A stretch of 64,000 nt of DNA from a virus (taxonomy: Duplodnaviria; Caudoviricetes), in IMG/VR virus record IMGVR_UViG_3300026549_000030, positions 32,001 through 96,000 of that record. One strand, given 5' to 3'. Of this stretch, positions 1-64,000 are shown piece after piece. Position 1 is the stretch's first letter. Every line of letters starts with the position of its first letter. Made by a program: the position numbers and the translations under genes. Under the pieces are notes generated by a model. The model made no database searches. It was not told the origin of the DNA and was given only the letters and a program-made list of their open reading frames with translations.

Positions 1-3000
1 TTGCTTTTAAGAATAATTTAAATGAGTTAGACTGTGTATAAGCTGTTGAAGAAGGTATGTTTTTACGGTAGATTCCTTCCTTACTAAACATAAACTCACC
101 GTAGAATACAGCATCACCAATATCACCATAATCCGAAATAAGTATTTCCGTATATAACGCTTTGAACGAATCAAACTTTGTCCAATGCGTATTTACATCC
201 GGCGTTATGTTATGCGAAGAATATGGATAAGGCCCATCCGAGTCAAGGAACCAATATTCTTTCACCGTATTCTGAACACCGTTTTCTACGGTTGTCCTTT
301 CATATGAAACATATGGAGCAAGAGTTTCAGTTGTTATATAAGTTTCTCCACTGCTATATGCCCCAGCTGGATAAAGCATTTTTCCTCTTCCGTTCTCTCC
401 CGGTCTTCCGTCAGCACCCTTAGGAACACTGCTTATCCTTAAATTTTGTTGATATAATATATTATCATAGTTAACCTTCACAGGAATATCTATCGCGCCA
501 TTAAATCTGTACGTGCTATCTACTCTGATATTGAATGTGCAGACATTTGCATTATATGTTCCATTAAAGGTAACACCTGTACCATATCCAAATTCCTGAT
601 ATGTACTGCTTACCGCTGAAACATTAAACACAACAGGAACACTTGCGCTAAAAGTAACCTGAGGGTCTGATTCAAATCTCACCGTTCCCGTTATAACCTC
701 CGTCTGTAAAGGGCTTCCGCTATCATTTGTTGTTATAACGGCATTGTCGGGGGTTAAGTAAAGGAATGATGGATCCTTTTGCCCCTTGTTTCCATTAATT
801 GAGTATTTTGCGTAATAGTTAACGGAATCGTATGTAACATTTATATCTACGTCAATAGGATTATCGATGTTAATCCCATCCCTCGCAATGAATGTGAGAG
901 TAACAGAACTATTTGCTGTTGTTGCACTACAGTCAAGCTTGTTGTTTCCATTAACACCCGTGATAACACCGCCAGAGAATGACGTGTTAAACAATTTTAC
1001 GTTAGAGACAGAAAGGTTAACTTTCGTATCTCCCTTTCTGAGAGAAATTTCTGTTGTACATCCCGTATATCCTGTAACGCTTGAAGGTAGGTCAAGAATG
1101 CCATCACTTCCAACAGGTATAAACGAATTCTCAGGGTCTATTGTAAGAACCATCGCATCGTTTCCGTCCTCTCCGTCGCTGACAAGAGGAATTGTTTCGA
1201 AATCGAGCAATGTACTTCCTGAGAACATATAGACTATAAGATTTTTCTTGTTATAATCTGCACTGGTTAGCGAGATTATCCAAGTAGTCGTGTTCGCTGT
1301 TTGCGCAACTGTAAGAGTCCCGGAAGGAGTTGGCTCAACCCCGAAGTTATACTTCACGGTTGTATCTCCCGTAGTGAGTTGTTCGTCATATCCGCTCCAT
1401 GTTGTGGCGCTTAGTACGAATGTATTCTCCCCGAATGGCTTATGCGTTTCCTTGTCAAATTTAACAATTCCGACGCTTGGTACAAGTCTATAAACTTCTC
1501 CGTCCTTTCCACTAGGAACGCCCGTTATGGTATAGATTGCACTTCTGCTATCACCACCACTTGAAACGGCTTCAACCTTAATTTCATAATGTTTAACTTG
1601 GTTGAATGCAAACCCAGCCGGAAATCTTATTTCAACTTGGTTATTATTAACCGTTGCAGCGGTTGCAACCTTATCATGATTGTTATCATATATGTACTGA
1701 ATCTGAGAATCACCAGAGTATATGTTTACACTGCTTATGGTTAATGCGGTTGTTCCACTATATAGAGATATAGTTCCCGTTGATGCCGTGAAAGCAACAT
1801 CAAGAACATCATCGTTTCCGAGCCCTATTGTGTCATGTTCATTTTCCAAGTCTATTGCTATAGAACCTGCCCCGTCCCTACCGTCATAAAGAACAGGAAC
1901 GGTTTCCTTATCAACAATCGTGTTGCTGAGAACATAGTAGAACGTAATCGAACTAGCTACAAGGAACTGATTTCCTACAGTGTTTCCTGAAAGAGGTATA
2001 TAGCCGCATGCTTCGGTTGCATAGTTTCCAGTACTTGCGGAATATGGCATCGACTTTTTGAATGTGTAAGAAATCTGTGTACCGTTATCAATCCATGTAA
2101 ATGTCTTGAATGTCGTTCCACTGTTTGCCGTTAACTCATTATAGCTATTATAAACAATATCAAATGACACCCATATATTCTTGTTATCAGCTTCGCTTAC
2201 ACCCTCTATTGCCAAACAGGTAATCTTGTTAACGTTAATAAACTTATCCGTTGAGTTACTGTAATACACCTTGATAAAGTCATCGGAAGGAACAAGCCTT
2301 GTGACAACGCCATCCTCGCCACTTTCAAGCCCAGTAATTGTAAACACCTTCGACATTGGATGTGAAGTACCATTTACGTTAACCTGAATATGCTTGATTG
2401 CGTAATCGCCTCTGAAGTCAATATGGTTATTTTCTCCCTTGAGCACAATTTTTACTTCTGCTGTCTTTGTGCTTGCAGTATATCCACTCACTAAGACAAT
2501 CTTATTATCATTAATAAGGGCTTGTGTGTTTGTATAATCTGAATTTCCGGAGTATGCACTTATTGTAATAGTGTCTATTGAAACAGCCTCTGTTCCATAG
2601 AACATTCTTACCATTGTAGAAGCCGTTACATCTGAATCGAGTGTTCCATTTCCTCCAATGCCAATTGCCTCAACTTCGTTGCTCAAATCAAGTGTAATAG
2701 AGCCTGCGCCATCTGCGCCATCGTAAATAACGGGAACCGTTTCTCTATCAATAATTGTTGTGACGGTATTTCCATTAAACGCAACATAATAGAATGTTAT
2801 ACAATTATCAATAATTAAATTTCCTGTATTATCGTCTGTTAGATCAATGGCAGTTCCGCATGAAGATGTGCTTGCTGTTGCAATGTCGTTATATCTGAAA
2901 ACGGTTCCTCCTGTTAATCCATCAGTTAATCCTTGTGCGGTATATATTGTGTCATCTTTTGATACAAGTATATTATCTCGCCCGCCAGAAACTTCTCCGC

Positions 3001-6000
3001 TTCCGTTATAAACTGAGCAAGTCATACAATCAATAGATGCTTCACCGCCATTGTTAACGCTTATAACATCCGCAGAAGGAACAATCTTGAATACCTGTCC
3101 ATCCTTTCCTTCTTTGAGTCCGACAACCGTGAAAACTTTTGACATAGGAAAAGCTTCACCGCCAGAACTTTGTGTATATCCGGTTACACTGATAAGGAAC
3201 TGCCTATGTTCTGTCTTATCATAGAATGAAATCTTGTTTTGCGCCGTTGCATTAAGTCCTATTTGTATTTTAACTCCAGACAAATGGTCTCTTGACGTCT
3301 TATAGTTTTTAACAATTTTAATTGTGTCGTTTCCTATAAGAGCATCGGTTCCATCATTTTGCCCCGTATTTCCGGCGGCAGACGCACCATAGCCAACCAC
3401 AGTCACATCATCACTTAGATTTCTAACATAAAGTGGCTCCGTTCCGTTATAAATCATAAAACTTGTTACAGCAGTCGTAGCTGATTCGAACATAAGGTCG
3501 TCCCCAACTCCAATCGGCTCAATCTCATTGTCAAGTTCCATTACTGAATATCCCGCGCCATCCTTTCCATCTTTTTGGATAAGGATTGTTTCTCTATCTG
3601 ATACAGGAATCATCCAATCTGTTGCCCCAATATATTTTGTAACAAGATAGAATACAACATACTGAGGATTTAACAAGTATTGCTGATAATTTGCCATATC
3701 AGTTAAATCGAACTCAGCCTTATTTTCAGTAGCCGTTTCTGAATTCCATATTAGCAATGTGCTACCCGTTATGTCGTCTACATCTGTATATGTTACACCA
3801 GTAGATACATATATTCTTGCTTCGCTAAAATATGTTCCGGCGCTAATCAATCCAAGAAGTTTCTGCTCATTATAGAATGGCTCAACAATAAGGCTTGTCT
3901 TATCAGCACTTCCTGTGTCAATTGTTCCTGTATTCGGGTTATAAAGAATAACATCAGTGCTTGTAATAAGCTCAAATTCTGCACCATCTTCACCGCCTTG
4001 AACGCCTGTTATTTCAAAAACAGCAGCCGGTATTGCCACACCGTCTTTCTTTGGCGTTATAACAAATTCTATTGTTTGGTCATATTCAAAACTTGCCCCA
4101 CTAACAACTTCAAATGTTATCTTATTCATGTTTGTTCCACTGAACACAACACCGATATTGATAGTTCTTCCGCCGTCAACAATAGTATCACTAGTGTGCC
4201 CTGTTGTTAACGTTTTTCCATTAATTTGATACTCATCAATATCAAGTATGGTGTGCCCGCTATTAACGGTTACAATAGTGAACTTCTCTACTGTCGTATT
4301 TAGAATCCAATCATTTCCTAGTGAAATTGTGCAGGTATCATTTGAAGAATGTGTACTTATTGAGCCTTCTCCATCCTTTCCATCTTTACCGTCTTTCACA
4401 TATGGAACAGTTTCCCTATCTATAATAGCGTTATTATGTATAAGATAGAATACTATGCCGCCTTCTGAGAACGCTCCAACTTTTACTCCCGTAGAAGGAT
4501 AGTCAATCATGTTTCCTGTAATACTTGAATATGGCGTAACGCCGGTACTATACTTAATAGTCCAACTACTTCCCGTTAACTCAGTACTACCGGCATATGC
4601 AACGCATGTAACCGCCGTTGTTACTGCAGTTAATCCATCGTCTGAGAACGAAACCATATCTACGGAAGGAAAAAGCCTATAAACTTCGCCATCTTCTCCC
4701 GTATGAACACCAACAATCGTATATCCAAGTGTAGTTGTGAAATCCCCATATACAATCTCAACCTGATAGTTCTTCCTTAGGCTGTTTGCTGGATTAAACT
4801 GTGTTCCGGCAGCTAAAGACAGCGTAATTTCAATACCCTTATTATCAGCCGTAACTGCTGAACTCCAACTTTCGTGCGTTGGATCACCAATCCCCGTCAA
4901 GTTAACTGATTGTGGCTTATACTTCTCTGTTCCGAATATAATATAAGCTGTTGTTTTGAAATCAACTGCAACATCAAGAGTATCGTCATCGCCGATTGAA
5001 ACTCCGTCCATTTCGTTTGTTAAATCAGCGATTATAAGAGAACCATCTTTTCCGTTTTCACCCTTTATTCTTGAAATTTTCCAATCCGGCTTATTTTCTT
5101 CGTTCAAAACATATGCGCCGCCAACAACTTTACATTCTGCAAGCCATACGGCGTTATTCTGAGGATTATCATACCATCCGTTGTCGTCAGGATTTAAATG
5201 TGCAACACCCGGTGCATCGTCCCTAGGCGAGGTTCTTAATGGCTTTGGCACATTTTCACATGTGTATTCTGTGTATCCACTATTCCATTCCCTGTCGATA
5301 TCTTCGCTATCGGCTGCAATAGTTGGCTTTGTCCAAGCCCATTCACTCTCCTTATTTGGAACCACATGTTCATTCTTAGAAAATTTTCTTGAAGACATCC
5401 ATATAACAGCTTCCGTATTACCATTTGTATCAGCAGAAGGAATACCATCATACCAATCAGAAGGAGAAGAAGGCACCGGCGCATAATATGTACCGCCTTC
5501 GCCCCTCCTTATTGCCTCATATAACGCCTGCCATTCTGCATTAATGGCTTCTTCATTTCCAAATAATGCGTTACTTCTTTTAAAAATCGTTGAACGATAA
5601 TCTGGTGAGGTTCCTGGTAAACCATCCTCACCGGCCGGACCCCTTGCGCCAGTTGGACCCTGAGGGCCCTGAGGACCACGCGGTCCCTGTCCGCCGCCGT
5701 CCTGTCCGTCTCTACCATTATCTCCCTTGTCTCCCTTCTCAACATACAAGTCATAATGGACAATCCATTGCCCGCTTGGAGTCTGCTCGTTGTTAACAAA
5801 AACAACCTTTGAGCCTTCCCCATATTCTACAGTATATGTGTGATCAAACACAATCATAGGGCAAAGGATTTCGCCCGTAGTAGCGTCAACGCAAGCGGAG
5901 TTCTCAATATTGAAGAAAGTGTCACAATCTGAGAATCTTGCGGTTCTTCCTGTGCTGTTGATAAACGTCATCATTGAGTTGAACGCCGTACAGTAGGCGC

Positions 6001-6187
6001 TCCTTGTCTTCGGAACTCTCGGTTCAATATTGCTGTCTATCACAGGCTCCGCTGACGTACCATAGCCAGTTTGCCCCGGATAGAGTCTCTTCTGAGTGTC
6101 TGAATCGTAGATAAAAGGATTATTTCCGCTTTCATTTATGATGTAAGCGTACTCCTTAGCATTGAGCTTCCATTTAAACGTTGACAT
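1..6187 (-). CDS. Giant tail-fibre-like protein (>2060 aa, 3' end beyond the window) with a collagen-like segment and about six tandem beta-rich repeat units
   Basis: ATG at 6187 reads MSTFKWKLNAKEYAYIINESG. The same frame is still open at position 2 (...PSSTAYTQSNSFKLFLKA). It is absent from the ORF track, consistent with no stop inside the window. It has a G-X-Y run, recurring DRETVP..DGxDG anchors, and a KFDSFKALYTEILISDYGDIGDAVFYG motif like those of Bacteroidales phage tail proteins. It lies at the end of the baseplate operon. Confidence 0.85.
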   Translation of the reverse strand, partial: MSTFKWKLNAKEYAYIINESGNNPFIYDSDTQKRLYPGQTGYGTSAEPVIDSNIEPRVPKTRSAYCTAFNSMMTFINSTGRTARFSDCDTFFNIENSACVDATTGEILCPMIVFDHTYTVEYGEGSKVVFVNNEQTPSGQWIVHYDLYVEKGDKGDNGRDGQDGGGQGPRGPQGPQGPTGARGPAGEDGLPGTSPDYRSTIFKRSNALFGNEEAINAEWQALYEAIRRGEGGTYYAPVPSSPSDWYDGIPSADTNGNTEAVIWMSSRKFSKNEHVVPNKESEWAWTKPTIAADSEDIDREWNSGYTEYTCENVPKPLRTSPRDDAPGVAHLNPDDNGWYDNPQNNAVWLAECKVVGGAYVLNEENKPDWKISRIKGENGKDGSLIIADLTNEMDGVSIGDDDTLDVAVDFKTTAYIIFGTEKYKPQSVNLTGIGDPTHESWSSAVTADNKGIEITLSLAAGTQFNPANSLRKNYQVEIVYGDFTTTLGYTIVGVHTGEDGEVYRLFPSVDMVSFSDDGLTAVTTAVTCVAYAGSTELTGSSWTIKYSTGVTPYSSITGNMIDYPSTGVKVGAFSEGGIVFYLIHNNAIIDRETVPYVKDGKDGKDGEGSISTHSSNDTCTISLGNDWILNTTVEKFTIVTVNSGHTILDIDEYQINGKTLTTGHTSDTIVDGGRTINIGVVFSGTNMNKITFEVVSGASFEYDQTIEFVITPKKDGVAIPAAVFEITGVQGGEDGAEFELITSTDVILYNPNTGTIDTGSADKTSLIVEPFYNEQKLLGLISAGTYFSEARIYVSTGVTYTDVDDITGSTLLIWNSETATENKAEFDLTDMANYQQYLLNPQYVVFYLVTKYIGATDWMIPVSDRETILIQKDGKDGAGYSVMELDNEIEPIGVGDDLMFESATTAVTSFMIYNGTEPLYVRNLSDDVTVVGYGASAAGNTGQNDGTDALIGNDTIKIVKNYKTSRDHLSGVKIQIGLNATAQNKISFYDKTEHRQFLISVTGYTQSSGGEAFPMSKVFTVVGLKEGKDGQVFKIVPSADVISVNNGGEASIDCMTCSVYNGSGEVSGGRDNILVSKDDTIYTAQGLTDGLTGGTVFRYNDIATASTSSCGTAIDLTDDNTGNLIIDNCITFYYVAFNGNTVTTIIDRETVPVIYDGADGAGSITLDLSNEVEAIGIGGNGTLDSDVTASTMVRMFYGTEAVSIDTITISAYSGNSDYTNTQALINDNKIVLVSGYTASTKTAEVKIVLKGENNHIDFRGDYAIKHIQVNVNGTSHPMSKVFTITGLESGEDGVVTRLVPSDDFIKVYYSNSTDKFINVNKITCLAIEGVSEADNKNIWVSFDIVYNSYNELTANSGTTFKTFTWIDNGTQISYTFKKSMPYSASTGNYATEACGYIPLSGNTVGNQFLVASSITFYYVLSNTIVDKETVPVLYDGRDGAGSIAIDLENEHDTIGLGNDDVLDVAFTASTGTISLYSGTTALTISSVNIYSGDSQIQYIYDNNHDKVATAATVNNNQVEIRFPAGFAFNQVKHYEIKVEAVSSGGDSRSAIYTITGVPSGKDGEVYRLVPSVGIVKFDKETHKPFGENTFVLSATTWSGYDEQLTTGDTTVKYNFGVEPTPSGTLTVAQTANTTTWIISLTSADYNKKNLIVYMFSGSTLLDFETIPLVSDGEDGNDAMVLTIDPENSFIPVGSDGILDLPSSVTGYTGCTTEISLRKGDTKVNLSVSNVKLFNTSFSGGVITGVNGNNKLDCSATTANSSVTLTFIARDGINIDNPIDVDINVTYDSVNYYAKYSINGNKGQKDPSFLYLTPDNAVITTNDSGSPLQTEVITGTVRFESDPQVTFSASVPVVFNVSAVSSTYQEFGYGTGVTFNGTYNANVCTFNIRVDSTYRFNGAIDIPVKVNYDNILYQQNLRISSVPKGADGRPGENGRGKMLYPAGAYSSGETYITTETLAPYVSYERTTVENGVQNTVKEYWFLDSDGPYPYSSHNITPDVNTHWTKFDSFKALYTEILISDYGDIGDAVFYGEFMFSKEGIYRKNIPSSTAYTQSNSFKLFLKA
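5612..5737 (-). repeat. Collagen-like Gly-X-Y repeat inside the fibre gene
   Basis: Translates KGDKGDNGRDGQDGGGQGPRGPQGPQGPTGARGPAGEDGLPG; locally GC-rich. Confidence 0.9.
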
Positions 6188-6196
6188 AATATGTGT

Positions 6197-9163
6197 TTAG
6201 TTTTCGAATTTTATTTCTAATATTGAGGTTGATGGCACAACCTGCATTAAGTACGGCATAACCGTTTTCTTGATATATTCCTGTTCCGGCTCGCTGTCGG
6301 TTCTGAACGTTATAATCAAATTTTTTCTGTTTACGACGGACGGTTCCGCATAAATCGTATTGTTGTCGCTGTTTCCGCCATTGCTTCCGCGAACGTCACT
6401 CGGCTTAATGCCGTTGTAGTTAAATCCTTCTACATATGACATTTGCACGCCCAAATAATCTCCTTTATAGTCCAGCTTAAGCCATATTTTCCCATCAGAT
6501 GCATATTTTTCGTACTTATTTGTCTGTTCATTAAGGATATAATAAGCATCGCCAATATTTTCTTCAGATGCAATAACCCCTTCACCCGCGCCTTCTCCGT
6601 AGATAGTGGTCCCATCTTCACTTATTCCAGTCGCAACGCCTTTATCTTCCATAAGGTAAAGTTTCTGCTGATTCAGACTATCGACGTCATATTGAGACTT
6701 ATCATAGAAATACCAACATTTCTTATTGTCAATAGCCGGCTCGGAAATATTGAATCCCTGATTTCTAATTTCAGGAATTATTTCTCCGCTCGTACAATCA
6801 TAGGCGTTATCTCTAAATACTTCATCCTCGATTGAACCTTTGAATATTTGTTTCAAATATTCGAAGAATTCTGCTCCGTCGTCATAATTATCAAATCCAA
6901 CGTGAGGGTTGTTTCCGCGATATTCGTCAATTATCTTCTCGAGATACTCAACGTGTGCCTTCGCTGCTGGCTCTGTAACAGGAAGCCAACCGTCACCGCC
7001 GATTTTGTCCAAATTTTCGACGTTTTTCAAAACAAAATAATTTGTCGGCTGCGTGCTTCCGAAATATTCTGAGAAATCTGAAATATCTGATACGTAACAA
7101 ATTGTACCGTTCTTACTTTCGTGAATATTACCAGGAAGAAGATTCTTCAATCCACCTATTGTCTCAGAAAGACTAAGATAGTTAATTGTCTCCGAATATT
7201 CTCCGCCTGCAATCTTTCCCCATCCGCCTTTCATTTGGAAATATGGGTTTCCGTCCATATCCTCAGCCGCGACGAACCAAGGAATTATCGTCTTCCAAAG
7301 CTGCTCTGTCTTTGAGTAGTACTTGTTTCCAACCTTAATCATTTGTGGGTCGGATTCCGTAGCGAACTGCGGAACGCTGGACATACTAACGGGGCTGTAA
7401 TTGCTGTTCGCAGCTATTTCATCGTAAACGTATCTTGGATAATAAAACACACTGACGGGAAGTCTCTCAACAGTATTATAATCAACCCCCTCAGGTGCGT
7501 CCGTCTCCAAACTGTCCCTGTATGCACCATATTTCTCTGCCGCGAGTTCGTCGCTTGCTGAGCAGTGCGTGGTTCCTACACTCTTAACCGTTGCGATTGC
7601 AATTTGCTCGTCAATACTGTAATCACCTTCGCCCGTTCCCTTAAATTCGTCTGAATGATAGCCGAAAAGCCCGAGAATCATTTCAATACCATAGCGGGTT
7701 CCCTTTCTTGAGAAAATTTGTCTGGTATTAATTTTTAAATTGTTAAGGAACTTTACATTCGCGTCAACGACGCCGTAATCCTCGTTTGATTCGTGAGAAG
7801 GAATCGTTGCATTGCTGTCGAGCGTATATACAGAACTGCTTACTTCCCACCCAGACAATCCGAGCGTATCGCTAAGGAAATAATCCGGAAGATTACCCTG
7901 CTGACTGTATGTTATCTTATTCGTCGCACGAACATTATCAATGTAGCGCTTGAGTTCGTCGAAAAGTCTTCCGTAAGCCCATAGAAGCCCCTGAACCTTC
8001 GTCGTTCCCTCATTATAATCGGAAGAATCCTCGTCACTGTCTGAGCGTGAGAACGTGATATCCATATTCTTGATAGAATCGTGCGTCATCATTCTCCAAA
8101 GATTATCCGTACGATAACTGTCATAGAAATCTGCAAGCGTCAATAAGTCATTGATATACTCTGTATATCTTACGGAAGAAATATCCAAGTTCCAATCGTC
8201 GTCAACTGGCCAGGTAAAACGTTTCTTGTATGTTTCAATACCGCGCATTGTCTCGTGCGGGAAATCAAGTGTAGCCGTGTACTTCGGATTGCTTGTTCTG
8301 TTAAGAAGGAGTTTCTCGAAGTCGTCAAGACTGTTGAAGAAAATTTCCAACTCTTCCTCAGAAGGGCGAACCCTGAAATTTTTCCTACTTGTAATGTAAT
8401 ATGGCTCTCCGTTAAACGTGAATCGTATAACATAGGCAGGAGTTCCGTCAACGTCTATGGATATAATCTTATCCCACGTTCCGTCCATTCCGCAGTAGTC
8501 TGGATTGTAGCAAACATTGTCAAATGAATCTACACAACCCTCCGCCTCTCCATTTAAGGTAATCAAATATCTTGAATAAGAAGTTTGGAAGTGTCTTAAC
8601 GGATTTGTTACGCTACTTTGGTTAATATTGCTTGAAAAGAAGTCGATTTCGAACGGATTATTGAATACATACCACTTCGGAACACCGATACAACAGGCAA
8701 CGCCTATCATTTCATAGGTTATGAACGTTTCCTCGTCTGTTGAATAAGCCTCTGCGGGAAAATTTTCGATAATATGCTTCACGGTTGACTTGATAAGTTC
8801 CGTACAGCTTCCGTAATACGCGTAACTTAGAAGAGTGGTGTTGTCGCTCTTTATGACGATTTCACCCTCGCTTCCTGCCTGTCCCTGAGAGGCACCTTCG
8901 CTGAGCGTCCAAGTGTCTGTCTCGCCACCGCTCGCCGTATGCTTAAGATATTCTCCGAACTTGTGCGCCCTACTACCTGTCTTGGCGTTGTTGAACGCCA
9001 TTTTGAAGTTGTTTTCCCCGTGAGCGAATACGCCGTCGTTCCAACCGCTAAGGTTGGTTGTGGTCATAAAGTCCCTTTCATAAATCTGCCCATTAGGGGC
9101 GTTTTTATGAAATTCCTTAAGCGTATAATTGCTTCTTGTGACTGTATATCCGTTCTTCACCAT
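6197..9163 (-). CDS. Baseplate wedge / tail protein (P2 gpI / T4 gp7-like core), 988 aa
   Basis: Motifs LPDYFLSDTLGLSGW and IFSRKGTRYGIEMILGLFG; C-terminal PYLMQVVPSTSIL; sits directly upstream of the fibre gene. Confidence 0.6.
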   Translation of the reverse strand: MVKNGYTVTRSNYTLKEFHKNAPNGQIYERDFMTTTNLSGWNDGVFAHGENNFKMAFNNAKTGSRAHKFGEYLKHTASGGETDTWTLSEGASQGQAGSEGEIVIKSDNTTLLSYAYYGSCTELIKSTVKHIIENFPAEAYSTDEETFITYEMIGVACCIGVPKWYVFNNPFEIDFFSSNINQSSVTNPLRHFQTSYSRYLITLNGEAEGCVDSFDNVCYNPDYCGMDGTWDKIISIDVDGTPAYVIRFTFNGEPYYITSRKNFRVRPSEEELEIFFNSLDDFEKLLLNRTSNPKYTATLDFPHETMRGIETYKKRFTWPVDDDWNLDISSVRYTEYINDLLTLADFYDSYRTDNLWRMMTHDSIKNMDITFSRSDSDEDSSDYNEGTTKVQGLLWAYGRLFDELKRYIDNVRATNKITYSQQGNLPDYFLSDTLGLSGWEVSSSVYTLDSNATIPSHESNEDYGVVDANVKFLNNLKINTRQIFSRKGTRYGIEMILGLFGYHSDEFKGTGEGDYSIDEQIAIATVKSVGTTHCSASDELAAEKYGAYRDSLETDAPEGVDYNTVERLPVSVFYYPRYVYDEIAANSNYSPVSMSSVPQFATESDPQMIKVGNKYYSKTEQLWKTIIPWFVAAEDMDGNPYFQMKGGWGKIAGGEYSETINYLSLSETIGGLKNLLPGNIHESKNGTICYVSDISDFSEYFGSTQPTNYFVLKNVENLDKIGGDGWLPVTEPAAKAHVEYLEKIIDEYRGNNPHVGFDNYDDGAEFFEYLKQIFKGSIEDEVFRDNAYDCTSGEIIPEIRNQGFNISEPAIDNKKCWYFYDKSQYDVDSLNQQKLYLMEDKGVATGISEDGTTIYGEGAGEGVIASEENIGDAYYILNEQTNKYEKYASDGKIWLKLDYKGDYLGVQMSYVEGFNYNGIKPSDVRGSNGGNSDNNTIYAEPSVVNRKNLIITFRTDSEPEQEYIKKTVMPYLMQVVPSTSILEIKFEN

Positions 9164-9164
9164 A

Positions 9165-10085
9165 TTAGTACACGTTCTCTATAACGTCCTTAAGCTTCTT
9201 TTCTTCTCCGTAATCAACATTTTCAGTCTTTGGAAGCTTGAAATCATAATGTACACCCTCGTTCGGGTTAACAATGTTGCCATAATCAGCCTGGTGGTAA
9301 ACACTGCCGTCCTTGTTGAAGGTAGTAATCGTTCCTTTGTCGAGATTTCTAAGCTGCGTTCCCTCGAGCATTGTAGAAACAGTCTCAATATCGTGCTCAA
9401 CCATTTCAATTTCCAATGCAATTGGGTTAAATTTCGTGTTGATAAGAGCAATTTTCTGATTTGTCTGCCCGATTCCGGGAAGACTGTTGCTCTTGAATGA
9501 CAATGAGGAACTTGGAGTGAGCGTACAGAAGATAAGACTGCTTGAATCGTTGAACCTGTACCTGATTCCTTTCTGAGAAGTGTCATTAAGGTTCTGCGCA
9601 ACGGGCTCGCACCTGTTATTTGAGGTTATAATCCTGTAATCTCCCGTCCTTGTAACGCCGTCCTCGCCGAAATACTCTACACGGTACCCTACAAGGTTTC
9701 CGTTATTTGTAATTTCCGCGTCGGTAATCGTTGTTGCGTCCAATACAATACCGCGGACGTTTGACATAGCCGCAAGACGGCAGTCTCCGTCAAGAATCTT
9801 TGTAAAAATTTCCTTTGGTTTTATATAAATTGTATAAATTCCGACTTTTCCGAATACGTCAAGCGGAAGCCTTAGATTGTACATTCCGGGAAGCGTAAGA
9901 ACAGGCTTGTCAGCCACAGCGGAATACTCTCCTGTCACTTCTGATAGGAGATTGCTGCTCAACTGCTTGAAGCTATTGAAATCAGCCGCCTCTGTACTAT
10001 ATGAGGGGCGGTAATGATAAAAAATATCTACATCGGCTGCAGTAATCTGCGCAGGCCTTTTTGTTCCGTAAGTTCCGTTTGCCAT
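9165..10085 (-). CDS. Conserved virion structural protein, 306 aa
   Basis: Long ORF in the structural operon with a TATTTAT motif just upstream; beta-rich. Confidence 0.55.
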   Translation of the reverse strand: MANGTYGTKRPAQITAADVDIFYHYRPSYSTEAADFNSFKQLSSNLLSEVTGEYSAVADKPVLTLPGMYNLRLPLDVFGKVGIYTIYIKPKEIFTKILDGDCRLAAMSNVRGIVLDATTITDAEITNNGNLVGYRVEYFGEDGVTRTGDYRIITSNNRCEPVAQNLNDTSQKGIRYRFNDSSSLIFCTLTPSSSLSFKSNSLPGIGQTNQKIALINTKFNPIALEIEMVEHDIETVSTMLEGTQLRNLDKGTITTFNKDGSVYHQADYGNIVNPNEGVHYDFKLPKTENVDYGEEKKLKDVIENVY

Positions 10086-10092
10086 AATTACT

Positions 10093-10100
10093 TATAAATA
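10093..10100 (-). promoter_or_regulatory. Putative phage late-promoter motif TATTTAT(A), representative copy
   Basis: Also found in intergenic DNA upstream of starts at 25592, 31539, 32179, 34431, 36682, 42148, 42735, 49831 and 55407. Confidence 0.6.
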
Positions 10101-10107
10101 GTTTGTC

Positions 10108-11868
10108 TTATCTGTTTTCGTCGTCTATGATTTCAAAAAATCCGTTCTTGTACTTCACCAAATCGTCAAGTGAAGTTATTTCTCCAAGGATTGAGTGTCT
10201 TTCATAGGCTGCTGAGGTTCCGCGCTCTATTCTAACGTTGTCGGCGCTTACTGACATATCCTGTATTCCGAACAGCGATTCCTCCTTGAAATACGGTACA
10301 TCCTGCGATTCTGTTCCCGTCCTTTCTATCGTCGCGCTGAAATCAGCATACATTCTATCTGCATATAATCTACGTGCGCTGTAATCAATATCAAGATAGT
10401 AGAATAACTTCTGACTTGGTTCGCTCTCCATTGTTACGTCAAAATATCCGTAAGTCTCACGATATGGATAAACCTCCGTATATTCAACTATATTCTGCCC
10501 TTCACCCTTATCAATATAATAGAATGTTATCTCTTCGTCCGTCCTTGAACTACTACAAATGTATGGAACGGCTGTTTCGTAGAAGATTTCGCCGTTGATT
10601 GTTCCACCCTGCTTCAATTCTCCTCTATTATTATACAATAGGCTGAACGGCATTTGCTCGCCGTTATCGTCTACGTCCGCGTTCTTGTAGTTGCTGAGTT
10701 TGCTTTCGGTAATTCCCGTTATGCCGCTTATGAGTGAAGAATCGTTCTCCTTCTCCCAATACTCGCTTCCTTCCGCCGGCGGATTGACGTCATAATATCC
10801 CTTCACAAAATACTTCTCATTTCCGTCCGTCTTTACGTATGTAATATCAGGATTTTGTAGAACTGCGGCGTCACTTCGGTATGCTTTGTAAATATCGTCG
10901 TCAGGATCTGAAATCCTTTCTTCAATGAACTCGCTCAGTGTCGTTGGAACAGGAACCTCGAGAACTGCATATCCCTTTTTAAGCGTCCATACGATTCCGT
11001 CTGAATCGCTAACCTTGTCTCCGACAATATACTTTCTGCCGGGAACCCAATCTGAAGCAACGGAAGTGAAAATTCCCATATCCTCATTCTCACTTTCAAT
11101 ATAGAATATAATTGGAATGAAACCCTCCATTCCGCTTGTCGCTTTCTTTCTATATTCTGCAAATTGAATGAAGTTCTTAGCCCTGTTAAGCGCAGGTAAA
11201 TTTCCGTTGTCAGTGTCAAGTTTAAAATATGAAATGAAATCAGCGAAATTGCCGTTAACCCAGAAATAATCACCGACACATATTCCGTTTACGATATTTC
11301 TGTTATTGGTATTATCGTTATATCTTACTTTTCCGCCGAATGAAACCTCAAATCCCGAAACAGTCCAATTTTCACATTCAGGACTCTCATTATAATAAGT
11401 GTTTCCGCTATCGTCCCGCACTGTTTCAAGGCACGCGCCTTTCACATAAGGAACGGTTGTAGAGAATATAAACTCACTTGGGCTCTCCAAGAAATCCTCT
11501 ATCGGAATTTCAACCATTTTCCTTCCCGTGCCCCTCGCACAGAACTGGAATATCCTTGAACTCCTGAAAAATTCATTAATGTAGGTAATGATATTCATCA
11601 TAGTACGATACCTTAGCACAACTCTTTCCATTGCACCCTTTGAGATATCGTCATAATACCTTTCCTCGTTGTTCCTGAACCTTATAAGCCCGTCTTCTGC
11701 TCCGTTGGAAACACCTGCCTTGACAACCGGCAGATTGTCATAAATCTCCTCGGGAACAAGTCTGTTATTTTCAAGAATAATGTCATCAGCGAGTCCGCTC
11801 GCCGATGTCTGTTTCACAAATCTATTCTTGAATTGCTCGAGGCTTACTTTTCTTACTATTGTTTTCAT
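10108..11868 (-). CDS. Putative baseplate/tail structural protein, 586 aa
   Basis: 4-bp overlap with the upstream gene; C-terminal IERGTSAAYERHSILGEITSLDDLVKY; internal WVPGRKYIVGDKV resembles a CBM5/12-like motif. Confidence 0.5.
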   Translation of the reverse strand: MKTIVRKVSLEQFKNRFVKQTSASGLADDIILENNRLVPEEIYDNLPVVKAGVSNGAEDGLIRFRNNEERYYDDISKGAMERVVLRYRTMMNIITYINEFFRSSRIFQFCARGTGRKMVEIPIEDFLESPSEFIFSTTVPYVKGACLETVRDDSGNTYYNESPECENWTVSGFEVSFGGKVRYNDNTNNRNIVNGICVGDYFWVNGNFADFISYFKLDTDNGNLPALNRAKNFIQFAEYRKKATSGMEGFIPIIFYIESENEDMGIFTSVASDWVPGRKYIVGDKVSDSDGIVWTLKKGYAVLEVPVPTTLSEFIEERISDPDDDIYKAYRSDAAVLQNPDITYVKTDGNEKYFVKGYYDVNPPAEGSEYWEKENDSSLISGITGITESKLSNYKNADVDDNGEQMPFSLLYNNRGELKQGGTINGEIFYETAVPYICSSSRTDEEITFYYIDKGEGQNIVEYTEVYPYRETYGYFDVTMESEPSQKLFYYLDIDYSARRLYADRMYADFSATIERTGTESQDVPYFKEESLFGIQDMSVSADNVRIERGTSAAYERHSILGEITSLDDLVKYKNGFFEIIDDENR

Positions 11869-14800
11869 AATCCTTCGTAATAGTTGTAAATGTAAGGAGG
11901 AAGATTTACTGTTATTGTCTGATCACTTGTTGATAGCGGAATGAAAACGCTTACACGTCCAGAATCGCTAAATGTTATGTTAGGGTCGTCAACAAACGTA
12001 GCATTAATCGTCCAATCAACAATTCGTGTTGTGCCGTATATGCTCTTATCGGAAATTTCTGGGAATTGTATCGGAGACACCCCCCAAAGAATATTCGAAT
12101 TTGTAAATCCACGATTAACTGTCGGGTCGCTTAGCCATAATATTGAGCCATCGCTCATCTCCATATATATGTCACTTGAAACATTGACTGCTTCTGTTGA
12201 CGGCCATTCCCAATAGAACTGAGAACCGCTAAGATTAACGTAAACTTTTCCAACCGTTGAGACTTGCGAAACTGTTGTTTCGTGATAAAATAGCCCAAGT
12301 GCCTCGTCCTTTATAACTACGCCGCCGTATCTTTCAGATGTTGTATCATTTTGCGCCACGCTAAACGTGAAAATCCTCTTATGTTCCGAAGGTACATCTA
12401 TTGCGCCGTCGAGTGTAATCCATGGAATGTATGAATTTGGAACAAATGCACTTCCAAATCCATCCGGATCATAAATTTCAACGTCAAACGTTCCTCCTTC
12501 ATTAGGGAAATCTGTTATATTAAGAGGAGAACCGCCCCAATCTGAAACGACGCCAAATTGGGTAACTGTCACATTGATTTCTATGTTGAATGTCCTATCC
12601 CTTACAACGATAACACCATTAATAGGTGACAGTCTATTATTTCTTCCGAATGTAACAGTAACCGTTTTTGTTCCAACGCCGCCATTATCTGAAACGGTAA
12701 CATAATCTTTTCTTATAATATCCCATCCGAAGTTTTCCGGGTCGTTGATTGTGATTGTTGTAGAGGAACCTTCCCAATCGGATTCTACGGCGCTTGGTGA
12801 AATGTAGAACGGATAATTTGCCTTATCCTGTACAACGATAAGCGTAAACGTCTTGTCGCCACACTCGAATGTAGCGTTCATTTGTCTCGTGTCTCCGCTT
12901 TCTGCACCCATATTTGGAGAGACATTAACAGTTATAGACGTTGCTCCATTTCCTTGCGTAGGTGATATTGACATTCGTTCATCGCACGACACCATTCTCC
13001 ATTGTTTTCCATCTGGCACTATGACGCTTCCTTGAATATTTCCTCCCTCGTATCCAATATTTCCACCGTAGTTAAGAACCGCTTGATAATCCTCTCCTGA
13101 ATTCAATCTTGGCTCAAATAGATTTAGATTTAAGACCTCACTATTTGAAATATTTGGAAAATACCATATGTATCTATTTTGATTATAATCAAATTCAATT
13201 CTAACCTCCACATACATGTCCGAATATAATTCGTTCATGTTTATATATTTCATTCCGCTCCCGTCTACCGCTTCGTAGTTTCTCGGAAACCTTGAATCTG
13301 TTGGGGATATTACGTTTCCATTTGAATCAGTCGGAATGGTGAACGGTATAGTATAACCGTACTTCGCATGGCTAAATTCAACTTTCATATATATTGTCGC
13401 CTTGCCATCTTCGTCTAATAGTCCGGGAAACAGATAAAGATAAAACCCCTCGCTTGACTCTGTTGTGTTGTATTTATTTCTACAAGAAAATTCCGCTGAA
13501 AGCCTTTCTGTTGCATTTTCAGTAAAAACGTATTCACCATCGGCGCCGTTTACTGCAGAGCCATTTTTTACCGAACCGGTTCTTACGTTCGAAGAATATT
13601 GCCCATATAGCTTCTCGCCATTCAGAAACATTGTTGACGTAAACAAAAGTTTTTGCGTTCTCCTATCCCTTGTATTATAAAAAGACAAACGCAAAAAAGA
13701 ACGGCTTATCCTATTCCTCATTTTAATAACGTCTTCATCCGTAAACCCAAGATAGCCTATAAGGTCCGCTTGTTCTGGCGTATTTCCATGCGCCGGAACT
13801 AGAATTGAGCCCGCGCTTGCGTAGTTATTCCAATATAAGTCATCTGAAGTCTTCCAATCGTTATACGTATATCCAATTACTCGTTCTTCCCCTTCTTCAA
13901 CGCCTTTAATTGGTTCTGCTGTACGTTCTCTGAAATGAAGGTTAAACCTAAGTTCTTCCAAATCACGCATTTCTCCATTGATAATATAGACGGGTGAGAA
14001 GCACTTCTTTTCGTAGTCAATTACTTTATTCTTCGAACTGTTGATTAACTTATTCACAAAATCTGTCCTGAGCGTATCTTCCTGAAATAGGTTTGCCCCG
14101 AAATCCTGAAGTAACGGCTCTGAAAATCTTGCTGAATAGTTTGTCCTGTAAAGAACGGTTCCATTTGTGAAAACGCATTTTAAGCCCAAATCAGACGTTT
14201 CTGATGTTTCGGCGATAAATCTCTCGTCTTTCGCATAAAACGTCAAATTACGGCACTTTCTCGCAATCAGAGAGGCAATGTAGATATTCTCTCCTTCCCA
14301 CATTATAATATGTCTGTCGTTCTTTCCTGTTTTCAGAACGGGAATGATACAATTCTTGAGGATTATAGTTCCTGCGCTATACTCCCAAGTCTCGCCATAA
14401 AGCTGTCTGTCGCCATACGCCTCAATAAATTCGTCGTCCGTTTCTTCGTCAAGCACTACAAATACGTTAGCCTTCGTATTCTTTACATAACTGTAAATTC
14501 TCTCATTAGAGCCTGCCTTTGGGAACGCGTATTTTCCCGTACTTGCGTCAACGTTTGCCGTATAAAGGAAAGTTTCTTCGTAAAGGACATAATCTCCGTC
14601 ACAACGTCTAACGCCGTCTGCCGCCGTTGAATAATCTCCATATATGAATTCGTTGATATATGTAGTAGAGGCGCTGTATTTTCCGACAAGCCTATTTTCA
14701 AGAAAATCGTGAACACCGTCTCCGAGAGACAATATTAAAAATTTGCGCTCGCTGTCGGCATAATGATATTTTTCATATTCGTACCCTGCTGCGTTAACCG

Positions 14801-15059
14801 ATAATAGTCTGTATGGAAAATCAGGAATTGTAAAACTGTTCTTTTCGACTGTTTCTATCTCCGTTGAATAGAGGAATTGAATATCCTCTCCGTCTGAACG
14901 CGCAAACTTAACGGTTTCTCCGCTGTCGAGCCCGTGCTTAGGAGAATTTACCGTTATGCTGTCGGCTTTCCATACGACTGACTTCCCTCCAATATTTTCA
15001 ACTTCAATTGGAAGGTTCTCTCGCTTAATATCTTTTGAACTTATCTTGTATGTTAACAT
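11865..15059 (-). CDS. Structural protein with C-terminal BACON/Ig-like domains, 1064 aa
   Basis: Three BACON-like units (ISPTQGNGATSITVNVSPN; VSDNGGVGTKTVTVTFGRN; IPWITLDG..FSVAQNDTTSERYGGVVI). Confidence 0.65.
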   Translation of the reverse strand: MLTYKISSKDIKRENLPIEVENIGGKSVVWKADSITVNSPKHGLDSGETVKFARSDGEDIQFLYSTEIETVEKNSFTIPDFPYRLLSVNAAGYEYEKYHYADSERKFLILSLGDGVHDFLENRLVGKYSASTTYINEFIYGDYSTAADGVRRCDGDYVLYEETFLYTANVDASTGKYAFPKAGSNERIYSYVKNTKANVFVVLDEETDDEFIEAYGDRQLYGETWEYSAGTIILKNCIIPVLKTGKNDRHIIMWEGENIYIASLIARKCRNLTFYAKDERFIAETSETSDLGLKCVFTNGTVLYRTNYSARFSEPLLQDFGANLFQEDTLRTDFVNKLINSSKNKVIDYEKKCFSPVYIINGEMRDLEELRFNLHFRERTAEPIKGVEEGEERVIGYTYNDWKTSDDLYWNNYASAGSILVPAHGNTPEQADLIGYLGFTDEDVIKMRNRISRSFLRLSFYNTRDRRTQKLLFTSTMFLNGEKLYGQYSSNVRTGSVKNGSAVNGADGEYVFTENATERLSAEFSCRNKYNTTESSEGFYLYLFPGLLDEDGKATIYMKVEFSHAKYGYTIPFTIPTDSNGNVISPTDSRFPRNYEAVDGSGMKYINMNELYSDMYVEVRIEFDYNQNRYIWYFPNISNSEVLNLNLFEPRLNSGEDYQAVLNYGGNIGYEGGNIQGSVIVPDGKQWRMVSCDERMSISPTQGNGATSITVNVSPNMGAESGDTRQMNATFECGDKTFTLIVVQDKANYPFYISPSAVESDWEGSSTTITINDPENFGWDIIRKDYVTVSDNGGVGTKTVTVTFGRNNRLSPINGVIVVRDRTFNIEINVTVTQFGVVSDWGGSPLNITDFPNEGGTFDVEIYDPDGFGSAFVPNSYIPWITLDGAIDVPSEHKRIFTFSVAQNDTTSERYGGVVIKDEALGLFYHETTVSQVSTVGKVYVNLSGSQFYWEWPSTEAVNVSSDIYMEMSDGSILWLSDPTVNRGFTNSNILWGVSPIQFPEISDKSIYGTTRIVDWTINATFVDDPNITFSDSGRVSVFIPLSTSDQTITVNLPPYIYNYYEGL

Positions 15060-17656
15060 ATGTCGCCAGCTTTTTCTTCTTCGTATTCTGCGACGGAAAC
15101 GTCCTTAATCTTGCCTTCGGCGGCGCCCGTCTTGTAGTCAAGCGTATAATAATTATTGAGTCCGTATTCACCTGTTGGATCCTGCCTCCTCAGATAAAAA
15201 TTGATATTTGTATGCCTATAATGTGCCCCATTTGTAAATATCGAATCATAAAGTTCATCCCCTATTGTCAACGCACTATCTGATAATGGCTCTCTCCATA
15301 GATATCTTCCGGTAGAATCACACAAATCGTACGCATAATCAGGCATTTCCACATTAAACTTGAAAACATTATAACTATCAATGTCTATTGACTGTCCGTC
15401 ACATGTCTTAAATGATATGTTCATGTAATTCTTTCCGCCAACACTAGTAACAACCGCAGAAACTCTATTGCCATTTATCTTATGGTAAAGGTAAAGCGTA
15501 TCACCTGAGCTTAAAAAATAATTTACAGTTGTCTTTCCTGTAAATGAATTAGCCGTACCAGACGGTTTTCCGTCAGCAGAAAAAACAATCTTCTTGTGCA
15601 TTCCCTGATGAACCGTGTCACCATACTGTTTTATTGGTACCCTATAGTGCGGCTTATAATAGTATCCTTCAAAACATGGGATATTTTCGGATGCATTATC
15701 CGGTAGATACTTTTCTGTTACTATTGAAAATTCGCCATCAACGTCGTAATCATCGTAAAGTATCTCATCATATGAGATATTGTTGGCCCCACTATACCCA
15801 TTATCTCGCTGTACTGTGTTGAATCTATGATAAACCGTCTCTATAACCGTTTCTTCAACAGTATTCGGTGAAAATTCAACAATGTCCCCAACAAAAACGT
15901 TATTGTCAATTGTTATGTTATTTTCAACTACGGAAGAGGCGCCGTTTTTGTGTATTGTATGCACATTATAATCCGTTTCCGTACTCTGCAAATCGAATCC
16001 TGACGTTATCTCGCCAAAACAATGAGAATATTCAACGCTCGAATCCGCTGCACGTGAAGGATCACTACTTCCATACCATATATTATGCCCGGCATTTCTC
16101 TTAACTATTGTAAGATATATCTCACTTAAAGGGCGGTTCCAGTCATCCCTTAATCCAGTTAAAATAACGTCCTCGTTATATAGTATCTGTGCTACCTTGT
16201 CTGAGAATATGTTCTCACTGAACCCTAACTTGTTTATTGTTGTGCTGAATTCCTTGCTTGCGTTCTCTATTTCTTCTTCTGTTACTCCGTCGCTTACGCA
16301 AATATTCTCTGAATTGAAATTAGGTATCTTTCTGAATTTTCTTAAATAATATTGGCAATCTCCTCCATTAACATATTTTCTAACAATTATCTCATATTCC
16401 GGCTTTATATTTCCATTGCTGTCGATAAAGCCTTCTTCGTAATTAGATAGTCTTGAGAATACGTCAAACAACTTACTGGCACTAACCGCAAAATTATGCT
16501 TCGTATCTTCGTTTATATACCCAATCGCCTCGACGGTTGTTGGATAATCCATATCGACAGAAACGCCGTTTTTAATAACGGAAAACTTCACAGAGTCACC
16601 TTTCTGAAAAGTATTTGATAACTCCGTTCTAAGATAAACGAGAACGCCGTCCGTACCGTCTTTTTTCTCAAATATTGTTCCGTTTAAGTTGGTTCTTACG
16701 TAACACCTTAACCCGTTTACGCTTCTATTTGTTTTTGAATGCACAATTGTACTTCCAGAATCGTGCTCATATGGGTACGTTAAGCAAAAATCCCAATTGT
16801 TCTCAAGCCTTTTCCTGTATACATTAAATCTTGGAGTAAATGAATATAGCTCACGCCCAGGATACATATCTATAAATGCCCCTGCGCTTTCATCGTTCAT
16901 ACATTTATTAACTGTGTAAATGCTATTATCAAGCGAAACATTCGGTATGTCTATTGAAGACGGGTTAATAAATCCAACCCACCCATCTGATTCTACGAGA
17001 TTATAGTGCATGGCTTCCTGAAAAGAAAACACGGAATCCCTTGTATACAAATGTAACTCTGTTTCAAATTTTTCGAGCTTTCCCGAACTCTTTTCAGTTT
17101 TTACGATATTCTTTTTAATAATCCTTCCTGAGCTATCTCTCATATAGTCAGAAAGTTTATTGAACGTTGGTGTGTTTGCTAATTCACTATCATTAACAAC
17201 AGAGAACTCTTTTCTTCTCAACGAATGATTATTGAATATATCAGCGCCACAATGGTATTTGTAACCGCCTATCTCTTTATTGGAATAAGCGGTATCTCTG
17301 ATAAAATTAACAACGCTTCCATCGTACTTTGTTGCATACTTCAGCGCATTTCCTGTAAGATTACTTCTTGAAATTTCGTTTGTCGAATACACCTTTGCAT
17401 CATCACTTCCTTCATTAAGGACAACTTCGGTTTTTCCGTTAAAGAGAATGTTGCTGCACACCGGATTAATAGTAAATATCAACCTGAACGTATCGGAAGA
17501 ATCCTTTTCCTTCGTATATTCCTCATACGAATCAATCGTTTCGGAAATGCTGTCTGTTGGCAAAAGTTTCCTTTCCGTAGATAAATCTATTGAAAGATTA
17601 TTATCCACGTTGGACGATCTTTTCGATCTAAACTTATTTAAAAGCAACTTTTTCAT
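15053..17656 (-). CDS. Putative baseplate/tail structural protein, 867 aa
   Basis: Long ORF coupled within the structural operon; LRDDWNRPLSEIYLTIVK and GYYYKPHY motifs. Confidence 0.5.
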   Translation of the reverse strand: MKKLLLNKFRSKRSSNVDNNLSIDLSTERKLLPTDSISETIDSYEEYTKEKDSSDTFRLIFTINPVCSNILFNGKTEVVLNEGSDDAKVYSTNEISRSNLTGNALKYATKYDGSVVNFIRDTAYSNKEIGGYKYHCGADIFNNHSLRRKEFSVVNDSELANTPTFNKLSDYMRDSSGRIIKKNIVKTEKSSGKLEKFETELHLYTRDSVFSFQEAMHYNLVESDGWVGFINPSSIDIPNVSLDNSIYTVNKCMNDESAGAFIDMYPGRELYSFTPRFNVYRKRLENNWDFCLTYPYEHDSGSTIVHSKTNRSVNGLRCYVRTNLNGTIFEKKDGTDGVLVYLRTELSNTFQKGDSVKFSVIKNGVSVDMDYPTTVEAIGYINEDTKHNFAVSASKLFDVFSRLSNYEEGFIDSNGNIKPEYEIIVRKYVNGGDCQYYLRKFRKIPNFNSENICVSDGVTEEEIENASKEFSTTINKLGFSENIFSDKVAQILYNEDVILTGLRDDWNRPLSEIYLTIVKRNAGHNIWYGSSDPSRAADSSVEYSHCFGEITSGFDLQSTETDYNVHTIHKNGASSVVENNITIDNNVFVGDIVEFSPNTVEETVIETVYHRFNTVQRDNGYSGANNISYDEILYDDYDVDGEFSIVTEKYLPDNASENIPCFEGYYYKPHYRVPIKQYGDTVHQGMHKKIVFSADGKPSGTANSFTGKTTVNYFLSSGDTLYLYHKINGNRVSAVVTSVGGKNYMNISFKTCDGQSIDIDSYNVFKFNVEMPDYAYDLCDSTGRYLWREPLSDSALTIGDELYDSIFTNGAHYRHTNINFYLRRQDPTGEYGLNNYYTLDYKTGAAEGKIKDVSVAEYEEEKAGDIC

Positions 17657-17659
17657 TTA

Positions 17660-20600
17660 CTAATCTTCTGTTGAGGCAAATTGGGCCATATAATTATTCC
17701 ACTCCGTTTTAGTGTATTCTCTAACAATGAATATTTCGTTCGAATTCCTTGTATAGAAAATATCTATCAGTTCATTGTTCGAATATCTTCTAACATTTGC
17801 TGAACCATACCCCTCTGCGGTATTAACGCCTGCACTATAGAACCCATAAACGTAAGGATTATTTGTTGCGCCTTCTCCTGCCATGATGGTATCCCCATCT
17901 ATAACGCAATCTTCGTTATTAAGCCAGTCATTAAGAAATATGGTATTTATCCCTATAAAATTTTGATTATTAGTTTCAATTGTCTCATATCCATGAGGTA
18001 TATATTTTCTACCACTAAAAACATCGCTATCCCAGGCCGCATAGAACTTACATCTTTTTTCAACGCTTCTATAAAATACCGCACTGCTATATGCCCCTTC
18101 GTAATCACCAACAAATGTTACTCTTATACTATTACTTAATGTATTTAGCTCATTTTCATTAATGCCGGTATCGCCATTTTCCGTAACGCTAACGCTATAT
18201 GAAAAATCGGTTCTATCTTCGCAGTCTATTGAGCAGTTAACAACTTTTGTTGTATAATATTGTTCCAAATCATGATTCGTAGAAGCGGGAATAATGTTAT
18301 AATCCATACCATTATCTGTTGGCTCATATTCATACCCGCTGATAGAAATCTTATACTTTCTTCCTAAAATATTACCACTATTTGCATCTGAATACTCACA
18401 AATTCCGTTGGCTACAGCCACTTCTGCGCTTATTGTTTGTGAATTTGTCACGAAAAACAATGCCCTAAAGAAGAATGGACGATATATTGAAGGAACAGTA
18501 AACCGTATTTCGTTGTTTTTTGAATCCAAAATTTTTAATTTATAGTCTGGCTTCGTAGCATTTTGTGTATAATCGTGGTAATATCCATATTTCAATGATA
18601 TATCTCGTGTTGGCGAAACGAAGTTATCTATTGATAGCTCATATCCATCAGGAAGAGAAGATGATGATGTGTTTACTATCATAAGCCTATCATTTCCCTC
18701 GTCTGGTGATATTACCTTCTCCGCGCCGCCGTTTTCAATGATTAACGTATATGGTGTATTTTCCCCTACTATATCATATGGTATCTCTCCATATGCAGTC
18801 AACATTGATGAGCGAGAAACCATATAGAATATAGCTCTCTTGATATCATACATTGCTTTCTGATAGAGAGACAGGTTGCTCTTAAACGGCTCTGAATTCT
18901 TTAATGTCGTCCTCCACCCATTAACCGTTGAATCATTATAAGCATCGACAAAGGCAATTTTCCACCAATTTTCTCTTACATATTCTGGATTTGATGAGCT
19001 CTCTATGAGCGGCTTTATTATTCTCCTATATGAGGCATATTTGCTTCCATTGAAGTAAAAATCTAGCTCATTAGGCATCTGCATTGTTTCTGTTGCAACT
19101 TCTACTTCCTTAACAACGTTTCCGCAGCCATACATAATTGAAGTTGTATAATCCTCATCGCCAGCCCAACCGACTATTTCTTCGGTTGTTATATCAGAGC
19201 TTGTAATGACTGTTATTACATGGTAAGCACTTTCGTCAATTGGCGTTCCATTATAATTTGAATTCTTGATAATTTTCGCGTACGGTTTACTATTATCCTT
19301 TAGGTTTTCCGTATAAGCGATAACACCGGCAACATTTGCATCATCAAATAAGTTTTGCGGACTGTTAAATGTAATACGCCCGTTGCCACTCCTTACATCA
19401 AATGTTTCAACCTCTTCTGTATAGTTTTCAATTTGATGTGAGAAATAGCTAAAACTATCCGGCAATATTGTATCGACAGAGAATGTCTTTGTGATTACGG
19501 TTATGTTGCTTCCTGTAACTGTAACATCAACATCTGTTCCGCCAGGTATATCAAATATTTTATTTCCAACAAGTCTTCCGACGGATACGCTCTCTATTCC
19601 GCCTTTCTCTATGTTTTTCAGCTTCACGGTAGCCTCACCAATATCTTCGCATAACGTAGCATTCTTATTAACAACAACCGTAACCGACGGTCCATACTCT
19701 GACATTGATGGACATTCAGCATAGAACTCTTTATAGAGTTTGTCAATAGCTGTATTTCCTCCCTTTAAGCCAAAATAGAAATAGAACGAATTTTCATAGA
19801 CAGGCAGTGATACTGTTCCGCCATTTGAAATCAGGTACTTTTTCTTTGCGTCGTCTAATGTATATCCCTTTGGAAGTCCGAGTCTAAATCTATAATAGTC
19901 TACGCTATTTTCTTCTATTGTTCTTGTGAATTCGTTGGGCTGTCCTCCCGGTATGTAGTCTCTATTGTAATCGGAATCCTTAATCTTTTTTGATAGTTCC
20001 CCGTTAAAGTTAACGGGATTAATTGTCTCAAAAACGTATTCTCTTAACAAGGTATCATTGTTCTGAACCGTCTTTAACCCACGATAATTAAGCGTTGCAA
20101 ATTCATTTTTGAATCCATAATCATTGATTTCCTCGCCGGATATTAAGCCAGTCGGAACCGTATAATTATATCGCAATTCATCTGTTGTGTTTCCAATATA
20201 CGCCATTCTTTGCGAAAACATTGTGCCGACTTCGCATATTCTTGATAGGTTTACACAAGATTTTATATTCGTCTGAGAATTAAAGCATGATATACCAAGG
20301 AAATGCCCACCGGGAAAATAAAGATCAGAAATGCTGTTATCTCCTTGTCCAGGCCCATGGTATCCCCAATCTATTCCAGATGCTTCTGTTACTACATCTT
20401 CATTTCCATATGGGTTCTGCTCATAGAAGTCCTTTCCCTTACTCCAATTTATGACATTTTCTTTCCAATCTCTTCCAGAATGCCCACCATCAAGACGCTT
20501 GATTGGTTCGTCTGTCATTCCTCCTGAACATATTGAGCCTTCTTCGTTATTTCCGTAGATAAAACCGTCGATACCCAAATTTGTGCTTGCAAGCGTATCA

Positions 20601-22933
20601 GGAATTTGATATGATGTTGAAGATAGCTTTGTAAATGTCTGTGGAATCCCATGAAGATTATTTTCCTCCAATGAACCAAGCAAAATTATATCTGTCGCAA
20701 ATAAATTGCATTTTCTATTTTTACTTAGCCATTCGCATGGGCGGAAATAATAAGCATACTTTCCGTTAAGCACCATTTCATTATGAACAACGCCTCCGCC
20801 GGGTTTCGTGTCGCCTGAGCGAGATAAAATTTTTATATATTTTCTTCCCTTTGCCTTATGACACTTCTGCTTACTATTATTTTTACAGCCGTTTGGAGTT
20901 GTTACATTGATAAAGCTCGTTGCATCATCTGATACCTTATACGCTAAAGCGCATTGCTGCGTGTATCTTCTACTGAATAACGCATTATATCCGCTTTCCA
21001 TACACCCATTTACGCCTTGCCTTAATTTTATTAATCCAAACAGGAAACTATTTTTCTTTCGTATATCTGCAGCCCACCTAGGAATATATATCATTCCGTT
21101 TATCCAATCGTTATAGAAGTCAAATTGAATAACTTCGTATTCCATTGCAAGATTTATTTCTACGCATTGTACGAAATAGTCTATCTTATTCGTCAAACAC
21201 GTCTTTCCGCCAGTGTCGCCCTTATCCTTATTTTGGTAATCAATACTCTTTTCGTCCTCCTCCGCTTCTTTTGCAATCTTTTCATATGAAGCCTTAAGAA
21301 GCTCTGAATTATTACAGCCAGGTGCAAAATACCAGCCATCTGCCTCTGGGCAATACCCCTCGCCAATATAAACACAGCCGGCTTGACGGATTCTATCTCT
21401 TATACTACTAAAAACCCACCTTGTTATTGCGTTTTTTCCGCCAATTCTATATATGGCGCTTAAAAACTTGTTGTATATTGTTGTTACCCATAATAGAATC
21501 TTAAAAATTGCGCATTGCAGGACGAACATAAATGTTAAATTAACCCTAATGTTGTTGTACGGAATCGGGTTGTTATTATCATTATTATTAACCGCCTTAA
21601 ATCCTGAAAATCTTTTATTCCTATCAAAATTTAACATTTGAAAACGCGGAATGAAAGATTTTACGCTATATACATTGTTTGAGAATAAATCCTTAAATGA
21701 TGCATCATCCGTATCTGTCCCAAAAACATAATCTAATACCGAATCGTCAGGACTTCCATTTAAAGAACGTTCATTGTTAGAATAAAATTTTGGGTTGTTT
21801 GGTACAAGAACTTTTGACAAATGCGTTGATCCGCCTTCGCTCTCGAATTCAGTCAGCGAAAACCTAAATCTTACAGATGCCCTTGTCGGAATTCCCTTTG
21901 TCGTATCATCGGTGCGAACAACATTTCCATACTCATCTGTACGAACATAATCAAGGTTCATTGGTATCTGATAACACCAAACACCGTTTCCATCAATAAG
22001 CGTATTACCTTGAATTATGAGCTCTTCCACATTACCCTCTGGCGTTTTACGGATCATTTCAATGGTGCCGTTACCTGTTGTAAGCCTGTCCATTTTACCC
22101 ATTCTTTCACTTGGAATGCAGCGCTTGCTTATACTATTTGACGCTTCGTCTGTGATAACGGAGCCAATAAACACACAAGTAGGGGTAAACTCATACTGAA
22201 TTTCAATATCCCTTCTCGTGATTGCAATGTCACCTTCTGATTCCTCTCCCCAGAAAGGATAAACGTTCACATTTTGATTCTGAGATATGATTTGAGCCAA
22301 ACTATCCAAGTCTGTGCTTGTCTTGAACATATTTGCGTTCTCGAACTGAGTGATGTTGTAGCCCTTATAAACCATATCCCTCGGACGCTGAGAGAGAATA
22401 CCAATATCTGATAAGTCTATGTCAACGTGAAGCGTTTGCTCTCCCGTAGGAACGCCAAAAATCATATAGTCGCCTGCTTCGTTTGTTCTCGTGGTGAACT
22501 TATAGTATTTGTCGTAAACCTCGAGAATATTGTTATCATCAAGAACGGTTCTCTTACTTGGGAATGTGCCTACGTTCCTGTGGCAATCTGAAAGTTGATC
22601 CTCTGGAAGTAAGTTATAACGAATTCTGTCTGCATTTTTTGTATTTACAGACTTATATGGGTAGAGATATGATAGAATGTCGTCCTCTAAGTCAGCTTCA
22701 TCAGCACTTATAAAGATTGAAATCTTCGCGTTTGGTATTCCATAACCGCCATTGGCAAGTACACGCCCAACAACACACCCGTAATTCGCGGTGTGTAGTT
22801 TATAGAGGTTGTCAACGTCAAGTTTAAGGCTCAGAACCTCAAGAGAGTTGAAGTCCTGATTGATATTAACGTTTAGAACACTGTCCTCACCGACATTTGT
22901 CCTTATTCTATATGAGTTATTGTTATCCGACAT
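17660..22933 (-). CDS. Large virion structural protein, 1757 aa (N-terminal carboxypeptidase-regulatory/transthyretin-like beta-sandwich)
   Basis: GRVLANGGYGIPNAKISIF..TTRTNEAGDYMIFGVPTG; located after the baseplate wedge genes; Cys-rich and hydrophobic central segment. Confidence 0.6.
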   Translation of the reverse strand: MSDNNNSYRIRTNVGEDSVLNVNINQDFNSLEVLSLKLDVDNLYKLHTANYGCVVGRVLANGGYGIPNAKISIFISADEADLEDDILSYLYPYKSVNTKNADRIRYNLLPEDQLSDCHRNVGTFPSKRTVLDDNNILEVYDKYYKFTTRTNEAGDYMIFGVPTGEQTLHVDIDLSDIGILSQRPRDMVYKGYNITQFENANMFKTSTDLDSLAQIISQNQNVNVYPFWGEESEGDIAITRRDIEIQYEFTPTCVFIGSVITDEASNSISKRCIPSERMGKMDRLTTGNGTIEMIRKTPEGNVEELIIQGNTLIDGNGVWCYQIPMNLDYVRTDEYGNVVRTDDTTKGIPTRASVRFRFSLTEFESEGGSTHLSKVLVPNNPKFYSNNERSLNGSPDDSVLDYVFGTDTDDASFKDLFSNNVYSVKSFIPRFQMLNFDRNKRFSGFKAVNNNDNNNPIPYNNIRVNLTFMFVLQCAIFKILLWVTTIYNKFLSAIYRIGGKNAITRWVFSSIRDRIRQAGCVYIGEGYCPEADGWYFAPGCNNSELLKASYEKIAKEAEEDEKSIDYQNKDKGDTGGKTCLTNKIDYFVQCVEINLAMEYEVIQFDFYNDWINGMIYIPRWAADIRKKNSFLFGLIKLRQGVNGCMESGYNALFSRRYTQQCALAYKVSDDATSFINVTTPNGCKNNSKQKCHKAKGRKYIKILSRSGDTKPGGGVVHNEMVLNGKYAYYFRPCEWLSKNRKCNLFATDIILLGSLEENNLHGIPQTFTKLSSTSYQIPDTLASTNLGIDGFIYGNNEEGSICSGGMTDEPIKRLDGGHSGRDWKENVINWSKGKDFYEQNPYGNEDVVTEASGIDWGYHGPGQGDNSISDLYFPGGHFLGISCFNSQTNIKSCVNLSRICEVGTMFSQRMAYIGNTTDELRYNYTVPTGLISGEEINDYGFKNEFATLNYRGLKTVQNNDTLLREYVFETINPVNFNGELSKKIKDSDYNRDYIPGGQPNEFTRTIEENSVDYYRFRLGLPKGYTLDDAKKKYLISNGGTVSLPVYENSFYFYFGLKGGNTAIDKLYKEFYAECPSMSEYGPSVTVVVNKNATLCEDIGEATVKLKNIEKGGIESVSVGRLVGNKIFDIPGGTDVDVTVTGSNITVITKTFSVDTILPDSFSYFSHQIENYTEEVETFDVRSGNGRITFNSPQNLFDDANVAGVIAYTENLKDNSKPYAKIIKNSNYNGTPIDESAYHVITVITSSDITTEEIVGWAGDEDYTTSIMYGCGNVVKEVEVATETMQMPNELDFYFNGSKYASYRRIIKPLIESSSNPEYVRENWWKIAFVDAYNDSTVNGWRTTLKNSEPFKSNLSLYQKAMYDIKRAIFYMVSRSSMLTAYGEIPYDIVGENTPYTLIIENGGAEKVISPDEGNDRLMIVNTSSSSLPDGYELSIDNFVSPTRDISLKYGYYHDYTQNATKPDYKLKILDSKNNEIRFTVPSIYRPFFFRALFFVTNSQTISAEVAVANGICEYSDANSGNILGRKYKISISGYEYEPTDNGMDYNIIPASTNHDLEQYYTTKVVNCSIDCEDRTDFSYSVSVTENGDTGINENELNTLSNSIRVTFVGDYEGAYSSAVFYRSVEKRCKFYAAWDSDVFSGRKYIPHGYETIETNNQNFIGINTIFLNDWLNNEDCVIDGDTIMAGEGATNNPYVYGFYSAGVNTAEGYGSANVRRYSNNELIDIFYTRNSNEIFIVREYTKTEWNNYMAQFASTED

Positions 22934-23186
22934 TGGTTATTGCTTGTTTTCCACTTAAATTAAAAAACTTTTTCATGTTGATGCGCCGATCCTTGCTTAT
23001 GGCACCTTTATAAAAAACATATATAACAATTGCTGGAAGCAAAAATAGTAGGCACATATAAACGCCTACCTTCTGAAAAATAACCCTAACCTTTTGCCCA
23101 AATGGTAAATTTTCAGCATTCTTTTTCTCTCCATATTTTTTGAACAGCGCGTTTAGCTGTTCTGTTGTTGCACAGTTGCATGCCAT
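22923..23186 (-). CDS. Small single-pass membrane protein, 87 aa
   Basis: Hydrophobic VGVYMCLLFLLPAIVIYVFY flanked by basic residues; N-terminal MACNC. Confidence 0.6.
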   Translation of the reverse strand: MACNCATTEQLNALFKKYGEKKNAENLPFGQKVRVIFQKVGVYMCLLFLLPAIVIYVFYKGAISKDRRINMKKFFNLSGKQAITNVG

Positions 23187-23200
23187 AATTAAATTTTATC

Positions 23201-25171
23201 TTATCTCGCAATCATTTTAACCTTGATATCCTTCTCAGGGTGATTAATTTCGAACATTGAATTCACATTGCTGTTGAGAACGTAGTTCGTGTCGTCAAGA
23301 AGAACCTTGGCGCGTCCCTGCTCTATTTCTTCAACGCTCTGTGCAATTCTCGAACTCGAATAATCGTAATTTGTGGTTCCGTCTCGATAAACGTTGTAAA
23401 CCGTGAAGTCAATAAGGTTAAGAACTCCATCCACACTGCTTATCGCACGCTCAATATCACCGACGAAGATATCTTCTCCAAGTTGGTGATTCTTAATTTC
23501 CATATAATTCTTAACCGTTTCGATTACGTTATATGCCACGTCACCCGCGTTGTAGTTCTTATCAACGAAGATTTCAACGTCGAATGCAAGGTGCACAACC
23601 TCGCCAGCCTCAATTACAACATAATCGTTGATTGCACGGAACTTTGAAAGGTAATCAGTTATGTTCCTGATAAGAACCTCGGGAAGCATAGCGCTGAGTT
23701 TTCCGTTATAGTCAAGCCCGAGCATAAACAACTTAACCTTATTGTTCTCCTCGATTGCGGAAACCCTGTAAGGGGCGCCATACTTAGGAGGCATTAACGC
23801 TATTCTGTTCTCGTAGTCCTTTACCGTAATGCAACGTTCCTGTGCGGCGCTGTTATACTTAATCATTGCCTTGATTTCCTCTACCGTAGGAGCGTCCTTT
23901 CCTGAAACGGAAGGATTTGGATTAGTTACTGAGATACTGTTCTTAACATCGGAAATAATTTTCCTTTCCTCTGCACTGCGGGCATAATTTCCTTCTCCGA
24001 TTTCTGCATTAAGGTATTGGATATTTGTAATTGCGCCAGCCGCAACGTTTGAAGCTGCTCCGCCGCCAGTCCTATAAAGAACGTACATTGTCGTGCCCAC
24101 CTTCGGAAGCGTTCCGAGGAAATCATTGTAAATCATTCTGCTGATTTGATACTTCGCAAAGTCCGTATCCTTATCGTAGCTCATATCAGAGTGCCCAGCG
24201 CTGTCTCCTGAGCCGAACGTAATCTTCAAATATCCATTATCGGTAAATTCTGTAATGAATTTCTGTTTGACAGGAATCCACTTTCCTCTCGTAATGGTAG
24301 TCGTGGGAACATATCTTCCCGTTACATTGTCATAGAAACCGTATGTGTAGGAAACGGGCTGTGGCGCGGACTGATTTCCGGGCTGCGTGGTGTCTTCTCC
24401 CCACCTGTACTGCTCAACGAGCGAATTAACCTCGAAGAATCTGTACGTAGTTCCGCTTGCTGCAGTATATGACTCGCGTGTATCCATAAACTCGCCAATT
24501 GTAGGCTCGAGTTTATAATCGGCGCCCTCCTTAAAGATAATACTCTCTACGTTCATTGCGTTGATATCAGGAATAACGATTTCCATAAATGGAGTGACGT
24601 CAGTAGCTAAAATTTCCTGTTTGTAAATCTTGCTTTCTCCTGCAACAACAACGCCTGTCTTTGTAACCCTGTATTTTCCGTTCTGAGGGGTAAGCGTTCT
24701 GATACTGTTGAACTGCTCTCCGAAATTAATGTCTTCCATTACTTCGAAGACCTGATTCCTTGAAGAAACCTTCGTTCCCTTCTTGATAATTGGAAGATAG
24801 CGTTTATCCGGCGCACCAAGTCCTGACTGACTGTTGTTCGTACCGTCAGTATATGCAGGAACAAGGCAGGAAAATTCCACCTCAGCCATTGCACCCTTTG
24901 GGCCAGGTACCTTCAGCCCATTGCTCCTTGCAATATTGAACACCGAACCTCTCTGTGAAGCCGTATCAAGATTCGTCTCGGCATACGTCTTGTCAATATA
25001 GTAGCTGAGGTTGTCAGCAACGGCGGCAACCAAGTCAACGAGCCAACTTCCAACGGAAGCATCATTGAAATCGTCCGCGATTTTCGGATAATATCTTCTA
25101 ACATAATCTACCAACGCCTCGCGGTAGTCATCGAATGTCCTGTTAAGGTATGAAATTTTGTTGTTGCTCAT
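23201..25171 (-). CDS. Baseplate wedge subunit (T4 gp6 / Baseplate-J-like), 656 aa
   Basis: YLNRTFDDYREAL..DFNDASVG..DNLSYYID..NIARSNG; AQERCITVKDY; adjacent to a gp25-like gene. Confidence 0.85.
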   Translation of the reverse strand: MSNNKISYLNRTFDDYREALVDYVRRYYPKIADDFNDASVGSWLVDLVAAVADNLSYYIDKTYAETNLDTASQRGSVFNIARSNGLKVPGPKGAMAEVEFSCLVPAYTDGTNNSQSGLGAPDKRYLPIIKKGTKVSSRNQVFEVMEDINFGEQFNSIRTLTPQNGKYRVTKTGVVVAGESKIYKQEILATDVTPFMEIVIPDINAMNVESIIFKEGADYKLEPTIGEFMDTRESYTAASGTTYRFFEVNSLVEQYRWGEDTTQPGNQSAPQPVSYTYGFYDNVTGRYVPTTTITRGKWIPVKQKFITEFTDNGYLKITFGSGDSAGHSDMSYDKDTDFAKYQISRMIYNDFLGTLPKVGTTMYVLYRTGGGAASNVAAGAITNIQYLNAEIGEGNYARSAEERKIISDVKNSISVTNPNPSVSGKDAPTVEEIKAMIKYNSAAQERCITVKDYENRIALMPPKYGAPYRVSAIEENNKVKLFMLGLDYNGKLSAMLPEVLIRNITDYLSKFRAINDYVVIEAGEVVHLAFDVEIFVDKNYNAGDVAYNVIETVKNYMEIKNHQLGEDIFVGDIERAISSVDGVLNLIDFTVYNVYRDGTTNYDYSSSRIAQSVEEIEQGRAKVLLDDTNYVLNSNVNSMFEINHPEKDIKVKMIAR

Positions 25172-25172
25172 T

Positions 25173-25568
25173 TTATAACTTTATTGCCAATTGTTTATAT
25201 TCTGTTGTCTTGCCCTTATGGAATGCGAACGTCATGTTGAGAATGAATACATGTGGTTCCTCAGGCGGAGTCAATATGCTAACTTCCTCGATTTCAACAT
25301 TCGGAACATATCTCTTCACGCTTGTTCTTACCTCTTCCTCGACGGTATCCCAAGAAATGTCGTCGTTGTTTTCAAATAGATATTTTATGAGGTTTGTTCC
25401 GAAGTCTGGCTTGCGGATACGACTTCTCTTCGGCGTAAGGATAACGTGGGCGATTTCGCTCGCTATCTTGTTATCCATATCCGTATTCAAATCAACGAAA
25501 AAGCCGTCAAGATTGTTCGCCGTGAACGGAAATTTTATTCCATAATATTGCTTATTCTGTTCTGCCAT
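25173..25568 (-). CDS. Baseplate wedge / sheath-initiator protein (T4 gp25 / GPW-like), 131 aa
   Basis: GIKFPF..ILTPKRSRIRKPDFGTNL..YLFE..YVPNVEIEEV. Confidence 0.85.
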   Translation of the reverse strand: MAEQNKQYYGIKFPFTANNLDGFFVDLNTDMDNKIASEIAHVILTPKRSRIRKPDFGTNLIKYLFENNDDISWDTVEEEVRTSVKRYVPNVEIEEVSILTPPEEPHVFILNMTFAFHKGKTTEYKQLAIKL

Positions 25569-25711
25569 TGTAAGAGCCTATTTCTTTAACAATAAATATT
25601 ATCAGCCAATATTTTTGTATTTTAAAAATAGCCATTTAAACGAGAAAGGCAACATATTATAATTGTCGAAAAAATGTTGTATATTTAGTCAAAACTTTAA
25701 TATTGTAGATT

Positions 25712-26878
25712 ATGTTCAGAAACACTCTTTTCACTTCGGAGGCAGTAAGCTGCGGGCACCCCGACAAAATTTGCGACCAAATCTCTGACGCAATCCTCGA
25801 CGAGTTCCTCAGGCAAGACAGGGAATCTAAGGTTGCGGTAGAATGCTTCATTACAAACAACCTTCTCGTAATCGGTGGAGAGGCGCACTCTCACGCCGAT
25901 GTTGACGTTATCGGAATCGCCAAGAAAATCCTTACCGAGATTGGATACGACGGAACTAACGGATTCGACCCTGAATCTGCGGTATTCCTCAACACCCTTC
26001 ACGAGCAGAGCCCAGATATCAGGCAGGGCGTTGACAGAATTACCGAGGCTGAGCAGGGTGCTGGCGACCAAGGAATTATGTTCGGTTATGCCTGCAACGA
26101 AATTTCAGGAAGGTACATGCCTGCCGCAATCACGCTTGCAAACAGGACAATGTTTGTCTATGATACGCTCAGAAAGGCTGGTAAACTTCCCGGAATGCGC
26201 CCTGACGCAAAATGCCAATATACACTGAAGTATGATGAGAAGGGAGAGGCTAAGGTTGATACTATCGTTATCTCATTGCAACACGACGAGGATATTGCAT
26301 TCCAGACAATTTACATTTACGTAACGGAAACTATTCTTCCGGAAGTCATGAAAGTTCCTCAATTGGCTAAGTTTTTCGCCGATTCTTCATATACAATTTT
26401 TGTGAATCCGACAGGAAAGTTCGTTATCGGCGGCCCTCAGGGTGATACCGGGCTTACGGGGCGTAAAATTATTGTCGATACATATGGCGGCTCTTGTCCT
26501 CACGGTGGTGGTGCATTCTCTGGAAAGGACGCTTCTAAGGTTGACCGCTCGGCGGCTTACATGGCTCGCTACATTGCAAAGAACATTGTAGCAGCTAATA
26601 TCGCACAAGAAGTTACTGTTCAGTTATCATACGGAATCGGACTTTGTGAGCCTATCAGCGTTCATGTTGATACCGTTAAACCGAACTATCCTAACAGCGA
26701 AATAGAGAAGATGATCAAAATTGTTTTCCCTCTTACGCCCAACGGAATTATTAAGCATCTAAACCTAAAATATCCAAATTATCTAGAAACCGCAACATAC
26801 GGACATTTCGGATGGGAGGGACATAGTTGGGAAAAAACCAACAAGGTAAAAGAAATTAAAGACTATTTCGGAGAATAA
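25712..26878 (+). CDS. metK: S-adenosylmethionine synthetase
   Basis: FTSEAV..GHPDKICDQISDAILD, EQSPDI, GAGDQG, GGPQGDTGLTGRKIIVDTYGG, HGGGAFSGKD..KVDRSAAY, YGHFG are all intact. Confidence 0.97.
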   Translation: MFRNTLFTSEAVSCGHPDKICDQISDAILDEFLRQDRESKVAVECFITNNLLVIGGEAHSHADVDVIGIAKKILTEIGYDGTNGFDPESAVFLNTLHEQSPDIRQGVDRITEAEQGAGDQGIMFGYACNEISGRYMPAAITLANRTMFVYDTLRKAGKLPGMRPDAKCQYTLKYDEKGEAKVDTIVISLQHDEDIAFQTIYIYVTETILPEVMKVPQLAKFFADSSYTIFVNPTGKFVIGGPQGDTGLTGRKIIVDTYGGSCPHGGGAFSGKDASKVDRSAAYMARYIAKNIVAANIAQEVTVQLSYGIGLCEPISVHVDTVKPNYPNSEIEKMIKIVFPLTPNGIIKHLNLKYPNYLETATYGHFGWEGHSWEKTNKVKEIKDYFGE

Positions 26879-26899
26879 ATTCTCTATGAATTAATGATT

Positions 26900-26925
26900 T
26901 GCCTCGATTTATCGGGGCATTTTTT
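26900..26925 (+). terminator. Rho-independent terminator after metK
   Basis: TGCCTCGAT-TT-ATCGGGGCA followed by a T-run. Confidence 0.7.
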
Positions 26926-26926
26926 G

Positions 26927-26934
26927 TATATTTG
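26927..26934 (+). promoter_or_regulatory. Bacteroidetes-type -7 promoter element (TATATTTG) before the nuclease-MTase pair
   Basis: Matches TAnnTTTG, 5 nt upstream of the ATG at 26940; no well-spaced -33 TTTG. Confidence 0.55.
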
Positions 26935-26939
26935 ATTAT

Positions 26940-27539
26940 ATGATGGGTGAAAGAATTTTTGAAAATGACTTATCCCGCGAGGATAGCAGGAAAGCGTACT
27001 ATAGCGCTTTCTATGAAAGCCACGGAGTAAAAGTTTATAGCCGTAGTGATTGGAATACAAAATCAGGACACCGTGAGCAAAAAAGTGATATCGATGTTAC
27101 ACTTCAATACGGCAACATTAGACTGACCGCTTCCGAAAAGGAACGTTCTACTTATTTTGGCGATATCTTCGTCGAATTGGAACATGTCTTTGAGGACGGA
27201 ACCACTGCGAAGGGGTGGATCTTTGAAACAAAGGCTGATTTACTATCTTATTTTACCCCGTCATTCCATTTCTTCGTCAATATGCCTGACTTGAAGAACA
27301 CTGTAATCAACGATATTCTGCCGCTTATAAGAAAACAGGTTAACGACTTCGAGAAAACTGACAACAAAAGCGGAAGAATATCTGAAAACATTGGTGGCAA
27401 GAAACGTAGTATGACTGTTACAATGGCAAGAAACTCCGGTAATGGAAACAGATGGAAAACATTCGGGCTTTGTATAAGGGTTGAAGATTTGATTGATTTT
27501 GGAATCGCCGTTGATAAAACTGAGATTGATAAGGTATGA
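26940..27539 (+). CDS. Putative PD-(D/E)xK-fold nuclease, 199 aa
   Basis: SDIDVTL..TASEKER..DIFVEL..KGWIFETKADLLSYF resembles small phage restriction-endonuclease-like proteins; ATGA overlap with the MTase. Confidence 0.55.
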   Translation: MMGERIFENDLSREDSRKAYYSAFYESHGVKVYSRSDWNTKSGHREQKSDIDVTLQYGNIRLTASEKERSTYFGDIFVELEHVFEDGTTAKGWIFETKADLLSYFTPSFHFFVNMPDLKNTVINDILPLIRKQVNDFEKTDNKSGRISENIGGKKRSMTVTMARNSGNGNRWKTFGLCIRVEDLIDFGIAVDKTEIDKV

Positions 27540-29554
27540 GATATATAGGCTCAAAATTGAAGCTGATTTACTTCATTAAAGAAGTTATTCAAAAATATTG
27601 CGGAGAAGATTTGTCCGACAAGGTTTTCTGTGATTTATTTGCAGGAACTGGTGTTGTAGGAAGAAGCTTCTCCCCTTTTGTGCGTAAAGTTATTGCAAAT
27701 GACCTCGAATTTTATAGCTATATAGCAAATAAAGTTGCGCTTGAGGGGTATGATTGGGAAACAGTCGAGAGAGTAATCAGAAAACTTAACTCCATTGAAG
27801 GGGATTCTTCTCTTCCGTTCGCTCAGGCTTATGCAGACGGCGGCTCCAAGGGCAGAATGTTCTACTCAGCAGAAAATGGCGCTAAAATCGCTGCTGCGAG
27901 AGAATTTCTTGAATATGTAAAGGATATACTTGACGAGAAAGACTATAATGCTGCGCTTATCTCAATTATTGACGGCAGTGACTCTGTTTCAAATACAACA
28001 GGAGTATATGGAGCGTTCTTAAAGACGCTTAAGCCAAGTGCATTGGCTCCTGTCGTGTTCAAAATGCCCGTTTCCATAGAAAACACAAATCAGGAAAACG
28101 AAATCTATCAGGAAAATGCCAATGAACTTATAAAAAGGATTGAAGGCGATATCCTTTATCTTGATCCTCCGTACAACACCCGCCAATATAGTTCAAATTA
28201 CCACATTCTTAACTATGTTGCAAAAAATATTGCGCCTGAAACCGACTCCGTTGCCGGCGTAACTGAGCATAACAAGTCAAAATACTCTTCAAAGGCTAAC
28301 GCCGCCTCTGAATTGGAAGATTTAATTAAGAATGCCAATTTTGAGTGGATTTTCCTTTCTTATAATAATGAAGGAACTATTCAACTGCAGGAAATTGAAC
28401 GAATTTTCTCAAAATATGGTGAATATCATATGGAATCTAAGGAACACCAACGCTTCAAAGCTGACAGTAAGCGCAGGAATCTCCTTGGATCGGACACAAC
28501 CATTGAGTATATCCACGTTCTACATAAGGTAAAGGAAGGAGCTAAGGCTAATAAAGACGTATTTAAGCTCTATATTATCGAAAATACGGCTCAAAATGAG
28601 CCGATAAGTACCGAAAATGAGCCGATAAACGAGCCAATAAAGGAAGAAAAGAGTTTCCATTCAAAATTGGAGTATCGCCCTATATTCGACGAGGAAGAAG
28701 AGCCGAAGAAAGAGGTTATTGTGTCCCCGCTGAACTATATGGGTGGTAAAAAGAAACTTCTCCCGTTCCTGTTAGAAAATTTCCCTAAAAAAATAAACAA
28801 ATTTGTTGATTTATTCTGTGGCGGAGCAACTGTCGGCATCAACTCGAGGTGCAAAAAGCTTATTCTAAATGACAATCTTCCTCACCTCGTGGAGTTATTT
28901 AACTATTTTTCTGAAAATGACGCAGATAAGATAGTAGAATACGTTGAAAATACGATTGCTAAGTATCAGATTGATACTAAAAACCGCGAAAATTACGATA
29001 ATTTCAAGAAAAAATACAACGAGCAACTGATAAAGAATCCTCTCGATTTGTTTATTTTAATCGCGTTTGGCTTCAATAACCAGATTCGTTTCAATAGCAG
29101 GGGAGAATTCAATATTCCATTCGGAATAAACAGAAGTGGGTGGAATCCAAGAATGAAGAAAAACCTTATCGGATTTGTCAATGCCCTGCATAATTCAAAT
29201 GCCGAATTTTCTGAATTAGATTTCAACGAATTTGATTTCTCCAAACTTAAAAGCGGCGATTTTGTATATGCAGATCCTCCATACCTCGCATCACAAGCCA
29301 CATATAACTCAGGATGGAATGAAGAGTGCGAAAAGGCACTGCTTGAAAAGTTATCCGAACTAAATTCTCGTGGAATCAAATTTGCCCTCTCTAATGTCCT
29401 TGAAAACAACAATAAGGAAAATAAGATATTGAAAGATTGGGTTGAAGAAAATGATTTCAATGTAGTTCACCTGAACATTTCATATGCTAACTCAGCATAC
29501 TGTCGAAAAAACAGGGAATCAAATACAGATGAGGTTCTTATAAAGAACTACTAA
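27536..29554 (+). CDS. Fused two-domain N6-adenine DNA methyltransferase (D12 class, M.FokI-like architecture), 672 aa
   Basis: Domain 1: MRYIGSK, DLFAGTG, DPPYN.RQY. Domain 2: SPLNYMGGK, DLFCGG, FNNQIRFNSRGEFNIPFG, DPPY, EVLIKNY. Confidence 0.92.
   Translation: MRYIGSKLKLIYFIKEVIQKYCGEDLSDKVFCDLFAGTGVVGRSFSPFVRKVIANDLEFYSYIANKVALEGYDWETVERVIRKLNSIEGDSSLPFAQAYADGGSKGRMFYSAENGAKIAAAREFLEYVKDILDEKDYNAALISIIDGSDSVSNTTGVYGAFLKTLKPSALAPVVFKMPVSIENTNQENEIYQENANELIKRIEGDILYLDPPYNTRQYSSNYHILNYVAKNIAPETDSVAGVTEHNKSKYSSKANAASELEDLIKNANFEWIFLSYNNEGTIQLQEIERIFSKYGEYHMESKEHQRFKADSKRRNLLGSDTTIEYIHVLHKVKEGAKANKDVFKLYIIENTAQNEPISTENEPINEPIKEEKSFHSKLEYRPIFDEEEEPKKEVIVSPLNYMGGKKKLLPFLLENFPKKINKFVDLFCGGATVGINSRCKKLILNDNLPHLVELFNYFSENDADKIVEYVENTIAKYQIDTKNRENYDNFKKKYNEQLIKNPLDLFILIAFGFNNQIRFNSRGEFNIPFGINRSGWNPRMKKNLIGFVNALHNSNAEFSELDFNEFDFSKLKSGDFVYADPPYLASQATYNSGWNEECEKALLEKLSELNSRGIKFALSNVLENNNKENKILKDWVEENDFNVVHLNISYANSAYCRKNRESNTDEVLIKNY
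28593..28640 (+). repeat. Short tandem repeat (NEPI x3) in the MTase interdomain linker
   Basis: aaaatgagccgataa twice plus aacgagccaataa; translates NEPISTENEPINEPI. Confidence 0.8.
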
Positions 29555-29555
29555 T

Positions 29556-29583
29556 AAAAAAGCGGGTGAAATTCACTCGCTTT
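29556..29583. terminator. Probable bidirectional terminator between convergent genes
   Basis: AAAAAAGCGGGTGAA-A-TTCACTCGCTTT inverted repeat with A and T tracts on both sides. Confidence 0.65.
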
Positions 29584-30028
29584 CTTCTTTCTCTTTCTTC
29601 AGTCCGAATGACGCCGTAAACACATCGTCGAGGCAATCATTGTCCATGTTAATCAGCCATGCTCGTATTTTTTTCCTTGCAAGTTTTCTTATAAATTCTT
29701 CAAGCGCACCGAAATAAGTACCCCAGTCTCCGTTTCCATTCCATCCACCTGTAATATCTACGTCAAACGTTCCGTACTCGTCCTTATAGAATGGCATATC
29801 CTCTTGCCCACCGAAAATCTCAACAGTGGATTTATCATATTCACCCCTTTCTCCTGTTCTTCCAAATCTCTCCAACCCCGAAAGCGCTTTCTTAACCGCT
29901 TGCATAATCTCCTTCTCATCTGATGTCGGATTCTCAACTCTGTTTTTCTTATTGATTTCTGTTTCGTTGAGAATTCTGACAAGGCTTTCAGAAATTATTT
30001 TCCTTAATCTGTTTTCTGAAATTTTCAT
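29573..30028 (-). CDS. Hypothetical protein with N-terminal ISENRLRKIISESLVRILNE motif, 151 aa
   Basis: Clean ORF; N-terminal motif shared with 31590..32159. Confidence 0.7.
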   Translation of the reverse strand: MKISENRLRKIISESLVRILNETEINKKNRVENPTSDEKEIMQAVKKALSGLERFGRTGERGEYDKSTVEIFGGQEDMPFYKDEYGTFDVDITGGWNGNGDWGTYFGALEEFIRKLARKKIRAWLINMDNDCLDDVFTASFGLKKEKEESE

Positions 30029-30432
30029 TTGAGAACTCCTTTCTTCTTTTCAACTTCTGTCCAAGAACGGAATGCCATATTTCCCTTGAGATATGCCTCA
30101 GCCTCTAAATGGACTAAGTTCTTGTCTTCGGTAATCTTATCGCTCGTATATCCTGATTTCTCAATGTCGCCATCTAATTGTTGACGATAATGTATACATT
30201 CATGGCAAAATGAACGTACACAATCTTTAATCGCCCTGCCATTAATAAATATCCTTATTCCATTGGATTCAGGATCAAAATATGCGGTTTTCATAAAGAT
30301 ATCGTCACCTTGGTCTGTCCTATCAAGAATCACCTTTGGGTACGGCATTTTTGTATACCCCTCTTTAGCCATAAAATCAAATACAGACTTTAAATACTTT
30401 CTATATCTTTTTGCTATTTCGTTCATTTTCAA
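30025..30432 (-). CDS. Putative zincin-like metallopeptidase, 135 aa
   Basis: HECIH (HExxH) plus a downstream EAEAY third-ligand motif. Confidence 0.65.
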   Translation of the reverse strand: MKMNEIAKRYRKYLKSVFDFMAKEGYTKMPYPKVILDRTDQGDDIFMKTAYFDPESNGIRIFINGRAIKDCVRSFCHECIHYRQQLDGDIEKSGYTSDKITEDKNLVHLEAEAYLKGNMAFRSWTEVEKKKGVLK

Positions 30433-31534
30433 TTATTCTGAGTATTTCTTCTTTATCTGTTATTACATCATAAGGGTAATTAATCATAAGATTGGAATAA
30501 TAGAGTAATCTTATTCCTTCTTTTTCACATAATAAATACTTCTTTTTATCGTTATGTTTCGACATTTCGAGTTTTTCTTTACCGCCCCAAGCCTTTACTG
30601 GAACAAAATGCTGTACACCCTGACACTCTATTGCTATTTTCAATTCTGGTATATAAAAATCTAACTGTAAATTATCTAAAAAAGAATATCTATGATTATA
30701 CTCATACTTCACACTATTGTTTTCTAACAATTCTATAATATCGCTTTCCAACTTGCTTTTATAGCACTTCGGGCACCCATGCCCATTCATATGATGAGAA
30801 GGCTGTTGCCAAAACTCTCCATGTTCAGGGCATATTATGCATACCTTCTCCCTATTGTTTACATAATTTACTCTGCTATAATCATAATATTCATTATGAA
30901 CCTCGTTAGACACCTTGATAAACTCTTCCGTTGAAAGTTTACCTACTCCCCCACATTTTGCGCAACCATGCTTGTGAAGATGATCTACAGGGCGTTGCCA
31001 AAACTCTCCATGCTCTGGGCATATTATGCATACCTTTTCCATAGAATTTTTATAAGCAACTCTTGAATAATCATACTTATCGCCATGTACTTTTCTTGCC
31101 TTGCTTATAAAATTTTCTGAAGTATCAGTTCTTTTTGCTACTCTTTTTTCCTTTCCACATATCGGGCAGCCTCTACCATTTAAATGGCTATGAGGCGTTT
31201 GCAAAAATTCACCATGCTTAGGGCAAATAATGCATACCTTTGTATCATTACCATTATATTCTACCTTAGAATAATCATATTTCCAACCATGTACTTCTCT
31301 TGCTTTTAATAGAAAACTTTCTTTAGTGCCAGCTAATTTCTCTTTCATTGCTTCAATTGCGCATTTTGGGCACCCATGGCCTCGAAGAATATCATTCGGT
31401 CTAACTGAAAATTTACCGTGCTTTTTACAAATGATGTCTGTTTTAATATTACTTTTCACATAAACTATATCAGAATAATCATACGCATTCCTATATAGTT
31501 TCTGTAATCGCTCAACAAAAATTTCCGTATTCAT
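30401..31534 (-). CDS. Free-standing putative homing endonuclease: four DUF723-like Zn-binding repeats plus a C-terminal Vsr/DUF559-like nuclease, 377 aa
   Basis: Repeats of HG.KYDYS.V.Y....KVCIICP.HGEFWQ.P..H..G.GCP.C; C-terminal LDFYIPELKIAIECQGVQHF. Confidence 0.85.
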   Translation of the reverse strand: MNTEIFVERLQKLYRNAYDYSDIVYVKSNIKTDIICKKHGKFSVRPNDILRGHGCPKCAIEAMKEKLAGTKESFLLKAREVHGWKYDYSKVEYNGNDTKVCIICPKHGEFLQTPHSHLNGRGCPICGKEKRVAKRTDTSENFISKARKVHGDKYDYSRVAYKNSMEKVCIICPEHGEFWQRPVDHLHKHGCAKCGGVGKLSTEEFIKVSNEVHNEYYDYSRVNYVNNREKVCIICPEHGEFWQQPSHHMNGHGCPKCYKSKLESDIIELLENNSVKYEYNHRYSFLDNLQLDFYIPELKIAIECQGVQHFVPVKAWGGKEKLEMSKHNDKKKYLLCEKEGIRLLYYSNLMINYPYDVITDKEEILRIIENERNSKKI

Positions 31535-31589
31535 ATAATATAAATACGGAAATCGTGAGTAAGTGTTCTTATATTTTCTTTTTTTTTTG

Positions 31590-32159
31590 TTAGCCTATGT
31601 ACTTCTTAATTGTTTCACCAACGATTTTATCAATAGACTCTGCAACGTTACGATAGCTGCCCTGTCCTACACCTGCGTTGTTTAAATCGTACTGATTGAA
31701 CTGAGCCCTGTCCTGACGTGCTGATGCTGCTGCGCCCTGCGCATTATCAGCCTTCTTAGCAAATGCGTCTGCTCCGTACATTTGCTTAATTTGACGGATT
31801 TCAGAAGCCTTCCATTTATTGAGCTCTCCAACTTTCTGCTTATATTCATTTCTGAACTCTTCAATAGCAGCGTCAGCCTCTTGTTTTCTTGAATTAGCAA
31901 GTTCTGCGTTCCTCTTAGCCTTATAGTCATTTGCTCCTGCTGCAGCTGCTGTCGTTCCACCGTACTTCACGCCAGCTTTCAAGCCTGCGGCGGCGCCGCC
32001 AACAGCCGTCTTTGCATTGTCAAACGCATTACGTACTGCGTTTCCTGCACGCTTGAACCAACTGACTTCATCGATTCCCTCGGCTAAAAGGGCGCTCTTT
32101 ATGGTTTTGTTTATAACGTTCCTAAGTTGTTCTTCTGTTAATGGTACTCTTTTTTCCAT
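31590..32159 (-). CDS. Ala-rich helical protein with N-terminal LTEEQLRNVINKTIKSALLAE motif, 189 aa
   Basis: Clean ORF with upstream TATTTAT; Gly/Ala-rich segment followed by coiled coil. Confidence 0.7.
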   Translation of the reverse strand: MEKRVPLTEEQLRNVINKTIKSALLAEGIDEVSWFKRAGNAVRNAFDNAKTAVGGAAAGLKAGVKYGGTTAAAAGANDYKAKRNAELANSRKQEADAAIEEFRNEYKQKVGELNKWKASEIRQIKQMYGADAFAKKADNAQGAAASARQDRAQFNQYDLNNAGVGQGSYRNVAESIDKIVGETIKKYIG

Positions 32160-32221
32160 AATATATTATTTTTTTTTAATAAATATCTGTTTAATGGCAA
32201 AACGTAGGCACACATAAAAGA

Positions 32222-32244
32222 AAATCGCAGATTGCTCTGCGATT
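32222..32244 (-). terminator. Rho-independent terminator after the GNAT gene
   Basis: 9-bp stem AATCGCAGA/TCTGCGATT, GCAA loop on the minus strand, followed by a T-rich tail. Confidence 0.75.
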
Positions 32245-32866
32245 AAAATGTTGCACAATCTATTTCGTTTTTCATTCTTATCAATTCTCGGGAATCTGAG
32301 GCTGAAAGCCCTGAGTAAAATACATCTAAAAATGTTTTAACTGTTTTCTTTGTTATGTTCGTCCTATACATAAGAAGCATACTGTATTCGTAATTTCCGT
32401 CTTTTGATAATGGCGGCTGAGCGTATTTTATAGGAACTTGTTTAAATCCCCACTTTTCATACATTTCTTTTCTCTTAACAGGATCCATTCCAGAATTTTC
32501 TACAGAAACTGTTTCTGGATTGTCTATCTCGATAAAAACATTTCCATAATTTCTTACGGAGCTTTCAAATAAATCCCTTCCAACGCCTTTACGCCTATAC
32601 TCTTCTTTCACAACGAGATAGATTGGCTGAGCAATATCTTCTGTAAGATAATCTGTAACGATTCCTCCAATAACGCACCCGTTATCTTTGGCAAGAATAA
32701 TCCTTGTCTCGGGAGTACCCCCGTTTTTAATTCTGTTTATTATATTTTCAAATGGCTCCCTCTCGTCCTCATTAGGAAAAAGCGGAATATAGAGTGAATC
32801 TCTAAACTCCGCTAAATCTTCCTTAAATATTTCACAATCGGATGCGTTCTTAATGTATATTCTCAT
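32243..32866 (-). CDS. GNAT-family acetyltransferase, 207 aa
   Basis: IYLVVKEEYRRKGVGRDLF (acetyl-CoA motif A) and MYEKWGF. Confidence 0.85.
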   Translation of the reverse strand: MRIYIKNASDCEIFKEDLAEFRDSLYIPLFPNEDEREPFENIINRIKNGGTPETRIILAKDNGCVIGGIVTDYLTEDIAQPIYLVVKEEYRRKGVGRDLFESSVRNYGNVFIEIDNPETVSVENSGMDPVKRKEMYEKWGFKQVPIKYAQPPLSKDGNYEYSMLLMYRTNITKKTVKTFLDVFYSGLSASDSRELIRMKNEIDCATF

Positions 32867-33368
32867 ATCGTTCCCAAATCTTGTGGGTTATGTCCACCCA
32901 ACCGACTCTTACGATTCCGCAAATACGGCACGCAGTTTGTGTTTTCTGATTTTCGTAAAGTCTTTGATTTGTGGTTCTTATATTGAGTGGCCCACATGAT
33001 TCAATATACGGTCCGATTTTGATATAATCAAGAGTATCAAAGAAAAAATCGTCATGAACAACCTCTCTACCTGAATACAATCCAACTTTTAATTTCGGAT
33101 ATTTTTCTTTCACATAAAGAATCAATTTTTCAAGCGATTCCGCGTCGTTTCCCTCACCCATAAAGCAGAAACAAGTGATACCCTCATTTTTCCTTATAAG
33201 CCCGTCTACGGCGTTTTCTGTGAGTTCCTCGCCAATGTTCTGACAAAGGTACGCACTATGACAGCCGGGGCACCTGTTCTGACAATTACTTATGTTTACA
33301 GCAAGCGTGATTTCGTCAGGAATTTCTTCAAAAACAACTTGTGTATCTTGTGGTATGTATTTAATCAT
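32850..33368 (-). CDS. nrdG: Anaerobic ribonucleotide reductase activase (radical SAM)
   Basis: VVFEEIPDEITLAVNISNCQNRCPGCHS (CxxxCxxC), IKIGPY, TTNQRLY; likely start MIKYIP at 33368. Confidence 0.92.
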   Translation of the reverse strand: MIKYIPQDTQVVFEEIPDEITLAVNISNCQNRCPGCHSAYLCQNIGEELTENAVDGLIRKNEGITCFCFMGEGNDAESLEKLILYVKEKYPKLKVGLYSGREVVHDDFFFDTLDYIKIGPYIESCGPLNIRTTNQRLYENQKTQTACRICGIVRVGWVDITHKIWERYENIH

Positions 33369-34431
33369 TTTCTTCATGTTTTTTATACCCATGAACCTTG
33401 AATAAATGACACTCTTTACAATATGTTATTAAGTTGCCCATATCATTCATTCTCGGATCATTAGTCATTATCTTAAAAAGTTTCTCCTCATCTTTCTGTA
33501 CATCAAATGTACTATTTTCTGCTAAAATTTCATTAAATATCTCTTTAAATGGCTTAATATGATGAACATGTAATTGTTTTCTTGAACCGCACATTTGGCA
33601 CCTTTTTCCATCCCGTTCAATCACGTCTTTTACTTGGTAGCATCTGAAATACTCTCTTAGCCTCATATATAATCCACTCCTTCCTCCTTTCCAATTAGGA
33701 TGCTTTTCACCTGAAAATAAGCCGATTTTTGCTTCTGATGAAGTTCTTTTTTGTATTCCTAACTCCCTCAATACTCTATCAACAAAATTCGCAGAAACAT
33801 TAAATTGAACGGCAATATCCTTTTTTGATAAATGTCTTTCTATATATAAATCATATACTACCTGAAAGTCTTTTAGTTCTTCTGGGAATTGTTTATTGTT
33901 CTTAACAAAATGTGATTCTGATAATTTCCTTCTGTCAATGCCACAATGCGACAAGTGCTTTATAACCGTTCTATGTGTTACGCCAATTATCTTCGCTATA
34001 TCAGTTGTTGATTTCCCATTCTTGTATAAATAAACTATCTTCTCATCATTGGAATCGTCATAAAAATCTCGTGACATCATTGATACTGTTCTCTTAAGCC
34101 CAAGTTCTTTAACTTCCCTATCTACCGCCTTCGGAGAAACGTTCAGTATCTTTGCAATCTCATTTATTGGGGAGCCATCGTTAAAAAGAGATTTCATTTT
34201 TTCTACGTCCCCAACTTTTTGCTTGAACGGAGATGTTATATTGTACTCTTTCCCTTTAATGCTACCTTTTTCTCTTAATTGAACGCCCTCACGCCTAAGT
34301 ATTCTATTTATCGTTGAGAGCGAACAACCAACTATTTCGCCAATCTCTTTGGTTGTTTTTAGTTCATTAAGATATAAATGCTTAATTGTTTCAATATCTA
34401 AGTTTTTCATATTAATGCGTTCATACATCAA
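33361..34431 (-). CDS. Free-standing HNH endonuclease with N-terminal tandem HTH repeats
   Basis: Four HTH-like units, HPNWKGG, RDGKRCQMCG..LHVHHIKPF..NLITYCKECH; true start may be the ATG at 34410. Confidence 0.85.
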   Translation of the reverse strand: MMYERINMKNLDIETIKHLYLNELKTTKEIGEIVGCSLSTINRILRREGVQLREKGSIKGKEYNITSPFKQKVGDVEKMKSLFNDGSPINEIAKILNVSPKAVDREVKELGLKRTVSMMSRDFYDDSNDEKIVYLYKNGKSTTDIAKIIGVTHRTVIKHLSHCGIDRRKLSESHFVKNNKQFPEELKDFQVVYDLYIERHLSKKDIAVQFNVSANFVDRVLRELGIQKRTSSEAKIGLFSGEKHPNWKGGRSGLYMRLREYFRCYQVKDVIERDGKRCQMCGSRKQLHVHHIKPFKEIFNEILAENSTFDVQKDEEKLFKIMTNDPRMNDMGNLITYCKECHLFKVHGYKKHEEND

Positions 34432-34468
34432 TAAATATATGAACTACCAAAAAAGAATAAACAAAAAG

Positions 34469-34500
34469 AAAAAAGATAGTATCAAATACTATCTTTTTTT
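34469..34500 (-). terminator. Hairpin terminator at the nrdD stop
   Basis: AAAAAGATAGTAT-CAA-ATACTATCTTTTT perfect inverted repeat. Confidence 0.6.
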
Positions 34501-36638
34501 GTATATACTCTTGTTTTTTGCTCTATTCTTCTACCTTCACTCCAATTTTTAATTTTTGTAAGATACCCAATTACTCTGTCATAATAATCAATATGTTCGC
34601 TTCCGCATTTTGGGCATACTGTGAACGGCTGTTTTGCAATATACCCACAATCCCTACATTCTGCGTTTGGAACATTGTATGTATGATAACTACACCCAAC
34701 TTCTGCAGCATATTGAAGCAATTTCCAATACTGTTCTTTGCTTAAATGGGAATCTAAGTTTATATGAGCCGCTGCGCCTCCATCAAGATTATCAGTGGCG
34801 AAATTTGTTCCCATCATATATAGCTTATCGAGTACTGACGTATTCTCATTTGGCTTATATATGTAACTAGCATATAGGTTGGTATCATCCGGCACCCAGT
34901 ATCCGTCTTCTTTATCCCAGTTATAAAATTTCACTGCCACAGATTCGGCTGGTACCTGTTCTGTATTGAACGTTGTCTTCTTTGTCTTATGCTTTTCGTT
35001 TTCTTCTTTGACCGTTCCAAAAATAAACCGGCAGAACTCACTATATGCTTTATTTTTGCTGCACTTTAGACCAAGAAATTCTGCTGCCTGATTGAGTCCA
35101 TTCAATCCAATTGTCAGATATTGCTTGTTTAAATCAATAAATCCTGCACTGTAAACAGGAAGAAGCCCCGCGTCATACATATCCCACAAATATTCGTTGT
35201 ATGCCGTATGATACTTGTAAACACGATTCAATATCTTAACAATATGCGAACGATAGTTTGTCTTATTTTCTTCTGTGAAGTTTTTAAAACATGGGCGCTC
35301 CCCAAATTCTTTTTTACAGAAATCTTGGGTTATTCTGTTAAGATTAAGCGTAATAACAGACTTTGAGCCTGTCTCTACACCAATATTTCCATTCGTGAAA
35401 CTAAACTCTTTTGTCTGAACTTTATTTCTCAACCTGCAACAAGAACTAAGTGAATCTGCCGTTTCAGAAATATAAATAAAGAAAGAATGCCCTCTTTCTA
35501 ACTCCTCTGCAACAAATCGCGCATTTTCCTCATCAACAAATTTTCCATCCTTATATATCAAGGCAAATGACTCAACTGGGAACGTGAGAACTTTTCTCAG
35601 CCTCTCCGCATTAAACCACTTCATAAATTCTTTCTGAAGCCAATTGAGACTTTCCCATTTTGGCTGTGTTCCGTCAGGGAAATAAAATTCACCAAACATT
35701 GCGTCAAAGAATGGTTTGTCAAAATACGAAAAGTTAAGAAATGGAGACTGCGAATTACGACTCGAAGCCGGACTGTTGACTGAATATATCACACCCTGAA
35801 AATGCTGTTCTATTTCACTACGAATAGTCTTCTTCTTTTTGCTTCTTCCGCAAGAAATTACATCTTCCGGATAAAGATAATAGTCGTCGCCCCATTCTTT
35901 TCTCGCAAACCAGTCGAAAAATAATAAAAATTCTGGCGTGGCAACCGCACCTGCATACTGAGATGCTATGGCAAAAAGTAAATTATTAAAAGAACCGCAA
36001 TATCCCGCCAGATTTTGAGGCGCTTCTGAAGTTCCACCAATAACCTTTGTTCCATTTAAGATAAATGGATACATAGATATGGAAACGCAGTATGGCGCAA
36101 TTGGGCCAGCAAAAGAAGATTCATCATGTTTATATAAGATATGCCCATTAAGATCCTTGGTGTAATTTCTGCTGTTAAAAGTAGGATACAATTTTTGAAG
36201 CTTATGCTCTATCATTGCGCGGCTAATCATTATATTTGTATCTTTGTGGATTTCAGCATTCAATAAACTTACATTCTTTCCGGTTGCATTTGAATTATCG
36301 TCGATTGTTGCATCTGCATTGTTTTGAGAAGCTTTATATCTCTCAATGAACTCTTCCTTGCTTAGCACAAATTGGCATATAGCTTCACGTTTTGCCCAAT
36401 TAAGAATGTATGCTTTCGCCGCATTGAAATTTCTCTTTGCTAGCTCTTCTTCTACAAACCTTCTTATTTCTTGACTACTTGTTCCTTCTACAACATGCTC
36501 TTCAACTGCATTTACCGTTTCTGCAATTAGCGGATTGTCTCTCTTTTCACCAGACATTACATATGCCTCACATATTCCTTTCTTTACCTTATCCCTGCTG
36601 AACTCCTCATAAGTCCCGTCACTTTTTCTTACTTCCAT
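34482..36638 (-). CDS. nrdD: Class III anaerobic ribonucleoside-triphosphate reductase, 718 aa
   Basis: N-terminal ATP cone (VRKSDG), PYC, SLSSCCRL, EQVPAES, Zn site CRDCG..CPKCG and glycyl-radical loop DRVIGYL. Confidence 0.96.
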   Translation of the reverse strand: MEVRKSDGTYEEFSRDKVKKGICEAYVMSGEKRDNPLIAETVNAVEEHVVEGTSSQEIRRFVEEELAKRNFNAAKAYILNWAKREAICQFVLSKEEFIERYKASQNNADATIDDNSNATGKNVSLLNAEIHKDTNIMISRAMIEHKLQKLYPTFNSRNYTKDLNGHILYKHDESSFAGPIAPYCVSISMYPFILNGTKVIGGTSEAPQNLAGYCGSFNNLLFAIASQYAGAVATPEFLLFFDWFARKEWGDDYYLYPEDVISCGRSKKKKTIRSEIEQHFQGVIYSVNSPASSRNSQSPFLNFSYFDKPFFDAMFGEFYFPDGTQPKWESLNWLQKEFMKWFNAERLRKVLTFPVESFALIYKDGKFVDEENARFVAEELERGHSFFIYISETADSLSSCCRLRNKVQTKEFSFTNGNIGVETGSKSVITLNLNRITQDFCKKEFGERPCFKNFTEENKTNYRSHIVKILNRVYKYHTAYNEYLWDMYDAGLLPVYSAGFIDLNKQYLTIGLNGLNQAAEFLGLKCSKNKAYSEFCRFIFGTVKEENEKHKTKKTTFNTEQVPAESVAVKFYNWDKEDGYWVPDDTNLYASYIYKPNENTSVLDKLYMMGTNFATDNLDGGAAAHINLDSHLSKEQYWKLLQYAAEVGCSYHTYNVPNAECRDCGYIAKQPFTVCPKCGSEHIDYYDRVIGYLTKIKNWSEGRRIEQKTRVYTKKDSI

Positions 36639-36723
36639 TCTTAATTTTTAAACTAATTTTTGTTATTATTCGAGGGTAATCATAAATAGAATTTTTCCTC
36701 CTATTAAGCCCGAAAAATTAACC

Positions 36724-36756
36724 AAAAAAGTCGGAAAAATTTCACTTTTTTCCGAC
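36724..36756 (-). terminator. Rho-independent terminator after the helicase
   Basis: GTCGGAAAAA..TTTTTCCGAC stem with an adjacent A-run on the plus strand. Confidence 0.7.
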
Positions 36757-36775
36757 GTTATTGTTAGTCAAATAG

Positions 36776-38227
36776 TTACTCATTGTGGAGATTGAAACTT
36801 CGTCGAGCGTCACGAATCATCTCCTGCTGAATCTGTTTTTCCTTCTCCGTTGCGAACTCATTATATTCCAGAATGTCGTCAAATTCAACTACATCGCTGC
36901 AATCAATCGTACATGTTCCGTTGTTGAAATAAACACCTTCAAGGTTGATAGTGTCTCGCCCACCTCGGTTCTTCAAGAGTGAAATTGTTGCACGATATTC
37001 CTTCTTCTGCTCAGGCGTACGGCTGATAGAAATGATAACGTGGGAAATCTGTCCCTTCTTGATTGAACCTCCCATTTTATCGGTGGTTACAATCTCGCTC
37101 ATAATACTATCCCTGTTACCCTGACAAGGAATCCAAATTGCGATGTCAAGTTCCGCTGCCAGGTTCTCGAGTTTTCTCATAGTGCGTCCCTCTCTCTCGG
37201 TAACGTCAAGTTTGCCCGTTCCCGGCTCGGGTGCAATACACTCAAAGTAGTCGATTACAACAAAATCAGGCTTGAACCCTTCATTCGTAACTTTGAGAAT
37301 GTAATTCTTGATATCGGCAACCGTCTTTTCTCCTGAAAGGAATCTGACAATCCTGATATTGGAGTTGATAAGTTCCTTGTCCTTAGAATTTGCAAGGATT
37401 TGTCGTACCTTATTGGTGGTTTCTTCATCCTTATTCAAGTCCGCAGTTTCAACCTGACTGATTTTCGAGAAATATTTCCTATGAATATCCCTATGGGTGT
37501 CCTCGAAAATAATCTGCAATCCCTTGAATCCTTCATAATTGTTAGCTTCACAGAGATATGTAGCGGCATTCGCCGCATAGCAGGTAGTCATTGAAGTCTT
37601 ACCAAACCCCGTAGGACCAATAATGAGCCCAAGTTTACCCTTTTCAAGCCCTCCGCCAAGAACAGTGTCAAGTTTGCTTACGCCAGTAGGTATATGAACC
37701 GTGTGTTCTTCTGACAAGTCTTCCTCAACTGACTCGAAAGGCGTTGTCATACTGTCCTCGTGACGACGTACGGAAAAAATGTCTGACATTTCCTGTGAAT
37801 ACTTCGAAACCTCTTCCATTGTAGCGCCTGCTACTACGGACTGAACCATTTCGTTAGCACAACGGATTATCTCCTGCTGCTTGAAGAATTCCAAGCCGAG
37901 TTCCTCAATCTGCCCGCGCCCTTCGCAGGTAGTTTTCCTGAGTTTCTCGATTGTCTCGTTATAATACTGTAAGTCGTCATCATTGTGCACAAGTTTCTCC
38001 CTTACCTTGATGTTAATCATCTCATAGGAAGGGACAGAACCTGTGGCGTCATAGTAATCCTTCATAACACCCACGATTCCCCTCAGACAGGGCTCTGTGA
38101 AAGCGTTCTGCTCTACGACGGAATATATATCCTTAAAGAATTTTCCGTCCTCTACGAAGGAACTTACAAGCCTGTACTGATAATCGGCACCGAGAAATCC
38201 TAATGTTCTTTTCTCAATCTTTGCCAT
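36776..38227 (-). CDS. DnaB / T4 gp41-like replicative helicase, 483 aa
   Basis: IPTGVSKLD..GGGL, Walker A GPTGFGKT, VVIDY, QGNR, LLKNRGG. Confidence 0.92.
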   Translation of the reverse strand: MAKIEKRTLGFLGADYQYRLVSSFVEDGKFFKDIYSVVEQNAFTEPCLRGIVGVMKDYYDATGSVPSYEMINIKVREKLVHNDDDLQYYNETIEKLRKTTCEGRGQIEELGLEFFKQQEIIRCANEMVQSVVAGATMEEVSKYSQEMSDIFSVRRHEDSMTTPFESVEEDLSEEHTVHIPTGVSKLDTVLGGGLEKGKLGLIIGPTGFGKTSMTTCYAANAATYLCEANNYEGFKGLQIIFEDTHRDIHRKYFSKISQVETADLNKDEETTNKVRQILANSKDKELINSNIRIVRFLSGEKTVADIKNYILKVTNEGFKPDFVVIDYFECIAPEPGTGKLDVTEREGRTMRKLENLAAELDIAIWIPCQGNRDSIMSEIVTTDKMGGSIKKGQISHVIISISRTPEQKKEYRATISLLKNRGGRDTINLEGVYFNNGTCTIDCSDVVEFDDILEYNEFATEKEKQIQQEMIRDARRSFNLHNE

Positions 38228-38239
38228 GATTACAGTATA

Positions 38240-39049
38240 TTATTGGTTACGGAAATAAGCGTTTGTTTTAGCCCGATACTCGGCTTCTACTTTCTTGATG
38301 TACTTTTCCTCAGTATTCGCAATGTCAAGGTCATACTTGCGTCCGCCATAATCAAGGTACGTGGTGTACTCAGAAACGTCGTCGTAGCTGCACGCGGTGC
38401 TGAGGGCATTGAGTATCTTTGGAATAATACTCGTCATAGACTTCATGTACTTCTTAATGAGGAAAGACTCAATAGGTGCCTTAGTTACACCGTCAACCTC
38501 ATACTTGTTCTTAGAATTGGACAAGTCGATATTGCTTCTTACGAAGCGGGGACATATATTGGAAATGTCCCAAGAGACGGAACGAACCTCGTTCTTATTC
38601 TCCAAGAAGGAGAACTTAAGGATACACGGCTGCTCGGGAGCGGAACCGTCGAAATCGCTCGTATCGAACTTGTTGGCCCAAGGGAGCATTTCATTTCCGT
38701 TCCAATTGAAGATTTCCTTCGTTTCGCGGAGCACTGCAAAGCACGGAACCTCGAGTTTGAACCTATCTTCCTTGTGGTTCGCCACCCACGTGTCCATTTC
38801 TTCGCGGTTTTGGAACACCTGAGGAGCCATATACCAATTGAATATATTGGACTTCTCAATGAGATCCTTATTAATAATATCTACACACTTCTCAACAGCC
38901 TCTGTAAGCTGAAGAGAGACAAGTGAACGCTCCCTGAATCCGCCGATTCTGAAATAACGCTGGCAAACGATGTTCTCATTCACCGTAAGAACGAACTCAA
39001 AACGTTCAACCCTGATTTGATTGTCTTCTAAACTTTTGTTCTCTACCAT
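38240..39049 (-). CDS. Conserved hypothetical protein between exonuclease and helicase, 269 aa
   Basis: FEFVLTVNENIVCQRYF; own TATATTTG element at 39086-39093. Confidence 0.7.
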   Translation of the reverse strand: MVENKSLEDNQIRVERFEFVLTVNENIVCQRYFRIGGFRERSLVSLQLTEAVEKCVDIINKDLIEKSNIFNWYMAPQVFQNREEMDTWVANHKEDRFKLEVPCFAVLRETKEIFNWNGNEMLPWANKFDTSDFDGSAPEQPCILKFSFLENKNEVRSVSWDISNICPRFVRSNIDLSNSKNKYEVDGVTKAPIESFLIKKYMKSMTSIIPKILNALSTACSYDDVSEYTTYLDYGGRKYDLDIANTEEKYIKKVEAEYRAKTNAYFRNQ

Positions 39050-39095
39050 TGATGGTTACTTTAAATGTTAAACAATAAACTATATCAAATATACA

Positions 39096-40301
39096 CTAAT
39101 TTTCTTTAACAGATTCTTCGTATCTCTTAATCTCTCTCTCCGCAAAACTTTTAAACGGAGCGAAAAATGATGCAAATTTTGTGTTGTTATTGAATTCTAC
39201 GATTCCGTCCTCAACAATATACTGATAAAGGTTCTTAAAGGAGCGCCCTTCCGGGTCCTGAGGAGCATACATCATAGATTCCATAGCCTCCTCTGCCTCT
39301 TTCGACAGTAGTGGGTGCTTCAAATCTATTATTTTTGTGTTGATCTCATAGAAGTCTCCCGCATATTCCTTATTCGAAACCCCATTAACAACGTTCTCGT
39401 GAACTTTTAATGGTTTTTTCTTGTTGTCAATGCGTTCCTGTATCAATTTCTTACACCTATCTATCACCTCGTCCGCAGTAATAGCTCGGTCAAGTGCCTC
39501 TGGCATAAGTTTAAAGAACCCTTCCTCCGAAAGCCCCTTAATATTACCTATATTATCGCTCGCATCGCCTGTAAAAATCTTCTTTACAAGTACGTTGCGG
39601 TAATCATACCCGAAATTTTCCTTGAAATTCTTGTTCGTTATAAATTTCTTGATTCCTTCACGCTGATTATATATGCAAACGTCGTCTGCAAGAAGCTGTG
39701 CTAGGTCCATATCTGTAGACATAATAACAATCTTCTCATTCGGCTTCTTATGCATACAATAATATGCTATTTGATCATCTCCCTCCGTGATTTCATCAAT
39801 ATTCCACCTAATATAGAGCTCATTGAAGTACCTGCAAAGGATATCTCGCTCCCTATCGAAATTTGCATCGATAAATTTCTCCCAATCCGACTTTTCCTTG
39901 CTGTTGTACTTTTCTGCGGTTCCGTTTTTCTTGTTGAAATACTGCATCATACTGCGGACCTTTTCATTCACCTGCTTCATATAGTCAGAAATACCATAAT
40001 CAGCATAATGCTTATCTCTATTCGCCTTATATTGTGGATATTCGTAAAATCTGAGGACTCCGCTGTACTCATTATCGAAAAAGACGTAGATATATTGGAA
40101 TTCACCCTTGGTAATCATCATTCTAAGCTGAAGTAGGAACTGAAAAACGCCGCCATAGTGCAATCCGTCGGAATTTACCTTAGTATCAGCCATACAACTG
40201 AATAAAAGGCTATTTCCGTCAACTAAAAGCGTCCTAAATGGGGGTTCCTGTATTAAATCAGGGTGAACTTCCTGTATTTTTTTTCTTATTGGTTGTGGCA
40301 T
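39096..40301 (-). CDS. 5'-3' exonuclease / flap endonuclease (Pol I N-terminal / T4 RNase H-like), 401 aa
   Basis: TLLVDGNSL, YPQYKANR, EGDDQIAYY, STDMDLAQL, GDASDNIGNIKG. Confidence 0.92.
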   Translation of the reverse strand: MPQPIRKKIQEVHPDLIQEPPFRTLLVDGNSLLFSCMADTKVNSDGLHYGGVFQFLLQLRMMITKGEFQYIYVFFDNEYSGVLRFYEYPQYKANRDKHYADYGISDYMKQVNEKVRSMMQYFNKKNGTAEKYNSKEKSDWEKFIDANFDRERDILCRYFNELYIRWNIDEITEGDDQIAYYCMHKKPNEKIVIMSTDMDLAQLLADDVCIYNQREGIKKFITNKNFKENFGYDYRNVLVKKIFTGDASDNIGNIKGLSEEGFFKLMPEALDRAITADEVIDRCKKLIQERIDNKKKPLKVHENVVNGVSNKEYAGDFYEINTKIIDLKHPLLSKEAEEAMESMMYAPQDPEGRSFKNLYQYIVEDGIVEFNNNTKFASFFAPFKSFAEREIKRYEESVKEN

Positions 40302-40456
40302 ACTAGTCTAATTTTGGAAACTATATATGTTGTCCCGGTTTAAATATATAGAAAAAAAAAATAAATCCCGAAGGTGCGAATGAACCTGCTGTATTTATTT
40401 TTGTAAAAAAAGGTATTTTTTATGCGCTCCAAAGTCTCATCCATATTTCAAATATA

Positions 40457-42121
40457 TTAAATTTTCATTTTATAAACTTTGGTTCCGCAGTCATATATTC
40501 TATATAGTCCATTCCGAAAACAAAACTCATGTTCTGTCTCCTCCTTATTACAGCCATATTTTGAAACAAGAATGTCTTTCCTGTAACAGAAACGGTTTTT
40601 CCTAATTCTTCCTTCTACATAGAAATAATTTGGTGGAGATACATGGTCAAGGGTAAATCCAAGCCTTTCGTATAAATTTCCATTTGACCATCTTCTGTCA
40701 GCGTATGTGATTATTTCTTTCGGGTTTACCTGTTCAATAAAGTGTCTTAAAAGTTTTGACGCCCCGCCTATTACCATATAATTTTCTTCGTTACAAAATC
40801 TTAGTAATTCATAAGCGCCTTCTTTACTTTTATATCCAAGATTTCTCCTAAGCGTGGAAAATGTCATTACACTTATTAACTTTCCTTTATACATAAGTCC
40901 GTAATTGAATTTTCCACCAACATATCCTTGAATGTGATTTCTTTCAATGAATTCTTTTGCCTCTTTTTTCGAAAGTTCTGCAATTTGGCATTTTCTTGCA
41001 TAAACCTTATTTTCAGTTATCCCTAGTATGTTTCTTATTCTTGACTTGCAGATTTCTTTCTTAAACATCCACTCATCCTCGAAAATGTGGATAAGATGTA
41101 TACCGCGTTTCTCACACTCTTCCGTTTTCCATAGGTGATAGTTCTTATCTCTTTTTCTCTCGTCATGCCAATGCAATCCGTCAAATTCTATTGCAACTCT
41201 TTTAGATGGAATATAAACATCGAGTTCATGCGTCAATAAAACATCCCTATCTTTCTTGATAATTTTATAGTTCGGCAGAAGTTCGGATATAAAAGCATAA
41301 ATTTCCTCTTCTCCATTGGAGATAATGTATCCGCACTTCTGACAACCATTTCCACTTAAATGATAAGTCGGTAATTGTTCAAAATCCCCATGCTTCCTGC
41401 AGGTTATCGTAATGGGCGTAAAACAATCTTTATAAACAACCTTTTCGTATGAATATAAATCTCCGTGTATTGCCCTCGCATCTTTAATGAACCGCTCGGT
41501 GCTCTTCGTTCTCGAGTTCGCTCTCTTAATTTTTCCGCATTCCGGGCATCCTTGCCCTCTTAGATGCTGATGCGGCGTCTGATAAAATTCACCATGTTTC
41601 GGGCAAATAATCTTTACTTTATCCCTTACCGTCTCATAAACTACACCTGAATAGTCATATTTATCTCCGTGAATTTCTCTTGCCTTCTTTATGAATTCTT
41701 CCTTGGGAAGCCTCTGTATCTTTCCGATGTACTCTTCTGCACAAAGTGAACATCCCTTTCCTGCTAAATGTGCATACGGAGCCTGCCAAAATTCTCCGTG
41801 CTTTGGACAAATAATACACACCTTTGTATATGAATCAACATATTCAACTTTTGAATAATCATATCTTTCCTCATGAATCTTTCTTGCTTTTTCAATGAAT
41901 GTCTCTGTGGTGTATTTTTTCTTCTCAGAACGAGATTCTATTCCACATTTAGGGCATCCCTGTCCCTTAAGGTGCTGATGCGGCGATTGAAAAAAAGAAC
42001 CGTGCTTTGGGCAAATTATTTCCATTGGCTCTATGAGTTTCGTATAAACAGACTTTGAATAATCATATTTATTTCCATGCACCTTTCGGGCTCTTTCTAT
42101 TATTTGTTCTAAATTATACAT
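40457..42121 (-). CDS. Free-standing Hef-like putative homing endonuclease with four DUF723-like repeats, 554 aa
   Basis: Four HG.KYDYS..ICPKHG.F.Q.P..HL.G.GC..C repeats; ELDVYIPSKRVAIEFDGLHWH; IHIFEDEW; C-terminal ARKC..ELLRFC..GGASKL..YADRRWSNG domain. Confidence 0.85.
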   Translation of the reverse strand: MYNLEQIIERARKVHGNKYDYSKSVYTKLIEPMEIICPKHGSFFQSPHQHLKGQGCPKCGIESRSEKKKYTTETFIEKARKIHEERYDYSKVEYVDSYTKVCIICPKHGEFWQAPYAHLAGKGCSLCAEEYIGKIQRLPKEEFIKKAREIHGDKYDYSGVVYETVRDKVKIICPKHGEFYQTPHQHLRGQGCPECGKIKRANSRTKSTERFIKDARAIHGDLYSYEKVVYKDCFTPITITCRKHGDFEQLPTYHLSGNGCQKCGYIISNGEEEIYAFISELLPNYKIIKKDRDVLLTHELDVYIPSKRVAIEFDGLHWHDERKRDKNYHLWKTEECEKRGIHLIHIFEDEWMFKKEICKSRIRNILGITENKVYARKCQIAELSKKEAKEFIERNHIQGYVGGKFNYGLMYKGKLISVMTFSTLRRNLGYKSKEGAYELLRFCNEENYMVIGGASKLLRHFIEQVNPKEIITYADRRWSNGNLYERLGFTLDHVSPPNYFYVEGRIRKNRFCYRKDILVSKYGCNKEETEHEFCFRNGLYRIYDCGTKVYKMKI

Positions 42122-42157
42122 AAAAATGGACTTTTAATTTCACTACAATAAATATAC

Positions 42158-42184
42158 AAAAACCCGCGAAAAAATCGCGGGTTT
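42158..42184 (-). terminator. Rho-independent terminator after the tail tube gene
   Basis: AAACCCGCGA-AAAAA-TCGCGGGTTT. Confidence 0.8.
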
Positions 42185-42206
42185 AAATAAAATATTTTGT
42201 TAAATT

Positions 42207-42695
42207 TTAGAAACAAAGAATAGCGTAATCTATTACGATTGTGGCTGTTATATCAGCAAGCGCGTCATCAGAATACTGAAGTGTACCGAAGTTTACCGTG
42301 CTAGGCCACGAATTTTTCAATACCCACTTCTGAGCACAAACTCCCGTAGGGTCGAGCATTTCAAGTTCAAGATCCCTCTTGTAGCCTGCCGCATAGCCCT
42401 GACGTCCTGTTACAGACTCTGAGACGAGACGAATCCACTCCATAATTGCCTGAGAAGCGCTCGGGGCGATAGGATCGCGGAATGTCATCTGTATTGTGTC
42501 CCAAGTGTAACGTCCTGCCACCCATGTTGAGGTGTTGAGGAAGTGAATCTCGGTACTGCCCTGTGTAATAGAAGGTCTATTTGCTGACTGAAGCATCCAC
42601 TCTGAAATACCTAAATCGCTAGGGAACCTAACAACCCATCTATTTTTACGCAATGGCTCGAATTGGAGCGGCATTTTGATTAGTAAATCATTCAT
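42207..42695 (-). CDS. Tail tube protein (T4 gp19-like), 162 aa
   Basis: EPLRKNRWVVRF..RPSI..VAGRYTWDTIQMTFRD..MEW..GYKRDLELEMLDPTG..KWVLKNSWP..FGTLQY. Confidence 0.88.
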   Translation of the reverse strand: MNDLLIKMPLQFEPLRKNRWVVRFPSDLGISEWMLQSANRPSITQGSTEIHFLNTSTWVAGRYTWDTIQMTFRDPIAPSASQAIMEWIRLVSESVTGRQGYAAGYKRDLELEMLDPTGVCAQKWVLKNSWPSTVNFGTLQYSDDALADITATIVIDYAILCF

Positions 42696-42793
42696 ATCCC
42701 GTATATCTTTATCTTATTCTTATTTCATTTTTATTATAAATACTTTAATAATGAAAAAATAGAAAAAAATAGCAAATAAGTATAACATTATAC

Positions 42794-42824
42794 AAAAAAC
42801 TCACCCTTCTTTCGGAAGAGTGAG
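42794..42824 (-). terminator. Rho-independent terminator after the TonB-dependent receptor
   Basis: Minus strand CTCACTCTTC-CGAAA-GAAGGGTGAG-TTTTTT. Confidence 0.85.
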
Positions 42825-42851
42825 CTAATTGTTTGATATTTTGCAACTAAA

Positions 42852-45800
42852 TTAGTTGAAAAGATATCTTAATCCGAACTGAACCTGCCAGCACTGTGAG
42901 TTATTCACAACATAGTCATAAGACTGTGAAATGTACTCGCCCGCAGAGTTCTTAGCAATTGAGAACGTAGGCTCTCCTGCTGCGTTAACACCCTCATACT
43001 TCATGAAACGAGTGTTGTTTGAGATATCGCTGTTCTTGTAAACACCCCAATTGGAATTGAAGATATTACCGACATTAAGAACGTCGATTGAGAATTGGAA
43101 GTTATGTTGCTGTTTTCCTGTCTTGAACTTAAAGTTGTGCGCCCAACGGAAGTCGAAGCGATTAACCCAAGGTGAACGAGCGGCATAAGCCTCTGCATAT
43201 TCTCCCTTATGCTTGCTGAGGTAGCTATCCTGAGCAACATAAGCGTCGTATGCTGCTGCATATTCTGTTGCATTGTCCTTCCACTTGATATCTGAACCGT
43301 GAGGATAGATATACATAAGATCGTTGTTGATTCCGTCACCATTCATATCATTGGTATAGCAATATGAGTTTCCATAAGGACTCAAGCCAGTGTAGAAGAG
43401 GCTGAATTCCATAAGGTCAGTCAAACCGCCATATTGGAAAGGAATTGAATAGTTCACAGAAGCGATAAGCTTGTGAGGAATGACGTAACGAGAACGCTGA
43501 ACGTCTGCAAAATTAGGACTGTCAACGGTGATTAAGCCCTGCCAAGTCGAAAGAGGGTCAGAACCGGGAAGTCCGGAAACCTCCTTAGACTCGGTGAAGG
43601 TATAAGCTGCCATAAGTCTCAAATCCTTAACGGGTTCGGCATTGAGGGTAATGTTTCCAATATATCCGTAGCCCTTATTGGTATTAGTGAGATATGGAGC
43701 GTTCTTACCTGCGTTGATATAACCCTTGTCTGCAGGATAGATAAGACGGTTGTCGGCACCAACAAAGCGATTCCATTCACCTGTGTTGTCCTTAATATTG
43801 ATATTGTCAACAACTACTCCGTAAACAGTCTTGTTGAAAATTCCCTCGACAGTAACATTGAACGGGAAACTGACAGGAACTGCCCAATCAAAAGCAAGAG
43901 AAGTCTTCCAAATCTGTGGCATATGGAAATTCTCGTCAACTCCTGACATTGTTGAACCTGCGCTGTGCTTATCATCGGAAATTTCGGTAGGAAGTCCGAG
44001 CTTGCTAACAATATCGCTAACGTTCGTAATCATACCGCCGTCAAAAGCGTGGAGCTTATCGTTCTTAGAAACAAGCTGTCCATTAGCCCACGTTGACTTA
44101 TACTGAACGGAATTCTGAACAAGTCCTGCGTTAGTGGGCATATTGGTAAAGTAAACGAGAGGAAGTCTGCCTTGGAACAAACCAGTGCCACCGCGTACCT
44201 TCAAAGTCTTGTCGCCGTAAACGTCCCATACGAAGCCAACGCGAGGGGAAACCTGAACGCGGTTGTTGGGCCACTTACCTGTATCAATTTTCTTTCCGTC
44301 ACGGAAGTCGTATGCATAAATAGCATTATTTCTTGCGATATCAGCGTTGCTGAAAATCAAGTCGTCAAGACGAATACCATAGGTGAGTTTGAAGAATTCG
44401 CCAAGGTTCCACTCGTCCTGTGCATAAAGTCCAATCTGATTGAAAGTAACCTGAGCATTAGGATTGAGATTACCGTTCCAACCATATGTAACGGCGAAAG
44501 ACTCAGGTGTTCCATTCAGAACGTCCGTAATCGTAGCCTCGTCAGTCCAAGCGTAGCGATAGTATCCTGCGCCGTTACGCATATAAGCGTTATTTGCGAA
44601 CTGATGCTCATAATTTGCACCAACAACAAGCTTGTGATTACCAAGAAGAAGGGTAACATCGTCCTTTACGGTCCAAACCTTGTTATGAACACCATTGTTC
44701 CAAGTAAAGAGCTCGTAACCGAGAGACATATAAGGCTGCCAGCTGCCGGAGGCGTCCTGCTTGATAATATCAACGTGAGGGAATGCGCTCGAATTTGAAC
44801 CACGAATGTCCTCAATGTTTGAATATGTCGCAAGGAACTGATTTGAAACATTATTACTGAATCTCGCATTGTAATCAACAGACCATGAAGACACGTTATT
44901 CTCCATAGAAAACATGTTGTTTGCGAATGCCATTGACTGATTACCAACACGATAAGTACCGTTAAGACGATAGCCAGTATCGGAAGAGTTTCCATTAGGA
45001 GTATTCCAAGCTACGTTCTGTGTCTGATTGTAACGAACTGCAAGGTGATGTCCGGGGGCAATATTCCAATCAATTCTTGCAAGAAGTTTCTTATTGGATT
45101 CGTCGCCCGGGAAACTTGTGTAAGAACCCGTATCATAGCCATATTTTTCCTTCATATATGACTGTACAGCAGCCAAATCTGACGCAAGTGTACGGGAAAC
45201 ATTACCCTTTGCATCTTCACCGCCATTGTTAGCACGGTACGTAATTACCTCACCAGGCTGCTTAGTCTGCTCGTAGTTAACGAAGAAGAAAACCTTATTC
45301 TTCACAATAGGACCACCAAGTGTGAAACCGTAAACAGTTCTCGACTCTGCAGCGCGTGCGCCAAGGTCAACGCCGTTAATCTTGTTGCCACGCGTGTCCT
45401 GATTCTTAAAATAGGTGTAAACGCTACCCTTGAACGTGTTTGTACCTGACTTGGTAATAGCATTGACGCCACCACCGATAAAATTAGTCTGTCTTACGTC
45501 AAATGGTGCAATAACAACCTGAACCTCCTCAATGGCGTCCAATGAAATTGGATTACCGCCGCCCGGAAGTGCATCTGAAAGTCCGAAATTGTTGTTGAAG
45601 TTAGCGCCGTCAACAGTGAAGTTGCTTGAACGTCCGTCACCTCCTGCGAAGCTCATTCCATTCGCATAAGGGGAATACTTTGCAACGTCCTCAATTCCTC
45701 TGTTGATCATCGGAAGACTTGTAATGTCTCTTGCCGTAACGTTGGTGGATGCACCTGTTTTTTCTGAATTAAACTTCGACGTTGAGGCAACTACAATAAC

Positions 45801-46157
45801 CTCGTCAAGTGTCTCGGAGGGCCAAAGAACCGCGTCCTGTGTGTAAGCCTCTCCAAGCTTGAGAGAAACGTCCTGAAATTTTACGGTATTGCAGCCGAGG
45901 AACGAAACTGAGATTTCGTATGGATAGCCCGGGCGAGCACCTTCAATTGTATAACGCCCATCTGAGTTAACGACTGCATGATACTGCGAGCCACTCGGTG
46001 TGTGAACCGCAACTACGACGGCTCCTGTGAGCGCGTCACCATTGTTATCAACGACTTTACCGTTGATACTGGATGTCGTAACCTGCGCATAGGCGCTGAT
46101 TGACACCATCATTGTAATCGCAATAAGCGAAAGTGTTTTAAATAGTTTTTTAATCAT
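42852..46157 (-). CDS. Oar-like TonB-dependent outer-membrane receptor, 1101 aa
   Basis: Signal peptide ending AYA-Q, carboxypeptidase-regulatory-like domain, plug (ISLDAIEEVQV..GGGVNAITKSGTN), barrel strands (GLYAQDEW, SPRVGF.WD), C-terminal QVQFGLRYLFN. Confidence 0.93.
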   Translation of the reverse strand: MIKKLFKTLSLIAITMMVSISAYAQVTTSSINGKVVDNNGDALTGAVVVAVHTPSGSQYHAVVNSDGRYTIEGARPGYPYEISVSFLGCNTVKFQDVSLKLGEAYTQDAVLWPSETLDEVIVVASTSKFNSEKTGASTNVTARDITSLPMINRGIEDVAKYSPYANGMSFAGGDGRSSNFTVDGANFNNNFGLSDALPGGGNPISLDAIEEVQVVIAPFDVRQTNFIGGGVNAITKSGTNTFKGSVYTYFKNQDTRGNKINGVDLGARAAESRTVYGFTLGGPIVKNKVFFFVNYEQTKQPGEVITYRANNGGEDAKGNVSRTLASDLAAVQSYMKEKYGYDTGSYTSFPGDESNKKLLARIDWNIAPGHHLAVRYNQTQNVAWNTPNGNSSDTGYRLNGTYRVGNQSMAFANNMFSMENNVSSWSVDYNARFSNNVSNQFLATYSNIEDIRGSNSSAFPHVDIIKQDASGSWQPYMSLGYELFTWNNGVHNKVWTVKDDVTLLLGNHKLVVGANYEHQFANNAYMRNGAGYYRYAWTDEATITDVLNGTPESFAVTYGWNGNLNPNAQVTFNQIGLYAQDEWNLGEFFKLTYGIRLDDLIFSNADIARNNAIYAYDFRDGKKIDTGKWPNNRVQVSPRVGFVWDVYGDKTLKVRGGTGLFQGRLPLVYFTNMPTNAGLVQNSVQYKSTWANGQLVSKNDKLHAFDGGMITNVSDIVSKLGLPTEISDDKHSAGSTMSGVDENFHMPQIWKTSLAFDWAVPVSFPFNVTVEGIFNKTVYGVVVDNINIKDNTGEWNRFVGADNRLIYPADKGYINAGKNAPYLTNTNKGYGYIGNITLNAEPVKDLRLMAAYTFTESKEVSGLPGSDPLSTWQGLITVDSPNFADVQRSRYVIPHKLIASVNYSIPFQYGGLTDLMEFSLFYTGLSPYGNSYCYTNDMNGDGINNDLMYIYPHGSDIKWKDNATEYAAAYDAYVAQDSYLSKHKGEYAEAYAARSPWVNRFDFRWAHNFKFKTGKQQHNFQFSIDVLNVGNIFNSNWGVYKNSDISNNTRFMKYEGVNAAGEPTFSIAKNSAGEYISQSYDYVVNNSQCWQVQFGLRYLFN

Positions 46158-46189
46158 ATTTTTAAAATTGGTTTAAAAAAGTATCGTGT

Positions 46190-46221
46190 CAAATATACGT
46201 ATTGTCCTAATAAAAAGCAAA
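46190..46221 (-). promoter_or_regulatory. Consensus Bacteroidetes primary-sigma promoter for the receptor gene
   Basis: Minus strand TTTG-N20-TATATTTG (-33/-7), about 32 nt upstream of the ATG. Confidence 0.75.
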
Positions 46222-46249
46222 AACCCGAACAGTAAACCTACTATTCGGG
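46219..46249 (-). terminator. Probable terminator after the recA-like gene
   Basis: CCCGAAcAGTA-AACC-TACTaTTCGGG with an adjacent A-run on the plus strand. Confidence 0.6.
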
Positions 46250-46256
46250 AATTTTC

Positions 46257-47408
46257 CTATTCGATTGGAACCACTTCCTGCGAAACCTTGCCAACCTCTG
46301 AGAATGTAATATCACTCTCGGTAATATTCTCATCCATTCCGCTCTTCATAGCAAGAATCTTCGGGAGTTCACTCTTCTTATAATCGTTAATATCGTTCTC
46401 GGTAATAATTCCGTTATGAACGCAACACATTGTACCGCTGTACGTTACGTTATAAGGAGTCGGAAGCTGATTCTTGTAAACAGAAATCTTGGTAACGGTG
46501 CCATACTCGGTTTCATTACCTTTTACAGTTGCTTTAAGTTTCTTGGTACCCTGCGTAGCAACACCACCAACATGGATACCAAGACGGCAACCGTACTTGA
46601 AAGCCTCACCACCGCTGTTTGCGATTGCGGTTGCGCCACCCATACTATTCTGACTGTCCTTCCAAATCTTGTTAATAGCAATCATACCATTGGTGTACGG
46701 TGTACCAACTTCCTTAGAAGCCGCAATTCTTGTAAAGATAGGCTTAAAGGTTGCGTTGATTGCACCAGCGTCGAACATATTGTTGCCGCTCTTACTTGTG
46801 TAAGATTTCCAAGACTGAATACTTCCGATTGAATCCCAAATGAAAAGAATTGGCATTGGAATATTGCCGTTATGCTGTTCGTCAAGGAATGTATTGATAA
46901 TATAACCAATATCTTCAATAACAGCCACGTCTCGCTTGTTCTTTGTCTTTTCACCCTTGGAATAATCCATATCGCCACAGAATTCGCACATTTTAGTAGG
47001 GGTAAAGAGAACATAATCTCCTTCCCAGTCAACGATTCCATATTCGCCTGTTTCAGGATCGTTTCCGTAAACGGGTTCGATATCCATTCCACAATCCTTT
47101 GCATATTGGAAATCGAAATTTCCCTCTGTCTCGAAAATAACAGGGAGAATACCCTGCTTCATAGCCGCAGCAATCGCGAGGTTCTTAAGCGTTGACTTAC
47201 CTGTGTTCGTCCAACCTCTTACTACACTCGTTCTTCCGAGAGGAAATCCGGGAAGTTTCGTTGCTTCCTGAAACGCCTTGGGCATAATAACCCATTCGAG
47301 TTCCTTATCGGCAACCTTTCCTACCTTTTCTCCGAGGAAATTTGCCTTAAAATCCTTCACGCTGAATGAAGGGACTTCTTTTTTCTTTAATGGTTGTTTA
47401 GCTGCCAT
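46257..47408 (-). CDS. RecA/UvsX-like recombinase, 383 aa
   Basis: GFPLGR..Walker A GWTNTGKST, ETEG, FIWDSIGS, IAINKIW, SGGEAF, VYKNQ. Confidence 0.88.
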   Translation of the reverse strand: MAAKQPLKKKEVPSFSVKDFKANFLGEKVGKVADKELEWVIMPKAFQEATKLPGFPLGRTSVVRGWTNTGKSTLKNLAIAAAMKQGILPVIFETEGNFDFQYAKDCGMDIEPVYGNDPETGEYGIVDWEGDYVLFTPTKMCEFCGDMDYSKGEKTKNKRDVAVIEDIGYIINTFLDEQHNGNIPMPILFIWDSIGSIQSWKSYTSKSGNNMFDAGAINATFKPIFTRIAASKEVGTPYTNGMIAINKIWKDSQNSMGGATAIANSGGEAFKYGCRLGIHVGGVATQGTKKLKATVKGNETEYGTVTKISVYKNQLPTPYNVTYSGTMCCVHNGIITENDINDYKKSELPKILAMKSGMDENITESDITFSEVGKVSQEVVPIE

Positions 47409-47458
47409 ATTTATTTCTTATTAAAATGTTAATTATTCTTCATTAAACCGCATCTGTA

Positions 47459-48058
47459 TTAGTCAATAATCTCATCAATGACACCGAGTTCAAGCGCGGT
47501 TTCAGCGTCCATGAACCAATCCTTTTTGCACTTGACTACTTCGTCGAGCATTTCTCTTGTAATTTTTGTTCTGGAAAGGATTATGTCATCTATTTTATCT
47601 CTCAGCCTCTTCCATTCTTCTGTAGATTCTTTTATGTCTTCCAATTTTCCGATTTTGAACCCCGAAATGTCGTGATAGAGATATGTTGAATTTTTGGAGC
47701 CGTACCGTTTTGTCCCTGCCTGCAGTGCGAATATTCCACAAGACATTGCTTTTCCGACTACTTTAATGTTGACAGTATATTTTCTTGTAAGGGACTTGAT
47801 TAAATCATAAATTGCAAGTCCATCATACACGACGCCGCCATAAGTGGAAAGATAAATGTTTATTTCAGGCAGTTTGAAATCAGACGCATATATTCCCGCG
47901 CTTTCTAAAATAGTCTTGTTATTCCTGATAATTTTTTCGTCTCTCTGTTTTATTTCACAGATATCCTTTTCCAATTTTTCAAGCGTACTTTCTTCAATAT
48001 CACCGGTGAAATAAATGTCATGGCTTTCATCGAAAAGACTTTTAATCGTTGTCTCCAT
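47459..48058 (-). CDS. ClpP-like serine protease, 199 aa
   Basis: IYLSTYGGVVYDGLAIYD, catalytic AMSCG, YLYHD, DWFMDAETALELGVIDEI. Confidence 0.9.
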   Translation of the reverse strand: METTIKSLFDESHDIYFTGDIEESTLEKLEKDICEIKQRDEKIIRNNKTILESAGIYASDFKLPEINIYLSTYGGVVYDGLAIYDLIKSLTRKYTVNIKVVGKAMSCGIFALQAGTKRYGSKNSTYLYHDISGFKIGKLEDIKESTEEWKRLRDKIDDIILSRTKITREMLDEVVKCKKDWFMDAETALELGVIDEIID

Positions 48059-48641
48059 TGTTTCCTTTGCTTTTTAAAAATTTCATTCTGCCATACTCCT
48101 TTCGGCTTACAGACTTGTAATTGTCTTCTGCTCCAACCTGTATCTGTTCGCCGCTTGTTACAATATTCCCGTTTTGATCAATCCTCGCATTGAAAATATT
48201 TTTATTTCCGTCCTCGCATTGGGATTTTATTTCTTCAAACGTGTCGGCGATTTCGAAAAGACGCCGGCTACCCGGAAACAGATGTGTCTGGAAATCTGTT
48301 CTAAGCCCATAACATATCACATTGATATCGAATTCATCGACGAGCAATGCTAACTCATCTACTTGTTTTTCCGTTAAAAACTGAGCCTCATCCACAAGAA
48401 GCCACTTAACATCAGTATTCGCCAAATCTATCTTTTCGAAAAAAGATTCTTCCGGAGTTATGGTGCAGCATTCCTTATCACCAAGTGGACGACTATGGAT
48501 AACACCCTTGTCACGCGTATCTACGCTACTCTTAAAAATAACGTATGGTATTCCGCGTTCCTCGAAATTATATGCTTTAGCGAGCAAGAGCATACTCTTG
48601 CCCGCATTCATGCACCCGTAGTTGAATATCAGCTTACACAT
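48042..48641 (-). CDS. tdk: Thymidine kinase
   Basis: YGCMNAGKS, VDEAQFL, CYGLRTDF..LFPGS; likely start MCKLIF at 48641. Confidence 0.93.
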   Translation of the reverse strand: MCKLIFNYGCMNAGKSMLLLAKAYNFEERGIPYVIFKSSVDTRDKGVIHSRPLGDKECCTITPEESFFEKIDLANTDVKWLLVDEAQFLTEKQVDELALLVDEFDINVICYGLRTDFQTHLFPGSRRLFEIADTFEEIKSQCEDGNKNIFNARIDQNGNIVTSGEQIQVGAEDNYKSVSRKEYGRMKFLKSKGNNGDND

Positions 48642-48642
48642 A

Positions 48643-49728
48643 TTAGAACGGTAACTCCTCTGTTTCATCTGGTTCCGTGTCATCCTCAGCAGCGGAAAGT
48701 GCCTTCTGCTTTGCAGCTTCGATAGCCTTATCAGCCCTCTTCTCAGCTTCTTGCTTCTGCTCTTCCCTCTTCTCTTGATCTTCTGAGTTCTTTATCTTTG
48801 GAATCCATTTCTTATTTTCCTTATCGTAGAACGGAACGCCACCATCAATAATGATTGACAGATAGTCGTAAGGCTTCGCAACGAATACATCGCTCCATAC
48901 CTTATCGTCGTTAATCCACTTGTCGATAAGTTCCGGGTCCGGTGAAAGCGGTTTATTCTTACCGTAGTCAACGATAGAAATGCTAGTCTTGTCGGTAGGA
49001 CGCCCTTCCTTATCGTAAACACGCGAAATCGTAACCTTTAAGTCGCGTCCATTCTCCACGTCAAGAATGTTCTCGGGTTCGAAGCCATCAGGAAGTTCTC
49101 CATTATTGTCAGCCTTGGCCTCATCGATACTTTCCTGCCACCTGTCCTTGAAGAGTTTTTTGATAAGGTTCTTCGGGTCCTTGAAGTCACTGCGGACTGT
49201 TACCTTCCAGAACTTAGGACCGTCGTCCTCCGCACCGCGCTCAATGCAACGCATAACGCAAACCTCTGAGGGCTTGTTTGCAAGTGAAATTTTCTTCCAC
49301 CTGTCAGCCTCGAGCCTACACTTACTTTCCTCTGAAAGCTCCCCTTTCTTCTTTGCTTCCTCTGCCTTGTTCGTCCACTCCTTCATATTTTCATATGCTA
49401 TGTGGTTGAGTTCGCAGAACGGGCACTTCTCGCCGAGAGTCTCGTGATCAATATCCTCAGTTCTGTTAAGACATACGTAAGACTTCCAAGGTGTCTTCGG
49501 AGAAACCTCGGGACTAACCTGCACGGTGTGCATCCATACTGTCTTGAATGGTGAATTTGAATCCTTGTCGATTGGGAGGAGGCGTATTCTTAGCTCTTTA
49601 GAATCCTGCCCTTTTGCAAGTTTAACGTTTAGATAGTTTTTTTCGCTAAAGGCATTTGTCTGCCTTGGCACTCTCGCTTCGTCTTCCAACGCGTCTGGAG
49701 AGATGTTTTGATGCTTGTAATCAGCCAT
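48643..49728 (-). CDS. Single-stranded DNA-binding protein (T4 gp32-like), 361 aa
   Basis: RIRLLP..H..C..CPFC Zn ligands, ILDVENGRDL, acidic C-terminal tail ending EELPF. Confidence 0.8.
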   Translation of the reverse strand: MADYKHQNISPDALEDEARVPRQTNAFSEKNYLNVKLAKGQDSKELRIRLLPIDKDSNSPFKTVWMHTVQVSPEVSPKTPWKSYVCLNRTEDIDHETLGEKCPFCELNHIAYENMKEWTNKAEEAKKKGELSEESKCRLEADRWKKISLANKPSEVCVMRCIERGAEDDGPKFWKVTVRSDFKDPKNLIKKLFKDRWQESIDEAKADNNGELPDGFEPENILDVENGRDLKVTISRVYDKEGRPTDKTSISIVDYGKNKPLSPDPELIDKWINDDKVWSDVFVAKPYDYLSIIIDGGVPFYDKENKKWIPKIKNSEDQEKREEQKQEAEKRADKAIEAAKQKALSAAEDDTEPDETEELPF

Positions 49729-49839
49729 AATAGTTATAAAATTTTGATAAGTTATTTTTAAATTTACCTACGTTCCAAATATACAAAATATATGCGAAAT
49801 TTTTATTATCGGTCAAATTTTTCATACTACTATAAATAC

Positions 49840-49868
49840 AAAAAGCAGCCCAATATCGGACTGCTTTT
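49840..49868 (-). terminator. Terminator closing the DGR transcription unit
   Basis: AAAAGCAG..CTGCTTTT inverted repeat. Confidence 0.65.
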
Positions 49869-49910
49869 CGCGAAATATTTTCATTTTCTTGGGAGCAATA
49901 TGAGGAATTG

Positions 49911-50459
49911 CTATTCAAATTTATACTTGTTCCAATCTATACTATCCTTCTTGTTCCATCCTTCTTGGAGACAAGTTGTTATATATCCAAGGCATTTATA
50001 GTAGAAATCCGTGAATTCTGCCATATCCGTAAAATCATGGTATTGAGGATTGCTCATTTCGCCGAATTTTAGACGGAACGGCAATGATGCGCCGTTCGTT
50101 TGATATGCCAAATCATATGCCGCTTTATAATTAAACTGGTTTTCTGCTGATAGATATACATTGATGCTTTCCCCACTTGCAGAAGTCCATGCGAACCCTG
50201 TCAAAATTTTGTTGTCTGTTTCGCTATTTAAGTATTCAAGTATCATGGCTTCAATCTCATGCAATTCAGGTTTTATTTTGAATGTTTCCTGCATCCATGA
50301 TGCGAACACTTCATCTTCCTCGTATTGTCCTGTTGGGTTTCCTTCGCTATCAAATATCTCTTTCATGATTGGTTGATAGTCCCATTCTACAACATATAGT
50401 TTGTTGTTGTAGTTCGAGGTTTCTTTATAGTCCTCTTTTTTTCCTACGTTCCTAAACAT
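49911..50459 (-). CDS. DUF4376-like Bacteroidales phage protein, 182 aa
   Basis: LSAENQFNYKAAYDLA.QT.G..LPF..KFG..EGW.KKDSIDW; overlaps the RT stop by 8 bp. Confidence 0.6.
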   Translation of the reverse strand: MFRNVGKKEDYKETSNYNNKLYVVEWDYQPIMKEIFDSEGNPTGQYEEDEVFASWMQETFKIKPELHEIEAMILEYLNSETDNKILTGFAWTSASGESINVYLSAENQFNYKAAYDLAYQTNGASLPFRLKFGEMSNPQYHDFTDMAEFTDFYYKCLGYITTCLQEGWNKKDSIDWNKYKFE

Positions 50460-51663
50460 TGCTTATACATTTATCCTTTAAAACAACTGCCTTTCTGTAG
50501 TTTGGAAGAAAATGAAAATATTCCCTTATTGTTTCTTTTTCGAACGTTTTGTTCATTATTTTCCAACATTTAAACTTTCCAAGATAGCCACAATATGAAT
50601 TGATGGTATTTCTATATCGTTTAATATCTACTTTTGACACATTTCCTTTATAAATATCCAATTCAATTAATTTTATCTTCTTTTTGAAAGATTTTATTGC
50701 TCTGTTCGACGGATATCTTCTATATGGCTTAATACATGCGCCAAGAAATTTGAAATTCTGTGTCAGTTTGAATACATGTGTCTTCTTCATATTTAATTTT
50801 AAACCGAGTTCTTTGCTAAGGAAATCAGATATAATTTTAATAAGCGAATTCAGATATTCTTTGTCAGTATGAAGAATGAACGCATCGTCCACGTATCTTC
50901 CGTAATGCTTGATTTTCAACACGCGTTTTATGTATTGATCCAGTACATTAAGGTAGATGTTACTAAACATTTGGCTCATTAAATCTCCAATTATTAGGCC
51001 GATTCCGTCAGGTGTATAAAACAATGATTTTTCCTTTGGAAGATTATCCCAACGGTGGCGACTGCCAATTATCTTACAATTCTCAAGCGGCTGTCTTGTG
51101 AGAATGGTTTCGAGAAGATAATATATAAGATTGAAATCAATAACATCATCCAATAAGTTTCCGTTTATTGTTCTGTAACGGAATTTTTCAAGTTCGCTTT
51201 TAACAATGTTCAGAAAACGTGAACGGTTGATACTCATGAAATATCCCGATATATCAATCGTCAATCCGTATGCACTGAGAGTATAATTGTTGGTGACCGA
51301 ACGTATATGATGCTCAGCACGTTCTATTCCGAAAAGTGTTCCTTTATATTTACGGCAAGAATATGAATCGTATATGAACGTCCGTTCAAAAATCTGAGAA
51401 ATTTGGTTAAATATGAAATGGCTAACAACTCTGTCCCTAAACGCAGGGGCGAAAATTTCGCGTTTTACTGGCTCTTCAATTATAAAACAAACAAGGGGAG
51501 AAGGTTTGTAAATTCTTTTCAGAAGTTCCTCTCGTAAATCCCATATATTGCTTTCAAGGTTTAATTCAAATTGAAGTTGAGATGGATTGTTCCGTTCGTT
51601 TTTGCGGGCAGCAAGGTATGCTTTCATAAGTGCGTCATATAACGCATCTCTTTCTATTGTCAT
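50452..51663 (-). CDS. DGR reverse transcriptase, 403 aa
   Basis: EPVKREIFAPAFRDRVV, FIYDSYSCR..KGT, DISGYF.SI, GLIIGDLMSQ (DGR-type IGxxxSQ), YGRYVDD, FLG. Confidence 0.95.
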   Translation of the reverse strand: MTIERDALYDALMKAYLAARKNERNNPSQLQFELNLESNIWDLREELLKRIYKPSPLVCFIIEEPVKREIFAPAFRDRVVSHFIFNQISQIFERTFIYDSYSCRKYKGTLFGIERAEHHIRSVTNNYTLSAYGLTIDISGYFMSINRSRFLNIVKSELEKFRYRTINGNLLDDVIDFNLIYYLLETILTRQPLENCKIIGSRHRWDNLPKEKSLFYTPDGIGLIIGDLMSQMFSNIYLNVLDQYIKRVLKIKHYGRYVDDAFILHTDKEYLNSLIKIISDFLSKELGLKLNMKKTHVFKLTQNFKFLGACIKPYRRYPSNRAIKSFKKKIKLIELDIYKGNVSKVDIKRYRNTINSYCGYLGKFKCWKIMNKTFEKETIREYFHFLPNYRKAVVLKDKCISNV

Positions 51664-51694
51664 AACGGTATTGTGTGCAGGTATTAAGTGCTGA

Positions 51695-51880
51695 GGGCGG
51701 GCAACTGGGCGAACCGAGAAGCCGTTTGCACGGTTGTTGTTGTTCTGCGGGTTAACATCTTCTGAATTGAAGTTGAGGTTATACGCGTTGTTCTGCGAGT
51801 TCGAAGACGCGAGCCAATAGTTGCCGTTACTTCCTATGCCGTTTATGCCACCGCTTCCGTTGTTGCGGTTCCCTGCGGCT
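51695..51880 (-). repeat. DGR template repeat (TR), 186 bp
   Basis: Aligns without gaps to 52581-52766 with 12 mismatches, all at TR adenines on the coding strand; 18 AAY codons in frame. Confidence 0.97.
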
Positions 51881-52061
51881 GTCGGTTTTATGAACAGTCA
51901 CTCACTGAATGTGGAAATGAACAAATATGAGCAAATCCGCAGACTTCATTTTCAACCTAATGAAAACTTCTTAATAACTTGCCAATGGCAAGCGGACTGT
52001 TTGAACTTAATCGCACGCTCCAATAGACGTGACTATATGGATTCAGGCTATGTCCTGCACA

Positions 52062-52406
52062 CTAACCGCTATGTTTCTTATTCCATCCTTTTAATTGTCT
52101 TAATACTGCCTCGGAGTTATCTGATAAACGCGAAAACCCCTTTTCCGTCAGAAGGTGTAATTCATAAAGATTTCTGAATGTTATTTGTATCCGTTCCATT
52201 TTTTCAATGGCTGGCTTAAGGAAATCGGACTTAATTTCCGCATCGTTGGCAAATGCAATGGATGTCATTATCCCTTCAATTGTTTTCATAATAGGAAGCA
52301 CGTGCACATACCTATCATCACGCGGCATTTTACCCGTGTTCGTTTTCAAACTCTCGTAGAGTTTACGCGAAGCATCATATACATTCAGGCAATAGTACTT
52401 TCCCAT
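52062..52406 (-). CDS. avd: Avd-like accessory four-helix-bundle protein, 114 aa
   Basis: L.VY..KMPRDDRY..RQLKGW; located between target and TR. Confidence 0.88.
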   Translation of the reverse strand: MGKYYCLNVYDASRKLYESLKTNTGKMPRDDRYVHVLPIMKTIEGIMTSIAFANDAEIKSDFLKPAIEKMERIQITFRNLYELHLLTEKGFSRLSDNSEAVLRQLKGWNKKHSG

Positions 52407-52540
52407 TCTGATATCCTTATTTTCAAGTCATTTATAAACGTAACACAGTCAGAAGGTGAAGAGTTAAGAACGTCAAAACTCTTTACAAGCGAAATTATGT
52501 AATCTTTTTCATTATCTTTCATAAATCAAATGATGGCTAG

Positions 52541-52568
52541 GCCGCCCTCGCCAAGACGCTCGGGCGGC
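52541..52568 (-). promoter_or_regulatory. GC-rich hairpin/cruciform downstream of VR/IMH
   Basis: GCCGCCC..GGGCGGC 7-bp stem starting 2 nt after the target stop codon; absent beside TR. Confidence 0.8.
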
Positions 52569-52570
52569 GA

Positions 52571-54070
52571 TTAAGTCTGGGGGCGGGCAACTGGGCGAAC
52601 CGAGAAGCCGTAGGCACGGCTGTTGTTGTACTGCGGGCTAACACCTTCTGAATTGAAGTAGAGGTAATACGCGTTGTTCTGCGAGCTCGAAGACGCGAGC
52701 CAATAGTTGCCGTTACTTCCTATGCCGTTCATGCCACCGCTTCCGCTGTAGCGGTTCCCTGCGGCTTGGAAAAAGTTCCCATCCCAAGTCCAACCGTTGT
52801 CCCAAGTACCGCCATTGCTTGTTGAAAAACCAAGGAATGCGTTACCGCAGGGAATATTGAATCCTACAGGGCATGGGTCATAAACTGTTTTAACAATATT
52901 CTTATCAGAATTGCCAGTTGAAATCTGCGAAGCGTCCCAATAATTGTAAAAGTCGACAGGCGTGTCTCCGTTTTGCCACCAATTGTAATGTGTGTCTTCA
53001 TATGTGTTGAACACGTTTGGGTTTTGAATTGTTGCAGCAAGAGAGCTTGCAGTTGAAGTGATATTAAAAGAACCAACCGCCGCAGATGCTGAATTACGGA
53101 GCATAGGGTCTTTACGTCCCCACTGATAGTAAGGCGAAGTACCCTTTTTACTATCGGCGGCGTCCTTCACCCATCCTAGGCTAACGTCAAGGAAGTTATA
53201 TGTCTTGCTGTTTGTGTTAGTATGGGCAAACGTTGACAGCTCGAACGGATACGACCATATATGCCAACTCCACATAATCTGCCCGTTACCGTCTTTGATT
53301 GCTATCGTTGCATTTCCGCCAAGAGAAGGAATGGATGACACATGGAATCGTAAATACTTACAAAGTTCCCTATTTGTCAAATAAATGTCGTCTATGATGA
53401 AGTCAGATGTGTCTATGAGGACGGATTGCCCCGATACGGCATCGATACCCGTATCTTCTTCTATAAATGGGATTGTGATTTGTTCATTTAGATAATTGTA
53501 GAATGGGCTTGTATATGTGCCTGTTGCTTGAGTATATGCTGATGCGTTTGTTTCCCCGTTCATAATGGCGCAACCATATACGAGAGGAAATTCGTAATAT
53601 CCTTCATGTGATATAACGTAACAGTTTGCGGTTTCTCGTAACGAAACCGTGCCACCCGTTATATCCAACATGGATAAATCGGTATACGTCGCTGAATCGT
53701 ATGATACAGTAAGACGACGTGTACTGTTTTTCTTTGATATATATGAAACGGTATCTGGCGTATAATATCCACCAACTGTACTAAACGATACTGTATATTG
53801 CTCAAACATGGGTACAATAAACAATAGCGTCGTTCCGTTCCATTCCTTTGATTCTATATTACCATTCACGGTAACGGAAACTATTGCGCCGATAATATCC
53901 TGCGAAACAGGACATGTTAATGTAACATAGAGATTTTCATCGGCCATGCCGATGTTTGTTAGAACCGTTTGCTTCTCTTCCTTTGTAAGCGTTTGCTCGG
54001 ATGCATACGATACAAATTTCGCTTCATTTAACTCGGTTTGAGTAATGTATTTATTTTGATTATCAGCCAT
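52571..54070 (-). CDS. DGR target protein: fibre-like N-terminus, Ig-like domain and Bacteroidetes fimbrial-type C-terminal CLec-fold domain, 499 aa
   Basis: EQTLTKEEKQTVLTNIG; TANCY, WSWHIW, YYQWGRKDP, VYDPCPVG, GNYW.AS, GFSVRPV; carries the VR. Confidence 0.88.
   Translation of the reverse strand: MADNQNKYITQTELNEAKFVSYASEQTLTKEEKQTVLTNIGMADENLYVTLTCPVSQDIIGAIVSVTVNGNIESKEWNGTTLLFIVPMFEQYTVSFSTVGGYYTPDTVSYISKKNSTRRLTVSYDSATYTDLSMLDITGGTVSLRETANCYVISHEGYYEFPLVYGCAIMNGETNASAYTQATGTYTSPFYNYLNEQITIPFIEEDTGIDAVSGQSVLIDTSDFIIDDIYLTNRELCKYLRFHVSSIPSLGGNATIAIKDGNGQIMWSWHIWSYPFELSTFAHTNTNSKTYNFLDVSLGWVKDAADSKKGTSPYYQWGRKDPMLRNSASAAVGSFNITSTASSLAATIQNPNVFNTYEDTHYNWWQNGDTPVDFYNYWDASQISTGNSDKNIVKTVYDPCPVGFNIPCGNAFLGFSTSNGGTWDNGWTWDGNFFQAAGNRYSGSGGMNGIGSNGNYWLASSSSQNNAYYLYFNSEGVSPQYNNSRAYGFSVRPVARPQT
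52581..52766 (-). repeat. DGR variable repeat (VR), 186 bp, at the 3' end of the target gene
   Basis: Encodes AAGNRYSGSGG..GFSVRPVARP; diverges from TR at IMH (CCCCAGACTTAA versus CCTCAGCACTTAAT). Confidence 0.97.
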
Positions 54071-54092
54071 ATTTTTCTATTTGCAATTTTTC

Positions 54093-54950
54093 TTATAGCC
54101 CCATTACCTTAGCAAGAGTCTGATTATACATAAAGTCGTCATCGTCAAGTGAATCCGATATCGCTTTCCAATCAGTTGCGCCTGCTACGTCATTGGCTGT
54201 AATCTGATACTGTCCCTGTTCCTTACCGTTATCGTCGTCCTCAGTAGAATAGTTGGAAGTTGCTTCCTTTTCTTTCCAGAATTCCTCAGGAGTAACGTTG
54301 AAAGGATAGGACTTTGCTGTCTGCATGCTGAGCTTTTCTACCTGTGTAGGGTTGCGTCTTTCATACTCAGCCTTCAAGTCTTCAATCTTTTGGTCGTTTG
54401 CACGAAGGAGTTCCTCGAAAGCGCCAAGTGCCTTCATAACCTTGTCAAACTTTCCTCCGATTTCTCCAACTTCCTTCTCGATATCCTCTTGCTTGTCGGT
54501 AAGCTCAGTTACGTCGAGAACCTCGTCGCCAGGCTGCTGCATATCAGCGCCAGCTGCGTCGAAATCAGCGTTAGAAATATCGCCACCCGGTGCGGGATCC
54601 TGTGGGTTGAATCCCTGAGGAGGCGCTGCAGGGGCTTCCTCTCCGCCTGCTGCCGCGTTAGGATCTGCGGGCATTCCGCCACCCATATCACCTCCTGCCA
54701 TTGCATTCGGGTCCATTGGCGCTCCGCCTGCTGCTGCATTAGGATCAGCTGGCATTCCGCCACCCATATCAGCGCCACCCATGTCTCCTCCCGGAGCCGG
54801 TGCTGCATTAGGATCCGCATTTGTGTCGTTCTCATCTTCCTCCACACTATTTGATAATAGAGTAGTTTCGTTGAGTCCTACACGTGCGTCATAATTAAAC
54901 AGACGCTGGAATTTATCCATTCCTTCCTTGAGTATCTTTTCCTTGTCCAT
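54093..54950 (-). CDS. Acidic low-complexity/coiled-coil protein (possible head scaffold or core protein)
   Basis: Likely start MDKEKILKEG at 54950; repeated DPNA..GG and DMGGGMPADPN; coiled coil RANDQKIEDLKAEYERRNP. Confidence 0.6.
   Translation of the reverse strand: MDKEKILKEGMDKFQRLFNYDARVGLNETTLLSNSVEEDENDTNADPNAAPAPGGDMGGADMGGGMPADPNAAAGGAPMDPNAMAGGDMGGGMPADPNAAAGGEEAPAAPPQGFNPQDPAPGGDISNADFDAAGADMQQPGDEVLDVTELTDKQEDIEKEVGEIGGKFDKVMKALGAFEELLRANDQKIEDLKAEYERRNPTQVEKLSMQTAKSYPFNVTPEEFWKEKEATSNYSTEDDDNGKEQGQYQITANDVAGATDWKAISDSLDDDDFMYNQTLAKVMGL
54650..54825 (-). repeat. Imperfect tandem repeats (DMGGGMPADPNAAAGG)
   Basis: ggcattccgccacccatatc occurs twice; DPNA occurs four times. Confidence 0.8.
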
Positions 54951-54951
54951 T

Positions 54952-55122
54952 TTAACCAAATAAGATTTGCCTATTGTCTTCTGTAAGAATAATCTTGTCG
55001 TCGTTCATCTTTTCGCGCTCGAGAAGTCCTGCATCTTTCTTGACACGCTTCACGTTCGCCGTTCCGAGACTGTCAATCAATGACTGAGCATTCTCGATTG
55101 AATTTGAATTAAGTGTGTTCAT
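54952..55122 (-). CDS. Small hypothetical protein, 56 aa (not in the ORF track)
   Basis: MNTLNSNSIENAQSLIDSLGTANVKRVKKDAGLLEREKMNDDKIILTEDNRQILFG*; fills the gap exactly, stop 1 nt before the next ATG. Confidence 0.8.
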   Translation of the reverse strand: MNTLNSNSIENAQSLIDSLGTANVKRVKKDAGLLEREKMNDDKIILTEDNRQILFG

Positions 55123-55133
55123 ATCTTTAATTT

Positions 55134-55358
55134 TTATTCTTCGTTATTTTTTACCTCTTCCTTTTCGGCGACTGTCTCCTCAACAGGAAGTGACGCCTTC
55201 TTAGCCTTGCCTTTCTTCGGAGCAGGCTCTTCTATCTTGGCCTCTTTCTTAACTTCCTTTTTCTCCTCTTTTACTACAGGCTCAGATACTTCAACCTTGA
55301 CGGCTGATTTAATTATCGGACGTCTTGATAAATTTGAACATTTCTTCGTAATAAACAT
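55134..55358 (-). CDS. Small Lys/Glu-rich protein, 74 aa
   Basis: First gene after the TATTTATA motif at 55407-55414. Confidence 0.7.
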   Translation of the reverse strand: MFITKKCSNLSRRPIIKSAVKVEVSEPVVKEEKKEVKKEAKIEEPAPKKGKAKKASLPVEETVAEKEEVKNNEE

Positions 55359-55434
55359 AATAATATAAAAGTTTAAATAAAGCGCACAGTTTACTATACA
55401 CCTTTATATAAATACCTTTATATTGTGAAAAAGA

Positions 55435-56043
55435 CTATTCTCCCTTCAGAAAATAGAGATAGGGAATGAGATACTGACAGTTTAGAATAGACAATCTAAG
55501 ACGCTGACTGATAAAATTATCGTCATAGATGATGATATTGTTCTTATTGTCTTTTATCTTATCGAGTACGGCGTTACCGTCCTTACCTGTATATTCAATA
55601 TCTTCGAGTGAAATTCCGAAAACAGTATCAGTTCTCGGAGCATACATATACAGGTGTCTTCCAATTATGTAGATAATCTTCCGCTTTCCTGTGTAAAGCC
55701 AATCTATGAATTTCTTTGTTCGATCAGCATCCTCTGTGAATATATTGTAATAGGAATATTTGACGGCACCCTTAAGTTTACCAATAATAATATCGTTAAA
55801 CGCGTCTATGTCAGCCTCGAAATCAATTCTTCGTTCGTTCTTTGCGAAAGTCCAATATACATTATCCTCTATCTTCTTATCAAGGACTTTTATCTTGTCC
55901 TTTCCAAAGATAGATTCAGCTTTCGTCTTACCAATAATGAGTGTCGGTTTTGAAGTATCTGCAGCATCGTACTCGGCTACGATTTGAACATAGTCGATAA
56001 CGGGAAGAGACTTACTCTTGGTTACTACTTTTCCTATATACAT
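55435..56043 (-). CDS. Hypothetical protein, about 202 aa
   Basis: Likely start MYIGKVV at 56043, preceded by TTG-N20-TATATTTG (56068-56098) and a small hairpin (56048-56068). Confidence 0.7.
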   Translation of the reverse strand: MYIGKVVTKSKSLPVIDYVQIVAEYDAADTSKPTLIIGKTKAESIFGKDKIKVLDKKIEDNVYWTFAKNERRIDFEADIDAFNDIIIGKLKGAVKYSYYNIFTEDADRTKKFIDWLYTGKRKIIYIIGRHLYMYAPRTDTVFGISLEDIEYTGKDGNAVLDKIKDNKNNIIIYDDNFISQRLRLSILNCQYLIPYLYFLKGE

Positions 56044-56100
56044 AAATGCTCGAGATATTATCCCGAGCAAATATACTGAAAAAATAATAGAGTTACAATT

Positions 56101-59100
56101 TTAACTAATGCTAAATGAAATAACCGCCTTCATACCAAGTTTATCCTTCACATTACAAAGGGAAACCATAACATTTGTTTTCTTATCCTCTTTATTCGAA
56201 GGTTTAACTATTGCATCGCTTAAACTCTTTTTTGATTTATCTTCTTTATCATAGTATGTAACTACCTCAGCCTTTATTTCGTCTTTATTTCCTGGGTTTT
56301 TAATTTTAGCCTTATAATATAATTTGCAATTATTATCAGATTTGTTCGGATTTTTCACAACTATATTTTGCCCATTTTCAACTATATCTCCATCTGTAGC
56401 CCACCCTTCTGTTGATATTCTGACTTCAATGTTTTCTGATATGTTAAACGATATAATAAGGTAATCACTTGGATAAATAATAGGCCCTTTGTATCTATAT
56501 AATAGATAGTGGCTTGTCTTAGAACCGCTTGAACCATTTGCGCATACTCCTGATACCTGCACTGAGTCTGATACAAAGTGTGTTCCGTCAAATATTGCTA
56601 TATGTCCATACTTTGCACCTGGCCTTGTTGAACAGCACACGTCACCTGGCTCAAATGGGCCCTTGAATTTCACTATTGACGCGTTGCTTGCAATTTCAAG
56701 TACCTTTTGGAAATCCCATCCATCCATCTTTGTTGCACACTCGTATCCGTTACATGTACCGATTTTGCTCGCCTGTTCTCCATTTGAAAATCCTGCCCTC
56801 ATTGCCTCTTTTGTGCACTGCGCACACGCTTTATTGTTCTGCGCGAAGTTAACATTTGTGTACGGGTATACAGTCTTACTAAGCCAAGGAACATAAATTC
56901 CGCTGTTGAATTTCTCGATAACCTTAGGAATGCTGAATTCCGGCAAATTCGGGTTTTTGGTAAGCGGGAACGTGGCAGAATCAGGCAATGAATTTCCATT
57001 TTCATCTCTTGCAGATGTCTTTGATTCTCCGATACCAACGGAGCCTCCCGATTCTGTATTTCTATTTGCTGCATCATTATTGATGCTTGATTCACCTCTT
57101 CTTATATTAGTTAACAGAGCTTCCACATCTATTACATTTGCGTTCATAGGTATCGCATTTTGTGACACGCGTATTCCGGTGAATGAAGTAGACATTGAAC
57201 CGTTTTCTATATGATGCTTAACTCCATATATTATATAAGCGCCATTGAACAATGGTATGTTGTTCAATTGGAAATACATAAGCGGCATTATATTAGCACA
57301 GCCCATCATGTCTACGCTGCACTCGTAACTTCTGTTAGAATATATTGAATACAAATCCTGTCCAACGGTTGTTGGGGCTAATACTGAATCGCCCTTTCTC
57401 TCATTATCCGCTAATATAAATGCGTTTGCGATTGACACATCCGTTTCTCTTGGATTTGCCATATTAACATTTATATTCTTAAAATACAGCTGGTTTTGCT
57501 TACCGAATGTTACGCCAAATGCAGGGATGTTATAATTCTCACCCGGCTTCTTTGCCTCATTCAGTGTAACTAGCTGCGGTTCTATGAATGAAAGCTGGTC
57601 CTTTTTATATTCAGTTGTATTCTCATTTCTCTTGCTCTCAGAGAAATGCGAAGGCTGGTGTGTATACATAAGTACATATGTATTTCCTATACCCCTCGCG
57701 TTATCCCATCCCATCTCATAACCGTTATTTCCATAAGGAGTTTGTGGCGTAAATATACTTGCAATGCTCTTAGCGTCATACATGTTACTGAACACGGGAA
57801 GCGCTACGAATAGGAGTTTGCTCTTTTCTGCAATATCTGAGATAAACTGTATTACACTCCTACTCCCCATATCAGCAATCATATTTGATACAATATATGG
57901 GCTAACCAGTAATTTACTTCCAATGTCATTATAGAAAGTGTCTACATACATAAAGCATTGTACTTCACTTACTTTAGTTCCACTAATTGACTGCCCATCG
58001 TTCTTTTTATATGCTATTTCTGAGTCTGCCTCAGGTGTATTAAGCTTAAACCTATCTCTATTATAGCATGATAGCCACTTATCGTAAAGGTTCTTTAGGG
58101 TATAATAAAGTTGCTCTTTCGCTTCTACCTTTGCATGCCCACTTTCTTTCGCATTTGCTGTTGCATCTGTATTTCCCTCGCTTGCAGTATCCTCTACGTT
58201 ATTGGAATTTTTCGCCCCATTTATTCTTTCTAATAACAGTTTAAAGAATGCCGTAATGTTTTTGAAAGGCGGTTTAATACTATCGTTTGCGTCATTAACA
58301 TTGAGAATCGTTACCATACTCGACGCTAAATCAACTATCTTCTTTGTATACTCATTATACTCAGTCTGATTTGCCGCGAGCCTGTTTGTTGCACATTGAG
58401 GTATCTTTAACTCACCTTCCGTGTCTTTTCCTTTCTTTTTCTTTGAGAAATCTTTATATCTCGTATTGAAAGTAAATTCTGTCTTATACGATTCGTTTGA
58501 TAATTTCCTATAATAATGCACGCCTTCTTCAGAAACCCACTTTCTATAAAAAGACGCAAGTCCGCCATTCTTATCACGTTCTTTAAGTTCGGCAACTGTA
58601 AACCCGTTCGAATCTTTTTTTATCCACTTACTGCTGTCTATCTCAAAGTATCCTTCATTATTTACAATAAACGTAGCATCATCGCCGCCGTTTGATACTC
58701 TTTCTCCAATATGAAGTGCAAATACCTTTGGGATTCTTCTGATTGAGCTATTATTCTTTGCAAATCTGTATATGTTATTTGTTCCTAAGAACGAGGCCAG
58801 GAACGTTGAATTATTTATTAAACTATTAAACGGAGTATCTTTTTCTTTTTCTGAAAAATAATCGTGTGGAAAATATGAACTATCGTAAAATTGAAGGATA
58901 GGGAACATATATTGCCCGTGCTCACTATTCTCAATAGCAGCGTTCTCTGTCCATTCTTTTCTTACGTCGTTTATATTTTTTTGCTTGCATATATTATCTT
59001 TATCGAAAGAATCCTCTCGATAGATATTACTTAAGAAGTATTTATCAACTTTATAGTCCCACTTACTAGAATAATCATATGTAAGTGGTCTTGTCGCCAT

Positions 59101-61395
59101 CTTTTTAAGTAAGTATTCATTTTCTTCTGGAACAATATAATGCCCTATCTTCGGGCCCAGTGTGAAGATAGTATCTTTCGTGAACTTACTATTATTAAGC
59201 GTGTTTATTATTTTGAGAATTGTTTCCTCAGAATTATTTCCGATAATTTCTCCTATATCTTGTTTAAGCTCATTAATAAAATCATTTGACGCGTTTACTA
59301 ATCCTTTTCCTTGTACATTCCAAAAATTCTCAACTTCTGATTCAACTGGAAAATTTACAATACCGTCTTTAAGATATGCCTTAGTAGCCACACAAGCATC
59401 AATAAAACGAACCCATATGAATTTTAAAAGTTCATTTGAGTATTTCTTACCGGCTGGGACTGAGAATTTCTTATATGGATTTTCCTCCTCTAATGCATCA
59501 AGAACAGAAAGGGGCATCCATTCTTCTTTTGTTTCTGTTGTTGGTGTTTCTTCTGACGCTGGCTCCCCATTATTCTGCTGCATTTCTACAATATCACTGT
59601 TTGCCGCATCTATCGCAATGTAAATTCTTTCTATGAAATTAACTTCATCTAATTTACTAAGTTGTGGAATTGAGCCTGGATATCTTCTTACTCTTTCACC
59701 GTTGCTTTCACTATCCTCATAGAATCCCGGGAATGGCGGATACGTATAATTTCCGCCATTTGAATCAATGTCGTCATATATTTTATCAATTCCCTTAAAA
59801 TTACTTCTTTTTCTTTCTGCAGACTTTTTCTTGATATTATCGAGAACTTTATAATACTCGTACATAAAAGCATCGATATGCGCGAACGTCATTCTGATAA
59901 TATTTTCAATACTAGGGGTGAAGCCTAAAAGCTTTTTAGTTAAATCATTCAACTCCTCTGACGATTTTCCGAGCATCCTGCTTATTTCGTTTTCAATTTC
60001 TGAACAGCGCATTAATATGCTATTTCTGAACTCATTATCAAGTTCGACATAATAAACGCGTTTATCAGCATAATCGCTATGCTTTATCGCCTCTTCAATG
60101 TTTGATATTCTTGAATAAAGTTGATGATTTGTATCGACGATATATGTAGTTGTCCCGTCCTCTGCTTTAACACTTGTAACAATTGGATCAAACGTTTCAA
60201 TAGCAGAGCTACCCCATGCCAGTTTATCCGGCTCTTCAAAACCCTTAGGTTTAGATATCGGTGTCTCTGTTGTTTTAACATCTAAATAAGATGTGAAAGA
60301 TTTCTCAAGCTCTTCTATATTTGGTAAAATAAAAGTTTTTGAATTTACAAAATAAATCTTGAAATCAGGTGCAGAAAATATTTTACTATCATTTGAAGAA
60401 TTCTTAGTCTCAATATCTTTTATTATCTCATCATAATCAGATAATATCTTCTTAAGTGCTGAAGCTTCATTTCTAAGGCTTTCAACTTGATTAAGAGAAG
60501 GAAAGCTTTCTCCTTCTTCCCCATATATTTCTTTAAATTTATCAGGCAATTTCTGACAAATCTCAAAAAATTTCTTAAACGTTGGTATTTGACTTCCATC
60601 CTTAAAAAAGAAAGCGCCGCCTTGTGAAGTTTGTGTTCTCCAATATGGACTTACAGTGTCTCCGCCCGCATCAATATACGGAGCAACAAGAAGACAAGAC
60701 ATAGGTATATCGGTATATAAACCGTACATATGCCCAATGAATGAAACTTCTACCTCGAAATTTCCTGTCTGTGAATTAAAACTTGACTGAAAATCATTTA
60801 CCGCAAGCATAAACGTTACCCTGCTTCCGTAAAAACCTTTTACAGATAACGCAAACCTTGGATATGGGAAATGGAATAATGCACTAAAGAACTGTTGGCA
60901 CGCAGCGATTCTCTTAGAAATATCTTTATTGTTAATTGCTTCCTCATTTTCACGATTGAACTCAGCTGGCATCATAAGTGAGGCACCCCTTACGTCAATC
61001 ATTCTCATTTTAACAACCGGATAAAAATGTGAGTCGAATTGTATGTCTATACTCTTTATACCAAGAGCTTCTCTACTTCCGGCGTGGTTTTGCGTTATTT
61101 CTTGATATGAAATGTCAGTATACGAATCAGTGAGATAAGGTTTACCTTTATCTAATTCCGTACCCCTAAAAAATGAAGTCCAATTTGAGTTTTTGTTTAC
61201 AGTAACGTCGATAGAATCGAAAATATTTTCATTATTTCCGTTTCTATCTGGCACAATGACTTGTAAATCAACTGATATATTTAAATCTTCTGGCTTCCAA
61301 TAGACATTATCCCCACTGCCGAATGATGGTCCTATTTGATTTACGAAGTCATTCGGCTCTAAATATACAATGCGCCCCTTGAGAGTTCCTTCCAT
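56101..61395 (-). CDS. Baseplate hub-like protein with a C-terminal CHAP/NlpC-P60-like amidase domain, 1764 aa
   Basis: Hub-like motifs (LGIKSIDI..FFSALFHFPYP.F.L.VKGFYG; YSNRSYECSVDMMGCANIMPLMYFQL..GAY.I..VKH); amidase motif CAQC..GDV..YGHIAIFDG..VSD..Q. Confidence 0.7.
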   Translation of the reverse strand: MEGTLKGRIVYLEPNDFVNQIGPSFGSGDNVYWKPEDLNISVDLQVIVPDRNGNNENIFDSIDVTVNKNSNWTSFFRGTELDKGKPYLTDSYTDISYQEITQNHAGSREALGIKSIDIQFDSHFYPVVKMRMIDVRGASLMMPAEFNRENEEAINNKDISKRIAACQQFFSALFHFPYPRFALSVKGFYGSRVTFMLAVNDFQSSFNSQTGNFEVEVSFIGHMYGLYTDIPMSCLLVAPYIDAGGDTVSPYWRTQTSQGGAFFFKDGSQIPTFKKFFEICQKLPDKFKEIYGEEGESFPSLNQVESLRNEASALKKILSDYDEIIKDIETKNSSNDSKIFSAPDFKIYFVNSKTFILPNIEELEKSFTSYLDVKTTETPISKPKGFEEPDKLAWGSSAIETFDPIVTSVKAEDGTTTYIVDTNHQLYSRISNIEEAIKHSDYADKRVYYVELDNEFRNSILMRCSEIENEISRMLGKSSEELNDLTKKLLGFTPSIENIIRMTFAHIDAFMYEYYKVLDNIKKKSAERKRSNFKGIDKIYDDIDSNGGNYTYPPFPGFYEDSESNGERVRRYPGSIPQLSKLDEVNFIERIYIAIDAANSDIVEMQQNNGEPASEETPTTETKEEWMPLSVLDALEEENPYKKFSVPAGKKYSNELLKFIWVRFIDACVATKAYLKDGIVNFPVESEVENFWNVQGKGLVNASNDFINELKQDIGEIIGNNSEETILKIINTLNNSKFTKDTIFTLGPKIGHYIVPEENEYLLKKMATRPLTYDYSSKWDYKVDKYFLSNIYREDSFDKDNICKQKNINDVRKEWTENAAIENSEHGQYMFPILQFYDSSYFPHDYFSEKEKDTPFNSLINNSTFLASFLGTNNIYRFAKNNSSIRRIPKVFALHIGERVSNGGDDATFIVNNEGYFEIDSSKWIKKDSNGFTVAELKERDKNGGLASFYRKWVSEEGVHYYRKLSNESYKTEFTFNTRYKDFSKKKKGKDTEGELKIPQCATNRLAANQTEYNEYTKKIVDLASSMVTILNVNDANDSIKPPFKNITAFFKLLLERINGAKNSNNVEDTASEGNTDATANAKESGHAKVEAKEQLYYTLKNLYDKWLSCYNRDRFKLNTPEADSEIAYKKNDGQSISGTKVSEVQCFMYVDTFYNDIGSKLLVSPYIVSNMIADMGSRSVIQFISDIAEKSKLLFVALPVFSNMYDAKSIASIFTPQTPYGNNGYEMGWDNARGIGNTYVLMYTHQPSHFSESKRNENTTEYKKDQLSFIEPQLVTLNEAKKPGENYNIPAFGVTFGKQNQLYFKNINVNMANPRETDVSIANAFILADNERKGDSVLAPTTVGQDLYSIYSNRSYECSVDMMGCANIMPLMYFQLNNIPLFNGAYIIYGVKHHIENGSMSTSFTGIRVSQNAIPMNANVIDVEALLTNIRRGESSINNDAANRNTESGGSVGIGESKTSARDENGNSLPDSATFPLTKNPNLPEFSIPKVIEKFNSGIYVPWLSKTVYPYTNVNFAQNNKACAQCTKEAMRAGFSNGEQASKIGTCNGYECATKMDGWDFQKVLEIASNASIVKFKGPFEPGDVCCSTRPGAKYGHIAIFDGTHFVSDSVQVSGVCANGSSGSKTSHYLLYRYKGPIIYPSDYLIISFNISENIEVRISTEGWATDGDIVENGQNIVVKNPNKSDNNCKLYYKAKIKNPGNKDEIKAEVVTYYDKEDKSKKSLSDAIVKPSNKEDKKTNVMVSLCNVKDKLGMKAVISFSIS

Positions 61396-61397
61396 TT

Positions 61398-61724
61398 TTA
61401 CCTATCTTTGTTAATTCCGTAAAGAGATTCCTGTCTGTCTATTTCCTGATTTAAATTTTCTAATGTCTTATCCAATGGATACGGAATTCTAAGAACAGTT
61501 CCGTTTGGTATTTGATATTCTAAGTCGGGCAGTTCTGGGTTAGCCATAAGAATTAACCAATCATATCCAGGATCTCCATAGTAATCATTAGAGAATAAAT
61601 CAAGACGACTACTTCCTCGATTATATATCTCAAAATAGTCTGTTGATTTCGGCCTTATATTAGCCTGAAACGGAACGCATATCTTTCCGTTTACTCTAAA
61701 TCTCGTATATCTATCGTAACTCAT
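61398..61724 (-). CDS. LysM-like baseplate protein (T4 gp53 / P2 gpX-like), 108 aa
   Basis: RLDLFSNDYYGDPGYDWLILMANP..IPNGTVLRIPYP. Confidence 0.8.
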   Translation of the reverse strand: MSYDRYTRFRVNGKICVPFQANIRPKSTDYFEIYNRGSSRLDLFSNDYYGDPGYDWLILMANPELPDLEYQIPNGTVLRIPYPLDKTLENLNQEIDRQESLYGINKDR

Positions 61725-64000
61725 TATTTACCTTCTTCTTCATTAACATTAGTATTTTCAAGCTTAGGTGTCCATAGATGTGTATATGATTCTTTTCCAT
61801 TTTCATCTATGGTAACTCTATCAGCCCTATTATCATAAACACCTGTGTTTGCATAATAGTTAAAGGATACTGCATTCTGTAGCCTACTTATAGGCCCACT
61901 GAGTGATTGTCCTCCAAGGATAACAATTCCCAATGATACAGTAGCGTACATTGGCTGAACTCCTGCACCCTCAGGATTTAAATCCCATTGCATTCCTTCC
62001 TTCTGATAATTTATTGTAAGGTTATTAATTAAAATCCTCGTATTAATAAAATCTCCAAGTCTTAATACACAAACCGGCATTCTTCCGAAGGCAAGGTTTC
62101 CAGCCGGCGTATCATAGTCTTTAATTTTTGATGAGTGTTCAATAGTATGCCCCTGTCTCGTACACTGCTGTAAGAACGTAAGACGTGCATTAAAGCCCTC
62201 GGGTGATATTGAATGAAACGCCGGCGTAAAATATTTAAACCTCTTCTTTAAATTTTCAAACGTGAATGGATCAGTAGTAGACAATTTATCGAAATAATCT
62301 GCCTCTGTTTCGTACCTAAGTTTCTGGTAATCAACATTTTTAATAAGCGCAACCTCTTCCTTTGTTGGTTTCTTGGGTGCTTCTTGTTCTTCTACTTTTC
62401 TATCTCTCTTTACGCTAACCATTCCCGTTTCCGTAATTATACCTTGCGGGTCTTCTGCATACATACTATCTACAATTGCTTCCTTATTTTCAGAAATCGT
62501 CGAAGATAGTCCATTCGTCTCGTCGTTATTAGCCTCAGATAGTTTTGTGATTTCAGCGGCATTATATTCAATTTCAACAACCGCATATCTTTGCGACTTT
62601 GCGTCTATTGTATTGACATCTGTCATGTCTTTCAGTTTTGGGATTTCAATTATCTCCCTATCTGAAATTTTTACACCTTCTTCATTTTCTGTGTTATCTA
62701 TAAGTGCGTTCTGTAATAATGTGCTTATAGAACTTGCACGACGGCGGGCAAGCATAACATCATTTGATACCGTACAACCACTTCTAACTTTTGAATCTTG
62801 TTTGGTTGCAGCACCCTTAACTGTCATGCTGTATATTTTTGAGTTAAAAACTTTCCTTAGTTCTTCAACGCGTTCCATATCCAAGTTACAGTGTGCCGCA
62901 ATTCCGTTGGCATTCTTTTCTTCATCGCTAAGTTGATTGTTTAACATTAACGCAACAATTACTTCTGCAAATGAGTTCGTTGCTCCAACTGATACAGCCT
63001 CATTAACTTGGCTATTTAGTTTGAAAGATGCATTGTCAATATAGTTTTTCTGATAAACAAGCGGTTGCCTTAAATCAAAGTCAACACGATAGTTATACGG
63101 TCCACCTGAAACCGTTTCTGTTCTTAATTGCCATTGACTACAATCTTTAGAATATGGATTTGGATTTATTGTTGTTCCTTCCTTGGCTTCTCCTAATGGA
63201 TGTTGGCTCGTTTCGTATCCATTCCATACTCCATACATATCAACGCCCGTTCCGTTGCCCATGAGAAGATAGTAATACCAATCTTCATCAGAATTTCCTA
63301 GTACTGTCCATTCGTTTTCAGAGATTTTTTTACTATTTCCTGAATAGTTGTTAGGATAATAAACATAAAATTTCAAAAGTTTTGTCGTCTCTTCTGAAGG
63401 TACTTGTTTTCCCTCATCACTATTATTATCTTTTTCCTCTCCCTTCTCAATACTAACATCTTCCGTCATCCAATCCTCGAGCGTTCCGCAACCGGCAAAA
63501 TACCTAAGTATTGCCTGATAATCTTCTTTTTCGCTATTATATTTTGTCTTATTTTTTATTGCGTCAATCACACCCGGATGGTCAATAAGAAGCGTGAACG
63601 AAAGTGTTCCTGTTCTTGTTGTATTCTTGTAAGTATACACCTTTTCACCTCTTCCAATGAAGTCATTTGGATCCCAATCAACTGTAACATTCTCTTGAAA
63701 ATCTAAGTCATATGGAGGAAACCACATAATTCTTCCGCCATTAGGACCGCGCTGCTCAGGTGCTAGATTTGAATCATTCTTTAAAACGTCCTTCCATGCA
63801 AGATTTTCGATTGAGAACATACATTTCTTAATAGCGACTGTATTATTCACATCATTTGAAGGAACTATGTTTACAAATCCGCTATTTGCAAGCACTGTGT
63901 TCTCAGCTAGATACTTACCACCGTCCAATGTGTCGTTTTTTGAAGTTAATGAAGAGTGTGCTCGAATATCTTTGTTCATAAATTGAACATTCTCAATACT
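61724..64000 (-). CDS. Tail-tube-initiator / baseplate protein, probably 5'-truncated by the window edge
   Basis: Frame has no stop between 63979 and 64000; WDPNDFIGRGEKVYTYKNTTRTGTLSF..PVCVLRLGDF..LTINY..WD..QPMYATV is a tube-initiator-like signature. Confidence 0.65.
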   Translation of the reverse strand, partial: SIENVQFMNKDIRAHSSLTSKNDTLDGGKYLAENTVLANSGFVNIVPSNDVNNTVAIKKCMFSIENLAWKDVLKNDSNLAPEQRGPNGGRIMWFPPYDLDFQENVTVDWDPNDFIGRGEKVYTYKNTTRTGTLSFTLLIDHPGVIDAIKNKTKYNSEKEDYQAILRYFAGCGTLEDWMTEDVSIEKGEEKDNNSDEGKQVPSEETTKLLKFYVYYPNNYSGNSKKISENEWTVLGNSDEDWYYYLLMGNGTGVDMYGVWNGYETSQHPLGEAKEGTTINPNPYSKDCSQWQLRTETVSGGPYNYRVDFDLRQPLVYQKNYIDNASFKLNSQVNEAVSVGATNSFAEVIVALMLNNQLSDEEKNANGIAAHCNLDMERVEELRKVFNSKIYSMTVKGAATKQDSKVRSGCTVSNDVMLARRRASSISTLLQNALIDNTENEEGVKISDREIIEIPKLKDMTDVNTIDAKSQRYAVVEIEYNAAEITKLSEANNDETNGLSSTISENKEAIVDSMYAEDPQGIITETGMVSVKRDRKVEEQEAPKKPTKEEVALIKNVDYQKLRYETEADYFDKLSTTDPFTFENLKKRFKYFTPAFHSISPEGFNARLTFLQQCTRQGHTIEHSSKIKDYDTPAGNLAFGRMPVCVLRLGDFINTRILINNLTINYQKEGMQWDLNPEGAGVQPMYATVSLGIVILGGQSLSGPISRLQNAVSFNYYANTGVYDNRADRVTIDENGKESYTHLWTPKLENTNVNEEEGK

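Follow-up and report, generated by a model that had tools for sequence, protein, structure and literature searches.

A T4-like jumbo phage carries a gene for an Oar-like TonB-dependent transporter (TBDT), and the best explanation overall, at a probability of roughly 0.5, is that an old import gene of host origin serves a clade of T4-like jumbo phages as a moron or auxiliary metabolic gene. The window (the whole analysed stretch of 64,000 nucleotides) belongs to a 242-kb IMG/VR virus record, a jumbo phage fragment that is ~68% complete, the full genome being ~350-390 kb. The source is a giant T4-like phage that uses the standard code and infects rumen or gut Bacteroidales. The transporter gene is placed within the replication module and all its neighbours are phage genes (Table 1), with tdk, nrdD, gp32 and the exonuclease all at most 8 kb away. 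An earlier note on this DNA had described the gene as lying between phage core genes with no SusD, integrase or transposase beside it. This is borne out, and an HNH homing endonuclease gene is found 0.7 kb downstream.

Table 1. Features of the transporter gene and its flanks (window positions).
Feature	Position	Strand	Basis or remark
5'-3' exonuclease	39096..40301	-	downstream flank of the variable junction
HNH/homing endonuclease, 554 aa	40457..42121	-	phrog_559, 4.8e-142; nearest mobile-element gene
gp19-like tail-tube paralogue, 162 aa	42207..42695	-	downstream neighbour, outside the transporter cassette
Transporter intrinsic terminator, 12-bp stem, T-run	42798..42826	-	sequence read
Oar-like TBDT, CDS, 1101 aa (P0001)	42852..46157	-	ORF, Pfam, AF2 model, Foldseek
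22-strand beta-barrel, 11 long extracellular loops, residues 243-1101	42855..45431	-	Pfam, AF2 model, Foldseek
Plug domain, residues ~127-240	45438..45779	-	Cir plug profile match; weak
TonB box LDEVIVVAS, residues 117-125	45783..45809	-	aligns with the Cir TonB box
CarboxypepD_reg-like periplasmic N-domain, residues 30-111	45825..46070	-	PF13620, 1e-15; pLDDT 70-84
Sec signal peptide, residues 1-24, cleavage between AYA and Q	46086..46157	-	sequence features, family conservation
Predicted Bacteroidota-type promoter: -33 TTTG, 20-nt spacer, -7 TATATTTG	46190..46221	-	32 nt before ATG
uvsX intrinsic terminator, 11-bp stem, loop GGTT, T-run	46224..46249	-	sequence read
UvsX/RecA-like recombinase	46257..47408	-	upstream flank of the insertion site
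Thymidine kinase (tdk), cytoplasmic salvage enzyme	48042..48683	-	1.9 kb upstream of the TBDT

The protein falls into the Oar-like subclass, with a PF13620 N-domain followed by a PF25183 barrel and without a SusC signature. Its signal peptide combines a basic N-region (MIKKLFK) and a hydrophobic core with a cleavage motif that is kept in all copies, and QVTTSS, the mature N-terminus, is a conserved family feature. The TonB box is retained in phage and bacterial copies alike. The barrel is matched by OMP_b-brl_4 (PF25183, residues 234-1053, 2e-50) and TonB_dep_Rec_b-barrel (5.6e-7), and the AF2 model contains 22 long strands by DSSP. The best Foldseek matches of the model are FusA (4zgv, 2.5e-22), YddB, Cir and FepA, with E values from 1e-22 to 1e-17. 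The plug region is seen weakly: Pfam Plug scores 18.9 bits, under the 23.9 cut-off, and the model is poor across residues 115-240 (pLDDT <50). Against the plug of Cir (2hdf) the family profile gives an E value of 1.2e-6, TonB box included, with the classic motifs present. The chain ends in ...LRYLFN, where Phe is penultimate and Asn last, and the family shows no variation at Y1098, F1100 and N1101. The earlier description of an intact 1101-aa Oar-like receptor is right; signal peptide and barrel are clear, the plug is weakly visible, and the reported C-terminal aromatic signal is only roughly right. No NCBIfam model, SusC/RagA included, matches the protein, and PHROGs has no family for it. A SusC/SusD-type pair is not formed, the neighbours being the gp19-like tube protein and UvsX. 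The product is probably a functional transporter synthesised during infection; we infer its expression, membrane insertion and coupling to TonB.

The predicted promoter directly follows the uvsX terminator, which probably shields the transporter gene from upstream transcription. The full TTTG-N20-TATATTTG motif matches once in the window, against 1.84 matches expected, a count not above chance. The promoter was therefore rejected as a statistical signal, and its position and conservation alone count. The TATATTTG -7 box also precedes other replication genes and the TBDT gene in three related loci (L002, L007, L089), and equivalent hairpins occur 3' of every examined phage and bacterial copy of the gene. 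Of the proposed consensus host promoter and strong terminator, the terminator and the position of the promoter stand, but the motif is no more frequent than chance. Bracketed by terminators and provided with a predicted promoter, the gene apparently constitutes its own transcription unit.

Relatives of the phage TBDT were found via a metagenome protein collection. Single-protein scans of IMG/VR returned none, an alignment-based scan gave one partial match, and in the GenBank collection labelled 'phages' the best match was just 32%. Copies that are 74-89% identical lie on nine independent contigs, each in a phage-type neighbourhood, and six of the nine carry the gene at the same uvsX/exonuclease junction, as in L002, L003/L004, L005, L089/L090 and L108. 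It occupies other sites in L007, L091 and L109; in L109 its neighbours include IMPDH and nucleoside deoxyribosyltransferase. No SusD-like partner adjoins the TBDT in the related phage loci looked at. Eight related IMG/VR contigs (UvsX identity 88% in two) span the junction cleanly without the transporter, and the comparison of L005 with L095 exposes a clean 3.4-kb indel consisting of the TBDT gene and its terminator and nothing else. Since the gene is missing from close relatives, it is dispensable. Host-derived, variably present, equipped with its own signals and under purifying selection, it qualifies as a moron or auxiliary metabolic gene.

In trees built with FastTree and by a fast search with SH-aLRT, the phage copies verified by context all group in one clade (FastTree 0.92, aLRT 96) next to rumen Bacteroidales. 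This clade also includes a single lineage of rumen Bacteroidales, whose gene is the best bacterial match (74%). Among the TBDT copies dN/dS is 0.03-0.08 and dS is saturated (>=1.4). The GC3 of the phage gene (0.45) lies within the range of its phage neighbours (0.32-0.56), whereas bacterial orthologues have 0.67-0.77. Because dN/dS is low, dS saturated and GC3 phage-like, the transporter is an old, selected phage gene, under strong purifying selection. The proposed phylogenetic check thus gave a single phage clade, shared with that one rumen lineage. As this selection extends across phages whose recombinases are only 37% identical, the gene clearly pays its way. A recent passenger, or an assembly chimera, with no function for the phage would be in keeping with the GC content and GC skew of the gene, both slightly off the window mean. 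This reading is refuted by the nine independent contigs with phage-type neighbours, the dN/dS values, the amelioration of GC3 to phage values and an identity of at most 74% to any bacterial gene. Both observations that the earlier note had named as fatal to its proposal, a chimeric assembly and near identity to a host gene, are excluded by these data, the former by the nine contigs, six of which share one site, and the latter by the 74% identity of the closest bacterial gene.

The selection regime also bears on what the protein does. TBDTs commonly serve as phage receptors. Surface remodelling or superinfection exclusion, in which the phage barrel replaces, masks or competes with the host orthologue or other receptors, rival or sister phages adsorb less and transport is not the selected function, would accord with this role, with the host-type promoter and with the accessory nature of the gene, whose patchy occurrence among close relatives is frequent in exclusion genes. 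Exclusion was proposed in a recent preprint, citing lambda Lom, which blocks LamB; it favours receptor interference and names no substrate (bioRxiv 10.64898/2026.10.24.761521). However, a barrel acting as a mask has no use for a TonB box or a plug, and it is these parts that have changed least while synonymous divergence reached saturation: among phage copies the plug has the highest mean identity (0.88), followed by 0.84 for the strands. The extracellular loops are conserved to about the same degree as the strands, with a loop/strand ratio (0.95) equal to that of bacteria, so that no surface arms race is apparent; the loop diversification expected from a conflict over receptors was not seen. 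In several phage backbones, moreover, the transporter accompanies nucleotide-metabolism genes. Since the TonB box and plug are best kept and the loops show no extra divergence, exclusion, the second of the functions suggested earlier, is not favoured and appears unlikely.

A third suggestion, a receptor installed by the phage for its own DGR-diversified protein, starts from a real element. The DGR comprises a reverse transcriptase (50452-51663) and TR/VR repeats (51691-51880 and 52577-52766, 93% identity) located 4-8 kb from the TBDT. Nothing links the two, as no reverse transcriptase is encoded in the regions shown around the TBDT in L002-L005, L089 and L108, and on a cell doomed by lytic infection such a receptor would trap progeny. 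The suggestion thus finds no support and is highly improbable.

Of the three suggested functions, import of nutrients to feed replication has the best support, and the neighbourhoods of bacterial orthologues indicate a substrate class. The survey covered 80 species-representative loci with an 8-kb radius; the loci are not phylogenetically independent and the background rate is an estimate. Nucleic-acid or phosphoester genes lie within 8 kb of the orthologue in 23 loci, mostly adjacent, each locus having at least one of Endonuclease_NS, Exo_endo_phos_3, NPP-type phosphodiesterase (9 loci), 5'-nucleotidase, a BACON and OB-fold lipoprotein or a DdbC/DUF5689-like pair. A ribonucleotide reductase is directly downstream of the orthologue in a further nine loci. 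The remaining 48 have housekeeping neighbours (metK, PEPCK, PGI, ABC-F, Kdo transferase), and no SusD, peptidase or glycoside-hydrolase partner recurs among the bacterial loci. Nucleic-acid and phosphoester enzymes are the sole recurrent functional theme. The neighbourhood check proposed in the earlier note has therefore provided a likely substrate class: by guilt by association in 32 of the 80 loci, the cargo may tentatively be taken as a nucleic-acid-derived organophosphate (oligonucleotides or nucleotides), at somewhat less than even odds.

The orthologue of a rumen Bacteroidales MAG, RGIG10132 (JAGCUK010000094.1; L006/L009, P0049), illustrates this theme. It is 74% identical to the phage protein over its full length, shares its domain order, TonB box and C-terminus, and is the nearest cellular relative, placed inside the phage clade. 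The gene is divergent from metK, which has a SAM-II riboswitch, and is followed by BACON proteins, a BACON-Endonuclease_NS nuclease, an Exo_endo_phos_3 enzyme and a DdbC-like transporter. The phage acquired the orthologous transporter gene and none of its neighbours. Joint capture with metK is unlikely, the phage MetK being merely 48% identical to that of RGIG10132. The GC3 of the bacterial gene is 0.72, in contrast to that of the phage gene. The transporter gene thereby points to a host lineage among rumen Bacteroidales related to this MAG.

An importer for some other nutrient (peptides or proteins, glycans, a cofactor such as B12, a metal chelate), with a coincidental link to nuclease loci, is improbable. 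The 48 loci with housekeeping neighbours only would suit it, as would the best fold matches, FusA and YddB, which import proteins, while the nrdJ-type ribonucleotide reductase downstream in nine loci could hint at B12. Against it, no peptidase, glycoside-hydrolase or SusD partner recurs, and the nucleic-acid and phosphoester theme does so alone. The idea of a B12 receptor was abandoned, as a cobalamin riboswitch is absent from five loci linked to ribonucleotide reductase, two nuclease-linked loci and the phage leader.

A model for what such a neighbourhood does is the ddbABCDEF locus of Bacteroides thetaiotaomicron, whose role in DNA use has been shown by experiment: surface and periplasmic nucleases, together with a TBDT, import DNA breakdown products (Sharan et al., PNAS 2025, PMC12478041). 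DdbC/DUF5689-like pairs and the same nuclease families adjoin bacterial orthologues of the phage gene. Unlike DdbC, the phage protein belongs to a separate sequence cluster (c0 vs c3) and has no DUF5689 lid; the DdbC-like cluster c3 has DUF5689 downstream, and the phage gene is without such a partner, Endonuclease_NS being absent from the phage record as well. A paralogous Oar-like transporter (L011, L016, L018, L083), 48-50% identical to the phage TBDT and of the same architecture, is paired with a BACON and OB-fold surface lipoprotein, a lid of the nucleic-acid-binding type, in contrast to the lid-less phage orthogroup. The orthologue itself is followed by such a lipoprotein only in L074. 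The phage gene is thus a member of an 'orphan' orthogroup, being neither DdbC nor the paralogue paired with the OB-fold lipoprotein. In Flavobacterium johnsoniae, Fjoh_3841 (A5FD66), an orphan PF13620 TBDT, is induced solely by phosphate depletion (PMC8115612). It resembles the phage protein in its orphan status, its similar size (120 kDa) and in having CarboxypepD_reg as the only recognised domain. It was dropped as evidence, since the 120 top-ranking relatives (>=69% identical) found for the Flavobacterium orthologue include no F. johnsoniae protein.

Oar of Myxococcus xanthus, which gave the subclass its name, is reported to be required for secretion of the protease PopC (PMC6434023). The shared layout of a CarboxypepD_reg N-domain and a large barrel leaves a very small likelihood that the phage protein is likewise an export channel, releasing a periplasmic protein for the phage. 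In contrast to Oar, which acts in protein secretion, the phage TBDT has neither close sequence kinship, the similarity being at family level only, nor a partner protein, and no conserved secreted partner lies beside it in any phage context examined.

If the gene is an importer, host RNA polymerase would read it from the Bacteroidota-type promoter along with replication genes, and the product would be exported by Sec and inserted into the outer membrane by BAM. The 242-kb record (~68% complete) lacks TonB (TonB_C), ExbB and OmpA. The host TonB system would be needed because neither TonB_C nor ExbB is encoded there; host TonB-ExbBD would energise the transporter, and none of this machinery is encoded in the record. 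The protein would act as a real gated importer, giving the infected cell extra uptake capacity. The same record is without Endonuclease_NS, NPP phosphodiesterase, 5'-nucleotidase and nucleoside symporter genes; host periplasmic enzymes would process the cargo, for which the organophosphate considered above is the leading candidate. Phage nucleotide enzymes (tdk, nrdD) could then feed it into replication of the large genome, and thymidine kinase and the transporter may be functionally tied. Going further, extra copies of the channel might let infected cells collect debris of DNA and RNA, to a large extent from neighbours lysed in the same epidemic, and direct its nucleotides and phosphorus into replicating a genome of ~370 kb. 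Such 'recycling' by a virus across the outer membrane is a suggestion that is possible rather than probable.

Import across the outer membrane would be an unusual point of viral intervention, as most known auxiliary genes act intracellularly. Should nucleic-acid debris prove to be the cargo, giant phages of gut and rumen would draw on extracellular DNA for their large genomes, viral lysis and extracellular DNA turnover would be connected with the newly described DNA-utilization loci of Bacteroidales, and a function would be suggested for a highly conserved orphan transporter of most Bacteroidota. A recycling role would provide a first functional handle on this near-universal, uncharacterised orthogroup.

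The general phenomenon has already been reported, and the value of the present case is a specific, testable hypothesis. The same preprint (Oct 2026) catalogues phage 22-stranded OMPs/TonB-dependent receptors of gut huge phages, among them a transcribed TBDT of a Lak phage (bioRxiv 10.64898/2026.10.24.761521), which makes the earlier view of TBDTs as rare in phages outdated. The present analysis goes beyond the catalogue by defining the orthogroup, the site of insertion, the selection acting on the gene and a hypothesis for its substrate. Like the phages of the preprint, the source phage (>200 kb) has an intact host-type TBDT and a gut Bacteroidota host, and the bacterial homologues are all from Bacteroidota in both studies. 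Unlike the Lak phage, it is T4-like, uses the standard code and has a genome in the range given above.

Phage-borne TonB-dependent transporters (TBDTs) are already known as such: 1,603 β-barrel outer-membrane proteins (OMPs) are described in 1,303 huge phages, Bacteroidota gut phages are rich in 22-stranded OMPs and one Lak-phage TBDT is transcribed (bioRxiv 10.64898/2026.10.24.761521). The present analysis adds the orthogroup, an insertion hot spot where presence and absence of the gene are clean, its selection regime, a lineage as probable donor and a substrate hypothesis open to testing. The transporter starts with a standard Sec signal (basic MIKKLFK, a hydrophobic core, AYA↓Q, read from the sequence), followed by a CarboxypepD_reg domain (residues 30-111, 1e-15, Pfam) and an Oar-type barrel, OMP_b-brl_4 (residues 234-1053, 2e-50), with TonB_dep_Rec_b-barrel as a weaker second barrel match; PHROGs and NCBIfam hold no matching family. 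The TonB box, LDEVIVVAS (residues 117-125), is present in all phage and bacterial copies aligned. The plug is the weakest element of the annotation: Pfam Plug scores 18.9 bits (cut-off 23.9), a profile built from 32 members of the family aligns with Cir, the colicin I receptor, over plug and TonB box (E 1.2e-6), and residues 115-240 are unreliable in the AlphaFold2 model (mean pLDDT 68). In the model, 22 long strands form the barrel and 11 long loops face outward (pLDDT 70-90), and all Foldseek matches are TonB-dependent transporters, headed by FusA, YddB and Cir (1e-22 to 1e-17). The C-terminus reads ...LRYLFN; its final Asn, adjoining the Phe, is invariant across the family.

Phage copies compared with one another have reached synonymous saturation (dS at least 1.4) at a dN of 0.07-0.19, and dN/dS, wherever computable, is 0.03-0.08. 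GC3 is 0.45 in the window copy, 0.32-0.56 in adjoining phage genes and 0.67-0.77 in bacterial orthologues. Averaged over the 41 leaves of the phage group, identity is highest in the plug (0.88), followed by the strands (0.84), the outer loops (0.80) and the N-domain (0.65), so that the parts needed in gated transport are the best preserved. Receptor masking or superinfection exclusion, proposed for phage OMPs (bioRxiv 10.64898/2026.10.24.761521), leaves the preserved TonB box and plug unexplained and is an improbable role. The loop/strand identity ratio (0.95) equals that among bacteria, indicating no extra surface divergence. The earlier note had also imagined the transporter as the receptor of a phage adhesin diversified by a nearby diversity-generating retroelement; the retroelement is real, with a reverse transcriptase (RVT_1) and a repeat pair, and the receptor idea finds no support.

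The substrate is suggested by the neighborhoods of bacterial orthologues. In 80 bacterial loci, ORFs were called and clustered, and recurrent clusters were annotated with Pfam. At least one nucleic-acid/phosphoester-type class occurs within 8 kb in 23 of them, mostly adjacent and co-oriented, compared with a chance expectation roughly estimated at 6%; the loci are not independent of one another. These classes are BACON-Endonuclease_NS nucleases, Exo_endo_phos_3 enzymes, NPP-type phosphodiesterases (nine loci, five directly downstream), 5'-nucleotidases, BACON plus OB-fold lipoproteins, and a second transporter followed by DUF5689. The transporter-DUF5689 pair is the DdbC/DdbD signature of a locus that genetics has shown to serve DNA utilization in Bacteroides thetaiotaomicron (PMC12478041). 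Ribonucleotide reductase lies directly downstream of the orthologue in nine further loci, and the RNR-linked loci examined (n = 5) have no cobalamin riboswitch; the remaining loci have housekeeping neighbors. In the window, the gene sits among tdk, nrdD, gp32 and an exonuclease. From this genomic context, we infer that the transporter is a candidate importer of nucleic-acid-derived organophosphates. The phage would contribute the outer-membrane step only, adding import capacity for these compounds, which host periplasmic enzymes would process into the phage nucleotide pathway; the 242-kb record encodes no TonB, ExbB, OmpA, secreted nuclease, phosphodiesterase, 5'-nucleotidase or nucleoside symporter. 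Import of another cargo is unlikely, to the same degree as masking or exclusion, and an Oar-like export role is without support.

Two further arrangements occur in these bacteria. A paralogue (48-50% identity) is the usual partner of the OB-fold lipoprotein and, judging by its gene neighbors, looks like a second, non-DdbC kind of nucleic-acid uptake transporter. A Phocaeicola MAG carries a run of NPP phosphodiesterase, Oar-like transporter (1056 aa), orthologue (1122 aa), DdbC-like transporter, DUF5017 protein and Exo_endo_phos enzyme, a putative expanded nucleic-acid/phosphoester locus.

The window lies within a 242-kb IMG/VR virus record (68% complete, CheckV), and the neighbors of the transporter gene encode a gp19-like tube protein, an HNH homing endonuclease, a 5'-3' exonuclease, DnaB, NrdD, UvsX, a ClpP-like protease, thymidine kinase and a gp32-like protein. 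Relatives are many in the protein collection; among eleven whose contigs were looked up, six have the gene order uvsX-TBDT-(small genes)-exonuclease-DnaB in common. Copies at the same junction occur in L002 (373-kb contig, 89% identity), L003/L004 (387-kb contig, 79%), L005 (80%), L089/L090 (eleven contigs, 76%) and L108. In the rearranged relative L007 (331-kb contig), the gene is close to DNA polymerase, and L091 and L109 are different phage backbones, recognized by PHROG matches and many small ORFs. A passenger gene or an assembly chimera is excluded. A further copy, P0051, is on a 310-kb contig that is phage-like in appearance, and the L109 copy is again surrounded by nucleotide metabolism genes (IMPDH, nucleoside 2-deoxyribosyltransferase and Thg1).

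A UvsX scan of IMG/VR gave 13 related loci, eight of which span the junction; none of the eight has the transporter, including two with 88% UvsX identity. L005 and the related locus L095 align up to where uvsX ends, and alignment resumes 70 nt past the transporter stop; the 3.4 kb by which they differ is the transporter gene plus its terminator. HNH gene, small ORFs or epimerase occupy the junction in other relatives. The uvsX/exonuclease junction is a variable cargo hot spot of this phage group: some phages have the transporter there and others an HNH gene, a pair of genes for 136 and 601 aa, or a gene for 309 aa together with one for an NAD-dependent epimerase. Transporter identity is 76-80% between phages whose UvsX identity is only 37-58%, and transporter identities rank in backbone order. 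The simplest account is a single old capture, then repeated loss. Within the replication module, the gp19-like tail-tube paralogue and its HNH partner are remote from the tail genes of the phage, and a ClpP-family protease gene separates tdk from uvsX at a position where L002, a close relative (95% UvsX), lacks a gene.

Features of the transporter locus and related loci (all loci outside the window carry an L prefix)
Feature	Locus	Position	Strand	Remarks
Transporter CDS	window	42852-46157	-	ORF, 1101 residues
Transporter terminator	window	42826-42798	-	12 bp, 3' of stop codon; sequence reading
Promoter TTTG-N20-TATATTTG	window	46221-46190	-	then 32 nt to transporter ATG
Terminator hairpin	window	46249-46224	-	directly 3' of uvsX stop; sequence reading
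TATATTTG box (-7 type)	window	39086-39093, 40449-40456, 46190-46197, 49776-49783, 56068-56075	-	intergenic, ahead of replication-module genes
Junction hot spot	window	46157-46257 + 42695-42852
Junction hot spot	L095; L096	8149-10558; 8137-9169
Junction hot spot	L089; L005	9394-11565; 11427-13221
gp19-like paralogue + HNH/homing endonuclease	window	42207-42695 + 40457-42121		162-aa paralogue; mid replication module
gp19-like paralogue + HNH pair	L007	14212-16294		kept together; 82% and 45% identity
ClpP-family protease	window	47459-48058		PHROG 'head maturation protease'; overlaps tdk by 17 nt
Reverse transcriptase	window	50452-51663
Template/variable repeat pair	window	51691-51880, 52577-52766		190 nt, 93% identity
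Phage-own metK	window	25712-26878
Bacterial metK with SAM-II riboswitch	L009; L074	6541-7883; 6533-7803		divergent from transporter orthologue
Nucleotide metabolism genes	L109	3564-4724 + 12445-12912		around transporter
Paralogue, then BACON + OB-fold lipoprotein	L011; L016; L018; L083	12871-16173; 3036-6302; 3002-6316; 11559-14831		nucleases alongside
Phocaeicola MAG run	L031	2984-18670

The evidence for the promoter is its position; the count of the full pattern, one in the window versus 1.84 expected by chance, is uninformative. The TATATTTG box alone (eight versus 5.3 expected, not significant) also lies 5' of the gp32-like gene, a 269-aa gene and other replication genes. In L002, L007 and L089 the box also stands 5' of the transporter gene, where L003 has a variant, TACCTTTG; in L005 no promoter lies ahead of the gene, which begins 28 nt past uvsX. 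Because the box recurs before both replication genes and transporter copies, the transporter has the promoter class of the replication module, and this recurrence suggests a common host-type class. Expression is predicted to be early or middle, by host polymerase.

Homologues were scanned in one genome per species, giving at least 594, of which 80 (about 52-74% identity) were kept, nearly all labeled Bacteroidota. The orthogroup is unusually conserved: between a Flavobacterium orthologue and some from Bacteroidales, identity is about 70%. Context-verified phage copies form one clade both in FastTree (201 sequences, 0.92) and in fast IQ-TREE (40 sequences, aLRT 96.2), with a rumen Bacteroidales group (L010, L070) as sister. 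One bacterial lineage, the yak rumen MAG RGIG10132 and relatives, is nested inside; RGIG10132 is the best cellular match (74%) and groups with the L091 phage copy (aLRT 98.9). This nesting requires at least two transfers or an unresolved topology, the internal nodes being weak. RGIG10132 keeps the ancestral metK-transporter arrangement, as do L010, L017, L070, L074, L087, L088 and L110, so its transporter gene is native; the lineage is probably near both donor and host. The presence of metK in the phage and beside the bacterial orthologues is a notable coincidence. Phage and RGIG10132 MetK are only 48% identical, which makes joint capture of metK and the transporter unlikely.
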